Position numbers and translations under genes: made by a program. A DNA stretch of 64,000 bases. Source: a virus (taxonomy: Duplodnaviria; Caudoviricetes). The stretch covers positions 32,001-96,000 of the IMG/VR virus record IMGVR_UViG_2873737359_000001; one strand, written 5' to 3'. Positions 1 through 64,000 of the stretch are shown one piece after another; within the stretch, counting starts at the first letter, position 1; every line of letters starts with the position of its first letter. The notes under the pieces were generated by a model. It saw only the letters and a program-made list of their open reading frames with translations. It had not been told where the DNA came from and did no database searches.

Positions 1-2203
1 TAAGCATTTCAAAGGCATATGCAGATTCGAATTGAAAAATCCCAGCAGGACTAATGATAATATCGTTCCACACCTTTTTATCATTCCAATTAATCTGATG
101 CGACTTCGGATATGGCTTTCCTACATATTCATAACATTTTCTGATAATCTGTAAATTTTTCAAACCAAGAATGTCATACTTAACAAGCCCCGCTCCATCA
201 TGGATTTCTTCCATATTAATACAGATAATCTGTTTACCATCATTCCAGAATATTCCATAATTATCTGGCAATGTAATTGGTGATACTACAATTCCTGCAG
301 GATGTATTGATTGAGATACCGCTGTTCCATTAAGACCATCAAAATAATAAAACAACTGTCTATACTGGTTCTCTTTTAAATCTTGCATCTGAGATATAGC
401 CTTTTTATGCTCGGTTTTCTTTCTTTCATAATCTTTTCTTATGTTATAATATTCGCTGTCTTTTTCTGCACTTTCAATCTTATCAAAATGAGGCATCTCC
501 TCAATTTCTTTGATGCGTTTTGCTGTACTGTCAATAACATCTTTATAAGTACTGTACAACAATTTAATATGTGCAACCTCTGCAAGTGGAATATCTAATG
601 CTCGTCCTATTTCATCAATTGTACCTTTATCAGATATCGTTCCAATAGCAAGAATATAAGCAGTTTTATCATATCCGAAGGATTCAATAATATGGTTGTA
701 TACCAATTCTCGTTGATCAGGCGAAATATCCAGATCAATATCTCCAACTTCTTCACGATCCTCATTTGCAAAACGTGAAAAAATAGTATTCCAAATAATG
801 GGATCTACGTCGATGATATCTGTAATATAAGCTATCGTAGAACCACCTACAGATCCTCTGCATGGACCAACCGGAATACCATGATCCCAGCACCAGCATA
901 CAAGTTCAGACATAAAAAGCATAAATCCAACCATATTAATCTTTTTGAAAACACGCATTTCTTCTACTATTCGCTTTTTATATTCCGGAAGTTTTTTTCG
1001 ATCAATAATACCTTTATCAACTTTTTCTTTCAGCATCCGAACAATACGCTTCTTTAAAACTTCCTCTTCATTATCATAAAGCTTTGGATATTTTACTGAT
1101 GTGTCAAGCTCAAAATCCTCAACAGAATCTGCCATTACATTAGTATTTTCAATAGCTTGTAAAATAGCATCAAATGGAATACCACAGCCTTGCTTACGAA
1201 ACATATCTACTAATTCGTCATATGATTTATAAGTAAGATCAAACTTATCTTCGTCGGCATATTCAATACCTTTGGCCTTCTGTAATATACTTCTACATTC
1301 TGCTTTATAATAATTAATACTATGCGTATCTGTGCCAGCGATTAATGGTTTTCCGGTCTGTAACGATGCCCGGTAAAGAAACTCATTATATTTTCTCTGC
1401 TCAGGATGATCATGGGGTTGTATTTCATAATAGTCATACGTTTTAAGAAGCCTATGGAAAATTTCACGAGCGGTTTTGTTTTTCATCTTCACCGCTTTAA
1501 TCTGCTTCTCATATTCCGTTTTTGTTGATACTACTTTATTATCGACAAATTTGATATATGCTTCATGAGGCGTACAGTTCCAAGTAATCCATGGCTCTTC
1601 AACGTAATTCGGATCGTCAATGTTATAGTCCTCGTTTTCAGATTTCGTATATGATATAATCCAGTTATTTTCTTCTTTTTCGTCTTTTCGTTTTGTTTCT
1701 ATCTGCTTGATAGTATCCTCTAAATCCTGCTGCAGACGATAAGTTTTTTCCCGAATTGATTTTTCGATATCATTTGGATAATTATGTAATGGAGACGCAA
1801 GACAAGCAGAAATCTTAATTACATTATCAGAAATATTAAAAAACTCTTCAAACGTAATTCTTGGCTTATAATATGTATGATCAGGCCGTGTAGATTTTTC
1901 AATCAAAAGATTAATCTCTTTTACGCCTTCATAATTTTTAGCAAGTAAAATAGTATGATAATTATCTCGTACCTTCTCTTCTAATGATTCTGTAAGATAA
2001 CACTCAACTCCATGGATATATTTCAATCCTTTGTAGTTAATGTACATCTTTTTTTCAATCCAATTGTAAATATTGCCATGTTCTGTAATGGCTAATGCTT
2101 TCTGCCCTAATTCTGCAGCTTTAGCAGCATATAATTTATAATTGGTGCAACTATCAAGAAGAGAGTCCTCTGTATGCACATGATATGCTGTATAGTTACT
2201 CAT
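1..2203 (-). CDS. dnaE: DNA polymerase III alpha subunit (DnaE-type), 3' end outside window
   Basis: Not in the ORF track (runs off the edge). Hand translation from ATG 2203: MSNYTAYHVHTEDSLLDS...AITEHGN (PHP), VGPCRGSVGGS, GDIDLD (catalytic), HPAG, GLVKYDILGL, GIFQFES. Confidence 0.95.
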   Translation of the reverse strand, partial: MSNYTAYHVHTEDSLLDSCTNYKLYAAKAAELGQKALAITEHGNIYNWIEKKMYINYKGLKYIHGVECYLTESLEEKVRDNYHTILLAKNYEGVKEINLLIEKSTRPDHTYYKPRITFEEFFNISDNVIKISACLASPLHNYPNDIEKSIREKTYRLQQDLEDTIKQIETKRKDEKEENNWIISYTKSENEDYNIDDPNYVEEPWITWNCTPHEAYIKFVDNKVVSTKTEYEKQIKAVKMKNKTAREIFHRLLKTYDYYEIQPHDHPEQRKYNEFLYRASLQTGKPLIAGTDTHSINYYKAECRSILQKAKGIEYADEDKFDLTYKSYDELVDMFRKQGCGIPFDAILQAIENTNVMADSVEDFELDTSVKYPKLYDNEEEVLKKRIVRMLKEKVDKGIIDRKKLPEYKKRIVEEMRVFKKINMVGFMLFMSELVCWCWDHGIPVGPCRGSVGGSTIAYITDIIDVDPIIWNTIFSRFANEDREEVGDIDLDISPDQRELVYNHIIESFGYDKTAYILAIGTISDKGTIDEIGRALDIPLAEVAHIKLLYSTYKDVIDSTAKRIKEIEEMPHFDKIESAEKDSEYYNIRKDYERKKTEHKKAISQMQDLKENQYRQLFYYFDGLNGTAVSQSIHPAGIVVSPITLPDNYGIFWNDGKQIICINMEEIHDGAGLVKYDILGLKNLQIIRKCYEYVGKPYPKSHQINWNDKKVWNDIIISPAGIFQFESAYAFEML

Positions 2204-2218
2204 CCTCTTCTCCTATTT

Positions 2219-3400
2219 TTACAAGTCATTAAGCCAGTCCAGATTATCAACTTCATATTCATCTTCGTCTGACTTCTTCGGTCCTAAAATACTGCCATTC
2301 TTTTCAGCTTCAAGCTTCTCCAGATAGGCTTTATAGGGCTTATGTAAATTAGGAGAATACGCACAAAGGTTCGATAAATAATAACTCTGTTTCTTTATAC
2401 TATCTTCGTCTTCCCACCAGATCTTGTCAGCTTCTTCATATTTGCCAGCTGCTTTTAACTCTTCATATTCAGCTTCTTTCTTACGAATCAGCTTCATTGT
2501 ACTGATAATAAAATCTTCCCAATACTGAATCAGTTCCGGAGTAAGATCCACATATACATAACAGTCATGCAGCTCATACTTCTCTTGTACTTCTGGTGGC
2601 AAACATGTAATATCATTGGTCTGTGCTAGTTTATCAAGATATTCAAGTAACTGGTCTTCGTATCCAAATTCTTTCAACCACATTTTGGCATTAGCTTGTA
2701 GCTTATTACCGAGTTCAAATCTTTCAATTTCTCGTACTTTCTTAATGCCTTTTTTAGATTGGACAGTTACACATTGATACTTCAAAAAGTTCCAGGCAAT
2801 ACGGATCTTTTCATATGGGATACCTTGTTGATGTAATCCCAGAGAATAAAGCACTAACTGTCCGCATTCATTTTTGGCTTTATCTCCTTTGTATATTGAA
2901 GACGTCTTCCAATCTAATATTGTATGAACACCATCGTCATCCACCAAATGAGCATCCATATATCCTTGGTAATATTCATCTCCGACTTTTATTTTGATAA
3001 ATTCCTCAATATTCATCTGAGATGTAATTGGTTCGTGAGTAGAAAAGAAATTCTTTAAATCATAGTAGTATTTATTAGCAATATTATTATTTCGTTCACT
3101 ATCGCTTCTCACAAATTTCAGATCGGCCATATCAAAAGCCATGGTCCATCCATCTTCAAATTCGTTCACCATATCTGCATAAGAGATCTCTTTTCCATAA
3201 AATTTCTCAAGAATTTCATGAGACAATCCTCCGGTGACAACATAAATGCTGTCCTCGCGATCCTTTTTTTTGTGTAAAACATAGTTTAAATAATATTCAT
3301 ATAATGAATTCTTAATACAGTTTAATCTGCTCCAAGAATTTAATCTATCAGTTCCAAGTGCCCCGCACATCTTTTGTAAATCTTCATAACTAATCCTCAA
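2219..3400 (-). CDS. PD-(D/E)XK nuclease (RecB/Cas4-like phage exonuclease)
   Basis: SWSRLNC, GYMD...ILDWKTS, QLxLY motifs. Start is probably TTG at 3400 (track start 3427). Confidence 0.8.
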   Translation of the reverse strand: MRISYEDLQKMCGALGTDRLNSWSRLNCIKNSLYEYYLNYVLHKKKDREDSIYVVTGGLSHEILEKFYGKEISYADMVNEFEDGWTMAFDMADLKFVRSDSERNNNIANKYYYDLKNFFSTHEPITSQMNIEEFIKIKVGDEYYQGYMDAHLVDDDGVHTILDWKTSSIYKGDKAKNECGQLVLYSLGLHQQGIPYEKIRIAWNFLKYQCVTVQSKKGIKKVREIERFELGNKLQANAKMWLKEFGYEDQLLEYLDKLAQTNDITCLPPEVQEKYELHDCYVYVDLTPELIQYWEDFIISTMKLIRKKEAEYEELKAAGKYEEADKIWWEDEDSIKKQSYYLSNLCAYSPNLHKPYKAYLEKLEAEKNGSILGPKKSDEDEYEVDNLDWLNDL

Positions 3401-4094
3401 TTTCGAATTTATATCCTTTTTTAACAATATTATTTTTTACTCTGTTCATAACGGTTTGCCTCCCTATATGATATTTTTTAGTAATATCTGTTATATGACC
3501 TTTGTCAATTAATTCATTATTAAAATAAACTTTTACTATCGTATTGCTTCTTCTATTTCTCGCATTTTCTTTACAAGATACAATATGACAATTTTCTAAG
3601 CTATAATCTGCGTTGTTATCAATTCTATCCAACTGATATTCATGTCCATTACATAATAAATTGCAATTTTCTAATGTTAAAATATCTTTTAAAAAATATT
3701 CAAAACATAACCACCTATCGCATACCTTTATTCCTCTAAGACCATAATTTTTATAACTTATGTGATTAGAGTTATAACACCTATTAATCATTTGTCTCCA
3801 ATGTCTACATAATATTTTAGAAAAATCCGACACTTCATACATACCCTGGCATGCTACACCACAAATATATGAATAATCATATACATTTTTAACATTTCCA
3901 CTTTTAATATTGCTATGTCTTGCAGGAATTAATGCGCCGTTATCAAATTGAACCAAAAAAATATGATAATTTCTATGTTTTTCTAGCAATCCAACAATTG
4001 TACATTTACCATATCTTTTTTGATCCCATTGACTTCCGTTATAATATATTTTTGAAGTATTTTCTAAAAGCGTATAATCTTCTATTTTCTTCAA
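3390..4094 (-). CDS. Free-standing HNH-type homing endonuclease
   Basis: WRQMINRCY...YGLRGIKVCDRW...LDRIDNNADYSLENC...EN motif. TTG start with AAGGAG RBS. Sits between primase and nuclease. Confidence 0.85.
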   Translation of the reverse strand: MKKIEDYTLLENTSKIYYNGSQWDQKRYGKCTIVGLLEKHRNYHIFLVQFDNGALIPARHSNIKSGNVKNVYDYSYICGVACQGMYEVSDFSKILCRHWRQMINRCYNSNHISYKNYGLRGIKVCDRWLCFEYFLKDILTLENCNLLCNGHEYQLDRIDNNADYSLENCHIVSCKENARNRRSNTIVKVYFNNELIDKGHITDITKKYHIGRQTVMNRVKNNIVKKGYKFEIED

Positions 4095-4114
4095 AACTAC
4101 TCCTTACTCTCAAA

Positions 4115-5194
4115 TTATTTCTTTAATTTCTCAATATATTTTTTATGTTCCTTTTCTGTATAAGGAATTCTCCATTTAAACATGAAGTTATATAGTTTAT
4201 TTGGCAAATCAGCCGGAGAATCTTTATCTCCTAAAATATCCCACTTGTCGTATATATAGCTGACTTTACGCAGCCCATAAAACTTTTCACACATGTTCCA
4301 GACTTCTGCCAACGGAACATCCTTATCCATTGCTATGATCACTTCTTGGACTCCTGTGCCTAATATAACCCTTACTTGTTCATCAGACATAACATGCCCC
4401 TCAAGTGCCACACATGTAGAATCATTCCTGCTGTCTCTTTTCAGTACCGATTTCTCAGCTTCAAATACAACAATATATCCAGCCTTTTTAATATCGTCTT
4501 TATTCTCCCAAAGACCATAAAGATTAATGTCTTTTCTCATTCCTGGAGTTATAAAATATTTAGCAATGCCAAATAATGAACAATTTGGAACAGAAGATCT
4601 TGCATTATACCCCATTAATGTCCCATCCGCCCAATATCGCACAGGGAAGACAGTTCTTTTCCATTGATATGAATATCCAAGTTCAAACTTCCTAATTGTT
4701 TTTTTAATAATTCCTTCCCTAAATAGATCAATATGAATATAAGGAGCGAAATCTAATAACACACCTTCTTCTAATGGATTAAAATCAACTATATCGCGCT
4801 TTTTGTGTCTTGTTTTGTACTTCGAAAATATGAACCATGAATCATCTTTCTTCTCAACCTTTCTATCTTTTTGATATAGATTTTTTAATCCAAAGAGTTT
4901 ATGAAGATATTTCATTGCTCCTGCAAAATCAGTATTCCGATTATATTGAACAAGTGAAATAATATCTTCGCCGTCGTCATAAGATACGCCCCTTGTATAG
5001 TTCCTATAATTCAAATATTTATTGTTTTTAATATTAATAGCAGCAGGATTATTACAGTCACCTCCTACCGCATTAGAACAGCTGTAATAATCCCTAGTGT
5101 CGTGATACACTATGTTGCTGCACCCTATACTCTCTAACACAAAAGGTATTTTATCGTGCTCAAAAATATATTCTTTTATTTCTAATGCAGTCAT
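4115..5194 (-). CDS. DNA primase (Toprim)
   Basis: VVFEAEKS and IIAMDKD Toprim motifs, N-terminal Cys cluster, adjacent to helicase. Confidence 0.85.
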   Translation of the reverse strand: MTALEIKEYIFEHDKIPFVLESIGCSNIVYHDTRDYYSCSNAVGGDCNNPAAINIKNNKYLNYRNYTRGVSYDDGEDIISLVQYNRNTDFAGAMKYLHKLFGLKNLYQKDRKVEKKDDSWFIFSKYKTRHKKRDIVDFNPLEEGVLLDFAPYIHIDLFREGIIKKTIRKFELGYSYQWKRTVFPVRYWADGTLMGYNARSSVPNCSLFGIAKYFITPGMRKDINLYGLWENKDDIKKAGYIVVFEAEKSVLKRDSRNDSTCVALEGHVMSDEQVRVILGTGVQEVIIAMDKDVPLAEVWNMCEKFYGLRKVSYIYDKWDILGDKDSPADLPNKLYNFMFKWRIPYTEKEHKKYIEKLKK

Positions 5195-5210
5195 ATACTA
5201 TACGTTCCTT

Positions 5211-6734
5211 TTAAAAGTCTTGTGGTATATTACAGATCGCAACATCTTTATTTATATTCATGCTCAAATCATATTCGGAAATAATCTGAAACGGATCTGT
5301 GTTTCCGAATCGATTCTTCGTAATGAATGTGATCATGTAATGCTTATCTGGATCTAACTGATATGGAATCTTAGTTTTACCATTTTTACCTGTTATTTTA
5401 TATGCCTTGATTTCATGCGAACCGCCTGGAAATTCATCATCAAATGGTCTTCTCATCATGAGGTTTACACTGAATACATCAATAATATTCTTAGCCTGTC
5501 CGATTTCATTATTTGTATAATATCTTAGTTTTACAGAAGCTTTCCCTAACTGATAAGTGACAAATAATGCTACATTCTTGGCGGATGGTTTAACAACATC
5601 ATATAAATCAACCATATCTCGCTCCATGGATTTCCATGTTTCTACGTTTCTGGAATCTGAAGACTCTTTCAATGTGTCAAGAACAAATAATCGAACACCC
5701 ATACTGGAATACTTCTTGATAACTTTAATAGCTGCTTTTACTGTGTATTTCTCAAAAGGAACAATCGTAATATTTCTACGATCCTTTAAATCTTCAAGGA
5801 ATTTCGCTGCCTTTTTTAAGTTTTCAAGCACTTCTGGAGAAAAATGTCCATCTCTTAAAACATATTTATGTATGTTTGCCTTATAAATATTATTGGCAAC
5901 CCAAATAAGCAATTCTCTGCGTACCTTATCTTGATCTTCCTCATTGATCATAATGACCATTTTTTCATTATTCTCAAGAACAGATGGCATAAGATAGTTA
6001 ATAGCCGTAGTTGATTTACCAACACCAGAGTTAGCACCAAGCCCATAAATATTTCCATTAAAGTTAACTCCGCCAATCTCTCTGTTCAAAATATCAGCGT
6101 TTTTTAATGGCATTCCGACCTGGCTGCCCGAATTTAATTTATCAATCAGATCAAATAATCCGTCACAGGCATTGAATGTTTTCACCTGAGTTTCTACATT
6201 GATGAATGTATGATTTAACAAAGCCTCTAACTCGTTATAAATGTCATCAGCCCGAGCATCAACATATTTACTAAGCTTGTCACCGACAGGGAATCCAATC
6301 TTTGCAAGTTTCATTACAGCATTCCATTTTTTAATTTCGCTTACATAAGCGTCAAAGTTTTCTTCTTTGATATATTCTACTGCACTTTCAATCTTGTCGA
6401 ATCCACCGTATTCGTCATACTTTGCACTAAGTTTTGAATGCTTTGAAAGATACATACTGATCGTAAGTTCATCCAAAGTATTTTTCTGTTCTATATTGAT
6501 GAGATCATTTGCAATAGAATAGTAAACTCTCCAGGCGTTGTTTGTAATATCATCAAGCTTTAATGATGTTTCTCTGATCAAATCCGGATTTTTGTAAATA
6601 GATGATACTGCATTAGCTTCTGCAATCAATTTGAACTCGTTAATTTTTTTTATTGTTTCAATGCATTCTTTTTGAAATGCAGAAGCAGTTGTCGCACTAC
6701 TGCGGTCTTTTGCATTATGTACGACCTTCCCCAT
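5211..6734 (-). CDS. Replicative helicase, DnaB-like
   Basis: Walker A GANSGVGKST, INEE, LFVLDTLK, TYQL, KNRFG. Confidence 0.9.
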   Translation of the reverse strand: MGKVVHNAKDRSSATTASAFQKECIETIKKINEFKLIAEANAVSSIYKNPDLIRETSLKLDDITNNAWRVYYSIANDLINIEQKNTLDELTISMYLSKHSKLSAKYDEYGGFDKIESAVEYIKEENFDAYVSEIKKWNAVMKLAKIGFPVGDKLSKYVDARADDIYNELEALLNHTFINVETQVKTFNACDGLFDLIDKLNSGSQVGMPLKNADILNREIGGVNFNGNIYGLGANSGVGKSTTAINYLMPSVLENNEKMVIMINEEDQDKVRRELLIWVANNIYKANIHKYVLRDGHFSPEVLENLKKAAKFLEDLKDRRNITIVPFEKYTVKAAIKVIKKYSSMGVRLFVLDTLKESSDSRNVETWKSMERDMVDLYDVVKPSAKNVALFVTYQLGKASVKLRYYTNNEIGQAKNIIDVFSVNLMMRRPFDDEFPGGSHEIKAYKITGKNGKTKIPYQLDPDKHYMITFITKNRFGNTDPFQIISEYDLSMNINKDVAICNIPQDF

Positions 6735-7241
6735 TTACCAAAGCTCCTCGAATGTCTCATTCATAAACTCATTAATATCTTCTGACTGTCTCTGGTATTC
6801 AGCTACTTCATTTACCTGAACTTCAGTATTTGCTTTCTCACTCTTTTTCTTACTCATTTCCGCATTCCTCATTCTTGTATACACATCATTCAGATCATTT
6901 CGAACGATTGCACATATATAATTTATTTTTTGTAATTCACCATCAAATTTTTTATTCTTAATGGCATTCTTTATTACAAATTTATTAATCTTAAAAGTAG
7001 CAAATATAACATCTATTGGATAAGAACCGTACTGTTCGCAATTATTGTTTGCCACTGCTTGGCCTCTTTGAAGTCCTATCAATGCTAATGCTCCAGCTTT
7101 TTGTATCTTCTGATCAATTCCGTCATACCCAAGCAATTCTGTTTCAATCCATAAACACATGTCACGAAACTTTTCATCTTTCCGGCCAACAATTTCAACT
7201 TTCTTATCCTCTATTGTTTTTGCTTTTCTTCTTTTTGCCAT
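6735..7241 (-). CDS. Hypothetical protein in replication operon
   Basis: 168-aa ORF abutting the helicase gene. Confidence 0.7.
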   Translation of the reverse strand: MAKRRKAKTIEDKKVEIVGRKDEKFRDMCLWIETELLGYDGIDQKIQKAGALALIGLQRGQAVANNNCEQYGSYPIDVIFATFKINKFVIKNAIKNKKFDGELQKINYICAIVRNDLNDVYTRMRNAEMSKKKSEKANTEVQVNEVAEYQRQSEDINEFMNETFEELW

Positions 7242-7300
7242 AATTATTTTGTCTCCTATTGCCTAAAAGATGTCCCGGAGCCAAAACTCCGGGATAATTA

Positions 7301-8458
7301 TTATGCAGCAGTTAATGCAAGAATCTCTTTGGCAACATCAATGTCGTCTACTGCCATCGGATTTTCATATCCTTTTTCTTTAGCCAGAACAAGTAATGGT
7401 TTCAGCGCAGCTGCTTTGCCTTTATTTGCTATACAAAAATCTTTGATCTTAGCTTTAATATCATTAAGCTCCTTTTCTTTCTTATTAGATTCCTCTACAG
7501 CCGCAATCTGTTCTGCTCTCTTTTCTGCAGCTGCATCCTGCTCTTTCTTTAATTCTGCAATAGACTTTTTGCCTTTGCTTGCTTCTGCTTTAATGGCATC
7601 TGTAAGAGCCTGAATAAGAGAATCAACATTAAAATCGAATTCTGGAACAATATCTGCAAATCTGGATTTGGAATCAATGGAATAAGAATCATCACGGAAT
7701 GTGATCTTTCTGCTTTCTTTAGCGATTACACCCTTCATGATGTCTTTCTTCTTATCGTCCTTTTTACCAGTTTTTTCCTGCACGATTTCTCGATCAATAG
7801 ATGCGACACCAAGGAAATGTAACTTCGTTTTAATTGCATTAAAATCTCTCATTGACATATTTGTTGTCAAAGATGTATATGTTTGTCCTGTTACAACATC
7901 CTCCTGCTGTCTCTGTTTAACATGTCCAATAATAATGAAGTGGACTCCAACTGATTTCAATTCCCAAAGTTTATCAAGAACAATCTCTGTTGCTTTATCC
8001 TCGCCACTCATGTATCCTCCAAAAGCAGCTTTGATTGATTTTACTGGTTTTTCTGGATGTTCCGCATTATGCATACGAATTACTTCTGGCTTTGCGATTT
8101 CGATAAGCTGATCATATGTATCAATTACAACTGTTTTAAGATCCGGATACTCTGTAGATTTATTCTCAACAACATCGTCTACAAAGTCCTCAAATCCAAT
8201 AGAGTTGGTGTATTCATCATAGTCCATAGACCACTCAGGACAATTCAGATAGTTAATTCCATCGATTCCATCTGCACCATCCTCTTTTCCACATTCAAGA
8301 AATCTATATCCATCTTCACCAACAAGTTTTTCGCACATTTCTTTGATGATGGTTGTCTTTCCAATACCGCTTTCCCCAATAAGCCCGATATTGTAGCTAA
8401 GTGGATCAATTTTAATAACATTCTTTTTTCCGTATCCCATTTTTTTATTACCTTTCAA
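7301..8458 (-). CDS. AAA ATPase (AAA_24/Sak4-like); start probably MGYGKK at 8440
   Basis: GESGIGKT, VVIDT, IIIGH, KSRF; next to the SSB-like gene. Confidence 0.75.
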   Translation of the reverse strand: MKGNKKMGYGKKNVIKIDPLSYNIGLIGESGIGKTTIIKEMCEKLVGEDGYRFLECGKEDGADGIDGINYLNCPEWSMDYDEYTNSIGFEDFVDDVVENKSTEYPDLKTVVIDTYDQLIEIAKPEVIRMHNAEHPEKPVKSIKAAFGGYMSGEDKATEIVLDKLWELKSVGVHFIIIGHVKQRQQEDVVTGQTYTSLTTNMSMRDFNAIKTKLHFLGVASIDREIVQEKTGKKDDKKKDIMKGVIAKESRKITFRDDSYSIDSKSRFADIVPEFDFNVDSLIQALTDAIKAEASKGKKSIAELKKEQDAAAEKRAEQIAAVEESNKKEKELNDIKAKIKDFCIANKGKAAALKPLLVLAKEKGYENPMAVDDIDVAKEILALTAA

Positions 8459-8502
8459 ACATTAATGTGAGTATAAAATTTATAATTAACAGTATTACGA
8501 CC

Positions 8503-9732
8503 TTAAACGATGCTATCCATCCAGGAATCATCATCCAGATCATCAGACGGATCTTCCTTCTTTGGGTTCTCTTCTTCAAAAGGAACTTCATCTTCTTCCT
8601 CTTCCGGCTCCTCATGCTTAATCAAATAATCAAGCATCAAATCATCATCTGAATACTTATCTTCAAATTTCTGGATCTGAAGAGTTTTACTACCTTCTTC
8701 TCCAACCATACGAAGAAATGGACGTTTAAGAATCATTCTTCTTTCTTTTCCTTTGTTTTCAGAACATTTCGCAAGAGCTTCTTCCATAGAATATGCACCA
8801 AGATCAATTAGCTCTTTGATGTCTGCCGGAATGTCAGCTTCTGTTGCCTGTACTGTTGCTCCTCCCTCGACAAAAATTCCTTCACAAGTAAGCATTGTAA
8901 TATTCTTTTTCACTTTGAATACTTTAGAAATAACAAGATCTGCTTTCTCTTTATTGTCCGGATCAACTTCATAATCGAATACTTTTCTCAGTGGTACAAA
9001 CTTACCGCCTTTTACGGATCCACCATCAGTAAGATCATTTCCGTTATATTCTTTAAACTTCTCAAGAATCATACCGACAATTGGATAAACCATCTTGTCT
9101 TTATCGAGTTTTCCAACCGAATCTTTATTCAGCAGCATAGTCTGTGTGAACATAGCAATTGGAGTATCTTTATCTGTTTTAAGGAAAATACTGTTAATCT
9201 GTTTTGTTACCTGAATAGCATCATTGTAAATGGAATACTTAAGCTGTCCTTTTACTTTAATTTCTGTTCCATCTTTAAGAGTGTCTGAAAGATAGTTGGT
9301 TGCATCATAATCGGAAAGGAATTTTTTCTCAACAATGTTTCCATCTTTATCTCTCTCGATTCCAATTCTGATAAAACAAAGATTTCCGACGTCCTCAAGA
9401 ATACTCTCGTCGAGACGGTCTTCCCAGTCGATAGTATATATATTGTCAAAATCATCAACTTCTCTTCCGGTTTTCTCATCTATCTTTTTACCATGGACAT
9501 ATAATGGATACGGATTGCTAATACTATATCCTCCCATTAGCTGACTCTGTACAAGTCCATATTTCTCTCCACAATCAACATTTAATAGCATTCTGGAGTA
9601 GATATAATCACTCTTTTCTGAATGTGCATCAATATTGAATGGAAATTTACCAAGAGCTGCTTTTCCTACAAGTGTAAAACTCTGAATCCAGCCCTTTTTG
9701 TCTAATGCTTTTTTTTCTTTTACTTTTGCCAT
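8503..9732 (-). CDS. Putative single-stranded DNA-binding protein
   Basis: Beta-rich OB-like segments, very acidic C-terminal tail (DDLDDDSWMDSIV), position in replication module. Confidence 0.6.
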   Translation of the reverse strand: MAKVKEKKALDKKGWIQSFTLVGKAALGKFPFNIDAHSEKSDYIYSRMLLNVDCGEKYGLVQSQLMGGYSISNPYPLYVHGKKIDEKTGREVDDFDNIYTIDWEDRLDESILEDVGNLCFIRIGIERDKDGNIVEKKFLSDYDATNYLSDTLKDGTEIKVKGQLKYSIYNDAIQVTKQINSIFLKTDKDTPIAMFTQTMLLNKDSVGKLDKDKMVYPIVGMILEKFKEYNGNDLTDGGSVKGGKFVPLRKVFDYEVDPDNKEKADLVISKVFKVKKNITMLTCEGIFVEGGATVQATEADIPADIKELIDLGAYSMEEALAKCSENKGKERRMILKRPFLRMVGEEGSKTLQIQKFEDKYSDDDLMLDYLIKHEEPEEEEDEVPFEEENPKKEDPSDDLDDDSWMDSIV

Positions 9733-9738
9733 TGTCTA

Positions 9739-9957
9739 TTATCTCCTATAATCGTAATATCTACTGTCGTTATTCAACTTCATTGATCTGTCATGGAAAT
9801 ATCGAATCACATTAATCCGGCTACAACATTTACACTCTACTAACTTGGTTGAATATCCAAATCCATGATCATCTGTAAATGTCTCGCTTTCTTCATAGTC
9901 AAAGATTTCATTGCATATCCCACATGACATTTGTTTCATTTGCTGTCGTTGTTCCAT
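9739..9957 (-). CDS. Small zinc-ribbon protein
   Basis: CxxC...CxCC; GGAGGA RBS. Confidence 0.65.
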   Translation of the reverse strand: MEQRQQMKQMSCGICNEIFDYEESETFTDDHGFGYSTKLVECKCCSRINVIRYFHDRSMKLNNDSRYYDYRR

Positions 9958-10188
9958 TCAAGTCCTCCTCTCTTTTAGATTGGAAGATCAAGAATGCAAG
10001 TATGCAATTCTATCTCCGGATGATTGTGATCACGATATCCATCAATGAGATAATAGATAATCGCGGTTTTGTCACCCTGACATCTCTCCACTGCTTCAAG
10101 AAAACAGTGTTTCAATCCTATTTACATATCTCTTTCATTTTTATAATTTGTATAAAATTTATTATTTACAGTGTCAAAGCAAAAATAA

Positions 10189-10596
10189 TTAATCGTTTTT
10201 GATCTTGACCTTACAACCAAATTTCTCTTCGACTTCATCCATCGTAACTTCTTTTACGGTATCATCATAGATAAGCTCAAATTCTGGAAACACATCATCC
10301 ATAAAATTTTCGTCACCCCCAATAGGCATAGAACCGACTCTACGAACATCGTTAATTCTCCAAACCTTGATAATGCGATCATTTTCTTTATAACTAAATA
10401 CACAAAACCGCATATTCCCAGTTAAGCATCTGAATGTTCTGAATTTATTGATGCTTCTGTGACTTACTTTGCTGTAATACCATTTAATGAGATCTCCACG
10501 ATCAGTGTTCTTTAAAACAATACCGTAACTTCCTTTTGTAGAAAGAACAATATCGCCTGTCCGAAGATCATTCAAACACATTGTTTTCATAATCAT
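10189..10596 (-). CDS. Hypothetical phage protein (related to C-terminal part of 54611-55225)
   Basis: Shared GDIV/NDIV and KEVTMDEVEEKFGCKVKI / KKMTKEEIEEELGYSIEI. Confidence 0.7.
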   Translation of the reverse strand: MIMKTMCLNDLRTGDIVLSTKGSYGIVLKNTDRGDLIKWYYSKVSHRSINKFRTFRCLTGNMRFCVFSYKENDRIIKVWRINDVRRVGSMPIGGDENFMDDVFPEFELIYDDTVKEVTMDEVEEKFGCKVKIKND

Positions 10597-10639
10597 GCTC
10601 CTTATACATTTACTTTATTTTCTATTGTAGCGCTACAAA

Positions 10640-10712
10640 TTGGCATAGACGGAATCGAACCGTCATTATATTGATCCATGAGTCAATTATTCTACCATTG
10701 AACTATATGCCA
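10640..10712 (-). tRNA. Atypical tRNA with 8-nt anticodon loop (CU-CAUG-GA)
   Basis: Acceptor TGGCATA/TATGCCA, D-arm GTTC..GAAT, anticodon stem ATTGA/TCAAT around CTCATGGA, T-arm GACGG-TTCGATT-CCGTC. No CCA. Confidence 0.8.
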
Positions 10713-10767
10713 AACCATTACATATACAAATGAGTGCCTAATAGAGCTTATGCAAAATATCAGGCAA

Positions 10768-10841
10768 TGGAAATTCTGGGACTCGAACCCAGGACCGACC
10801 GGTTATGAGCCGGTTGCTCTAACCAACTGAGCTAAATTTCC
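10768..10841 (-). tRNA. tRNA-Ile2/Met (CAT), Ile2-like body
   Basis: GGAAATTTAGCTCAGTTGGTTAGAGCAACCGGCTCATAACCGGTCGGTCCTGGGTTCGAGTCCCAGAATTTCCA; canonical cloverleaf resembling Firmicute tRNA-Ile(CAU). Confidence 0.92.
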
Positions 10842-10911
10842 ATGCTCTGTATATGACACACTACTATGATATATCATATACAGGAAAACACTTATTATAA
10901 ATGCAGCCTAC

Positions 10912-11342
10912 GTTTATAGTTACCACAATCCTATCATTGCTAACAACACTGATCGGTTCGACCTCATATACTACCTAATTTCACCTCACTATAAACACGT
11001 TTATTCTTTCTATTCTTTTATAACTACATTAACAGCCGTCGCTGTTTTGATCCCCACTCACTTCCTCATCCTCGTTATAAGAATATAAGCTATAAAATCA
11101 ATAAGCTGCGTAATTGATATTTCCTTATATTCCAGATACGACTACACCAAACCATATTGTTTGCCTCACCATACTTTCTCACCCTCACCTCGTCATGTAT
11201 CAAGAATACTTCAGAAATATTTTCCTTTTATATGACTACACCAAACCATATTGTTTGCCTCACCATACTACCTCACCCTCGTCATATAAAAGATCATCTA
11301 TATAAATGTATGTGCTACCAAACCCTCTACCAACCTCGCACA
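10912..11342 (-). ncRNA. Array of five stem-loops with shared GAGG...GUA junction (candidate ncRNA)
   Basis: Stems at 10912-10996, 11011-11085, 11135-11201, 11225-11292 and 11311-11342. Each loop starts TAC and ends CCTC on +. Strand inferred from flanking tRNAs. Confidence 0.55.
11140..11269. repeat. 36-bp exact direct repeat (11140-11175, 11234-11269)
   Basis: gactacaccaaaccatattgtttgcctcaccatact occurs twice. Confidence 0.9.
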
Positions 11343-11523
11343 GAGCCATACCCAAAGTACAGGCTGTTCCCAACTTAGTTTCATCTCATTGTAAAATTGT
11401 AATAAAATATATTACATTTGTCTGAGACTATAATGATATGCTGATCACTGCTATCTTGATCTCAAGTAGGTTAACCTTCAGATCTAAATTAATCCGTGGC
11501 CTTTAGATATCTAAAGATCTGAA

Positions 11524-11605
11524 TACGGATAATGGGACTTGAACCCATATGAGTTTCCTCCGGAGAGTTTGAGTCTCCTGCGTCTGCCTATTTCGCCATA
11601 TCCGC
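11524..11605 (-). tRNA. tRNA-Leu(CAA)
   Basis: GCGGATATGGCGAAATAGGCAGACGC..GGAGA-CTCAAAC-TCTCC, long variable arm, TTCAAGT T-loop. Confidence 0.92.
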
Positions 11606-11627
11606 TTATGATGTCTGTTTTAAGACA

Positions 11628-12356
11628 TCATATTTCATTCCATTGATCATCTGGAATATTTTTAATTACAGATTTTTTACTTGGTAACTTATATTTTATA
11701 CACCATTTTCTAACTGAATTATCAGTTACGCCATACTCTTTGGCAATACTAACAAATGAATCTTTTCTTATCTTATTTTTTAAATCTTCTCTTGATATTG
11801 GCGGTTGTTTCAAAACCACTTTTGGCTTAACTTTCCCCTTCTTGTTTATTTTCTTATTTGCCTTTAAATGTTTTTTAGAAGATTTTCCTGCATAATTTGC
11901 TGTTTGCGAATGACAATTCGGACATAAAATTTGCAAATTTTCTAATTTATTATTTGAATGTTCTCCATCAATGTGGTGTAACACCAACGTAATGTCTTTT
12001 CCATTCCAATTAGAAATGCCACAAATTTCACACTTATATTCTTTTACACCTTCATTTACTAACATTTTCAATAATCTACTAGATTGATAATTTTTATATT
12101 TTCCATCCAATACATCATTCAAAGACGCTTTTGTTTTTTTATGCGTTTTCAAAGCGCATTCTCTATATAAATTAGAACGATTTTTAGAATTTTTAGTTGT
12201 GTCTAATCCATATTCTATGATTAGCTTTTTCAAGGTTTCTGGATTAGAACCATGTCCATTAAGTCCAACTTTTCTTAACAAGTCACAATACCCATTTGAA
12301 GTATCAAGTAAATACTGTAATTCGTCTGGAGTAAAATCATATAATATACTTGCCAA
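11628..12356 (-). CDS. HNH homing endonuclease inserted between tRNA genes
   Basis: CEICG...LHHIDGEHSNNKLENLQILCPNCH, with a C-terminal HTH. Confidence 0.88.
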   Translation of the reverse strand: MASILYDFTPDELQYLLDTSNGYCDLLRKVGLNGHGSNPETLKKLIIEYGLDTTKNSKNRSNLYRECALKTHKKTKASLNDVLDGKYKNYQSSRLLKMLVNEGVKEYKCEICGISNWNGKDITLVLHHIDGEHSNNKLENLQILCPNCHSQTANYAGKSSKKHLKANKKINKKGKVKPKVVLKQPPISREDLKNKIRKDSFVSIAKEYGVTDNSVRKWCIKYKLPSKKSVIKNIPDDQWNEI

Positions 12357-12357
12357 A

Positions 12358-12440
12358 CTAGGGTGGTGGGATTCGAACCCACACGGAAATCTCCAATAGA
12401 GTCAAAGTCTATTATGTCTATCCAATTCCATCACACCCCA
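12358..12440 (-). tRNA. tRNA-Gln(TTG) with a long (type II-like) variable arm
   Basis: Acceptor TGGGGTG/CACCCTA plus G73; ATAGA-CTTTGAC-TCTAT; variable region TGGAGATTTCCGT; GTGGG-TTCGAAT-CCCAC. Confidence 0.85.
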
Positions 12441-12444
12441 ATGA

Positions 12445-12823
12445 TTATCCACCATTTACCAGCCTTGCAGATCACTTATGGTCAAATACAACTATACCAA
12501 TAACATTTGCCAAGGATTTGATAAAATTTTATTCTTTATTATTTACTCTTTTAACTTTGATCAAAAATAAACTTTGAATTTTAAGCTTTATTACTTGACC
12601 TTTACAACTTTAAGCTTTACAGTGCATTAAGTAATATTATTTATCCATAATATGTATTATTTATAATATATTCGAATTAAAAGTTCGACCATTATTTAAA
12701 TTTTCTACCACTGTAGACCTTTCGATTTTAGAGTAGAGAGCTTCTTTTTAGCTTTATATGAGACTATGCTCTCCTGAAAGTCTAATAAGTTGTAATTTAA
12801 AGTTTTCAGTAAACAATGGATAA
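12445..12823 (-). ncRNA. Candidate ~380-nt ncRNA with 17-bp closing stem and periodic YAAAG tract
   Basis: On the minus strand, TTATCCATTGTTTACTG pairs with TGGTAAATGGTGGATAA (G-U wobbles). About 12 YAAAG-like motifs at ~7-nt spacing at 12525-12620. Confidence 0.55.
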
Positions 12824-12841
12824 TTCTAATTTATATCAAAA

Positions 12842-13483
12842 TCAATAATTGATTTCGATTTCCGTAATTGCGTTGCTCACAGAAAGTGCTGCATCAACCT
12901 CTGATTTAAAATTTGAGATTTCTTCTTCAAGAACATTGATCTTGTCATTTACCTTGATAGGATCGAGCAGGTCGTAGGACTGAGCAGTGATAAAATCGTT
13001 ACGAGTACGATCAAACGCTTCTGCATTTACCTTTGTGTCTTTTGCGCCATACAGACCGATGACATACTGATCTGCTTTCTTCTCAAGTTCATCTCCGTTC
13101 CTAGTTTTAATAACAGCCTGAGCATTGTTAAACTGCTGTTTCATCTTTCTTAAAAGTTCTTCTTTAAGATCCATGAAGTTGTTTTTCATATCAATGGCTT
13201 CTGCAACGGTATATTCAATTCCTGTAATTGTTACCTTTGTCCTAGCATTTGAAAGAACAACTGCCGTTTTAATCGCGTTTCTGCGTGCCATAAGATCTAC
13301 AACTTTATCGTAAGATCCAGTCATCATGTTAAGATACTCATCAACTTTAATTCCATTGATCTTTTCATTAGAATGTTTATTAGCTACACAGAATACAGCT
13401 TCACTAATTGCTAAATGAATTCTATCATCGAGAATCTTAAGTTCTGAAAGTGCTTTGTGTACTGTCATCTTTTCTGTTGTCAT
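12842..13483 (-). CDS. Coiled-coil hypothetical protein (possibly DIP1984/septicolysin-like)
   Basis: MTVHKALSELK, TVAEAI and EVDAALSVSNAITEI motifs; family call from memory. Confidence 0.6.
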   Translation of the reverse strand: MTTEKMTVHKALSELKILDDRIHLAISEAVFCVANKHSNEKINGIKVDEYLNMMTGSYDKVVDLMARRNAIKTAVVLSNARTKVTITGIEYTVAEAIDMKNNFMDLKEELLRKMKQQFNNAQAVIKTRNGDELEKKADQYVIGLYGAKDTKVNAEAFDRTRNDFITAQSYDLLDPIKVNDKINVLEEEISNFKSEVDAALSVSNAITEIEINY

Positions 13484-13611
13484 AACGTTTCTCCTTATAA
13501 TCTTTAAATTTTAATATGTATAAATGCTGAAACCGAACTTCACATTTATTTAAGTTTTTTATCATAACCAATACTTACAAACTGATGTCATAATCATCTC
13601 GCTACCTCCGT

Positions 13612-14709
13612 TTATACTGCATAATGTAAAGCTTTGTCCTCACATCTAATTACCTCGATATGATCTACTCCAACTGCTGCCAGTTTCGTATCATCTTCGT
13701 CTGTAACATCGTCAGCTTTAACTTCTACATATTCGCCTGGAACATAATTAATTCCACGTTTAGTATCAAATACACAATCTGCATTTCTAAAACTAACATA
13801 TATACATCCATTATCAATGTATATATAATCTTCAAATTTTTCAGATTTATCAAACAAATCAAGATATTTAAATGTCTGATTAGTTCTACCATCCTTCATA
13901 TATGTATATATCGCATATTTTACAGATGATGTATTTACGATGTTCAAATCTTTAATTGCGTTTTCAAAATCACCAGAATGATTAATTTCAAAAGCAATCG
14001 CTCTTAAGCAATCATAATTAAGAGGAACTTTTTTAGAGAAGCTAATTACTTTGGTAATTTCACCATATTTTTCTTTTGGAAGCTTATCCTGCATGTATTC
14101 TGTAATATCATCTGTGTCTGGATAATCAAATCTAAAATGATAGTGGAATCTTCCTGGACGGTTCACTAAAAAGTCACTAAGATTTCTAAGCTCATTACAT
14201 GTGATAACGAATAATTTCTTTCCGTCATATAAACCATCAAATAAAGTAAGCAGTTCCGTCTGTGGATCCGCAGCCCCATCAGGTGCTTTAATTCCTCCAA
14301 ATGTTTTATCATATTCATCAAACATTACCATCACTTCCTGATTAATAGATGCAATAAAATCAGCAATACCAGGAATATAACTATCAACAATAAGAACTGG
14401 AATGTCTCTTTTAATAGCTTCGGTAGCAAGAATTTTTGCAAATAAAGATTTTCCAATTCCCTTATCTCCAGAAAGGATCACTCCTAAATTCTTATTAAAA
14501 TAAGGAAATGCATTAAGAACTTTGTTTGCCTTACTCATATGAATCCCATAGATTTTATTTTCTCTTACAACAATATCCGTGTGTTTATCAAGAAAAAATC
14601 CAGAGCTTTTTGAAAACGATACTGAATATGCTTGAGCCGGAAGTTTGTCAAATACTTCGAGTTCATCATTATAAGCTTGGTATGTAGTTCCAATTTTAAT
14701 TACTTTCAT
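13612..14709 (-). CDS. AAA+ ATPase
   Basis: GDKGIGKS, MFDEYDK, NRPGRF. Confidence 0.88.
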   Translation of the reverse strand: MKVIKIGTTYQAYNDELEVFDKLPAQAYSVSFSKSSGFFLDKHTDIVVRENKIYGIHMSKANKVLNAFPYFNKNLGVILSGDKGIGKSLFAKILATEAIKRDIPVLIVDSYIPGIADFIASINQEVMVMFDEYDKTFGGIKAPDGAADPQTELLTLFDGLYDGKKLFVITCNELRNLSDFLVNRPGRFHYHFRFDYPDTDDITEYMQDKLPKEKYGEITKVISFSKKVPLNYDCLRAIAFEINHSGDFENAIKDLNIVNTSSVKYAIYTYMKDGRTNQTFKYLDLFDKSEKFEDYIYIDNGCIYVSFRNADCVFDTKRGINYVPGEYVEVKADDVTDEDDTKLAAVGVDHIEVIRCEDKALHYAV

Positions 14710-14740
14710 GTTTCTTCTCCTTTATTTTTCATTATATAAA

Positions 14741-14811
14741 CGGCCATGGAAGGATTCGAACCTTCTCCACGATAATCAAAGTATCGTGTGCTGCCATTAC
14801 ACCACAAGGCT
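14741..14811 (-). tRNA. tRNA-Gln(TTG), acceptor stem with two mismatches
   Basis: CGATA-CTTTGAT-TATCG; GAAGG-TTCGAAT-CCTTC; acceptor AGCCTTG/CATGGCC. Confidence 0.75.
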
Positions 14812-14978
14812 GCATTTATTATCAAATTTATTATTGATAGTTTCAAGATATTTTTTTTGTTACCTACAAGATATTTCTATCTCATAGGTAACATTTTTAA
14901 TTTTGTATGTTTATACAAAATTTATTATTGATAGTTTCGAGACATTTTAAAAATTGCCTCTCGCTTGACTGTATATGT

Positions 14979-15007
14979 ATTATAGCACATCTATATAACT
15001 ATGTCAA
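14979..15007 (-). promoter_or_regulatory. Consensus sigma-A promoter for the tRNA region
   Basis: TTGACA-17 nt-TATAAT with extended -10 TG. Confidence 0.85.
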
Positions 15008-15051
15008 CATCAAATTTATTTTTAACAATATAAAGTTTTAAGAAGCATTTT

Positions 15052-15543
15052 TTACTTATATAACTGATACTTTTTGCTTATAGTATGTGCAATATCATCT
15101 GGAAGCGGACGAAACCATATTCCAACAATAGTAGTTCCGTTCTCCTCTTCTGGTTTCAACTCTGTAAAACAACAATCCGCAATAATACCATAATCTCTGC
15201 CTTCAATAAGCCCTAGATCATTCGCAATATCTTTTGCTTTAAGTAGTTTGTTCTTATTCTTTGCTTCGCATACTGTTTTTACAAAATTTCCGTCAATATA
15301 CTGTTCATATTCCTCTTTTGGAATATATACAGTAGACTTGTAATGCGTAATATCATCAGAATCCGCCGGGACTTCCCTTACAGGAAGCCCTATAGCATTG
15401 AAATTCATCTCGATCGGAGTAACAGGCTTGATCAATCTTGTATAATATGCCTCCACACAATGCATCAACATTGCAGACAATTTGCCTGGACTTAGGTTAA
15501 GATCTTTTCTTATTATAAATAATCTTCTATATCCCATAAACAT
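15052..15543 (-). CDS. Peptidyl-tRNA hydrolase 2 (Pth2-like)
   Basis: IRKDLNLSPGKL...H, KTVC, IADCCFTE, GTTIVGI; next to the tRNA cluster. Confidence 0.75.
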   Translation of the reverse strand: MFMGYRRLFIIRKDLNLSPGKLSAMLMHCVEAYYTRLIKPVTPIEMNFNAIGLPVREVPADSDDITHYKSTVYIPKEEYEQYIDGNFVKTVCEAKNKNKLLKAKDIANDLGLIEGRDYGIIADCCFTELKPEEENGTTIVGIWFRPLPDDIAHTISKKYQLYK

Positions 15544-15546
15544 ACC

Positions 15547-15894
15547 TCAACGTTTCTTCTCATCAGAATCATTTACAATCTGATCAATCTTATCAACAAT
15601 ATAATCCACTACATCTTTACTTGACTTGCCAATTTAGTCAATGTTATCCGAAGTAAGCTGATCCACTACAGCAATCGTATATATAGTTTCTTTTGATGGC
15701 ATTAATGCAGCAGATATACCAAAAATTATAAAAATAATTCCAAATATAATTACAATTTTATCTACTTTCTCTTCATCGAGAAAACGAGATGCTGCAACTA
15801 TAAAAGTAAATATAGCGATCAATACACATATATTCTGTATATTTTTTGATATTCCAGCAAAATATATCAACCATGGATTAATAATTGGCTCCAT
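15547..15894 (-). pseudogene. Membrane protein gene with probable premature TAA at 15634-15636
   Basis: Frame continues past the stop as IGKSSKDVVDYIVDKIDQIVNDSDEKKR* and ends at the Pth2 RBS. Confidence 0.55.
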
Positions 15895-15905
15895 AATTAT
15901 ACCTC

Positions 15906-16319
15906 TTATTTCGCTTTAGATTCCACTTCACTTGCAATCTTCTTAACAACAAGACGTTTCGCAGCTAGTCTTAGACCAAATTCTAAATCAAATTTATCTC
16001 CTTCTTCTTCATTACAGGATGCCATAGCACTTAATGCACCTGATCTAACCTGTACTCGCTTTCCATTATGTCGATACTCAAATTTCAAATCTTTTTTACT
16101 TTTAGAAAACGGATCAACATAATAGTAATACGCAACTTTCCAGACAGACCATTTCGGCTTCTTAAGATTTTTCTTCTCAACCTTGATATCATCAGATACC
16201 AAAAGCGTACAAATTTCCGTTAGAATTTTTGCAATATCTTCTTCAAATGCAGCAGCCATCACATCTGAAAATTTCATATCACCCAATGCCTGAACTCTAT
16301 CAATTTTACTTTCAACCAT
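15906..16319 (-). CDS. Hypothetical phage protein
   Basis: 137 aa; ASCNEEEGDKFDLEFGLRLA motif typical of phage proteins; AGGAG RBS. Confidence 0.7.
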   Translation of the reverse strand: MVESKIDRVQALGDMKFSDVMAAAFEEDIAKILTEICTLLVSDDIKVEKKNLKKPKWSVWKVAYYYYVDPFSKSKKDLKFEYRHNGKRVQVRSGALSAMASCNEEEGDKFDLEFGLRLAAKRLVVKKIASEVESKAK

Positions 16320-16322
16320 ATC

Positions 16323-16442
16323 TCATTTCTCCTTTTTATCTCTGTTAAAAAATTTTTTATAAATATAATGACCTGTGCAACATCCAACAATAAAAATCGT
16401 TACTGCGATTACAGCAAATGTTCCAACATTCAATACAATCAT
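16323..16442 (-). CDS. 39-aa single-TM peptide (below ORF-track cutoff)
   Basis: MIVLNVGTFAVIAVTIFIVGCCTGHYIYKKFFNRDKKEK, directly after the PspA-like gene. Confidence 0.6.
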   Translation of the reverse strand: MIVLNVGTFAVIAVTIFIVGCCTGHYIYKKFFNRDKKEK

Positions 16443-16443
16443 T

Positions 16444-17187
16444 TTATTTTCCTTTCCTTGCTTTTAACTCCTGCAGTTTCTTATCAATGGCCTCATCTTT
16501 CATCTTCTTATCAAGGCGCTTCTGCTGTACATCTGCAGACGCATCAAATGCTGCTTTTGTACCATCCGCAGCCTCTTTTTGCTTTTTGATACCTTCGCGA
16601 ACAACTTCAAGCATTTTATCTTCTTCCTTGTCTGAAGCACCTGGAGTAACCTGTAAGGATTTTGTAACCTGTGCTGTTTCAAGAGTAAGAATTGCCTTAT
16701 CCTTTTCAGACTTAAGATCGTTTACCGCCTGAAGCGCACTGTCAAGCATTTCCTTTTGAGCGGTTGCATTAGATCTAAGCTCTTTAAGTGTATCTTTTAA
16801 AACAGCAATCTTATCTTCTGCATCCTGCTGCTTTTTCAAATATACTTTAGCCCCTTCATCGTCTCCTTTATCAATACAAGCATTGATATTTAAATTAAGC
16901 TGCATATTTTCTTTCTGTAATGCTCGAAGCTGCTCCTCATAAGAAGTGATCTTACCAAGCATCTGTGTATAGATCTGATTTGCCTTATTATACTGATCCT
17001 TTTTTGCATCAATCGCTTCATTATAATAGGCTTTTGCCCCTTCAGGGGTGGAGGCATCTTTAATGATAGCCTCCGTTGCTGTACCTGTTGCCCTTGTTTT
17101 TACTCGTTTCCCTGTTTTACTTCTGAAAAAGAAAAACGCTGCAATGATAATAGCAATTAATAATACTGCTCCAAATGTAATTTTCAT
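16444..17187 (-). CDS. Membrane-anchored coiled-coil protein, PspA/IM30-like
   Basis: N-terminal TM, long heptad coiled coil, C-terminal IDKKLQELKAR. Confidence 0.6.
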   Translation of the reverse strand: MKITFGAVLLIAIIIAAFFFFRSKTGKRVKTRATGTATEAIIKDASTPEGAKAYYNEAIDAKKDQYNKANQIYTQMLGKITSYEEQLRALQKENMQLNLNINACIDKGDDEGAKVYLKKQQDAEDKIAVLKDTLKELRSNATAQKEMLDSALQAVNDLKSEKDKAILTLETAQVTKSLQVTPGASDKEEDKMLEVVREGIKKQKEAADGTKAAFDASADVQQKRLDKKMKDEAIDKKLQELKARKGK

Positions 17188-17189
17188 GA

Positions 17190-17828
17190 TTAATCCCTTC
17201 CCTCATCAATGTCAAGACCGAAATTCTTAAACAATTCTGTCATTCCTCCGGTATATCCTGATCCAAGCGCCTGGAATTTAAATCCATCTCCGTATTTATA
17301 AAGTCTTCCCATCTCTACAGCATTCAGATTTTCAAAATTCTCATTCTCAGACAGATCATATTCGTACTTATCTCCGTCTGGATTATCATAATCACAGATC
17401 ATCATAGTTGCATTACTTACCATACCAAAATTCTGAAGGCGCTGCACCGCTCTGAAAATAGTAAGACAAATGGTAAAGTCTGTTTTATTCTCCGGGAACT
17501 GATCTGCATGGACAATAAAGTACTCATCATAATGCTTTCCATTAAACATCATGCCCTGAGAATCATTTCCGGTAAGATTATCTCCGGAATAATCAACCCA
17601 CGGATAAGCAGATCCATCTCCATATGTATTGTAATTTACCAAATCTCCAGGATAAGTGACTTTTCTATCTGTATTAGTTAAGAATCCGTTAATATCAAAA
17701 TCAATGTCTGCTTCTCCGGAATAACGATTCTGGTCCCAATTTACACCAATAAAGAAATTTTTTACTGCTGATCCATCTTCTTTTGTCATACTGATTTTCT
17801 GATTTTTGCTCATATTAATTGTTGCCAT
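17190..17828 (-). CDS. TerD-family stress protein
   Basis: INMSKNQKISM, GVNWD, DFD, SGDNLTG, QNFGMV, GRLYK..FKFQALG. Confidence 0.88.
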   Translation of the reverse strand: MATINMSKNQKISMTKEDGSAVKNFFIGVNWDQNRYSGEADIDFDINGFLTNTDRKVTYPGDLVNYNTYGDGSAYPWVDYSGDNLTGNDSQGMMFNGKHYDEYFIVHADQFPENKTDFTICLTIFRAVQRLQNFGMVSNATMMICDYDNPDGDKYEYDLSENENFENLNAVEMGRLYKYGDGFKFQALGSGYTGGMTELFKNFGLDIDEGRD

Positions 17829-17887
17829 ATTCTTAATCTCCTTTAATTTGCGTTATTTATATAAAATTTATTATTTACAGTATAGAA

Positions 17888-18694
17888 TTATTTTTTATTG
17901 AGCCAATCTTTGTACTGGCGAAGAATCTCTGTATACAGCTGCTCGTCATTCATTTTGTTCATGTCTTTTACAGCAGTAAAACCAGTATTATCATGTTTTC
18001 TGCCTTCCATATGATCTAAAGCTCGAAGATAATTAAAACTTTCATCTCCAATTCCAATAAACTGTACAAACATATTGTAATTAGAAAGTTCTTTTACGAT
18101 TTTATTTGTCTCATTCGTATCCCAATTTTCTCCATCTGTGATAAAAATAATAAATGCTGGAACTTCACTTGGCTCAATATCTTTGTAATAAGAAACCATT
18201 TCCTTTAATACAGGAGCATAATTGGTTCCGCCCATACTCATATTTGCTTTATTCATTACTTTTCTTACATATGTTGAATAATTGTCTTTTGTAACAGCTG
18301 CAAGTCTCTCACTTCCGTTAGAAAATAACCAACTCTCAAGTTCACCATTATCATCAAATCGAAGAGCAATTGGTAACAGCCGAGAAACTGTTTCCTGAAC
18401 AGATCCATTACGGAAAAGATTGCTCATGCTTCCGGAATAATCCATAGCCAATGCTACTCTCGCTACATGTTTTGTCATGTCAATTTTGTTATCTTTTGAC
18501 ATATTGATCAGGACAGTTTTTAAATTTTCTTCATGTTTCGACATATCGATTGGCATTACCGGAGAATTTGGTTCCTCATCATTCTGATTTTGCATCTGAT
18601 CCTGCAAATCTTTTTCTGTTGTAATCTGCTGTGTTACCATGCTTCCTGTTGAACCATTTTCTTTCTTCCCAAATAACTTTCCTAAAAATCCCAT
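17888..18694 (-). CDS. vWA domain protein (Ter-associated)
   Basis: MIDAS DYSGSM, GGTNYAP, FITDG, QFIGIG. Confidence 0.9.
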   Translation of the reverse strand: MGFLGKLFGKKENGSTGSMVTQQITTEKDLQDQMQNQNDEEPNSPVMPIDMSKHEENLKTVLINMSKDNKIDMTKHVARVALAMDYSGSMSNLFRNGSVQETVSRLLPIALRFDDNGELESWLFSNGSERLAAVTKDNYSTYVRKVMNKANMSMGGTNYAPVLKEMVSYYKDIEPSEVPAFIIFITDGENWDTNETNKIVKELSNYNMFVQFIGIGDESFNYLRALDHMEGRKHDNTGFTAVKDMNKMNDEQLYTEILRQYKDWLNKK

Positions 18695-18706
18695 TTTTTA
18701 TTCTCC

Positions 18707-21364
18707 TTATTTCTTATTTTTTATAGAATATATTAACCTAACTAACAATTCTCCACCAATCATACAAGATGGAAAAGCAAATACAAAAATCCATTGCTTT
18801 AAATTAAGCGCAGTAGTCTGTACAAAATTACCTGCTATATTGCATAATAAAAGTGTTGCAACAATAATGCCAATTGCAATATAAACAAATGATTTATTTT
18901 CACGAATTCCTTTAAATAAATTAATGCTATCTGTACGAATCGAAAATCCATTAAATACTGCAGCAATACATAATGCAGCAAATCGTGCTGTCATAGATTC
19001 TATTTCAGTTGGATATAGATTTTTAAAGAATATAATAATTCCAAATATTAATAAAAAGTCTACGGTTGTGTCAAGTATTCTTGCCATTGCACCATTGATA
19101 AATAATCCAGATCCTTTTCTTAATGGTTTCTCTTTCATGTACTCTTCTTTCGGTGGTTCTCCACCAAAGCTTAGAGAATTCAGAGAGTCCATGATGATAT
19201 TGATAATGAGGATCTGTACTGCCGCCAGGAACGGGCTTCCTCCAGAGATAACCGGATATAACATACTCATAATAAGTAATGATATATTAATTGGAAGCTG
19301 AAACTCGAGAAACATCATAATATTATGCATAAATGTTCTACCAAGCTCTATGCCTTTTACGACACTTGCAAAGTTATTATCTGTAAGAATAATATCTCCT
19401 GCTTCCTTTGCTACATCTGACCCTGCCTGCATTGCGAAACCAACATCTGCCTTTTTAAGTGCTGGAGAATCATTTACACCATCACCTGTCATAGCGACAG
19501 ACATCCCAGCGTTCCCTTCAGACATTCCGACTCCAACAGACATTCCTGTATTCTGTGCAATATTTACAAGACGAAGCTTTGTGTTTGGTGAACATCTTGA
19601 GATTACTGTAAGCTTTGGAAGAATTTCTCTTACCTTTTCATCTGTCATAGCTTCAAATTCATCATTGGTAACAGCTAAGTCTCCTGCTCTGTAAATACCT
19701 GCTTCCGTTGCTACAGCTTTTGCTGTTTCAAGGCAATCACCAGTGATCTCAATAACCTGGATGCCTGCGTTATGTGCTACTCTGACCGCCTCTGGCACTT
19801 CCGGTCTGATCGGATCAACAACGCCAATCACACAGAGAAAACTCATATTGTCAGGAAGATCATTTTCTTTAAAGCTATCAGACATAGTTAATACAATGCA
19901 ACGCATTGCTTTTTCTGTCATTCCTTTAATATATGATCTGAGTGCGTCCTTTTTAGTTTCTCCGAACTCGTCTACGTAACCATCAGGATGAACAAAATGA
20001 GTACATCCATCAATTAACTTCTCTGGCGCACCTTTATAAAATGTTACAGTATTTTCACCATTGTCTACCATAATGGCCGAATATTTATTTTCACTACTGA
20101 ATGGCTGTTTTGCCTTGACTGTAAATCTATTCTTAACACCGGAAGCATCCGTTGAAGAATACATACCAAGTACGGCGCGATCAATAGAGTTACCGCCAGT
20201 AATATTTCCATTAGAATCAAATTCTGCACTGTTATTTAGGCAAATATTATTCATAATCAAATCATTAAGCACAGATTTTGAATTCATAATATTCTCACAC
20301 AATCCGTTTACCATTGTCTTCGGAGTCATTACTCCAGTGGTGAGGGTTCCTGTTTTATCAGTACAAATAAGATTTACGTATGCAAGCTCTGGAATCTTTC
20401 CTGGATTTTTGGCCAGGATATTAAATTTTTCCATAGTACTTACATTTTGCTTTGTAACAAGTTTAATAATAAGTGGCAATCCTTCCGGAACCGCAGCTAC
20501 AATAATCGTTAGTGCATTTGCAAAGTTCTGTGCGATTTTCTGTACGATTTCAAGAATATCTCCTGAAAAATATGAGCCAAAACCACCAACATTCATAATT
20601 CCGGATACAGTCATGACAATAAAAGCAAGAACTGCTGCGATTGTTCCCCACTTGGAAATAAAATTGCACAGATTATCAATCGCAATATCAAGAGCTGTTT
20701 TGGGAGCTTCAAGAGTTTGCATTTTAACAAGCGTATCGCCATTAACTGTGTTTATACCGACAGCCGTTACAAGCATTTTGCCTTCCCCGGCAACTACTGT
20801 AGTACCTGCAAAAAGGTAGTTTTGATTAGTATATGTATCTGTAGATGTTGATTTGGTATAAACGAATCCATCTATCGGAGTTTTAACGCATTCTTTTGTT
20901 TCACCATTGATGGCCGCATTATTTACAGAGATTTTTCCTTCAACAATATATCCATCTGCAAAGATTTCCTGGCCAGTTCTAATAATGACGAGATCTCCAA
21001 CTACAATATCATCTTTATTAATTGTTTGTAGCTTCCCATCTCTAATTACATCGCAATATCGCACGGATGTTTTAGCTCTTAGCTCTGCAGCTGATTTCTG
21101 AACACCAAGTCCAGTCTTAATTGCCAAACCAGTAACAATGGCAAGAACTAAGAGGATCATAATTGGTTCGGATAACTCCGCTACACCTAATATTCCAAGC
21201 ACAAGTTCAAATACAGCGATAATAATTAAAATCAATGTAATTGGTTCTGTCAGTGCTTCTTTTGCAAAATGATACCATTTCTTTTGTTTCGGTTCAGGAA
21301 GCTTGTTACTCCCATGTAATCTTCGGCTCTCTTCAACCTGTTCATTTGATAAACCGTTCTTCAT
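18707..21364 (-). CDS. P-type cation-transporting ATPase (Ca2+-type P2)
   Basis: AVPEGLP, CTDKTGTLT, KGAPE, DPIRP, ITGD, TGDGVNDSPALK, multiple TMs. Confidence 0.95.
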   Translation of the reverse strand: MKNGLSNEQVEESRRLHGSNKLPEPKQKKWYHFAKEALTEPITLILIIIAVFELVLGILGVAELSEPIMILLVLAIVTGLAIKTGLGVQKSAAELRAKTSVRYCDVIRDGKLQTINKDDIVVGDLVIIRTGQEIFADGYIVEGKISVNNAAINGETKECVKTPIDGFVYTKSTSTDTYTNQNYLFAGTTVVAGEGKMLVTAVGINTVNGDTLVKMQTLEAPKTALDIAIDNLCNFISKWGTIAAVLAFIVMTVSGIMNVGGFGSYFSGDILEIVQKIAQNFANALTIIVAAVPEGLPLIIKLVTKQNVSTMEKFNILAKNPGKIPELAYVNLICTDKTGTLTTGVMTPKTMVNGLCENIMNSKSVLNDLIMNNICLNNSAEFDSNGNITGGNSIDRAVLGMYSSTDASGVKNRFTVKAKQPFSSENKYSAIMVDNGENTVTFYKGAPEKLIDGCTHFVHPDGYVDEFGETKKDALRSYIKGMTEKAMRCIVLTMSDSFKENDLPDNMSFLCVIGVVDPIRPEVPEAVRVAHNAGIQVIEITGDCLETAKAVATEAGIYRAGDLAVTNDEFEAMTDEKVREILPKLTVISRCSPNTKLRLVNIAQNTGMSVGVGMSEGNAGMSVAMTGDGVNDSPALKKADVGFAMQAGSDVAKEAGDIILTDNNFASVVKGIELGRTFMHNIMMFLEFQLPINISLLIMSMLYPVISGGSPFLAAVQILIINIIMDSLNSLSFGGEPPKEEYMKEKPLRKGSGLFINGAMARILDTTVDFLLIFGIIIFFKNLYPTEIESMTARFAALCIAAVFNGFSIRTDSINLFKGIRENKSFVYIAIGIIVATLLLCNIAGNFVQTTALNLKQWIFVFAFPSCMIGGELLVRLIYSIKNKK

Positions 21365-21556
21365 TTAAAATTTCCTTTCTATTTCTTCTAATATTCTGCA
21401 AAGCTTTCCCAGCTTTCCAGTAAATTTATATATTATCATCACTACTGCGTACATAAAGGTTATAAAAAATACTATGAAAACTAATATTCCCATTAATACC
21501 AATACAAAGTACGCAGTAAGTAATGTAATATTTAACAATTCTGTGATCAACATCAT
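21365..21556 (-). CDS. Small membrane protein
   Basis: Hydrophobic 63-aa ORF coupled to its neighbours. Confidence 0.55.
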   Translation of the reverse strand: MMLITELLNITLLTAYFVLVLMGILVFIVFFITFMYAVVMIIYKFTGKLGKLCRILEEIERKF

Positions 21557-21933
21557 GCCTTAAGCATTGCCTGTAGTTCCTCAATAGACTTTCCGGCAAG
21601 CTCTTCATTCTGTTTGCGCTCAATCAGTTCAAGCAGTTTCTGATTGTATTCTTTTTTGTCTTTTGCCTGAAGACGCTCTTCAATCTCTTCCTGCTTAAAT
21701 TTAACAATATATTTTACAATCTGAATCTTATTATCAAGTTCCTGATCTTCTGCTGTTTTTACCTGAAGAAGACTCTCTTCGTCATTCTGTTTTTTCTGTT
21801 TATTAAGAGATTTGAATACAGAATCAAGATCCTGCAATTTCAGATCCCAAAGATCCTCGACAGAAATCATTCCTTTAAATGGGAAACGATATTTTCCCTT
21901 TGTAGCTGCTTCAAAAATGTTTGTGATTGTCAT
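21553..21933 (-). CDS. Conserved phage hypothetical protein, likely partner of the upstream 698-aa gene
   Basis: FEAATKGKYRFPFKGMISVEDLWDL; AGGAG RBS. Confidence 0.75.
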   Translation of the reverse strand: MTITNIFEAATKGKYRFPFKGMISVEDLWDLKLQDLDSVFKSLNKQKKQNDEESLLQVKTAEDQELDNKIQIVKYIVKFKQEEIEERLQAKDKKEYNQKLLELIERKQNEELAGKSIEELQAMLKA

Positions 21934-21988
21934 AATCTTATCTCCTTTTTATAATATTGATATAAAATTTATTAATAACAGTGTCAAA

Positions 21989-24085
21989 TTAGAATTTAAT
22001 CTTTAATACTCTTTCTGTATTTCCTTTGACTTTTACAATTAAATCATTTCTCTTTGTAAAACTAAATCCCACACCAGAAAGTTGATCATCTACATCTTTT
22101 ACATGCGCTTTTGCTCCAAGTGCTTCAAATACTCTTTTGTGTTTCTCAAGGTCTGATTTAAGAAATTCATTATAAAATCCATTAGGCTCTTCTGGATTTA
22201 TACAATCTTTTAACATAAAGAATAAATGCTGATGTCCAATTCCCTTCTGTTCATCCCAATAATTTGGAGAATAGCATACAACTGATACAGGTACAAACTG
22301 AAGAGTTTTAATTCCCCATACATCTTTGCTAACAGTAGCGCAATTTCCGTTGAGTTTATCTACAACTTTAAAGTTTCCATCATTATCAAGAATAACTTCA
22401 GCAACATCTACATCTCTACGTACTGGATGATTATATTCATAAGAATGAATTTCTCCATTTACTTCGATCTCGGCTTTAAATCCCTGAGAATTTCTATACG
22501 AATACTGGTTAACATAAAATCTATATGTTCCAGGAATCATATTTGCTTTTGATGGAAAAGTAATATTTTCAACTGCAACACCTTTGCTTGCTTTGCACTG
22601 CTCAATCGGATGTGTAATATCAATGTCAAGATTTCCATTTGTACGTCTTGATACCTTATGACCAAAGTAAATGTGATCCCCGTCTCCCGGCTCTACGCAG
22701 TGAGCATCAAGATCTGAATTATCTTTTCCGTCTCCGTCATTCCACTGAATGGAAAATCTTACAATACCTGTTACAGATCCACCGGCTGCTTTTACATTTT
22801 CCTTGATATCGGAATCAGTAATATTTCCGGTATAAGCCCAAGAAAAACCATTATTCCATTTAAACATTGTCTTTGCTTCTTTGTTTTCTGGGGCAATCAA
22901 AGATACCATATTCTGTACATGTTTGTTCTCAAGATATACTTCGAGTTCCTTTGCAATTGGAAGCACATTCTTAATAAAGTCTTCTACAGAAATCTCTTCT
23001 ACTCTCGTAAATTTCTTTGGATCAATAGCTACTTCACTTTCCATCTCATCAAAAAGATCCATAGCTCCGGAAATTCTCTTTGCTGAATCTTTGTTAGAGA
23101 ACAGGATGTTATTTACAGTAATATCATCCAGCGTTGCAAATCTTCTCTGCAGTGCATCCATATATCCAAGTTCTGTAATAGTTTTCTTTGCATCTTCTAG
23201 CATCTTTTTAGTGAAAATTGCTTTCGGACGTTTGTAATTTGCAGGAGCTACGATTTGTTCATATTTCTTTACTGCTGTATCAAGTTCCATTCCTTCAGAA
23301 ATATTTACAAGTAATGTTCCAATACTGTGGTTACGAATCTTGCCAATAACAGCCCCAGCTTCAATAGATTTCTCCCAGGCATACAGATCTTTTTCTTTGC
23401 CTTCATACATTTTGCTGTACTCTTTCTGATATCTTTTAAATTCAGTAAGAGGTTTCTTCCACTCCGCTCCCTTGTATAATGAATTCTGCGCGATCAGCTC
23501 AAGAACTGTTTCTGTCGCTTCAATAGAAATCTCATCTAATGATCTTTTAAATACATGTTTGATTGCATTGTAATTTCCTTTTACAGTATCTTTAGTTTCA
23601 TATCCTGTATAGATGAATTTCTTTGGGATATTCATAAAGAAATGATCGTATGTATTAACCTCTCCGGTTGGAAGCATTTCTCTGCTTTTCTTTGTTCCGA
23701 TCACAGCTTCGTCTCTTACATACACTCCGTTAACATAACACTTCTTAATATATAGATCCATTACTTTTGCTACTACTGAATATATTCCGTCGTTGATATT
23801 AAGGTTCCAGATAGTATCTACTTTCCCATCTTTAATAGTTACTACATTGCCAAGATCCCTAATAAAATGCCTGCAGCAGCTACAATCATATTTTCTTCTC
23901 TTTCTGTAAATTTCATTTGTTCCATCAGGAAATGAATCAAGATACAAATTATAAAACATTTCTGGATCCACATTAACAGTAAATAATACTTTTGCATCCT
24001 TTGTCATCTCTGTAAAATGTTTCTGCATCTCTTTTACAAACTCTGTAAATTTCATGTTTTTCTCCCTTTCTTTTAAATACATCAT
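21989..24085 (-). CDS. Large conserved phage protein with C-terminal YfaP/DUF2135-like motifs
   Basis: YDCSCCRHFI near the N terminus; DLDAH, LDID, VENI near the C terminus. Start probably MKFTEF at ~24055. Confidence 0.65.
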   Translation of the reverse strand: MMYLKEREKNMKFTEFVKEMQKHFTEMTKDAKVLFTVNVDPEMFYNLYLDSFPDGTNEIYRKRRKYDCSCCRHFIRDLGNVVTIKDGKVDTIWNLNINDGIYSVVAKVMDLYIKKCYVNGVYVRDEAVIGTKKSREMLPTGEVNTYDHFFMNIPKKFIYTGYETKDTVKGNYNAIKHVFKRSLDEISIEATETVLELIAQNSLYKGAEWKKPLTEFKRYQKEYSKMYEGKEKDLYAWEKSIEAGAVIGKIRNHSIGTLLVNISEGMELDTAVKKYEQIVAPANYKRPKAIFTKKMLEDAKKTITELGYMDALQRRFATLDDITVNNILFSNKDSAKRISGAMDLFDEMESEVAIDPKKFTRVEEISVEDFIKNVLPIAKELEVYLENKHVQNMVSLIAPENKEAKTMFKWNNGFSWAYTGNITDSDIKENVKAAGGSVTGIVRFSIQWNDGDGKDNSDLDAHCVEPGDGDHIYFGHKVSRRTNGNLDIDITHPIEQCKASKGVAVENITFPSKANMIPGTYRFYVNQYSYRNSQGFKAEIEVNGEIHSYEYNHPVRRDVDVAEVILDNDGNFKVVDKLNGNCATVSKDVWGIKTLQFVPVSVVCYSPNYWDEQKGIGHQHLFFMLKDCINPEEPNGFYNEFLKSDLEKHKRVFEALGAKAHVKDVDDQLSGVGFSFTKRNDLIVKVKGNTERVLKIKF

Positions 24086-24124
24086 TTTAAGTAAAATTTA
24101 TATTTTACAGTATTGAATGATATT

Positions 24125-24153
24125 AATATATCACTTTTGACTCTCTGTGTCAA
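24125..24153 (-). promoter_or_regulatory. Sigma-A promoter flanked by two copies of the repeated element
   Basis: TTGACA-17-TATATT with extended TG. Confidence 0.7.
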
Positions 24154-24189
24154 TATCAAATTTATTAATAACATTCTCAAAAGTAAACT

Positions 24190-25053
24190 TTATAACTGAC
24201 AGTATTCATCTTCACTAATAATAGGAATATTTAATTCCGCTGCTTTCTTATTTTTACTAGATCCACTTTCCTTATCATTAGTAATCAAGTAATCTGTTGC
24301 TTTTGTAACTCCAGACACAACTTTCCCTCCTTTCGATTCTATGTCTGCTACAAGTGCATCACGGTTTGCGAATTTCTTCAGCTTGCCAGTGATACAGAAT
24401 TTCTTTCCTTCTAACGATGTGTTTGCAGCTATACTTTCAACTGTATTATCTTGAAATGTAAATTGCGATGCTAAAGCGCATACATAATCATAATTCTCTT
24501 TAAAATAATTATGAATTGAGTTATTTCTTTCTACACCCAGTCCTTCAATATGTGTGAAATCATAATTTTCTGCTGCATCAACTATAAATGTATTAATAGG
24601 TTCTAATAAGTTTGTTTCTTTTGTCCTTATTCTTTCATGTTTGGCAATATCTTTGGCCGCTCTGCTTCCAATAAGAGGAATGTTCAGTCCCACAATAAAC
24701 TTTTCAAGAGTTGTGTTCCTGCTGTCATCAATTGCCTTGAGTAAGTTACTGATCTTTTTCGCTCCCATTTTAGGTAAATATGCAAGCTGCTCTTTCTTTT
24801 CTTTTAAATGGTACAGATCAATAGGAGATTCTACTAATCCTCTCTGTATCATAAGACTTAATGTTGCCTCAGATAACCCATTGATATCGTGTGCTTTTTT
24901 CCCTACGAAAGCACAAAGTTCACCCAAAAGCTTTCCTTTACACTGAGCATTCATGCACATAAGAACTTCAGAGTCTTTTTCTTTTACTACAGATACCGGC
25001 TTACCACAAATCGGGCATACTTCAGGGATTTGAATAAATCTTATATTGTTCAT
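24190..25053 (-). CDS. ligA: NAD-dependent DNA ligase, C-terminal half (Zn finger, HhH, BRCT)
   Basis: PEVCPICG..C.N..C, HhH repeats, BRCT GKKFCITG...KAAELNIPII. Own GGAGGT RBS; ATG overlaps the HNH stop (TAATG). Confidence 0.9.
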   Translation of the reverse strand: MNNIRFIQIPEVCPICGKPVSVVKEKDSEVLMCMNAQCKGKLLGELCAFVGKKAHDINGLSEATLSLMIQRGLVESPIDLYHLKEKKEQLAYLPKMGAKKISNLLKAIDDSRNTTLEKFIVGLNIPLIGSRAAKDIAKHERIRTKETNLLEPINTFIVDAAENYDFTHIEGLGVERNNSIHNYFKENYDYVCALASQFTFQDNTVESIAANTSLEGKKFCITGKLKKFANRDALVADIESKGGKVVSGVTKATDYLITNDKESGSSKNKKAAELNIPIISEDEYCQL

Positions 25054-25613
25054 TATACATACCTCCAATGATATTTTAGATTTTTAGTTTTTAATCCGTT
25101 ACACATTCTTGCAATGGTGTGTTCGCAATCACCTGTATCCATAGACGCTGAACGAATAGATCTGTATGTCTTACCTGTTTCTTCGCATAAAACGCGCTTC
25201 CACGATTGATTATTTGTTGTAGATTTTTTAGCACGTTCTATTCTTGTTCCATATTCTACATTATATTTAGGGGTACACCATTCTAAATTATCAGAACTAT
25301 TATTCATTTTATTTTCATCTATATGATTTACCTGTGTTTTATGTATAGAATCGTCATTAGTTACAAATGCTGTGGCTACCAAACGATGTATTAATTTGTT
25401 TTCAGTTTTTCCATTCTTGCATAAAATAACAAACGGATAATGCTGATTATCTTTAGGTAAATAAATTTTTAATAATCTTTCGCCAGTATTTCTATAACCA
25501 TTTTTATTTTTTACAATTCTATTCAAACTTTTAACATTACCTAAATTACTTATTTGATAATACCCCTCATATCCTATTATATCTTTCCATATTTCTATTT
25601 TTATATTATCCAT
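25053..25613 (-). CDS. NUMOD4-HNH homing endonuclease interrupting ligA
   Basis: EIWKDIIGYEGYYQISNLGNVKS (NUMOD4); HRLVA..F...VNHIDENKMNNSSDNLEWCT (HNH). Confidence 0.92.
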   Translation of the reverse strand: MDNIKIEIWKDIIGYEGYYQISNLGNVKSLNRIVKNKNGYRNTGERLLKIYLPKDNQHYPFVILCKNGKTENKLIHRLVATAFVTNDDSIHKTQVNHIDENKMNNSSDNLEWCTPKYNVEYGTRIERAKKSTTNNQSWKRVLCEETGKTYRSIRSASMDTGDCEHTIARMCNGLKTKNLKYHWRYV

Positions 25614-26758
25614 TTATCATCCACCATTTCTGCTTTTGTAATATATGGAATTACTTGGTTTGCTTTAATTATCCATAATTTTTGTCCAACATAAGGATAC
25701 CCCAATTTTTCTTTTAATATAGAAAGATTAAATAAACTAGCTTTTGTTATAACACTTCCTTCTATTTCGATAGGTTTAAATACGGCTATCGGAGAAATAA
25801 TTCCGGTTTTACCAACTTGCCATTCAATATTAATAAGTGTCGTAATATATTCTTCATTATAAAACTTGTATGCAAGAGAATGTCTTGGAAATTTATCCGT
25901 CACACCAAGCGACAAACCATAAAGAATATCATCATAAGTTACTACCATTCCATCAATAGGATAACTATACTCTTCTGCAGCCATCCTCAGACATTCAATA
26001 GTATCTTCCATTGAATTATGAGTATCTACAGCGTGAATATACGGTACAATATCAAAGCCTAATTCCTTTGCTTTTTCTAATCGTTCATTAAAACTGTTAA
26101 TCTGTTCCATCCCGGCTGGAACTTTCCATACAACAAATTTTACATGGCGTTGTTTTGCGATTTTACTGTCAAGCTGTCTTACGGATCCCGAAGCAAGATT
26201 ACGTGGATTTTTATATTTGGCATCCGGATCTTTAATCTTTGCATTGATTTTTTCAAAGTCATCATATGTAATAATTGCTTCTCCTTCAATTTCTACATGT
26301 CCAGGAAGATTGATATGGAGAGGGATATTATCAAATACCTTTGCATTATGTGTAATTAATTCTCCTACCGATCCATTTCCACGTGTCTCAGCGCGAATTA
26401 ATTCTCCGTTTTCATATGTAATAAGACAAGTTAAGCCGTCCATCTTACACATTAATACAAATTCCTTATCTCCAATGAATTTCTTTAACACATTTACATC
26501 TTTCGTTTTATCTAGCGACATCATAAGATGACTATGTGCTGTCTTCACTAATTCACTTTTGACCTCACATCCTACATGCTGCGTAGGAGAATTGCTTAAT
26601 ATAATTCCAGTTTCCTTTTCCATATTTAAAAGTTGATCATATTTCTGATCGAATTCAAAATCAGATATCAAACTTTTTGATTGATTATAATATGCATCGC
26701 AATACTTATTTAACTCTGCTACGAGTTCTTTCATCTCATTTACTTTATTCATCTTCAT
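25601..26758 (-). CDS. ligA: NAD-dependent DNA ligase, N-terminal half (Ia, adenylation, OB)
   Basis: YY..ISDFEFD, MMSLDK, KMDG adenylation motif, TRGNG, NPRNLASGS, DGMVV, AYKF, QVGKTG. Confidence 0.93.
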   Translation of the reverse strand: MKMNKVNEMKELVAELNKYCDAYYNQSKSLISDFEFDQKYDQLLNMEKETGIILSNSPTQHVGCEVKSELVKTAHSHLMMSLDKTKDVNVLKKFIGDKEFVLMCKMDGLTCLITYENGELIRAETRGNGSVGELITHNAKVFDNIPLHINLPGHVEIEGEAIITYDDFEKINAKIKDPDAKYKNPRNLASGSVRQLDSKIAKQRHVKFVVWKVPAGMEQINSFNERLEKAKELGFDIVPYIHAVDTHNSMEDTIECLRMAAEEYSYPIDGMVVTYDDILYGLSLGVTDKFPRHSLAYKFYNEEYITTLINIEWQVGKTGIISPIAVFKPIEIEGSVITKASLFNLSILKEKLGYPYVGQKLWIIKANQVIPYITKAEMVDDKWII

Positions 26759-26797
26759 TATATATAATCACTCCAAATTTATTAATAATAGTCTCAA

Positions 26798-27109
26798 TCA
26801 ATTAAGAAAATCAATATTAACAATCCAGGAATCTCCAGTAAGCTCAATAGACTCTTCAATATCAGGGTCACATTCTGGTATCTCATACCGAATTTTACAT
26901 TCATTGAGATCAATATTTAATTCCGTTCCATTTGCACAAATACTCATAATATCTTGTGTTGAGAATTCAATATCTCCAGGCGTACATGACATATGTGATG
27001 ATATAATATCATTACTGATAGTCATATGTACTGCAAGCAACTTACCTGGATCCTCTGCTGCAGCCATAAACGCGTTTTCAATGTCTTCAATTGTCACAGT
27101 GTTAATCAT
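26798..27109 (-). CDS. Hypothetical acidic protein
   Basis: 103 aa with AGGAG RBS, downstream of a repeated element. Confidence 0.65.
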   Translation of the reverse strand: MINTVTIEDIENAFMAAAEDPGKLLAVHMTISNDIISSHMSCTPGDIEFSTQDIMSICANGTELNIDLNECKIRYEIPECDPDIEESIELTGDSWIVNIDFLN

Positions 27110-27183
27110 TTTTCATTTCTCCTTGAATTATTATTTATATAAAATTTATATATTACACTATCAAAGTATGCTTTGACGACTAT

Positions 27184-28074
27184 TTATAAATAGTCGCCAA
27201 ATTGCCTTATAAAAAACGATGGAACTATTTTTGCTCCATATTGATTAATAATCTCATCCTGATATTGTATTAAGTATTCCTTTGGAGTTAATTTTGTTTC
27301 TTTTGTTCTCTTTTTAACAAAGTCTATTCTGCCAGAATCAATAATTGAATTAGGTGTCACAACATTGTTAATATGAGATAACGATTTGGTAATACTAATA
27401 TACGCAGAATTTCTTGTTGCAGGGCGATTATAGCAACTTTTAAATACATCAATATGACCTGACGAATCAATAAGTGACAATACCCTAGTACTTGTTTCAT
27501 ATTCATAAGTATTTGCACTTTTTAATATAATGTTAATAAGAGCATCAGACAACATTACTACTCTTCCGGATGTAAGCTTTGCCTTTTTATTTTGTATATC
27601 TACATCTTCTAAATGAAGTTTGTATATATCTTCGTATTTATTTCCTCTTCCAAATTCAAATAATGCAAGCATTGCGTACTGATCACGCGGCTCTAAATTA
27701 ATAATTGCAGTTAATAACTCGTCTTTTGTTACTATTTGCATTTTTTGTATCAATTTATTTAAACATGCATTTAGTTCATCCCTTTTAAATTCCTGGAAAT
27801 GATTTTGGCAGTCTCTAACTAATCCCCTATTAATACAAAATGTTGTATAAGATATAAATACTGTATTAATTGTACTTAAAGTATTAGCTGAAGAAATATT
27901 CCATAATTTATACATATTTGATATATCTACAAATGTAAACATGCATAAATCTTTATTTAATTTCTCTTCATACGAAGTGGTTCTTTCAAAAATCGATTCA
28001 AGAAAAATTCTATTTATAATAGTTGTTTTTTCTTTATAATCAATGTAGAGCTTTTTTATATCGTGATTATACAT
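27184..28074 (-). CDS. Integrase-fold lytic-cycle repressor, MrpR(YopR)-like
   Basis: MYN..IK..Y...F.....YEEKLNKDL..F N terminus; degenerate tyrosine-recombinase core (RDQYAMLALFEFG, SIIDSGRI); synteny with the two upstream genes. Confidence 0.6.
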   Translation of the reverse strand: MYNHDIKKLYIDYKEKTTIINRIFLESIFERTTSYEEKLNKDLCMFTFVDISNMYKLWNISSANTLSTINTVFISYTTFCINRGLVRDCQNHFQEFKRDELNACLNKLIQKMQIVTKDELLTAIINLEPRDQYAMLALFEFGRGNKYEDIYKLHLEDVDIQNKKAKLTSGRVVMLSDALINIILKSANTYEYETSTRVLSLIDSSGHIDVFKSCYNRPATRNSAYISITKSLSHINNVVTPNSIIDSGRIDFVKKRTKETKLTPKEYLIQYQDEIINQYGAKIVPSFFIRQFGDYL

Positions 28075-28075
28075 T

Positions 28076-29389
28076 TTACACCTCTTCCTGTATTATTTCT
28101 TTTATCTTTTTTATAGCCACTTTCCCTGTGCTCTGAATTACTTGAGTTGGAAGTTTATTTTTGTTTTCAAATACTTTATGAATATCATTTACCATATTAT
28201 CCTTTGGTTTACCTTGATAAATATAGAATACAGATAAAATTATCAATATATCTCTTTTGGTGTATTCCATGCTTAAAAAGGTGTTATCGGCTTCTGTAAG
28301 TATATTAAATTCTTCAATCAACTCCTTAGAAACAGATATTTTTAATTTGCGTTTTTCATCATTAGTCATAAAAAATCTTGAATGGAAAAATATTTTACGA
28401 AGCACATCTGAAAAAGTTGCAAAATCTATCGGGGTCTGATATCTTCCAATCATTCCATATATATTGCATAGGCTATTTTCATTGATTGTCTTTGTAATAA
28501 TATTTGCTAAATCACTAGAATTATATGAATTAGTATTAACCTTTGACATTTTTGTTTTCTGTGCCTGCTGATAAATATACCTTTGAGATTTTTCTACATT
28601 AAAATTGGTAATACGAAGTTCCATTTCTTGATTACATTTTGGATAAGAACGTTTCGCTCCTAATAATGCCAGGTAACGATGATATCCATCATTAATATCA
28701 AATGCATCAATATGATAAACAATTAATTGCTTCTGTTTAGAATCATAGTAAAAACTTGCTTCATTATCTTCATTTATATTTTTAGGAATATTTAATGTAA
28801 TATCTGAAGGAATATAACTTTCTCCTATAATGTCTTCCTTAATAGCATTAACAGCTTTTTGATCAATAGTAATTTTATAAAAAGATTCTTCGTTTCTTGT
28901 TACTTTTGTCATTGCTCGCTGAGTCTCTGGATTATAATTGATTAATCCTTTATTCATAAAATAATATAATTGATCAGAGTCAATTTTGCCAATCCACTGA
29001 TCATCTGCAATTTCAATCATATCAAATTTTAAGGGCCATTCTATTTCTTTTTCCATAGGATCATCGTCAAATTTAGATCCACTATAGTCATGAATTTCCT
29101 TTGAAGTAAAATAATCTGACAACTTATTTAAACCTTTTCCGTTTCCATTATTTATCTTAATTTGACTAAGATAACTATCCAGCATTACAAATAGTTCTAA
29201 ATCAGATGCTTCAATCAAATTTTTTCGAGTAGATGTATATTCAGAAAATTGAAGTTTGGTAAAATTATAAGTATTTTCAGCATAATCATACATTGCCTGC
29301 TCTAAAGACTTATCATTTAATAAAACTCTAATGAACCTTTCTTCCATATATTTAATCAATACACTTCGATCAACTAACATCTTGACCAC
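28076..29389 (-). CDS. DGQHR/DndB-like (ParB-related) protein, YopQ-like position
   Basis: YNPETQR, ITLN and INDGYHR motifs. Confidence 0.6.
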   Translation of the reverse strand: MVKMLVDRSVLIKYMEERFIRVLLNDKSLEQAMYDYAENTYNFTKLQFSEYTSTRKNLIEASDLELFVMLDSYLSQIKINNGNGKGLNKLSDYFTSKEIHDYSGSKFDDDPMEKEIEWPLKFDMIEIADDQWIGKIDSDQLYYFMNKGLINYNPETQRAMTKVTRNEESFYKITIDQKAVNAIKEDIIGESYIPSDITLNIPKNINEDNEASFYYDSKQKQLIVYHIDAFDINDGYHRYLALLGAKRSYPKCNQEMELRITNFNVEKSQRYIYQQAQKTKMSKVNTNSYNSSDLANIITKTINENSLCNIYGMIGRYQTPIDFATFSDVLRKIFFHSRFFMTNDEKRKLKISVSKELIEEFNILTEADNTFLSMEYTKRDILIILSVFYIYQGKPKDNMVNDIHKVFENKNKLPTQVIQSTGKVAIKKIKEIIQEEV

Positions 29390-29422
29390 CTCTCTTTTAT
29401 TTTAGTATTGCCTTGGAGCAAA

Positions 29423-30397
29423 TTACGCTCCAAGACTCTTTGACATATAAGTTGCTGCCTTTTTCCTTGGGTTATCAGATCTTGTGATGTACAAACTAGT
29501 TGTGCTTATACTTGAATGTCCGACAGCTTCCTTTGTAGCTTCAATATCCTTTGTTTTCTTATAATAAAGTGAAACAAATGCAGCTCTTAATTTATGTGGA
29601 GATATTTCGTAACCTAAAGCAGCTTTTGAATATTTCTGTACGATATCATATATTGTTCGAGGACTTATCCGATTTTTCTTTGCAGATATAAAAAACGCAT
29701 CTTCTTTTATTTTAAAAGATTCTAAATATTGATCTCTATATTTTAACCATTTCATTAGAATTTTTTTTGTCCCAGGAGAGAAAATATATACCTGTTCTTT
29801 ATCTCGCTTGTCAATAATAGTCAGTTTCCTTTTCTTCCAATCAAAATCAGTAACATTAATCTCACTTAAAGCTGTATTTCTCATTCCAGTAACCATAAAT
29901 AAATGCAAAATTGTATAATTTCTTGCTTTCCAGATATCAGCAATATTATCATTTCCAACTTCTTTAAGGATTTTATTTAAATCATTCATTGAAAGGAATA
30001 TTCTTTTTACTGAATCTTTTCTCATCGGTCGATCAATAAGATCCATTGGATTTCCATTGATAATTCTTCTTTTGTACAGATATTTAAAATATTGATTAAG
30101 TGCACTACATGCAGCTTTTGTATAAGCTGCAGATGCTTTTTTTATTTCTCCGTTTTTGTTGATATATTGAATACTATTTAGATATTCCTGTATGTCTATA
30201 TCGGTTATTTCTTCAATATAATCTTTCCTTGAATATTCAATAAAATTCTGTATGTATCTAATATATTCAATACATGTTTTAGGGCTTTTTGATACTCGAA
30301 TGTTATTATAGAATTGCCTTACATTATCTGGCAGTTTAAGTAACATTGTCTCTATCTTTTGATTAATTTGAAGTTCATGCTCTAACCTGCCATTCAT
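29423..30397 (-). CDS. Tyrosine recombinase (XerC/D-like, YopP-like position)
   Basis: Catalytic set TGMR, K, HKLR, GH, Y (TTSLY). Confidence 0.92.
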   Translation of the reverse strand: MNGRLEHELQINQKIETMLLKLPDNVRQFYNNIRVSKSPKTCIEYIRYIQNFIEYSRKDYIEEITDIDIQEYLNSIQYINKNGEIKKASAAYTKAACSALNQYFKYLYKRRIINGNPMDLIDRPMRKDSVKRIFLSMNDLNKILKEVGNDNIADIWKARNYTILHLFMVTGMRNTALSEINVTDFDWKKRKLTIIDKRDKEQVYIFSPGTKKILMKWLKYRDQYLESFKIKEDAFFISAKKNRISPRTIYDIVQKYSKAALGYEISPHKLRAAFVSLYYKKTKDIEATKEAVGHSSISTTSLYITRSDNPRKKAATYMSKSLGA

Positions 30398-30411
30398 TCA
30401 GCATTCTCCTT

Positions 30412-31236
30412 TCACTTCTTAATATACTTATTAATGATCCTCTTCTCCAATATTTTCCCAGAGTCCCGGTACCATGGCAAGATTACTCCGCAATATTCCT
30501 GTACTCTCATAGAGTATATCTCGCCACATATCATAAACACAATCAATCCAATTGCAGCAATCAGTCCTCCGTTGGCCACAATACATAATAGCAGGCATGG
30601 TACAACCCAATACCAGTTATATGAGAAATGGCACCATTTAACCAGCCACTTTTCATTCATCATATCAAAACGTCTGATCTCATCCTGAGATAAAGAAGTC
30701 TTTGGAGGATTGGCAGCTGCCTTGCGTCTCATCAACTCCGCATATCCAACCGTTGGTTCATCCGGGCTGGTATACTTTTTAACATCCTCCTGCATCTGCT
30801 TAATTCTGCGTTCTTTCTCTTCTTTTTCTCTTCTTAGTCTAGGATTATTTTTATATCTAAATTCCTCATATGTGTTTCTTATTAACTGTTCTATCTGTGG
30901 AGGAGTTCCTGATTTAGTACAAATTTGATTATAAATATACTTCATCTCTTCAAGCTCTATATATGCTTTAGGGACACTATAACGTTCGTAATAACTTTTC
31001 ATACTTTCTGTTTGACGTTTTGCTCCTTTTACAGCATCTTTTACATATCGCACATAGTTTTCGTAATGTTCTTTATTTGTTATTATATAATTACCAGCGT
31101 GAACAACACAGTTGCATTTTGCATTTGCTTCTTCCGGAGTAAGATTGTTAACAATATCCTCACACTTTTTAATAAGATCATCTGTAGAATCTGCATACTC
31201 CTTATAATTCTGCGCGTCTTTAAAACTCATAATCAT
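30412..31236 (-). CDS. Membrane protein with C-terminal TM hairpin
   Basis: 274 aa, GGAGG RBS, two hydrophobic segments. Confidence 0.65.
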   Translation of the reverse strand: MIMSFKDAQNYKEYADSTDDLIKKCEDIVNNLTPEEANAKCNCVVHAGNYIITNKEHYENYVRYVKDAVKGAKRQTESMKSYYERYSVPKAYIELEEMKYIYNQICTKSGTPPQIEQLIRNTYEEFRYKNNPRLRREKEEKERRIKQMQEDVKKYTSPDEPTVGYAELMRRKAAANPPKTSLSQDEIRRFDMMNEKWLVKWCHFSYNWYWVVPCLLLCIVANGGLIAAIGLIVFMICGEIYSMRVQEYCGVILPWYRDSGKILEKRIINKYIKK

Positions 31237-31376
31237 AAGTGTTTACCTCCTTCCTTTTGTAAGCAGTTCTATTATTTGCTTTGATTTTCCGCAGCAATTT
31301 TTATTTTTAATTGTTACAAATATTCTTTTTAAAATCTATAACAATCATTACAGAAGAATAATGCCCTTTTTCTGTT

Positions 31377-34300
31377 TTAACTTCCCATCAAATCATCTAC
31401 TGAATCAAAAAGTTTCAAATCATCATGTATGTTTTCATGAATCCCATAATTATAAGCCCATTTTCCAAGATATTCAACAACTTCTTTCCTGTTCTGTAAA
31501 TAATCTTCTTTACGCATCTTTCTAATGTTAGACAATCGGTCACGTGCCACTGATCCGTTCCTAGCAAAAATCACACCATGTAATTTATCATCAGAAATAT
31601 TTAATAAATGGCATGGATACCAAGATTCACCAATCCTAAATTCATACATATAATTATAATTTCCATTTGCTTGTTCAACAGTCATTTTAACCACCAACCT
31701 TGAAATAACTTTATTTTAATTTATTTCTTAATATCCAACAAAAATCTTTCGAATCTAATAATGATCCATCAAATAATTTTGTACCTTCTTCATCATCGTT
31801 ATAAATTATCAATGAACCATCAAATCCTACAACAACATATTTCCCATTATATTGTTCCATATCAATTAATTTCCATTCATTTACTTTATATTGAGTTCCA
31901 TCATCCATAACGTCTACATATCCATCATATGAAAACAATGGAATACCAAACATATCTATAATACTTTCCATAATCTCTCCTTAAATTCAGAATTTGTAAT
32001 GTGGTTATTTTGAATCAAATTCCATTCTGCTACAATAGTTGGGATTCCCTCATTCTTAATCTGATCTTCATTCCAGAAATAGTCGCAACAATTAGTAAAG
32101 CCCATTACCAATCCGTTTCTTTCACAATTAAGATTACCATGTAAAATTTTTTCGCTTTTATAATTTGGACATTTTAATCTTCCACTGCGCCATCCACCGG
32201 ATAAAATTGGTTTAGCTTCACAAATTGAACAAGGAACTGCATCATCTAATGTCAACACATATACCACCTCATGAAAACAATCTTTCATTGCCAAATATTT
32301 TCTTTATCATATTCAATATTTAGTTTTACAAAATCTGTTCTCATCTCATCTCTCATTTGAGCCATCATATCAAGTTGTGTATACGAAATTACTTGTCGTG
32401 TTTGTTCTAATACCATATCCATTTTAGGAATATAATACAAATACACTATTGTATCTTTATATCCATTAAATTTCGCCCACAATTCTATTTTACTTTCAGA
32501 ATTTTGAGTACATACATGTTTATATCCTTTATCAATCAAATCTTGTTTGTTCAAATTATCATCTCCATTTACCGTTTGAAAACAATTTTTCAACCTCGTT
32601 TTGTTTTATACTCTGCGTATATTGATTCTCCATTGCATCCTTTATATAGTTTCCGTAAAGCAGATCCCAATCCATCTTCCATATCTTTGTCTACTTGTTC
32701 ATATGTTTCGAATGCTTCGCCCAAAATGGCTACTGCCTCAAATACATAATTTCTAACCTGTTGTAATTTTCTATCCGTAAAATAAATATTTTGTCCCATT
32801 ATTTCTCCTTTAAATAGTTATCCATTTGCCTTAATTCCAAATAATTCACAAAAATCTTTATCTTGAACAATATCAACAATTTTAAAATATCTTCTTGCTA
32901 TCTCATTAAACATATCCATTTGACAAATTGCTTCCGCTGCTTTAGGATGATTACTTTCTATAAAAGTTTTGTATTCCATCACTAAATCAGAAAATAATTC
33001 TTTTTCATTTTCTATTTTACAACTCATTCTAATATAGCTATTATAACATTCTTTCAATTTATCATTTGGAATACCTATAAATAGATTTTTTCTTCTCATA
33101 ATATTCTCCATTTCTACAAAAGTTTGAAAGTTAAATTTCAATCTCTTTTTGGTAAATCACCGCCAGTAAAAATCTGACGGTCATCTAAAACTTCCATTGC
33201 TTCATTGATTACAAAACCATTGGGATATAATTTCTTTTTCTCTATTACAAAACTATGAAGCTTATCTTCGCTTCCAAACCATTTGTACAAGTCTATTTTA
33301 CCAGTTCCATTTGGATCTGGAACAGAATACGTTAACAAAAAATTATTCATAATAATATTCTCATTTACTCTACTCATTTTTTCTCCTGAAACTATTCTTT
33401 CATTTAAAATTACACAACCTATTCTGATTTCTCTTTCGGAAATACATCCTCTTCTCTTACCTGATATGTGAAGAATCCCATTGAGGACGGAAGAATCCTG
33501 AAATAAAACACCTCATCATCTTCCTCTGTCCATGTTTGTTGCAAAAATATTTTTGGACAACGCTCATTCAACGCAAACTTTTCATCAGAGTCAGAGTAAA
33601 TAACATAAGAACATAAATCTCCCGTATCAGTTTTAATTCTCTTCATTTCGTCATAGATAAATCTGGTTCTGACATATCTAACTATACTATATACTTGTTC
33701 TATTTTAAGATTTGGAAATAAAACTCCAATTTGCTTATAAATCTTATTCCACAGACATGTATGGTACTTACTATCTAATTCAACTGGTATGTCGATATAA
33801 CCGCTGCTACGAACTGACAAAAATCGGTACACTGCATCAATTATTTTCTCATCTCTAACCGGAGGAATTAATTCTGCATCATCTGGAAAATCAAATGGCA
33901 AAAGGTTTGATTTTTCCTGATTCTCGAGATCATGTTTTACCATGCTCAAGAACTCCTTATATCCGTATTCTTTCAGCATCTTATTTTACCTCCATCTTTT
34001 CTTTGTAATCATTCAGAGCTTCCTTGAATTTTCTTTCGCAAATATTGTTTTCACAATCAATATCACTATTTAACTCAACGTCTAATTCTCTTGGACTGTA
34101 AGCACGATAACGGTTTTCAATAAACCATTTTGCTTCTTTGATCTCATAAATAGTTTCCATGGCTTTTTTCATGCGCTCCGGCATTTTTTTTCTGCCTTTA
34201 GATTCATGAAAATTAATGCAACTGTTTCCATACTCGATCATCTTCTTACGGATATCCTCAGCCCAGGCAATCTGTTTTGGACTGCCAACCAGTTCTGGTA

Positions 34301-34988
34301 ATTCTTTACACATAATTATTCTCCTTTTCCAAAATGATATTTTAGTAAACATTCCACAATGGGGGCTATTAATAGAACTATTAAGATAAACATGACTTAC
34401 TTAGTATATCTTTATTCAATTTCTGAAAACTCTGCGACTTTATCTAAGTCAAATATCACCTTGATATATCTTTGACCGTAATAGATTATTGGTACGCTTA
34501 TACCCGTCGCCAAACAATGGTTACTTAAAATATTCATTACGTCTATATTTCTATTTTGATTGATACATACATATGCTATTTTCTTTCCTGTATCATCGAT
34601 TCCTGAACATGTTACTTCTGTGAGAAACCCTTCGCTTTTACTATAAAGTGAAATATGCAATTCTTCACGTTGATTGTATGGGTTAATAGTTCTTGTTTTG
34701 AAATAACAATCTTTGTATACTTTTCCGTCATTTGTCGTTACTTCTAAAAATTTCAAATTAATTCACCTCGTTTTATTCTTCAATAATCTCTCCATCCAAA
34801 TTTTTATAGCTTTCCTTATATCCATATTCCCTAAATTTCATAGTGTCTTTACATATAGGGCAATACAGATCTTTTATATGTCCTTTTTCCCTTTGTGATC
34901 CATGTATCCTGGGCAGCGGCATCTCCAAGCCGCACTCAGGACATACAAATAATGACATTACCATTGGTTTTCTTTTATTACATGCCAT
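31377..34988 (-). CDS. Cluster of small hypothetical genes (31377-31697, 31711-31971, 31956-32294, 32285-32593, 32590-32799, 32818-33141, 33138-33377, 33419-33979, 33981-34352, 34412-34756, 34773-34988)
   Basis: Head-to-tail ORFs, mostly with RBS or start/stop overlap. 34773-34988 is a CPEC..CPIC zinc ribbon. Confidence 0.7.
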
Positions 34989-35003
34989 GATTCCAACTCC
35001 TTC

Positions 35004-35633
35004 CTATATTGCAGCAAAACCAAATTCTTTTAAATTTAATTTTTGTTGCCTTGGAAGATATGCAGATCCGGCTTTAATACATATTCTTTTTACCTCACGA
35101 TCAGATAGCACACGAATCACTCTCATATTTCCTGCAATAATCCATTCGCCTGTCATATTTGGAGAAGTTTTATATCTGTAGAAGCCATTTACTGGTACAT
35201 GATCAAGATCCGCTTTTATTGGATTAAATTTTCCATTTTTCTGAATCCCATTTTTATGGGCTTCTAAACAATAATTAATATCAGTCATATACTCGACCTC
35301 AGCCCATACAGTATCGTCTCTCATATAACATATTTTTCCATTTTCTTTTTTGCCAATATGTGAAACATATGGAACTGTATCGTTGATATGAAATCCAGGT
35401 CTAAATTTTAATGGTCCGAGTTTACTCTTTACTTTTCCATTATTTGTTCTCTGTCCGCATACAGCAATTAACCATTCCCCAATCGGAATTGAATGATCTG
35501 CATTTACATAGAGCGGAAATAACTCTCCTGGACATGTCTTTTTTATACGAAATAATTTATATCCTATAGCTGTATTCATTTTATCACCCTTTAATTTTAG
35601 TGTCAACATAAAATTTATTATTAACAGTATCAA
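35004..35633 (-). CDS. Conserved phage hypothetical protein (start probably MNTAIG ~35579)
   Basis: GYKLFR, LFPLYV, RPGFH motifs. Confidence 0.7.
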   Translation of the reverse strand: MILLIINFMLTLKLKGDKMNTAIGYKLFRIKKTCPGELFPLYVNADHSIPIGEWLIAVCGQRTNNGKVKSKLGPLKFRPGFHINDTVPYVSHIGKKENGKICYMRDDTVWAEVEYMTDINYCLEAHKNGIQKNGKFNPIKADLDHVPVNGFYRYKTSPNMTGEWIIAGNMRVIRVLSDREVKRICIKAGSAYLPRQQKLNLKEFGFAAI

Positions 35634-35642
35634 AGCACACTT

Positions 35643-36314
35643 TTACTTGCATCTTTCATTAATATAAACCACTTTACTTTTGATATAACATTTATGACAA
35701 GATAGACAGCTTTTTGCACCACAGTTAATTTCAATATTATTTGCTTCGATGTATTCTTTCGTATATACTGTAAATATTTTGTCAATAAATGGATATTTAT
35801 TTAATTTGTTATCACATTTATTAAGATATGGACTACTGTAAACAATCTGTAAATTGCGCGGCTTGCTTTCTCCATTATTAATTGCTTCGGCAATAATCCA
35901 TGGATTTTTTGTCCATAACGCAAACTTGACATGTTTATTTCTTTTACAGATTCTAAAATAATTTACAATCTGAACTTCGTTATTTAAATCGCCAAAACTT
36001 TCGAATCTAAAAAACGCTGCATTAATAAGAGGAATTTCTTCGTCGGTAAGTAATTTAGTAGTCAAAATTTCCGTATTCTTTTTCAAACATTTTTCTAAAT
36101 TTTTATACATTTTCATCTGCCTTTGAGCATAGCAATGAGAACATACAAGATTTGAATTTTCTACACGACTTAAGCAATTCTTGTTACATAAACATGATGT
36201 TGATAAACTCTGCATACCACTCATTTTCCCAGAATGTTTTAAAGTATAATGCACTCCTGTCAATTCTTCTGCATTATCAATTGTTAGAAAAGTTTTTCTT
36301 TTTGTATTTCTCAT
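35643..36314 (-). CDS. Gp88-like Cys-rich (Fe-S / radical-SAM-like) protein
   Basis: C..C..CSHCYA, FRFESFGD, LWTK, C-terminal CGAKSCLSCHKCY. Confidence 0.55.
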   Translation of the reverse strand: MRNTKRKTFLTIDNAEELTGVHYTLKHSGKMSGMQSLSTSCLCNKNCLSRVENSNLVCSHCYAQRQMKMYKNLEKCLKKNTEILTTKLLTDEEIPLINAAFFRFESFGDLNNEVQIVNYFRICKRNKHVKFALWTKNPWIIAEAINNGESKPRNLQIVYSSPYLNKCDNKLNKYPFIDKIFTVYTKEYIEANNIEINCGAKSCLSCHKCYIKSKVVYINERCK

Positions 36315-36344
36315 ATCATCAAATCCTTCCTATTTTATGTATTA

Positions 36345-36377
36345 AAAAAGGACCAACACAAAAATGTGTTGATCCTT
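36345..36377 (-). terminator. Intrinsic terminator
   Basis: AAGGATCAACACA-TTTT-TGTGTTGGTCC followed by a T-tract. Confidence 0.7.
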
Positions 36378-36412
36378 AACCCCATTATTTTATCTTTTGT
36401 AATTTCTCTTTG

Positions 36413-36682
36413 TTACTTTTTAGAGTGATGTGTATATTTCTTGATCTGATTTCTCTTGCATAATCGGATCTTGACGCTGTACACCCCGGCAGACACTTGA
36501 GCATAAGTCCAATCAGGTGTAATATACGAGTTTACATAATCATAGAATGGAGCCTTCTTAATTTCCTTTAAATATCTGCAAGATATGTACTCCCTTGCCG
36601 TTTTCGTACTGTTACACCAAATCGCCTCTGCTCTAGTCCATCCATTTTTTGTCACAATTATTAATTGTTTCACATACATCAT
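36413..36682 (-). CDS. Hypothetical protein downstream of SOS-box promoter
   Basis: 89-aa ORF with its own promoter and terminator. Confidence 0.6.
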   Translation of the reverse strand: MMYVKQLIIVTKNGWTRAEAIWCNSTKTAREYISCRYLKEIKKAPFYDYVNSYITPDWTYAQVSAGVYSVKIRLCKRNQIKKYTHHSKK

Positions 36683-36718
36683 CTCTCTTCCATATAGTTT
36701 TTGCGTTCAATAAAAAAG

Positions 36719-36802
36719 CAAACATTTGTTCGCTCATATGCTGAACAAATATGTTATATCACAATTATTTTTACATTGCAATATAAATCGAACATATTTT
36801 TG
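36719..36802 (-). promoter_or_regulatory. Sigma-A promoter flanked by LexA (Cheo)-like boxes
   Basis: TTGCAA-17-TATAAC with extended TG; CGAACAAATGTTTG (36719-36732, minus) and weaker CGAACATATTTTTG (36789-36802). Confidence 0.55.
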
Positions 36803-36874
36803 CTTTTTACCATAAATTACCAATTTCTATACCAATTTATGGTAATGAGATGATACTTTTCTCGAACATCTATT

Positions 36875-37018
36875 CTCTTATACTCTAAGTCTATGTATAC
36901 ATTTCTTTAATTGTTCCATATATTATATGAAATTCTTCAGGAAGCCTGTTACGATAGAAGCTACGGCTTCCTGAAGCAATATCATATAATGTTGAATTGA
37001 ATACTTCTTATATAAGAG
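36875..37018 (-). ncRNA. RT-associated structured repeat unit D (isolated copy)
   Basis: Terminal IR ctcttata/tataagag; motif ctttaattgttccata; hairpin 36921-36991; ttgaa. Confidence 0.7.
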
Positions 37019-37050
37019 CAGTGTATATCTGCAATATAAATTTTCTTTAT

Positions 37051-38259
37051 TTACTTTCCGTAGATTTCTTTCATTCTAAGACCAAAATCAAAGTGATTAT
37101 CTTCGATGGTCTTTTTGAGAAAAGCAAATAATTTATAATACTCTCCAGTTTCTCCATACTGATCCGTAAGCATTTCAATAAAATATACTCCATCCAGTCC
37201 GTACATTCCATTTGCTCTACAATTATGGAACTTTACCATATTCATTAATGTGTAATAAGATCCTGCTCCCTTGTAAGCATTTTTCCACTCTTTGCATTTC
37301 GGTGTCTCGAACGGAAGTTTATACTGTTTTGCAAATTTAACTAATCTTTTTAATACTAAGTAAAGCTTCATATAATTTGTATCAGGTGTCATATTATAAA
37401 CTACATTATATGCAACATTATCAAATGGTATTAAAACTTTCTGATAAATATCTTCTACAAAAATATTTTTTCCACAGATCCGTTTATAAGGAGTTCCCTT
37501 ACATTTTCTAATAGGAAGTTTCTCAATATATTTCTTTAATTTCGTTTTATAATCTTTAATCAAATCTACAACTACCTGATCATTGAAGAAACGTTTTCTC
37601 TTATTGAACTCTCCCATATCCCTTTCCTGCAGCTTTCCTAATACTCTGATTTCTTCGAGAATCATATCAAACTGATACATATATCCGTAGTTATCATTGA
37701 GATAAGCATCATATCCAAATCTCTTTCCATCGTAGCTTTCATAATTCAGCATACGGAACATCTGCGCCATAACCCATCTTCTGTGTAATTTTGAATTCTT
37801 AACATATCCATCAACGCAAACCTGATTAAGTAACACTTTTTCGTCTGGAGTAAGAGCAGAATTGGTTTTGATATTATTTCCATCTCCATCAAATACGGGA
37901 ACTCCATTTTCATCAATAGTAATATTGATCTTAGCTCCAGGCTGCAGTCCCTCCGGAAGAGAGATGCTGAAATATTTACCAGTGTTCATTCCGGCTGCCT
38001 TTAATGCTGCTACTCTGTTTTCCTTGTTATTCTTTCTGTTGTTCATCATATCCTTATTCTCCTTTTTATTTGATTTTTCTTCAATATATCTCCAACCAGC
38101 TACATAAGCATCTGTATAATTGCGCCATATGCAATTTCCATATTTCCCTTTTATCATCATGTCTTCCCTGATTGTTCCGTCAGTCATAATGATTTCTACT
38201 ATCTCGTATAATGGTGGACGATTTCCATCAATTGTATAATTTCTAATCCATTCTGACAT
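37051..38259 (-). CDS. Uncharacterised 402-aa protein, candidate RT-system partner
   Basis: Lies between unit D and units A-C. Motifs LHRRWVMAQMF and WKNAYKGAGSYYTLMNMVKFH; no recognised family. Confidence 0.75.
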   Translation of the reverse strand: MSEWIRNYTIDGNRPPLYEIVEIIMTDGTIREDMMIKGKYGNCIWRNYTDAYVAGWRYIEEKSNKKENKDMMNNRKNNKENRVAALKAAGMNTGKYFSISLPEGLQPGAKINITIDENGVPVFDGDGNNIKTNSALTPDEKVLLNQVCVDGYVKNSKLHRRWVMAQMFRMLNYESYDGKRFGYDAYLNDNYGYMYQFDMILEEIRVLGKLQERDMGEFNKRKRFFNDQVVVDLIKDYKTKLKKYIEKLPIRKCKGTPYKRICGKNIFVEDIYQKVLIPFDNVAYNVVYNMTPDTNYMKLYLVLKRLVKFAKQYKLPFETPKCKEWKNAYKGAGSYYTLMNMVKFHNCRANGMYGLDGVYFIEMLTDQYGETGEYYKLFAFLKKTIEDNHFDFGLRMKEIYGK

Positions 38260-38316
38260 ATAAGTTATCCTTTAAATATCGTTTGTATAAAATTTATTTT
38301 TAATAGTATCAAATTA

Positions 38317-38805
38317 TCATTTAACATCAATCCACTCTCTCATGATAATGAGATCTTTGTCTTTTCCCTGATAATACCAATGGCCACCCATAATCTCATC
38401 GTCCCATACAAGATATCCAGCAAGAGAAGCGCACAAAATAAAAGCTTCAAGTTTTGCTTTTGCAATATCTCTAGGATCTCCGGTTACTCTCTGTTCCATT
38501 GTCAATTCTTCTTCCGGCAGAGCTTTGAAATATGATTTATCTCTAAAGCTTTCAGTTTCCTTTGATGGATTCGAATATTTGTAATTACGGTATAAATTTT
38601 CAATCACTTCAAGACAATATAAAGTAGCTTCTTTCTGTGTTTTAAATTGCTTGTCTAAAATAATCAAATTTTCATTTGAATCATATTCTCCGTTTTTTAC
38701 AAAATATGATCCTCCATTTCTTATGGATTTCTTTTTTAAATCTACTTTGAAAATACAATTTCTGTTAATGTCGATAAGTTTTAAAAGTTTAGTATATATC
38801 GTCAT
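38317..38805 (-). CDS. Uncharacterised 162-aa protein, candidate RT-system partner
   Basis: Starts ~20 nt after unit A with an AAAGGA RBS. Confidence 0.75.
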   Translation of the reverse strand: MTIYTKLLKLIDINRNCIFKVDLKKKSIRNGGSYFVKNGEYDSNENLIILDKQFKTQKEATLYCLEVIENLYRNYKYSNPSKETESFRDKSYFKALPEEELTMEQRVTGDPRDIAKAKLEAFILCASLAGYLVWDDEIMGGHWYYQGKDKDLIIMREWIDVK

Positions 38806-38826
38806 ATCTGTTTCCTTTCTATTTCC

Positions 38827-38981
38827 TTATCAACTCTGTATTCATGGAATATTTCTATAATCGTTTCATATTAACCAGATTCAGGATGACTCAAGGCGGC
38901 GGACGTGAAGTGATAACGAAATGATCCGCCGCTGAGTCATATCTTAGCGGGTTAATTGAACTTCGAATACCTTGTTGATAA
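38827..38981 (-). ncRNA. RT-associated structured repeat unit A
   Basis: IR ttatcaac/gttgataa plus gtattc/gaatac; ctataatcgtttcata; hairpin 38871-38955; ttgaa. Confidence 0.78.
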
Positions 38982-39017
38982 CCGTTATTCTACGTTTTTT
39001 ATTTTTCTATTTCTTTT

Positions 39018-39177
39018 ATGTAAACTCAATATCTCTGGATCATTACTATACTTGTCTCATATTAAGCAGTGCATACGAAGGCAGATTCTGAGGCGCTCAC
39101 CCTGGTCAGGGAAGCGCCTCCTTGAAGATGCCTTCCGTTCTTGCCTGCTTATTTGAATAATAATATCTTGTTTACAT
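39018..39177 (-). ncRNA. RT-associated structured repeat unit B
   Basis: IR atgtaaac/gtttacat; ctatacttgtctcata; hairpin 39063-39151; ttgaa. Confidence 0.78.
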
Positions 39178-39197
39178 TCCATTGATCTATGGATTTA

Positions 39198-39348
39198 ATA
39201 TACTCAACAATTCTAGTACATATCTATAATCGTTTCATATATGCAGCAATGATCCTGGTAGTGGATCATGAGCCGGAACGGTAGTCCGGCGTTTGATCCA
39301 TAAACAGGAGTTGATGCTGCGTAATTGAATTGAATTTGCTTTGTATAT
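39198..39348 (-). ncRNA. RT-associated structured repeat unit C
   Basis: IR atatac/gtatat; ctataatcgtttcata; hairpin 39240-39323; ttgaa. Confidence 0.78.
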
Positions 39349-39373
39349 CCTGAGTGTACTCCCATTTGATTAA

Positions 39374-39460
39374 TTACTTATTTTTCCATTCAAACCAGCA
39401 TCCAATAATAGCAATAACATATACTACTATCAGAAACACTATAGATACTTTAAATAACAA
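39374..39460 (-). CDS. 28-aa hydrophobic peptide directly upstream of the array
   Basis: GGAGGTG RBS, TTG start: MLFKVSIVFLIVVYVIAIIGCWFEWKNK. Confidence 0.5.
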   Translation of the reverse strand: MLFKVSIVFLIVVYVIAIIGCWFEWKNK

Positions 39461-39474
39461 CTTATCACCTCCAT

Positions 39475-39888
39475 TTAAAATTCCATTCTTAATTCCCTTT
39501 CATCATGATTCATAAAATTTTCTGCATCTTTGTAGGAAAAGAATATAGCTACTTCATCATACTTTTCATCCTTGACAAAGATATTCATTCGTGTTGTATA
39601 CCAATCTTTTATGTACTTTGTAATATTATTTCCGTCTGAATCATATTCGTTTTCTTGGATTACATATTCAACAACTACATAAACCGTTCCTGTATTACTT
39701 CTATATTTTAATATAGAGGTCTTGATATCATTGACAGAACTAAAATAAAATGCCATGGCATCAACAAGAGTATCAAATGATTCAATAATCTCTGGCTCCG
39801 GATCTGTAACGGTACATCCTTCAACAATTTCAGATCGATCTTTATACCTAAATTCCTTTGAACGTTTTATTACTTCGTATTTAATCAT
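39475..39888 (-). CDS. Hypothetical protein
   Basis: 137 aa with GAGGAG RBS. Confidence 0.7.
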   Translation of the reverse strand: MIKYEVIKRSKEFRYKDRSEIVEGCTVTDPEPEIIESFDTLVDAMAFYFSSVNDIKTSILKYRSNTGTVYVVVEYVIQENEYDSDGNNITKYIKDWYTTRMNIFVKDEKYDEVAIFFSYKDAENFMNHDERELRMEF

Positions 39889-39903
39889 TGTTTATAACTC
39901 TCC

Positions 39904-52071: not shown

Positions 52072-53034
52072 CTATCTAACAGCTGTAATCTCACCATCAA
52101 TAACAGCATCAATAAGTTCTGTAATATTATCAATATTCTTTGCCTGATAACATCCAGGTCCAGTAAATTCCTTAATAAGTTTCTTTCTACGAGCATCATC
52201 CGAATCGTATATATCTGGATCAAGTTCGTTATAAGTAATAGCTACAATCCTGGGTAATTCGCTATCCTTAATATTTGAATCATAAGCAAGAGACTTAAAG
52301 TAATTAAATCTTTCATTAGAATTGATTTGCGTAGCGTCAGCGGAGCCTGGAGCGTTAGCGACATCAGGAGCGTTAGCGACCATATCAAGCGAAGCGTCCG
52401 GAGCGCCAGCGACCCTGTTGAGTGATCCGGCTACCTGTGCACTAGCGAAGCGGTCACGGTACCGGTCAGTACTATCATTATCAATATCATTATCAATATC
52501 AGTATATATATAGGTACCGCTGTGACCGTCGTTATTATTTTCTTCGGGAACATCCTCATATTCGCTTTCGGTCACATCGGTCACGGCATGACCGTCTGGT
52601 CGGTACTCAACATTGTTAATGATAATATTGAAATCAAATGTTTCTTTATATTTACCTTCCCGAAAATTCTTTAATGTTTTGTTTACCTTGCCTTTACTGC
52701 AATGCACTTCTTTGGAAATTTTGTCTTGTGACATTCCGGGATTATCACGAACAAATTCTATGATTGCTTTGGTAACTTCTGGATTCTCTCCGAATCCTCT
52801 TGATCTTCTTTCCTGTGAAGAATCTATCATTCTAAGAGCTGTATCTCCACCTGCATATAAAAATATTTCTTTATCTTCTATTGGTTTTTCGTATAAGGCA
52901 TACTCAATAATTGCCTTGTAATATTCATAGGCAATTTCTTTACCTTTCATCTCTTCGATCATCTGTCCTGTTGTATAATATGATTCGAAGAACGTGAAGC
53001 ATTTGCTTCTATCAAATTGCTTTTTATCACTCAT
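52072..53034 (-). CDS. Putative replication initiator / replisome organiser (DUF6291-like N terminus, HTH)
   Basis: FTFFESY..AIIEYAL N terminus; HTH MSQDKISKEVHCSKGKV; low-complexity linker DIDNDIDND. Confidence 0.55.
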   Translation of the reverse strand: MSDKKQFDRSKCFTFFESYYTTGQMIEEMKGKEIAYEYYKAIIEYALYEKPIEDKEIFLYAGGDTALRMIDSSQERRSRGFGENPEVTKAIIEFVRDNPGMSQDKISKEVHCSKGKVNKTLKNFREGKYKETFDFNIIINNVEYRPDGHAVTDVTESEYEDVPEENNNDGHSGTYIYTDIDNDIDNDSTDRYRDRFASAQVAGSLNRVAGAPDASLDMVANAPDVANAPGSADATQINSNERFNYFKSLAYDSNIKDSELPRIVAITYNELDPDIYDSDDARRKKLIKEFTGPGCYQAKNIDNITELIDAVIDGEITAVR

Positions 53035-53051
53035 AATCTGCTCACTCCAAT

Positions 53052-53559
53052 TTATTTATCTTTTTTGTATTTGATTTTATTTTGCTGCCTTTCTTCTAAG
53101 ATTCTGTCTAACGCTTCCTGGAATCCTGGTACCATTTCAAAGACATAAATATCTTTTTCAGGATTATGCCAATCTGGCTCCACTGTTGCAATCTGAAACC
53201 CCTCTTTTCTTAATTTCCAGGCGATCCATTTACTCTTAATTCCTTTGCATTTAGTTCTCTGATTTTTCATTGATTTTCCCTCTGCTTTCTGATTGTTTTT
53301 AATACTGCGTTTACATTTTGTTTCTATAATCTTATAACTCTTATAATCCATTTGCCTTTTCTTTTCTATGCTTTTCCTGTTCGTTAATATATTTTGTCAA
53401 TGCCTCGGAAAATCCAGGAACATCTTCAAAGATATATACATCAAACTGAGGATTATGTCTGTTTGGCTCTACAGAAATGATCTTATATCCTTCTTTCCGT
53501 AGCAACCATGCAATCCTTCTGCTTTTTACGGCCTTAGTAGCGATATTTGTTTTATTCAT
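53052..53559 (-). CDS. Two tandem paralogous small proteins (DUF5659-like): 53052-53351 and 53341-53559
   Basis: KSxxIAWxLRKEG..I..VEP..HNP..D.Y.FE.VPGF.EAL in both. Confidence 0.75.
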
Positions 53560-53616
53560 TAATGTTCAACTCCTTTTATTTGCATTAAGTTTATAATTTA
53601 TAGTGTCAAATCATAC

Positions 53617-56383
53617 TTAAAAATATGATAATTCCTGCAATTCTTTACCAAGCTTCATAAGTGGATACTCTACAAATCCACTTCTCTGGGTAATACCTGT
53701 AGGAATCAATAATTTCTGTTTGACCATCTCATTAATCAATGATTCATTATTATTGATATCTGCGAAAATCTCATCGTCACCCAGCTTGATTCCAAGATTT
53801 ACAGATACTGTGCCCCATGGTTGTCCATAATTTTGCGGATCGTTGCAAGTTGCTATTAATGCAGTGGTTTTATTTTCTGCATATCTTCCCTTGTTGATTA
53901 ACACTGTAGTTTTTCCAGAGTAAAATGTATCAAATGTAACTCTAACCATAATTATTCTCCTTTGTTATATTCTTTAAGTCTATCTATACTTGCCTTAAGC
54001 CAATCCCTTCCAGTTAAAAGGTCGTATAATAAATCCCATCCAGAAGTTCCAATCTGATTGAACACATCATCAAGCCAGTATCCTCTCTGTGCATCAAGAA
54101 CATAGATACATGTTGTAATAGTATCAAGCATTGTTTCCATTTGTGGATGTTTCAGTACATCATAGAAATAGTCATACCATTTATTTCCATGTTCATCTTC
54201 TGGGATATCTTCTGGTTTATAGTTAAGATATTCAGTTCCGACACATGGAAGGATTCCTTGATCCGCAGCATCTTCGAAGAAGTATTCTTCATCATCTGAT
54301 TCCTTGTTCATGATTGCCTTGCGTCTTTCCGGAATAATATACTGTGGTAAGGGACACATAAATAACTGTAGTGCTATCGTCGTCTGATCGCTTCCAAACG
54401 CCTGTAAGTCCATTGCCTTAAGAATGTATCGGTACTCGAAGTCTGGGAGGTTTTTGTCGCCATTTCGTGCGAATAAGCCATTAAATACCAGTATCAAACA
54501 TCCATCATCATGGTAAACCTCAGTCCATTTCCCTTTCCATGTGATAAGATTGCATGGAGGCTGGACGCCTGCAAATGACATGAGTTCTTTCCTATTATAT
54601 GTAGACATTTTTATTCCTCCTCATCTTCCTCATCTTCATCATGGCATTCTACGATTTCGATTGAATAACCAAGCTCCTCTTCGATTTCTTCTTTTGTCAT
54701 TTTCTTAGGTGGTGTTTCTGTCCAGAAAGGATCCTTTGATGGCGCTGTTCGTTTGAGGAAGAAATCTGCCAAGATATTATTTGCGTTGAGATCATCCATA
54801 CGCCATAATTTAACAACGTCGTACTGTTCATAATATTTACAATCATCATCATAAGCTCTATTTTCTTTATAATTACCACAATGCGTAATGCATGACAATG
54901 ATTCATATTTAGTTATTTTGAATGTAGATATATCATTCTTAGAATAATGATTTGGAAGCACAATAGCCAATGTTCCATTGCGAAAAAGTACAATGTCATT
55001 AACTTTAAAGCCTGGAAAATCTGATTTTAATTTCTCTTTTGGCTCTTTTGTTTCTGGCATTTCTCTGTTCCAACACTCGTCACATTCCATGCTCGGATGA
55101 ATACAATCGCCTTCTGAATAATCGTCTAGCAGGTTTTCATAACCATAGCTATAAGGACAATGCCGGAGATAAGATTCTTGTCCTTCAAGACCGTGATCTT
55201 CACAATATTTCTCTTTATAAGTCATTACGCTACCTTCTTTCTATAACCGAATACAAGCTCCAGAATTGTTGGTTTATGATTTCTTTTTCTTGCTTCTTCC
55301 TGACGTTTCCAGTCAGCCATGATCTGATCAAATTCTGTTTCCTTATAATGTCCGGAATGAGCCGTCCATACTTCTACACCATTATGTGCAATAAGGATTT
55401 CCATATAATCAATTCCGTTACTGGCAAAAATTTTTGTTTCTCTTGCAATCTGCTGTTTCAATGTGTGACACCTCCATTCATGTACTCTACCATCTCATCA
55501 ATCTTATGTTTCGCTTCTACCAAAGTAAGAGTTTTATCAGAATCATAAAGAGCTTTTACAGCTAATGATTTCGCTCCATATCCAATGAGGATAGCTGGAT
55601 TAGCCACTTCTTCTGGTGTTAATTCTCTTTCAATGCCTGCTGCATGATCAAGAAAATTCTCGTATTCTTTTTCTGTTGGTTCTTTACCTGTAATGATAAA
55701 TGCTGCTGTCACGAGATCCCTTTCACTTACAACTCTGCAAGATCTTCCAGGTTCTGTTAAATAGTACTGCATAATATTTCCCTCCTGTTTTTCATTTTGC
55801 TTAATAGCATAATCCAAATCCGTATTCATATTATTAGGAAAGAAGGGGCGGATCTAAATTTCACTCCGCCTGAGTACGAAACTGGATTATACTATTAATT
55901 TTCTTTATGATACTCTGTATCACTTTCCGTTTGGAGAAAAACGTACCTTCGACTAGAGGTTAAACCGTTCATGTGGATCGTGATACAGAGTATATTTGTT
56001 CTTCAGTTTTAAGTAGCAAGTTTAAATCTGAAGTTTACATAATTAATAGTTGCATTTATTTCTATTATCTTAATAACTGTGTTTGTGTAAAATTTATTAT
56101 TAACAGTCTCAAGATAAATAGATTACAGATAATATTTCCCTATATAATTGTATCCGTAGGGAGAATTTTCGATCCATTTAAGAATATTGCATCCCCAATC
56201 GGTGACAACCGCTTCTTTAAATGGAAGTGGATTTTTATTTCCTTTGATACGAACTAACGTTCCTTTAGGCGTTCGCATCATCTGAACGAGCAATGTATTT
56301 GGACGAATCACTTCCTTGCCGTTGTGAAATGTCTTGAACGGCATATTTGATCTAAATACATGTGTTTCTATGGTTCCCATCAT
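53617..56383 (-). CDS. Hypothetical genes (53617-53949 DUF4313-like, 53952-54608, 54611-55225, 55225-55461, 55458-~55773, 56123-56383)
   Basis: Head-to-tail ORFs with RBS. Confidence 0.65.
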
Positions 56384-56447
56384 ATCAACATCTCCTTTTT
56401 TGATTATTTATATAAAGTTTATATTTTACATTCTCAAGATAAATAGA

Positions 56448-57086
56448 TTACATTGGATATTCTCTAACGCAGTCCTGTGCTGCATAGTACACATATATTT
56501 TATTAGTCAGAAAATTCTGAGTTCCGTTGTTTAAATTATCATTTACTTCACGGACTGCTTCTTTAATCGCTTCTGGCCCTAAATCTTTACGAAACTCATG
56601 GATAATCGCCTCGTGCACAGAAGTAAAACTAATTAATAAGTCGTTTCCATTCGCAGCCTTCTTACTAATATTCTTAAGAAGTCCTGGGAAGAATATTGAT
56701 GAGGCGCCAAGGAAAGCTTTATCATTTGTGATCATAAGACCAGCTAGATTAATCTTCTTTATAGTATATGGATCTTTAAAGTTCTTAAAAATAATATTCG
56801 TTGGATTTAATAGTGCCTTTGGCGGATACAGTTGTCTTGTATTCTCACAAGCATTTAAGAATACCTTTGAGAAGGATCCAACTGTATTAATATATTTATC
56901 AAGGACTTCTTTATCCAGGATATGCGCGGTCTTTTTGTCGGTGATACAGATAGCAGCTGCAATATCTCCTATTTTCATAAAGTAAGTATTTTTTAAAATC
57001 TCTTTGTGGTTTTCATAGTTCATCAACCTCACGATCAGTTTGTCTTTCATTTCTTCATAGTTCTGAAGCTCATTTAATTCCATCAT
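56448..57086 (-). CDS. DUF5688-like protein
   Basis: KDKLIVRLMNYE, ITN..GAS.IF, SVHE motifs. Confidence 0.6.
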   Translation of the reverse strand: MMELNELQNYEEMKDKLIVRLMNYENHKEILKNTYFMKIGDIAAAICITDKKTAHILDKEVLDKYINTVGSFSKVFLNACENTRQLYPPKALLNPTNIIFKNFKDPYTIKKINLAGLMITNDKAFLGASSIFFPGLLKNISKKAANGNDLLISFTSVHEAIIHEFRKDLGPEAIKEAVREVNDNLNNGTQNFLTNKIYVYYAAQDCVREYPM

Positions 57087-57216
57087 AATATCAATCTCCT
57101 TTTTGATTATTTATATAAATTTATTATTGACACTATTGCTTATTTGAGAATTATTATAATCCAATTCCCATTTTAATTCAATAGTTTTCATGAAATTTAT
57201 TAATGACAGTGTAAAA

Positions 57217-58251
57217 TTACATTGCCTTGGTTTCTTTTGCCTGATGACGAGCATTGAGAGCAGAAGAAACCTGTCTCATATCTCCGCCATGATACATTGG
57301 AGCTTCACCAATTCTCTTAGCGACTTCTTCTTCGAGATAGATAGTAAGTCCTTCAACTTCTCTTCGCTTAGGATATTTCGCAAGAGCTGCGGCGAAATAC
57401 AGGTTGGGTTCTGTGTGTAAGCAGAAATCTGTTATAGCACGGATTACTCTCGGATCATTTTTATGCATATTTAATACATGTCTCATAGGCCGAATCGCAT
57501 CTGAACTATATCCGTTGTAAGCAAGATTCCATCCAGATTTTTCAATGATATTTAAAATATTAGTGAGAACTTCTTTTCCATTGGTCATAGCTGCTACAGA
57601 TACTGCTGCACTATAACCTGTCAGAATTTTGTATCCATCTGCAATTAATGAATCCTGTTTCTCTTTTGGAAGATTCTTCAGTTCACGCTTGCTAATAAGA
57701 AGATTTCTTCCGTTGAGACATTCGTTGAGTACACAATATTTCTTTATACCTCTCTTGACATAGGCTCTGTGTTTATCAGCCGGAGAAAGCTTATCTACAT
57801 GTGTATTCTGCTCGGAGAACAGTTCTGCTTCCTGAATCTGACGTTCATTTGGATCTTTTGACAGGCCAGTAGCAATAGAAGCTACAATCATTTCTTCCTT
57901 TCTAATTCCCTTGACGATGAATCTATGAGTTCCGTCGATTACTGCAAAGCTGCATGTTTCAGGATGTGGAGATACCAGAACCGGGTCGCATTTATTTTCG
58001 TCCCAGTGATTTGCAAGATCGTAAATCTTACTCATGTTAATAGTTGAAAGTCTCTGATATTCTTCATCCACTTCCAGAAGAGACAGTGGAATAAGACAGA
58101 ACTGTTTCCCTCCAATTTCTGTCTTATTAGATATTACTGTAGAATACAACGGACGTCTTTCAAATACAGATGGTGTGATGATTTTGCCTTCTGTAGTTCT
58201 CTCTGCTTTGTTTCCTGTGAGCATTTCCTTGATTTCTTCGAAGTTTTTCAT
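57217..58251 (-). CDS. ParB/Srx-like protein (DUF6551-like)
   Basis: LEVDEEYQR, PVLVS, AVIDGTHR. Confidence 0.7.
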   Translation of the reverse strand: MKNFEEIKEMLTGNKAERTTEGKIITPSVFERRPLYSTVISNKTEIGGKQFCLIPLSLLEVDEEYQRLSTINMSKIYDLANHWDENKCDPVLVSPHPETCSFAVIDGTHRFIVKGIRKEEMIVASIATGLSKDPNERQIQEAELFSEQNTHVDKLSPADKHRAYVKRGIKKYCVLNECLNGRNLLISKRELKNLPKEKQDSLIADGYKILTGYSAAVSVAAMTNGKEVLTNILNIIEKSGWNLAYNGYSSDAIRPMRHVLNMHKNDPRVIRAITDFCLHTEPNLYFAAALAKYPKRREVEGLTIYLEEEVAKRIGEAPMYHGGDMRQVSSALNARHQAKETKAM

Positions 58252-58316
58252 AGTGTTTGTTCTCCTTTTGTTTGTTTTTATATTGATTATTTAGTTGTTT
58301 TGGATTGATGATGGTT

Positions 58317-60491
58317 TTATGCAAAGACATATTTTAATGCTTTGCGTCTTGCTCTTTCGTAGAGTGTATGGCTGCTGTCAGTAATTTTTGCTTCCATTTC
58401 TACATTACGACAGATACTATCTCTTACATCAAGTGGAACATGAAAGTCAGACATTAAATGTCTCACTTCTTTTTCCCAATCAAATTCTATTGTTTCAGAA
58501 TAATTTTTCTTTCTCTTAGTTGGCGTTCCAACCAGAGGGATCATATTATCTGAATGTGACGTACTGTTCATAAGAGTCCTTCTTTCTATAAAGCATAGAG
58601 CTTGCGTCCATTAATCATGGCACAAGACTCAATTAAGCCATTAGATACCATTTCCTTTACTGAGGATTTTCCACAGATTTCAATGATTCTGTCCTCGTAA
58701 ATAGTTTCAATTCCAGGATATAAAAGCTGGAGGCGGTAATGATCTGCCTTAGCAATTTGCGTTGTGAGATCCTGAATCTTAAGCTGCACTTCATCTTCCG
58801 TCATATTAAGCGGATGTACTTTATGCAGTGTTTTGATTGTATTTCGCTTACTTCTTACTTCCCTTGCAACATCACCAATAATAGCGTGGCGTTTCTTATC
58901 TGAGAGGGATCTGATTTCTCTTGGCGAATATTTCATTTGTTTTCCTTCTTTCTTTAATATCCAAACATCCTGAGCCATTCTCCGTTGACAAGTTGCCATG
59001 CTGTAGGATTTAAGGCATAGTCAACGAATTTAGGATTGAGTTGTTTGTATCTACGGTCGAGATCGTTTAAGTTGGAAAAGTATTCCTGACGTTTTAGATC
59101 TCCCTTATGAATACCGGATTTAACATAGATACGAAGTTTATAAGGTTTTGTTTGCATTGCTGCAAGTGGCATAAGATCACCTTACCTTTCTATTTGATTT
59201 CAGAGAGCGTGTGCTTCAGTTCTTCCCACAGGCTGATCTCATCATCTGAAAATCTACCGTCCGGAACCTGATTTGCCTTGATAAGCTCCAGAACATCTTT
59301 GATCTGTCCGAAATAGAAACGGGCTTCTTTGCCATTTTCTCTTACTGCGATATGCTCTGCCTTTCTCTCGATTTTCTGCATAGGTTTTCCTCCTTATTAT
59401 TTACTGATAATGGAAAGTACTTTTCCCTGTCCATCAAGTTTAATAGTTACTTCTGTTCCATCCTGGAAACCGTCTACATCATATGTGTTTCCGTTGTCAG
59501 CAATGATTTCAGATGCTTCTACAGTTCCATTTACCTTGTGGATACCGTTATAAGCATCAGTATCAATGTTTCCGACTATAGATGCGACCATGAAAAAAGC
59601 AGCCATTCCGAGGCTGCCTTTAATCAATGTTACTTTACGTTTCCGTTCGGAAAGTTTGCGGTTATATTCCCTACGTGATTTCATGTTGTTTTTCATAGTG
59701 ATTTCCCTTTCCAGAAATTTTAATATAGTTTATAATTTACAGTATCAATGCATGATTGAAGTGAACTGTTCCGGTGATCCACAGTACCATGCAGACAGTA
59801 CTTTATCATCGTATACAGAATCCGGAGTTCCGTTGGAATCCATGATACAAGATGCAAGATCACCAAGCTCCCAACAGTCTGTAGCCGGAGCAGTAAATTT
59901 AAACAGGTTTCCATTAGCATGCTCTATAGTTATATCCTCATATTCAGAACCATGAGCAATAGTCACTACAATTCCGGTAGCCGGATAGAAATTTCCGTTG
60001 ATGAATGTATCAATTCTGTCAATATCATCGGAAATATTTTCGTCTGTGAATCCATCTGTGAAAGTGGACAGAATAGATGGGTCTGTACAGATTTTTGTTT
60101 CCGTAGCACCAACTGGAATAGCTGCTACTGTTGTGTATGTGATAAGAGCAATAAGGGTAGCAATGATTGATTTTTTCATGATTTATTTCCTTTCTGGAAA
60201 CAGAATTTGTTTCCGTAGCTTTTAGTTTATATAGTATATATAGGTATTAAAAAGAGACATCAATAGCAATGTATTAATGTCTCTTATATATAGTATATAG
60301 TATAAGTATTATCTTCCTAAATGGATATCTCCATTAGAATCTTCATACTCTTCCCACCAATCAGCTGGGTTGTCTGGATCACCCTCGCATACTTCCCAGC
60401 CTGTTGCATGACAAGACTCCTGATTGCCATCGACATCAAAAGTCTTGTCAAATGGCATAACATCGAGTTTCCTTCTCATCTCTTTTTTCAT
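58317..60491 (-). CDS. Small hypothetical genes (58317-58571, 58586-~58936, 58954-59172, 59190-59381, 59397-59696, 59745-60179, 60309-60491)
   Basis: ORFs with RBS. 59397-59696 has a TM segment; 59745-60179 has a signal peptide. Confidence 0.65.
60249..60285 (-). terminator. Intrinsic terminator
   Basis: AAGAGACATTAATA..TATTGATGTCTC followed by a T-tract. Confidence 0.7.
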
Positions 60492-60521
60492 TGTGGCATC
60501 CTCCTTTATTTCTATTTTATT

Positions 60522-60944
60522 TTAGGCAAACGTTGTAAACTTATCACAACGCATTCTCTTTTCTGCTGGTTTCATACGCTCGTAGCCCGAAACAGGTGTC
60601 ATAGCTACAACGTCCTCCGGATATGCCTGTGCTGCGATCATGGAACCTACAATCACCAGAGTTCCGGTCCCAATCTGAGATTTGAACGCCTTTTTAATAT
60701 CGGCAATAATTGCTTTGCCCTCTTCCGTAGGCACAAAGACAGTTTTTACGAACAGATCGGACACCTATTTCTCTTCTGCTTTTGCGTTGAGGATTACAGA
60801 GCTAGGAACTGTGATTGGTGTTCCGTCTGTATCCTGAATCGTCACGGAATGAGGTGTGGTGTTAATGATTGCCACATTGTTTCCGAAAGTTACGAAGTTA
60901 TAGTTATATTTGTCAATATGGACAATACCGTTTGTTTTAGTCAT
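60522..60944 (-). pseudogene. Gene with in-frame TAG at 60765-60767
   Basis: MTKTNG...NTTPHSVT...NAKAEEK*VSDLFVKT... is one frame; RBS at 60944, none before GTG 60764. Confidence 0.65.
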
Positions 60945-60946
60945 GA

Positions 60947-61987
60947 TTAATCCTCATCTTCTTTCACTTCTACTAAATCGCCGTCGAGTAACATCGCAGT
61001 AAATGTATCGCTGCTAATTACATAGAATAAATTATCATCATCAATGACAATTCCATATGTTATTTTGCTTTCTGAAAATACTGGTGTATCAGAAAAGAAC
61101 GGAATGAGATCCGTGTAATATTTGCGTGATGCACGAGCCATACTTTTGTGCATTGCTTTGATATCTGAAGTACGTCCCATGTAGATGACAGCATTTTCCT
61201 TTACATCGTAATATTTTTTGAACATAATGTTTCCTTTCTGAGTAGTTTATGGTGATTACTCTGCACCAATGTTTTGATGTTGTTTAATATTGTTTATAGT
61301 TACAATCACTCTATCAAGATTTGATCTTGCTTTATACATATATAGTATGTATATGTCTGCTCCTCACAGGAATAGAGTGTTAATCGCGATCATATTACAT
61401 GGATATACTTGTAGATATCCACGTATTGATCGAGTTGATATACCGGAGCATTGTTTAGTATGTCCAGCATATGAGCTGTGACAAATCCGAAGTGGTGAGT
61501 GAGTTCGGTAAGGATACGGTGATAAATGGGATTCGGAAGCTCATAGAATTTTGTGGTCATGAGTTCCGGAATGGTGTATGTGATGTTGTTCATTCATGTG
61601 ACCTCCTCCTTGTGTGATGTATATGGTTTGTAACGTGGTCTTGTGGTTAAAAAATTGTACTAAAAAAGAGCATAGCTTGTTGGGCTATGCTCTTAATGCT
61701 GTACTGTGGCGTGTTCGTGTTATTTAGTTGTCATGATGTTCAATGGTGTCTTTGGTATCGTCCGGTACTTCTGCCAGACTGATTTTGATGTCTGAGTCTC
61801 TGGACCATAATTTAATCTCGGCTTCAGCATCCTCTTTCTTGTCAAAAGATTTTGTCACGGTGGACATAAGCTCTTTAGACATATGGTTGTAATTTTTGAA
61901 TGTTACCTGCCATTTACTCATGTTCTCGTCCTCTTTTCTGGTATCAATTATTTGATACTCAAATTTATCACCCCCTAATTGTATCAT
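60947..61987 (-). CDS. Small hypothetical genes (60947-61225, 61390-61593, 61724-~61921)
   Basis: ORFs with AAAGGA/GGAGG/GAGGA RBS. Confidence 0.65.
61662..61694 (-). terminator. Intrinsic terminator
   Basis: AAGAGCATAGC-loop-GCTATGCTC followed by a T-tract. Confidence 0.75.
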
Positions 61988-61997
61988 AAAAAGAGCA

Positions 61998-62027
61998 TAA
62001 AAAAAAGCACTCTACTGAGTGCTTTTT
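61998..62027. terminator. Terminator, possibly bidirectional, overlapping the 62012 stop
   Basis: aaaaaagcactc-tact-gagtgcttttt. Confidence 0.75.
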
Positions 62028-62620
62028 GGGCTATTGACCGTGACAGGTTTTCCAGGACGGCATTTTGTCTGGTCAATCTTTAAACCGTCACGGCGTAATG
62101 CCATTAGGGAATCGGTATACCCTTCAAACTCTGTGAAAGTAGCTACAGGCATTTTGTCCCTGTATTGTGTAGGAAGTCCTGTATATGGTGTTCCTGTAGC
62201 TGCATTCACAGGTTGATAATACTTTTCTTCCCATGAAATATTATAGCCAGAACCATCCACTTGACATTGTTTAAAACAACGTGACTGTGGTGTTGGTATA
62301 CGCCTTTCACGTGGTGCACCTGCTCTGTCGACGGGTATCACAGTGACGTTATAAAGGTTATTATCCTTTATGAAACGCCATAAAACCGGAATAACATAAT
62401 AGTTTTTAGACATGTGACAACGGCGGAAACCGTTACCCTTTTTCAAGTCTAAAATGAACACACTATATCTTTCTTGTGGTTTACGGAACTGTTTAAAGTC
62501 CGTAATAAGAATATATTTATCCTGTGAATAGCGTCCGTATACCGCATTTTTAGGGATACGGAAAATATCAACTCTTGTGTTATAGTCTCTACAAATTTTA
62601 AGCGGTTTATATAATTTCAT
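62012..62620 (-). CDS. Hypothetical basic protein
   Basis: 202 aa, GAGGG RBS. Confidence 0.7.
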   Translation of the reverse strand: MKLYKPLKICRDYNTRVDIFRIPKNAVYGRYSQDKYILITDFKQFRKPQERYSVFILDLKKGNGFRRCHMSKNYYVIPVLWRFIKDNNLYNVTVIPVDRAGAPRERRIPTPQSRCFKQCQVDGSGYNISWEEKYYQPVNAATGTPYTGLPTQYRDKMPVATFTEFEGYTDSLMALRRDGLKIDQTKCRPGKPVTVNSPKSTQ

Positions 62621-62647
62621 AGTAATACCCTCTTTCTCTGTTTGGTT

Positions 62648-62673
62648 AAAAGAGGGTATTACTACCCTCTTTT
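62648..62673 (-). terminator. Terminator hairpin with alternative RBS-sequestering pairing
   Basis: AAAAGAGGGTA-GTAA-TACCCTCTTTT. Confidence 0.65.
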
Positions 62674-62678
62674 ATGGT

Positions 62679-63524
62679 TTACACTCTTTTCTTAATGTCG
62701 TTGAGAGTGTAGCCGCTTTCAACCTCAGCTTCGAGATCTTCAATTTTTACCACTTTGAGCCATGCCATTCCAATATAGGCAAGATTCTGTGATAAAACCG
62801 TCGGGTCTTTTACAGTGAATTTTTGTTTAGCGTTTCCTCTAAGAGAAGAAAGCCATACACTGTAATAACGTTGTGACATATTGTGAAAATTGCCTTTTTT
62901 ATATCTGATATTATCCGTATCAGTCGGGAAAAGACTGTCAGATAAGATGGTATGTAATGGTTTATATGCTTCCTGCTTTTCAGCTTTTTTCACATTATCT
63001 CGTGAAAGAAGCTCTTCAAGGTTTAATCCGTAAGCCTTGAGTGTTTTCCCGTCAATCATTGACGGGAAAATTTTTGAAGTGAAACGAGACTTTGCGGACG
63101 TTTCGCCTTTATCATTTGTTATCGCTTCAGTGTAGGTGTAAAACCCTAACTTAACAGCGGTAAAGGTACGTGCGAAAACATCATTTTGAAATTCTGCCAT
63201 TAAATCTGCCGGAATATCATTTATCCATTTATCAGACGCTTTATTGAAAGCGTCTTTAATAGAAATAATCTCATCCACCTTTTTATTGTGGGCGTCCACA
63301 AGTTTAGAAATTGTAGTGTCATACTTTTCATATTCTGCCTGTATTACTTTACTGTCAATCATAGTGTAACCATGATTAAAAGCCCAATACTGACATGCAT
63401 ACTGAAAGTATGCTACATCGGTGACATTTTCCGGAACCTCCCATTTTTTAACAGGAAATTCGATGTTACCTTTTTTATTAAGCTTAAATACTGGAGTTAC
63501 GATTTTAATAGTGTTTGTTTTCAT
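62679..63524 (-). CDS. Hypothetical early protein (start MKTNTIK at 63524)
   Basis: AAAGG RBS before 63524; the track start at 63623 is likely too long. Confidence 0.7.
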   Translation of the reverse strand: MKTNTIKIVTPVFKLNKKGNIEFPVKKWEVPENVTDVAYFQYACQYWAFNHGYTMIDSKVIQAEYEKYDTTISKLVDAHNKKVDEIISIKDAFNKASDKWINDIPADLMAEFQNDVFARTFTAVKLGFYTYTEAITNDKGETSAKSRFTSKIFPSMIDGKTLKAYGLNLEELLSRDNVKKAEKQEAYKPLHTILSDSLFPTDTDNIRYKKGNFHNMSQRYYSVWLSSLRGNAKQKFTVKDPTVLSQNLAYIGMAWLKVVKIEDLEAEVESGYTLNDIKKRV

Positions 63525-64000
63525 AATAATCGCCTTTCTTGCCTGTCTATACAAGCACATGTAATTAATATTGTTTAGTAACATGTGGGTTATTCCCACA
63601 ATTAAGATGACTATAAAAATCAACTTAATTGTGAAAATAACACAAGAAAAGCATATAAACCTATTTTTGGTTGCCGTAATGGGAACCGGTGTTCTTCTCT
63701 ATGGATACCTGTATACGGTATCAGAATATAATCGTTCAATGGGGTACATCTCACATGACATGCACACGACCACAACCCCACATGGCGTTGTGAAATCCAT
63801 TTAATAAGAAATATTCAATCTGTCAAGGTACGAGCTTTACCACGTGGGTAAAGGGTGCGTGTTATCGGGTTACAATGGGGGCTGAGGTGTTCGAAACCTC
63901 ATGAGAAAATCCCCCGTAGGGAAGTAAAGCAAGAACGCTTTACTAACTATATGTGTGGGCTTTTACCCCACCGTTCAAGTCTATTCCCTTGAACTGATTA

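Follow-up and report, generated by a model that had tools for sequence, protein, structure and literature searches.

Phage T4 carries in its tRNA cluster two stable single-copy RNAs of 119 and 139 nt, rnaC and rnaD (species 1 and 2). The RNA modules described here resemble them in being small non-tRNA structured RNAs of a phage tRNA operon, presumably processed alike, and differ from them in being tandem, 55–95 nt in length, and built on a purine-rich core; no sequence relation is expected. Large gut phages hold many orphan structured RNAs, and a number of these have since turned out to function in new systems; RAGATH-18, for instance, is the guide RNA of IS607 TnpB nucleases (PMC11061315). 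The RAGATH motifs (Weinberg et al., 2017, PMC5737381) first came to light through their linkage to twister and hammerhead ribozymes. Like the GAGG-core family reported here, they are orphan structured RNAs of the same large gut phages. Unlike them, the GAGG-core motif occurs in multiple copies and is embedded between tRNAs, and no RAGATH model of Rfam 15 matched it at E up to 10.

The GAGG-core array lies on the minus strand at 10910–11343 of the window (the whole 64-kb stretch of DNA analyzed), between genes for tRNA-Leu(CAA) and tRNA-Met, both likewise on the minus strand, in a large prophage. It consists of five hairpins, each with a G-rich loop running GAGG...GUA. Two or three of these hairpins represent a rare RNA family of phage tRNA operons that is absent from Rfam, and the family belongs to a kind already known, the orphan structured phage RNAs. 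That the family and its fold are real is held with high confidence.

Organization of the array and its surroundings

A scan of both strands of the 64-kb window for GAGG...GTA segments enclosed by a stem of 5 bp or more returns all five array hairpins, which a first-pass annotation of this DNA had reported as minus-strand stem-loops, together with one further minus-strand site at 25533–25573; no such hairpin is found on the plus strand of the window. Block shuffles give a chance level of 3.6 hairpins per 64 kb on average, or ∼0.02 expected per 430 nt. The annotation had also judged the stretch to be a non-coding array of structured RNA on the tRNA strand, without a credible open reading frame (ORF), and both judgments agree with the present results: relatives keep the plan on the tRNA strand, no minus-strand ORF of at least 40 aa occurs within the array stretch, and the relative L007 lacks both of the overlapping plus-strand TTG ORFs (63 and 73 aa). 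Promoter and terminator searches gave no convincing candidate inside the array.

The family plan consists of a closing helix P1, GAGG-N(1–2)-GAGG, a variable tract, GG-N-GAGG, a P2 hairpin, GUGUA, and the returning strand P1', with P1 of 4–14 bp and P2 both free in sequence and a variable tract of 4–20 nt, such that two helices without sequence constraint enclose ∼17 invariant, purine-rich positions. The features of the locus, in the order of minus-strand reading and with the method or search model (R1 to R3) that identifies each, are as follows.

11524–11605, minus strand: tRNA-Leu(CAA), upstream boundary of the non-coding stretch (ARAGORN; Rfam tRNA model, 52.8 bits)
11343–11523, minus strand: leader of ∼180 nt from tRNA-Leu to the first hairpin (MAFFT alignments, with poor register)
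11311–11342, minus strand: U5, short hairpin with a 5-bp stem and the 22-nt loop GAGGUUGGUAGAGGGUUUGGUA (scan, alignment)
11294–11310, minus strand: spacer ACAUUUAUAUAGAUGAUC, just upstream of the first family unit, U4 (alignment)
11224–11293, minus strand: U4, canonical family unit, P1 of 13 bp (scan; models R2 and R3)
11135–11201, minus strand: U3, canonical family unit, P1 of 3+5 bp with a 2-nt bulge (scan; models R2 and R3)
11018–11080, minus strand: U2, degenerate family unit, P1 of 7 bp (scan; model R1 only)
10910–10998, minus strand: U1, second module type ("type C"), P1 of 9–11 bp (scan, locus comparison)
10767–10842, minus strand: tRNA-Met(CAU), downstream boundary (ARAGORN; Rfam tRNA model, 74.3 bits)

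The array units are heterogeneous, U3 and U4 being canonical, U2 decayed, U1 of type C, and U5 an accessory hairpin. The original description is retained for the stems and the GAGG...GUA loops and is corrected in that only U3 and U4, and weakly U2, fit one covariance model. U4 is laid out as P1, GAGG-GU-GAGG-UAGUAU-GG-U-GAGG, P2 CAAAC/GUUUG, and GUGUA, and U3 as P1 GAUAC[AU]GAC/GUCGUAUC, GAGG-U-GAGG-...-GG-U-GAGG, and the same P2 and GUGUA; the 36 identical nt that had been noted in these two units (AGUAUGG...GUGUAGUC) can be read directly from the sequence. U2 has GAGG-AU-GAGG, a third box decayed to GGGGAU, P2 AACAGC/GCUGUU with a GACG loop, and AAUGUA as J2. U1 is longer than U2–U4 and is laid out as GAGGU...UAGGUAGU...GAGGU, a long inner hairpin, and the end ...UUGUGGUA; it is the last unit before tRNA-Met, a position kept in L007, L032, L004, and L168 with differing P1 sequences. 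Each of U1–U4 has an inner hairpin P2, and the loops are therefore not the simple single-stranded ones first described. U5 is a separate hairpin type without P2 that models R1–R3 do not reach. Its counterpart in L007 and L032 has another stem and no GAGG start, so that this start is not conserved, and its L168 copy has GA in place of GG.

The leader has blocks kept in L004, L168, L007, and L032, for example GAAGGCCA.GG and CUGAAGGUUA..ACCUA. The spacer that follows U5 reads ACAUUUAUAUAGAUG(A/G)AUC and is invariant between the window lineage (11294–11310) and L007/L032 (L007 8664–8684); it is more conserved than the helices of these two lineages, whose stems have diverged, and may be a processing site or a promoter-like element, with no consensus promoter called in it. 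Between U1 and tRNA-Met, a 10-bp hairpin CUGUAUAUGA...UCAUAUACAG is present on the minus strand at 10847–10883; it is missing in L004, L168, L007, and L032, where the tRNA lies within 8 nt.

Several neighboring genes are themselves unusual. The tRNA at 10639–10713 (minus strand; Rfam tRNA model, 63 bits) has an 8-nt anticodon loop, read by ARAGORN as "catg", and the same gene occurs in L004 and L168; L032 has a different odd tRNA ("agcg"). An 85-nt tRNA-Gln(UUG) with a long extra arm (12357–12441, minus strand) lies directly upstream of an HNH endonuclease ORF (11628–12356), and a normal tRNA-Gln(UUG) is found at 14740–14812. Near the tRNA and non-coding RNA region, the phage encodes a PTH2-type peptidyl-tRNA hydrolase (15052–15543, minus strand; PF01981, E 4e-9).

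In a cmscan search of the whole window against Rfam 15 at gathering thresholds, only tRNAs and RAGATH-27 are matched and the array is not; at E up to 10 the array gives just two chance matches of 12 bits, and the L013 version of the motif has no match at E up to 5. The earlier statement that the array matches no known family is upheld to this extent, newness being set against Rfam 15, and the family may overlap a candidate of Weinberg et al. (2017) that lies outside Rfam. The carrier phages are rich in RAGATH motifs, with RAGATH-27 in the window and RAGATH-4, -16, -33, and -36 in related loci. The RAGATH-27 copy (RF03100, 92.9 bits; 12735–12820, minus strand) lies 1.4 kb upstream of the array, directly after the phrog_1491 gene (12842–13483), a pairing found also in L004, L007, and L032, and ∼290 nt of ORF-free sequence separate it from the tRNA at 12357–12441.

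Conservation of the fold and distribution of the family

The fold is supported by covariation in both helices. In an anchor-based table of units, pairing is kept across 13 distinct P1 and nine distinct P2 sequences. When seven units from other phages are aligned with MAFFT, pairing is kept in 93.8% of cells, and compensatory change is seen at 10 of 16 pairs; none of 500 shuffles reaches these values, and sliding the partners makes the pairing collapse. MAFFT was unable to align window-type units with the others, and model-guided alignments and the anchor-based table were used instead. The 15-unit model-guided alignment, which leans towards structure, has compensatory change at each of the six P1 pairs, and 96% of its cells pair. 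These counts overstate independence because few lineages are known and many of them are related. Of the stem pairs, 23 of 229 are G-U, which fixes the RNA strand as the tRNA strand. A DNA-level repeat was considered and is unlikely, since G-U pairs correspond to A-C mismatches on the opposite strand.

Three search models were built. Model R1, made from U4 and its L004 copy, is too narrow; it alone reaches U2, at 25.1 bits. Covariance model R2 was built only from L013, L014, L035, L058, L068, L096, and L073, with the window units left out, and nevertheless finds window units U3 (28.1 bits, E 2e-5) and U4 (21.7 bits, E 1e-3); it scores L176, unseen when the model was built, at 78.8 bits. With the final model, R3, the scores are 62.9 bits for U3 and 52 bits for U4. 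Searches with R2 and R3 reach none of U2, U1, and U5, and U1 and U5 are reached by no model. Conservation and covariation in relatives, on which the first-pass annotation had made its proposal depend, are thus found: relatives keep the array, both helices covary, and a model that excludes the window recovers its two canonical units. False pattern matches elsewhere in IMG/VR have a closing stem of less than 4 bp in 79 of 82 cases, and in the host genome the core pattern occurs seven times, with the full anatomy in the two array copies only.

Relatives in IMG/VR were collected from loci around relatives of the neighboring phrog_1491 gene and by pattern scans of the collection. The family plan is present in 15 IMG/VR phage contigs besides the window, and in all 16 sequences the unit lies inside a tRNA cluster on the tRNA strand. 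Stricter patterns applied to the whole IMG/VR collection added only L168, L176, and L180; as the collection was searched by exact patterns, divergent members are missed.

Four settings can be distinguished. L004 and L168 are close relatives of the window with a corresponding array, in which the number of hairpin units of all types falls from five in the window to four in L004 and three in L168, and that of family units from three to two and one, L168 carrying a U4/U3 recombinant. The Leu-to-Met spacer of L007 and L032 is syntenic, with stems that differ from those of the window. A single unit is found in L013, L014, L035, and L176 and in L058, L111, L068, L141, and L096, where it forms the 3' end of a conserved RNA of ∼300 nt that starts after a tRNA and is unrelated to the window leader. 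L073 and L180 have a lone unit in a tRNA-rich region.

The conserved ORF-free RNA of the L013 and L058 groups measures ∼250–300 nt (L013 7688–7985; L058 1513–1740, minus strand; L068 ∼480–725; L096 657–898, minus strand), starts with AAGYCCACUUGAAAYGAUAUAUAGUGGCUGG right after the tRNA, always ends in one GAGG-core unit, and is unmatched in Rfam at E up to 5. The site of the RNA cassette is occupied in L008 and L010 by a 130-aa ORF that matches no known family. The 200-kb contig L180, which carries an L073-type unit, has two tRNAs with CUA anticodons (amber suppressors; 7528–7603 and 7812–7886), and this phage may read TAG as a sense codon.

Other collections yield no members. A blastn search of the region against 50,697 GenBank phages gives no match, and a DNA search of 41 related genomes gives only a chance 42-nt match inside an RNase R-like gene. 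Model R3 finds nothing in 39 same-genus or 150 class-level genomes, nothing else in the host genome, and no new members in a search of 50 loci. Among GTDB relatives of the phrog_1491 gene, none of the five loci has the motif.

Proposed binding modules and rival explanations

The preferred reading, to which a probability of roughly 0.4 is assigned, is that the GAGG-core unit is a trans-acting binding module made together with the tRNAs. The array would be part of one non-coding minus-strand transcript produced with the phage tRNAs and carrying tandem small RNA modules, each of which would fold independently; tRNA-processing nucleases would free or stabilize the modules, which would then act in trans. 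The invariant purines between the helices would form a compact non-Watson-Crick core, and in the preferred form of this core G-A and A-U loop-E-like pairs would extend P1, after which the four invariant GG doublets would form a G-quadruplex of two layers that carries P2 stacked on it. Such a core would bind a host factor or small ligand one-to-one, and the copy number (one to three family units per phage) would set the dose. The binding-module mechanism taken by itself is tentative and somewhat unlikely.

Several features are consistent with this proposal. A set of approximately 17 invariant purine-rich positions between free helices is characteristic of a compact tertiary core of the kind found in aptamers and small ribozymes, and the occurrence of the unit in three unrelated contexts, together with the change of copy number in near-identical phages, suggests a self-contained module for which dose is important. 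Of 15 units, 14 have at least four GG tracts, with loops mostly of 3, 4–20, and 3 nt, the exception being U2 with three tracts. The GG doublets are the most constant feature of the family, and deviant GAGG boxes keep them (UGGG in L032A, AAGG in L007B). Against the quadruplex core, instability is predicted for RNA quadruplexes of two layers with long loops, and the model leaves the invariant A of each GAGG and the whole of GUGUA unexplained. With the G-quadruplex option of ViennaRNA, the type C unit of L004 is the only one whose minimum-energy fold contains a quadruplex, and none is placed in any type A unit. No protein gene is common to the neighborhoods of the units across the phage groups, nor is a protein partner encoded there. 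That the units are natural stem-closed two-layer G-quadruplex aptamers soaking up a host metabolite, signal molecule, or defense protein is an improbable extension of the proposal; if true, they would be an RNA-only sponge of a new class, expressed in several copies from tRNA operons.

The unit always ends a larger conserved RNA in the L013 and L058 groups, so that it could be a domain and not a free RNA. The units may instead be structural domains of a larger "ornate" phage RNA, providing tertiary or multimerizing contacts as in GOLLD and ROOL, the RNA being the whole tRNA-Leu to tRNA-Met spacer of ∼680 nt here and the ∼300-nt RNA plus its unit elsewhere. In L013, L035, L058, L068, and L096 the unit always comes after the conserved RNA of ∼250–300 nt, the array of the window lineage is preceded by the conserved 180-nt leader and the invariant spacer, and GOLLD and ROOL also occur in prophages near tRNAs (PMC5737381). 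This explanation is nonetheless unlikely, as L073 and L180 have the unit without either upstream RNA, a fixed architecture would hardly be expected to vary from one to three units among close relatives, no relation is visible by eye between the upstream RNAs of the two groups, and Rfam gives no match to GOLLD, ROOL, or any other large RNA. The invariant nucleotides between two variable helices are also typical of small ribozymes, and the RAGATH motifs held by the carrier phages are ribozyme-associated by origin, so that each unit might be a new small self-cleaving class or a processing element cutting the tRNA-operon transcript. This is quite improbable: the hammerhead, twister, twister-sister, pistol, hatchet, and HDV-like Rfam models are unmatched at E up to 10, J2 is without C and, by this reading of the sequence, an HDV-like catalytic cytosine and with it an HDV-like fold are excluded, no conserved pseudoknot was found, and processing does not need three tandem copies. 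Three structural candidates were rejected along the way. Pairing of AUAC in the variable tract with GUGUA as a pseudoknot fits only the L013, L058, and L073 groups and not the window units, the strands do not fit a k-turn, and an anticodon-loop (UGUA) decoy does not apply because the motif is not in a 7-nt loop.

The first-pass annotation had favored a display of many single-stranded Shine-Dalgarno (SD)-like motifs, and a GAGG sponge titrating 30S subunits, CsrA, or another SD-binding protein or RNase would be in keeping with three GAGG boxes per unit, several units per transcript, and a GAGGUGA in U3 and L007A that can be read as complementary to the anti-SD tail. Nevertheless, this explanation is very unlikely. 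The base preceding the 43 GAGG boxes is C in 18, U in 13, A in 11, and G in only one, so that GGAGG is avoided; the base between boxes is free (U, C, A, GU, AU), which interrupts any longer anti-SD pairing; and each box has a set position in a two-helix junction, much as in the core of an aptamer or ribozyme. Because the phage's own genes use AGGAG-type SD sequences, a 30S sponge would harm the phage as well. For protein targets, CsrA (PF02599) is unmatched in the 100%-complete host genome, with positive controls, and TRAP (PF02081) is absent from it, which speaks against a CsrA-type sponge, whereas the general idea that the RNA binds and titrates some protein is part of the preferred reading; moreover, a unit has only three conserved GAG triplets versus the 9–11 required for TRAP binding, and its conserved box is GAGG followed by a variable base, from which the GGA of a CsrB-type sponge arises only where that base is A. 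Still less probable is a cis-acting riboswitch-type aptamer controlling downstream genes. It would suit L013, L014, and L035, where the unit lies ∼25 nt upstream of the SD sequence of a 66-aa ORF followed by a radical-SAM gene, and RNAfold predicts an alternative fold that competes with P1 in L013 and L035. Only the L013 group has a downstream ORF, however, the next gene being a tRNA in the window, L004, L007, L032, L168, L176, L068, and L096; L008 and L010 keep those ORFs without the unit, and there is no conserved terminator or SD-sequestering helix. In the predicted alternative fold (L013 7986–8078, L035 7977–8069), the P1 5' strand pairs with the core GGCGAGGACG, and CAUACA(U/C) with GUGUAUG, which would make a two-state switch specific to that lineage possible. 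Tandem non-coding units in a phage could finally represent a type III antitoxin or pseudo-antitoxin array, a CRISPR-repeat mimic, or a guide-RNA array. This reading, which includes the antitoxin mimic and guide array of the earlier proposal, is largely refuted and extremely unlikely. The units are not identical repeats, differing in length (32–89 nt) and sequence with a long identical tract only in U3/U4; no toxin, Cas, or TnpB/IscB-like gene is adjacent, the neighbors being the HNH endonuclease, tRNAs, and an unknown 135-aa ORF; and no toxin, effector, or other protein gene is common near the units across phage groups.

The family is small, sharply defined, modular, and multi-copy, and is therefore easy to test at the bench. 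A core that proved to be a natural stem-closed G-quadruplex, a new ribozyme, or a new aptamer would constitute a new natural RNA fold, and titration of a host factor would show that a phage tRNA operon has a role beyond supplying tRNAs; if neither holds, the family is one more catalogued orphan motif.

Comparison with known RNAs

The multi-copy arrangement has parallels among bacterial sponges and antitoxin RNAs. CsrB and RsmZ are likewise composed of several hairpins that vary in the stem and share a conserved purine motif, in a copy number that implies titration, but their defining motif is GGA in hairpin loops, whereas GAGG-core units carry the GAGG box in two-helix junctions. ToxI resembles the array as a set of tandem non-coding RNA units in phage-related DNA; however, ToxI has identical 36-nt repeats followed by a toxin gene, neither of which holds for the GAGG-core array.

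At the level of the core, the 5'-GAG and GUA-3' beside P1 resemble one half of the loop E duplex of bacterial 5S rRNA, a non-canonical helix extension of the sarcin-ricin type, with G-A, A-U reverse Hoogsteen, and G-G pairs. The resemblance is only local, as the 5' strand bears a 20–38-nt insertion and the Rfam 5S model is unmatched. Spinach, Mango, and Corn, aptamers obtained by selection, are built around a stem-closed G-quadruplex core (PMC6391945), and the stem-closed two-layer fold is so far known from such laboratory-selected RNAs. The GAGG-core units share with them a short G-rich core closed by a helix, short loops, at least four GG tracts, and the capacity for a second helix to emerge from the core; they differ in having no homology to these laboratory-selected RNAs and in that their putative quadruplex is read from the sequence pattern.
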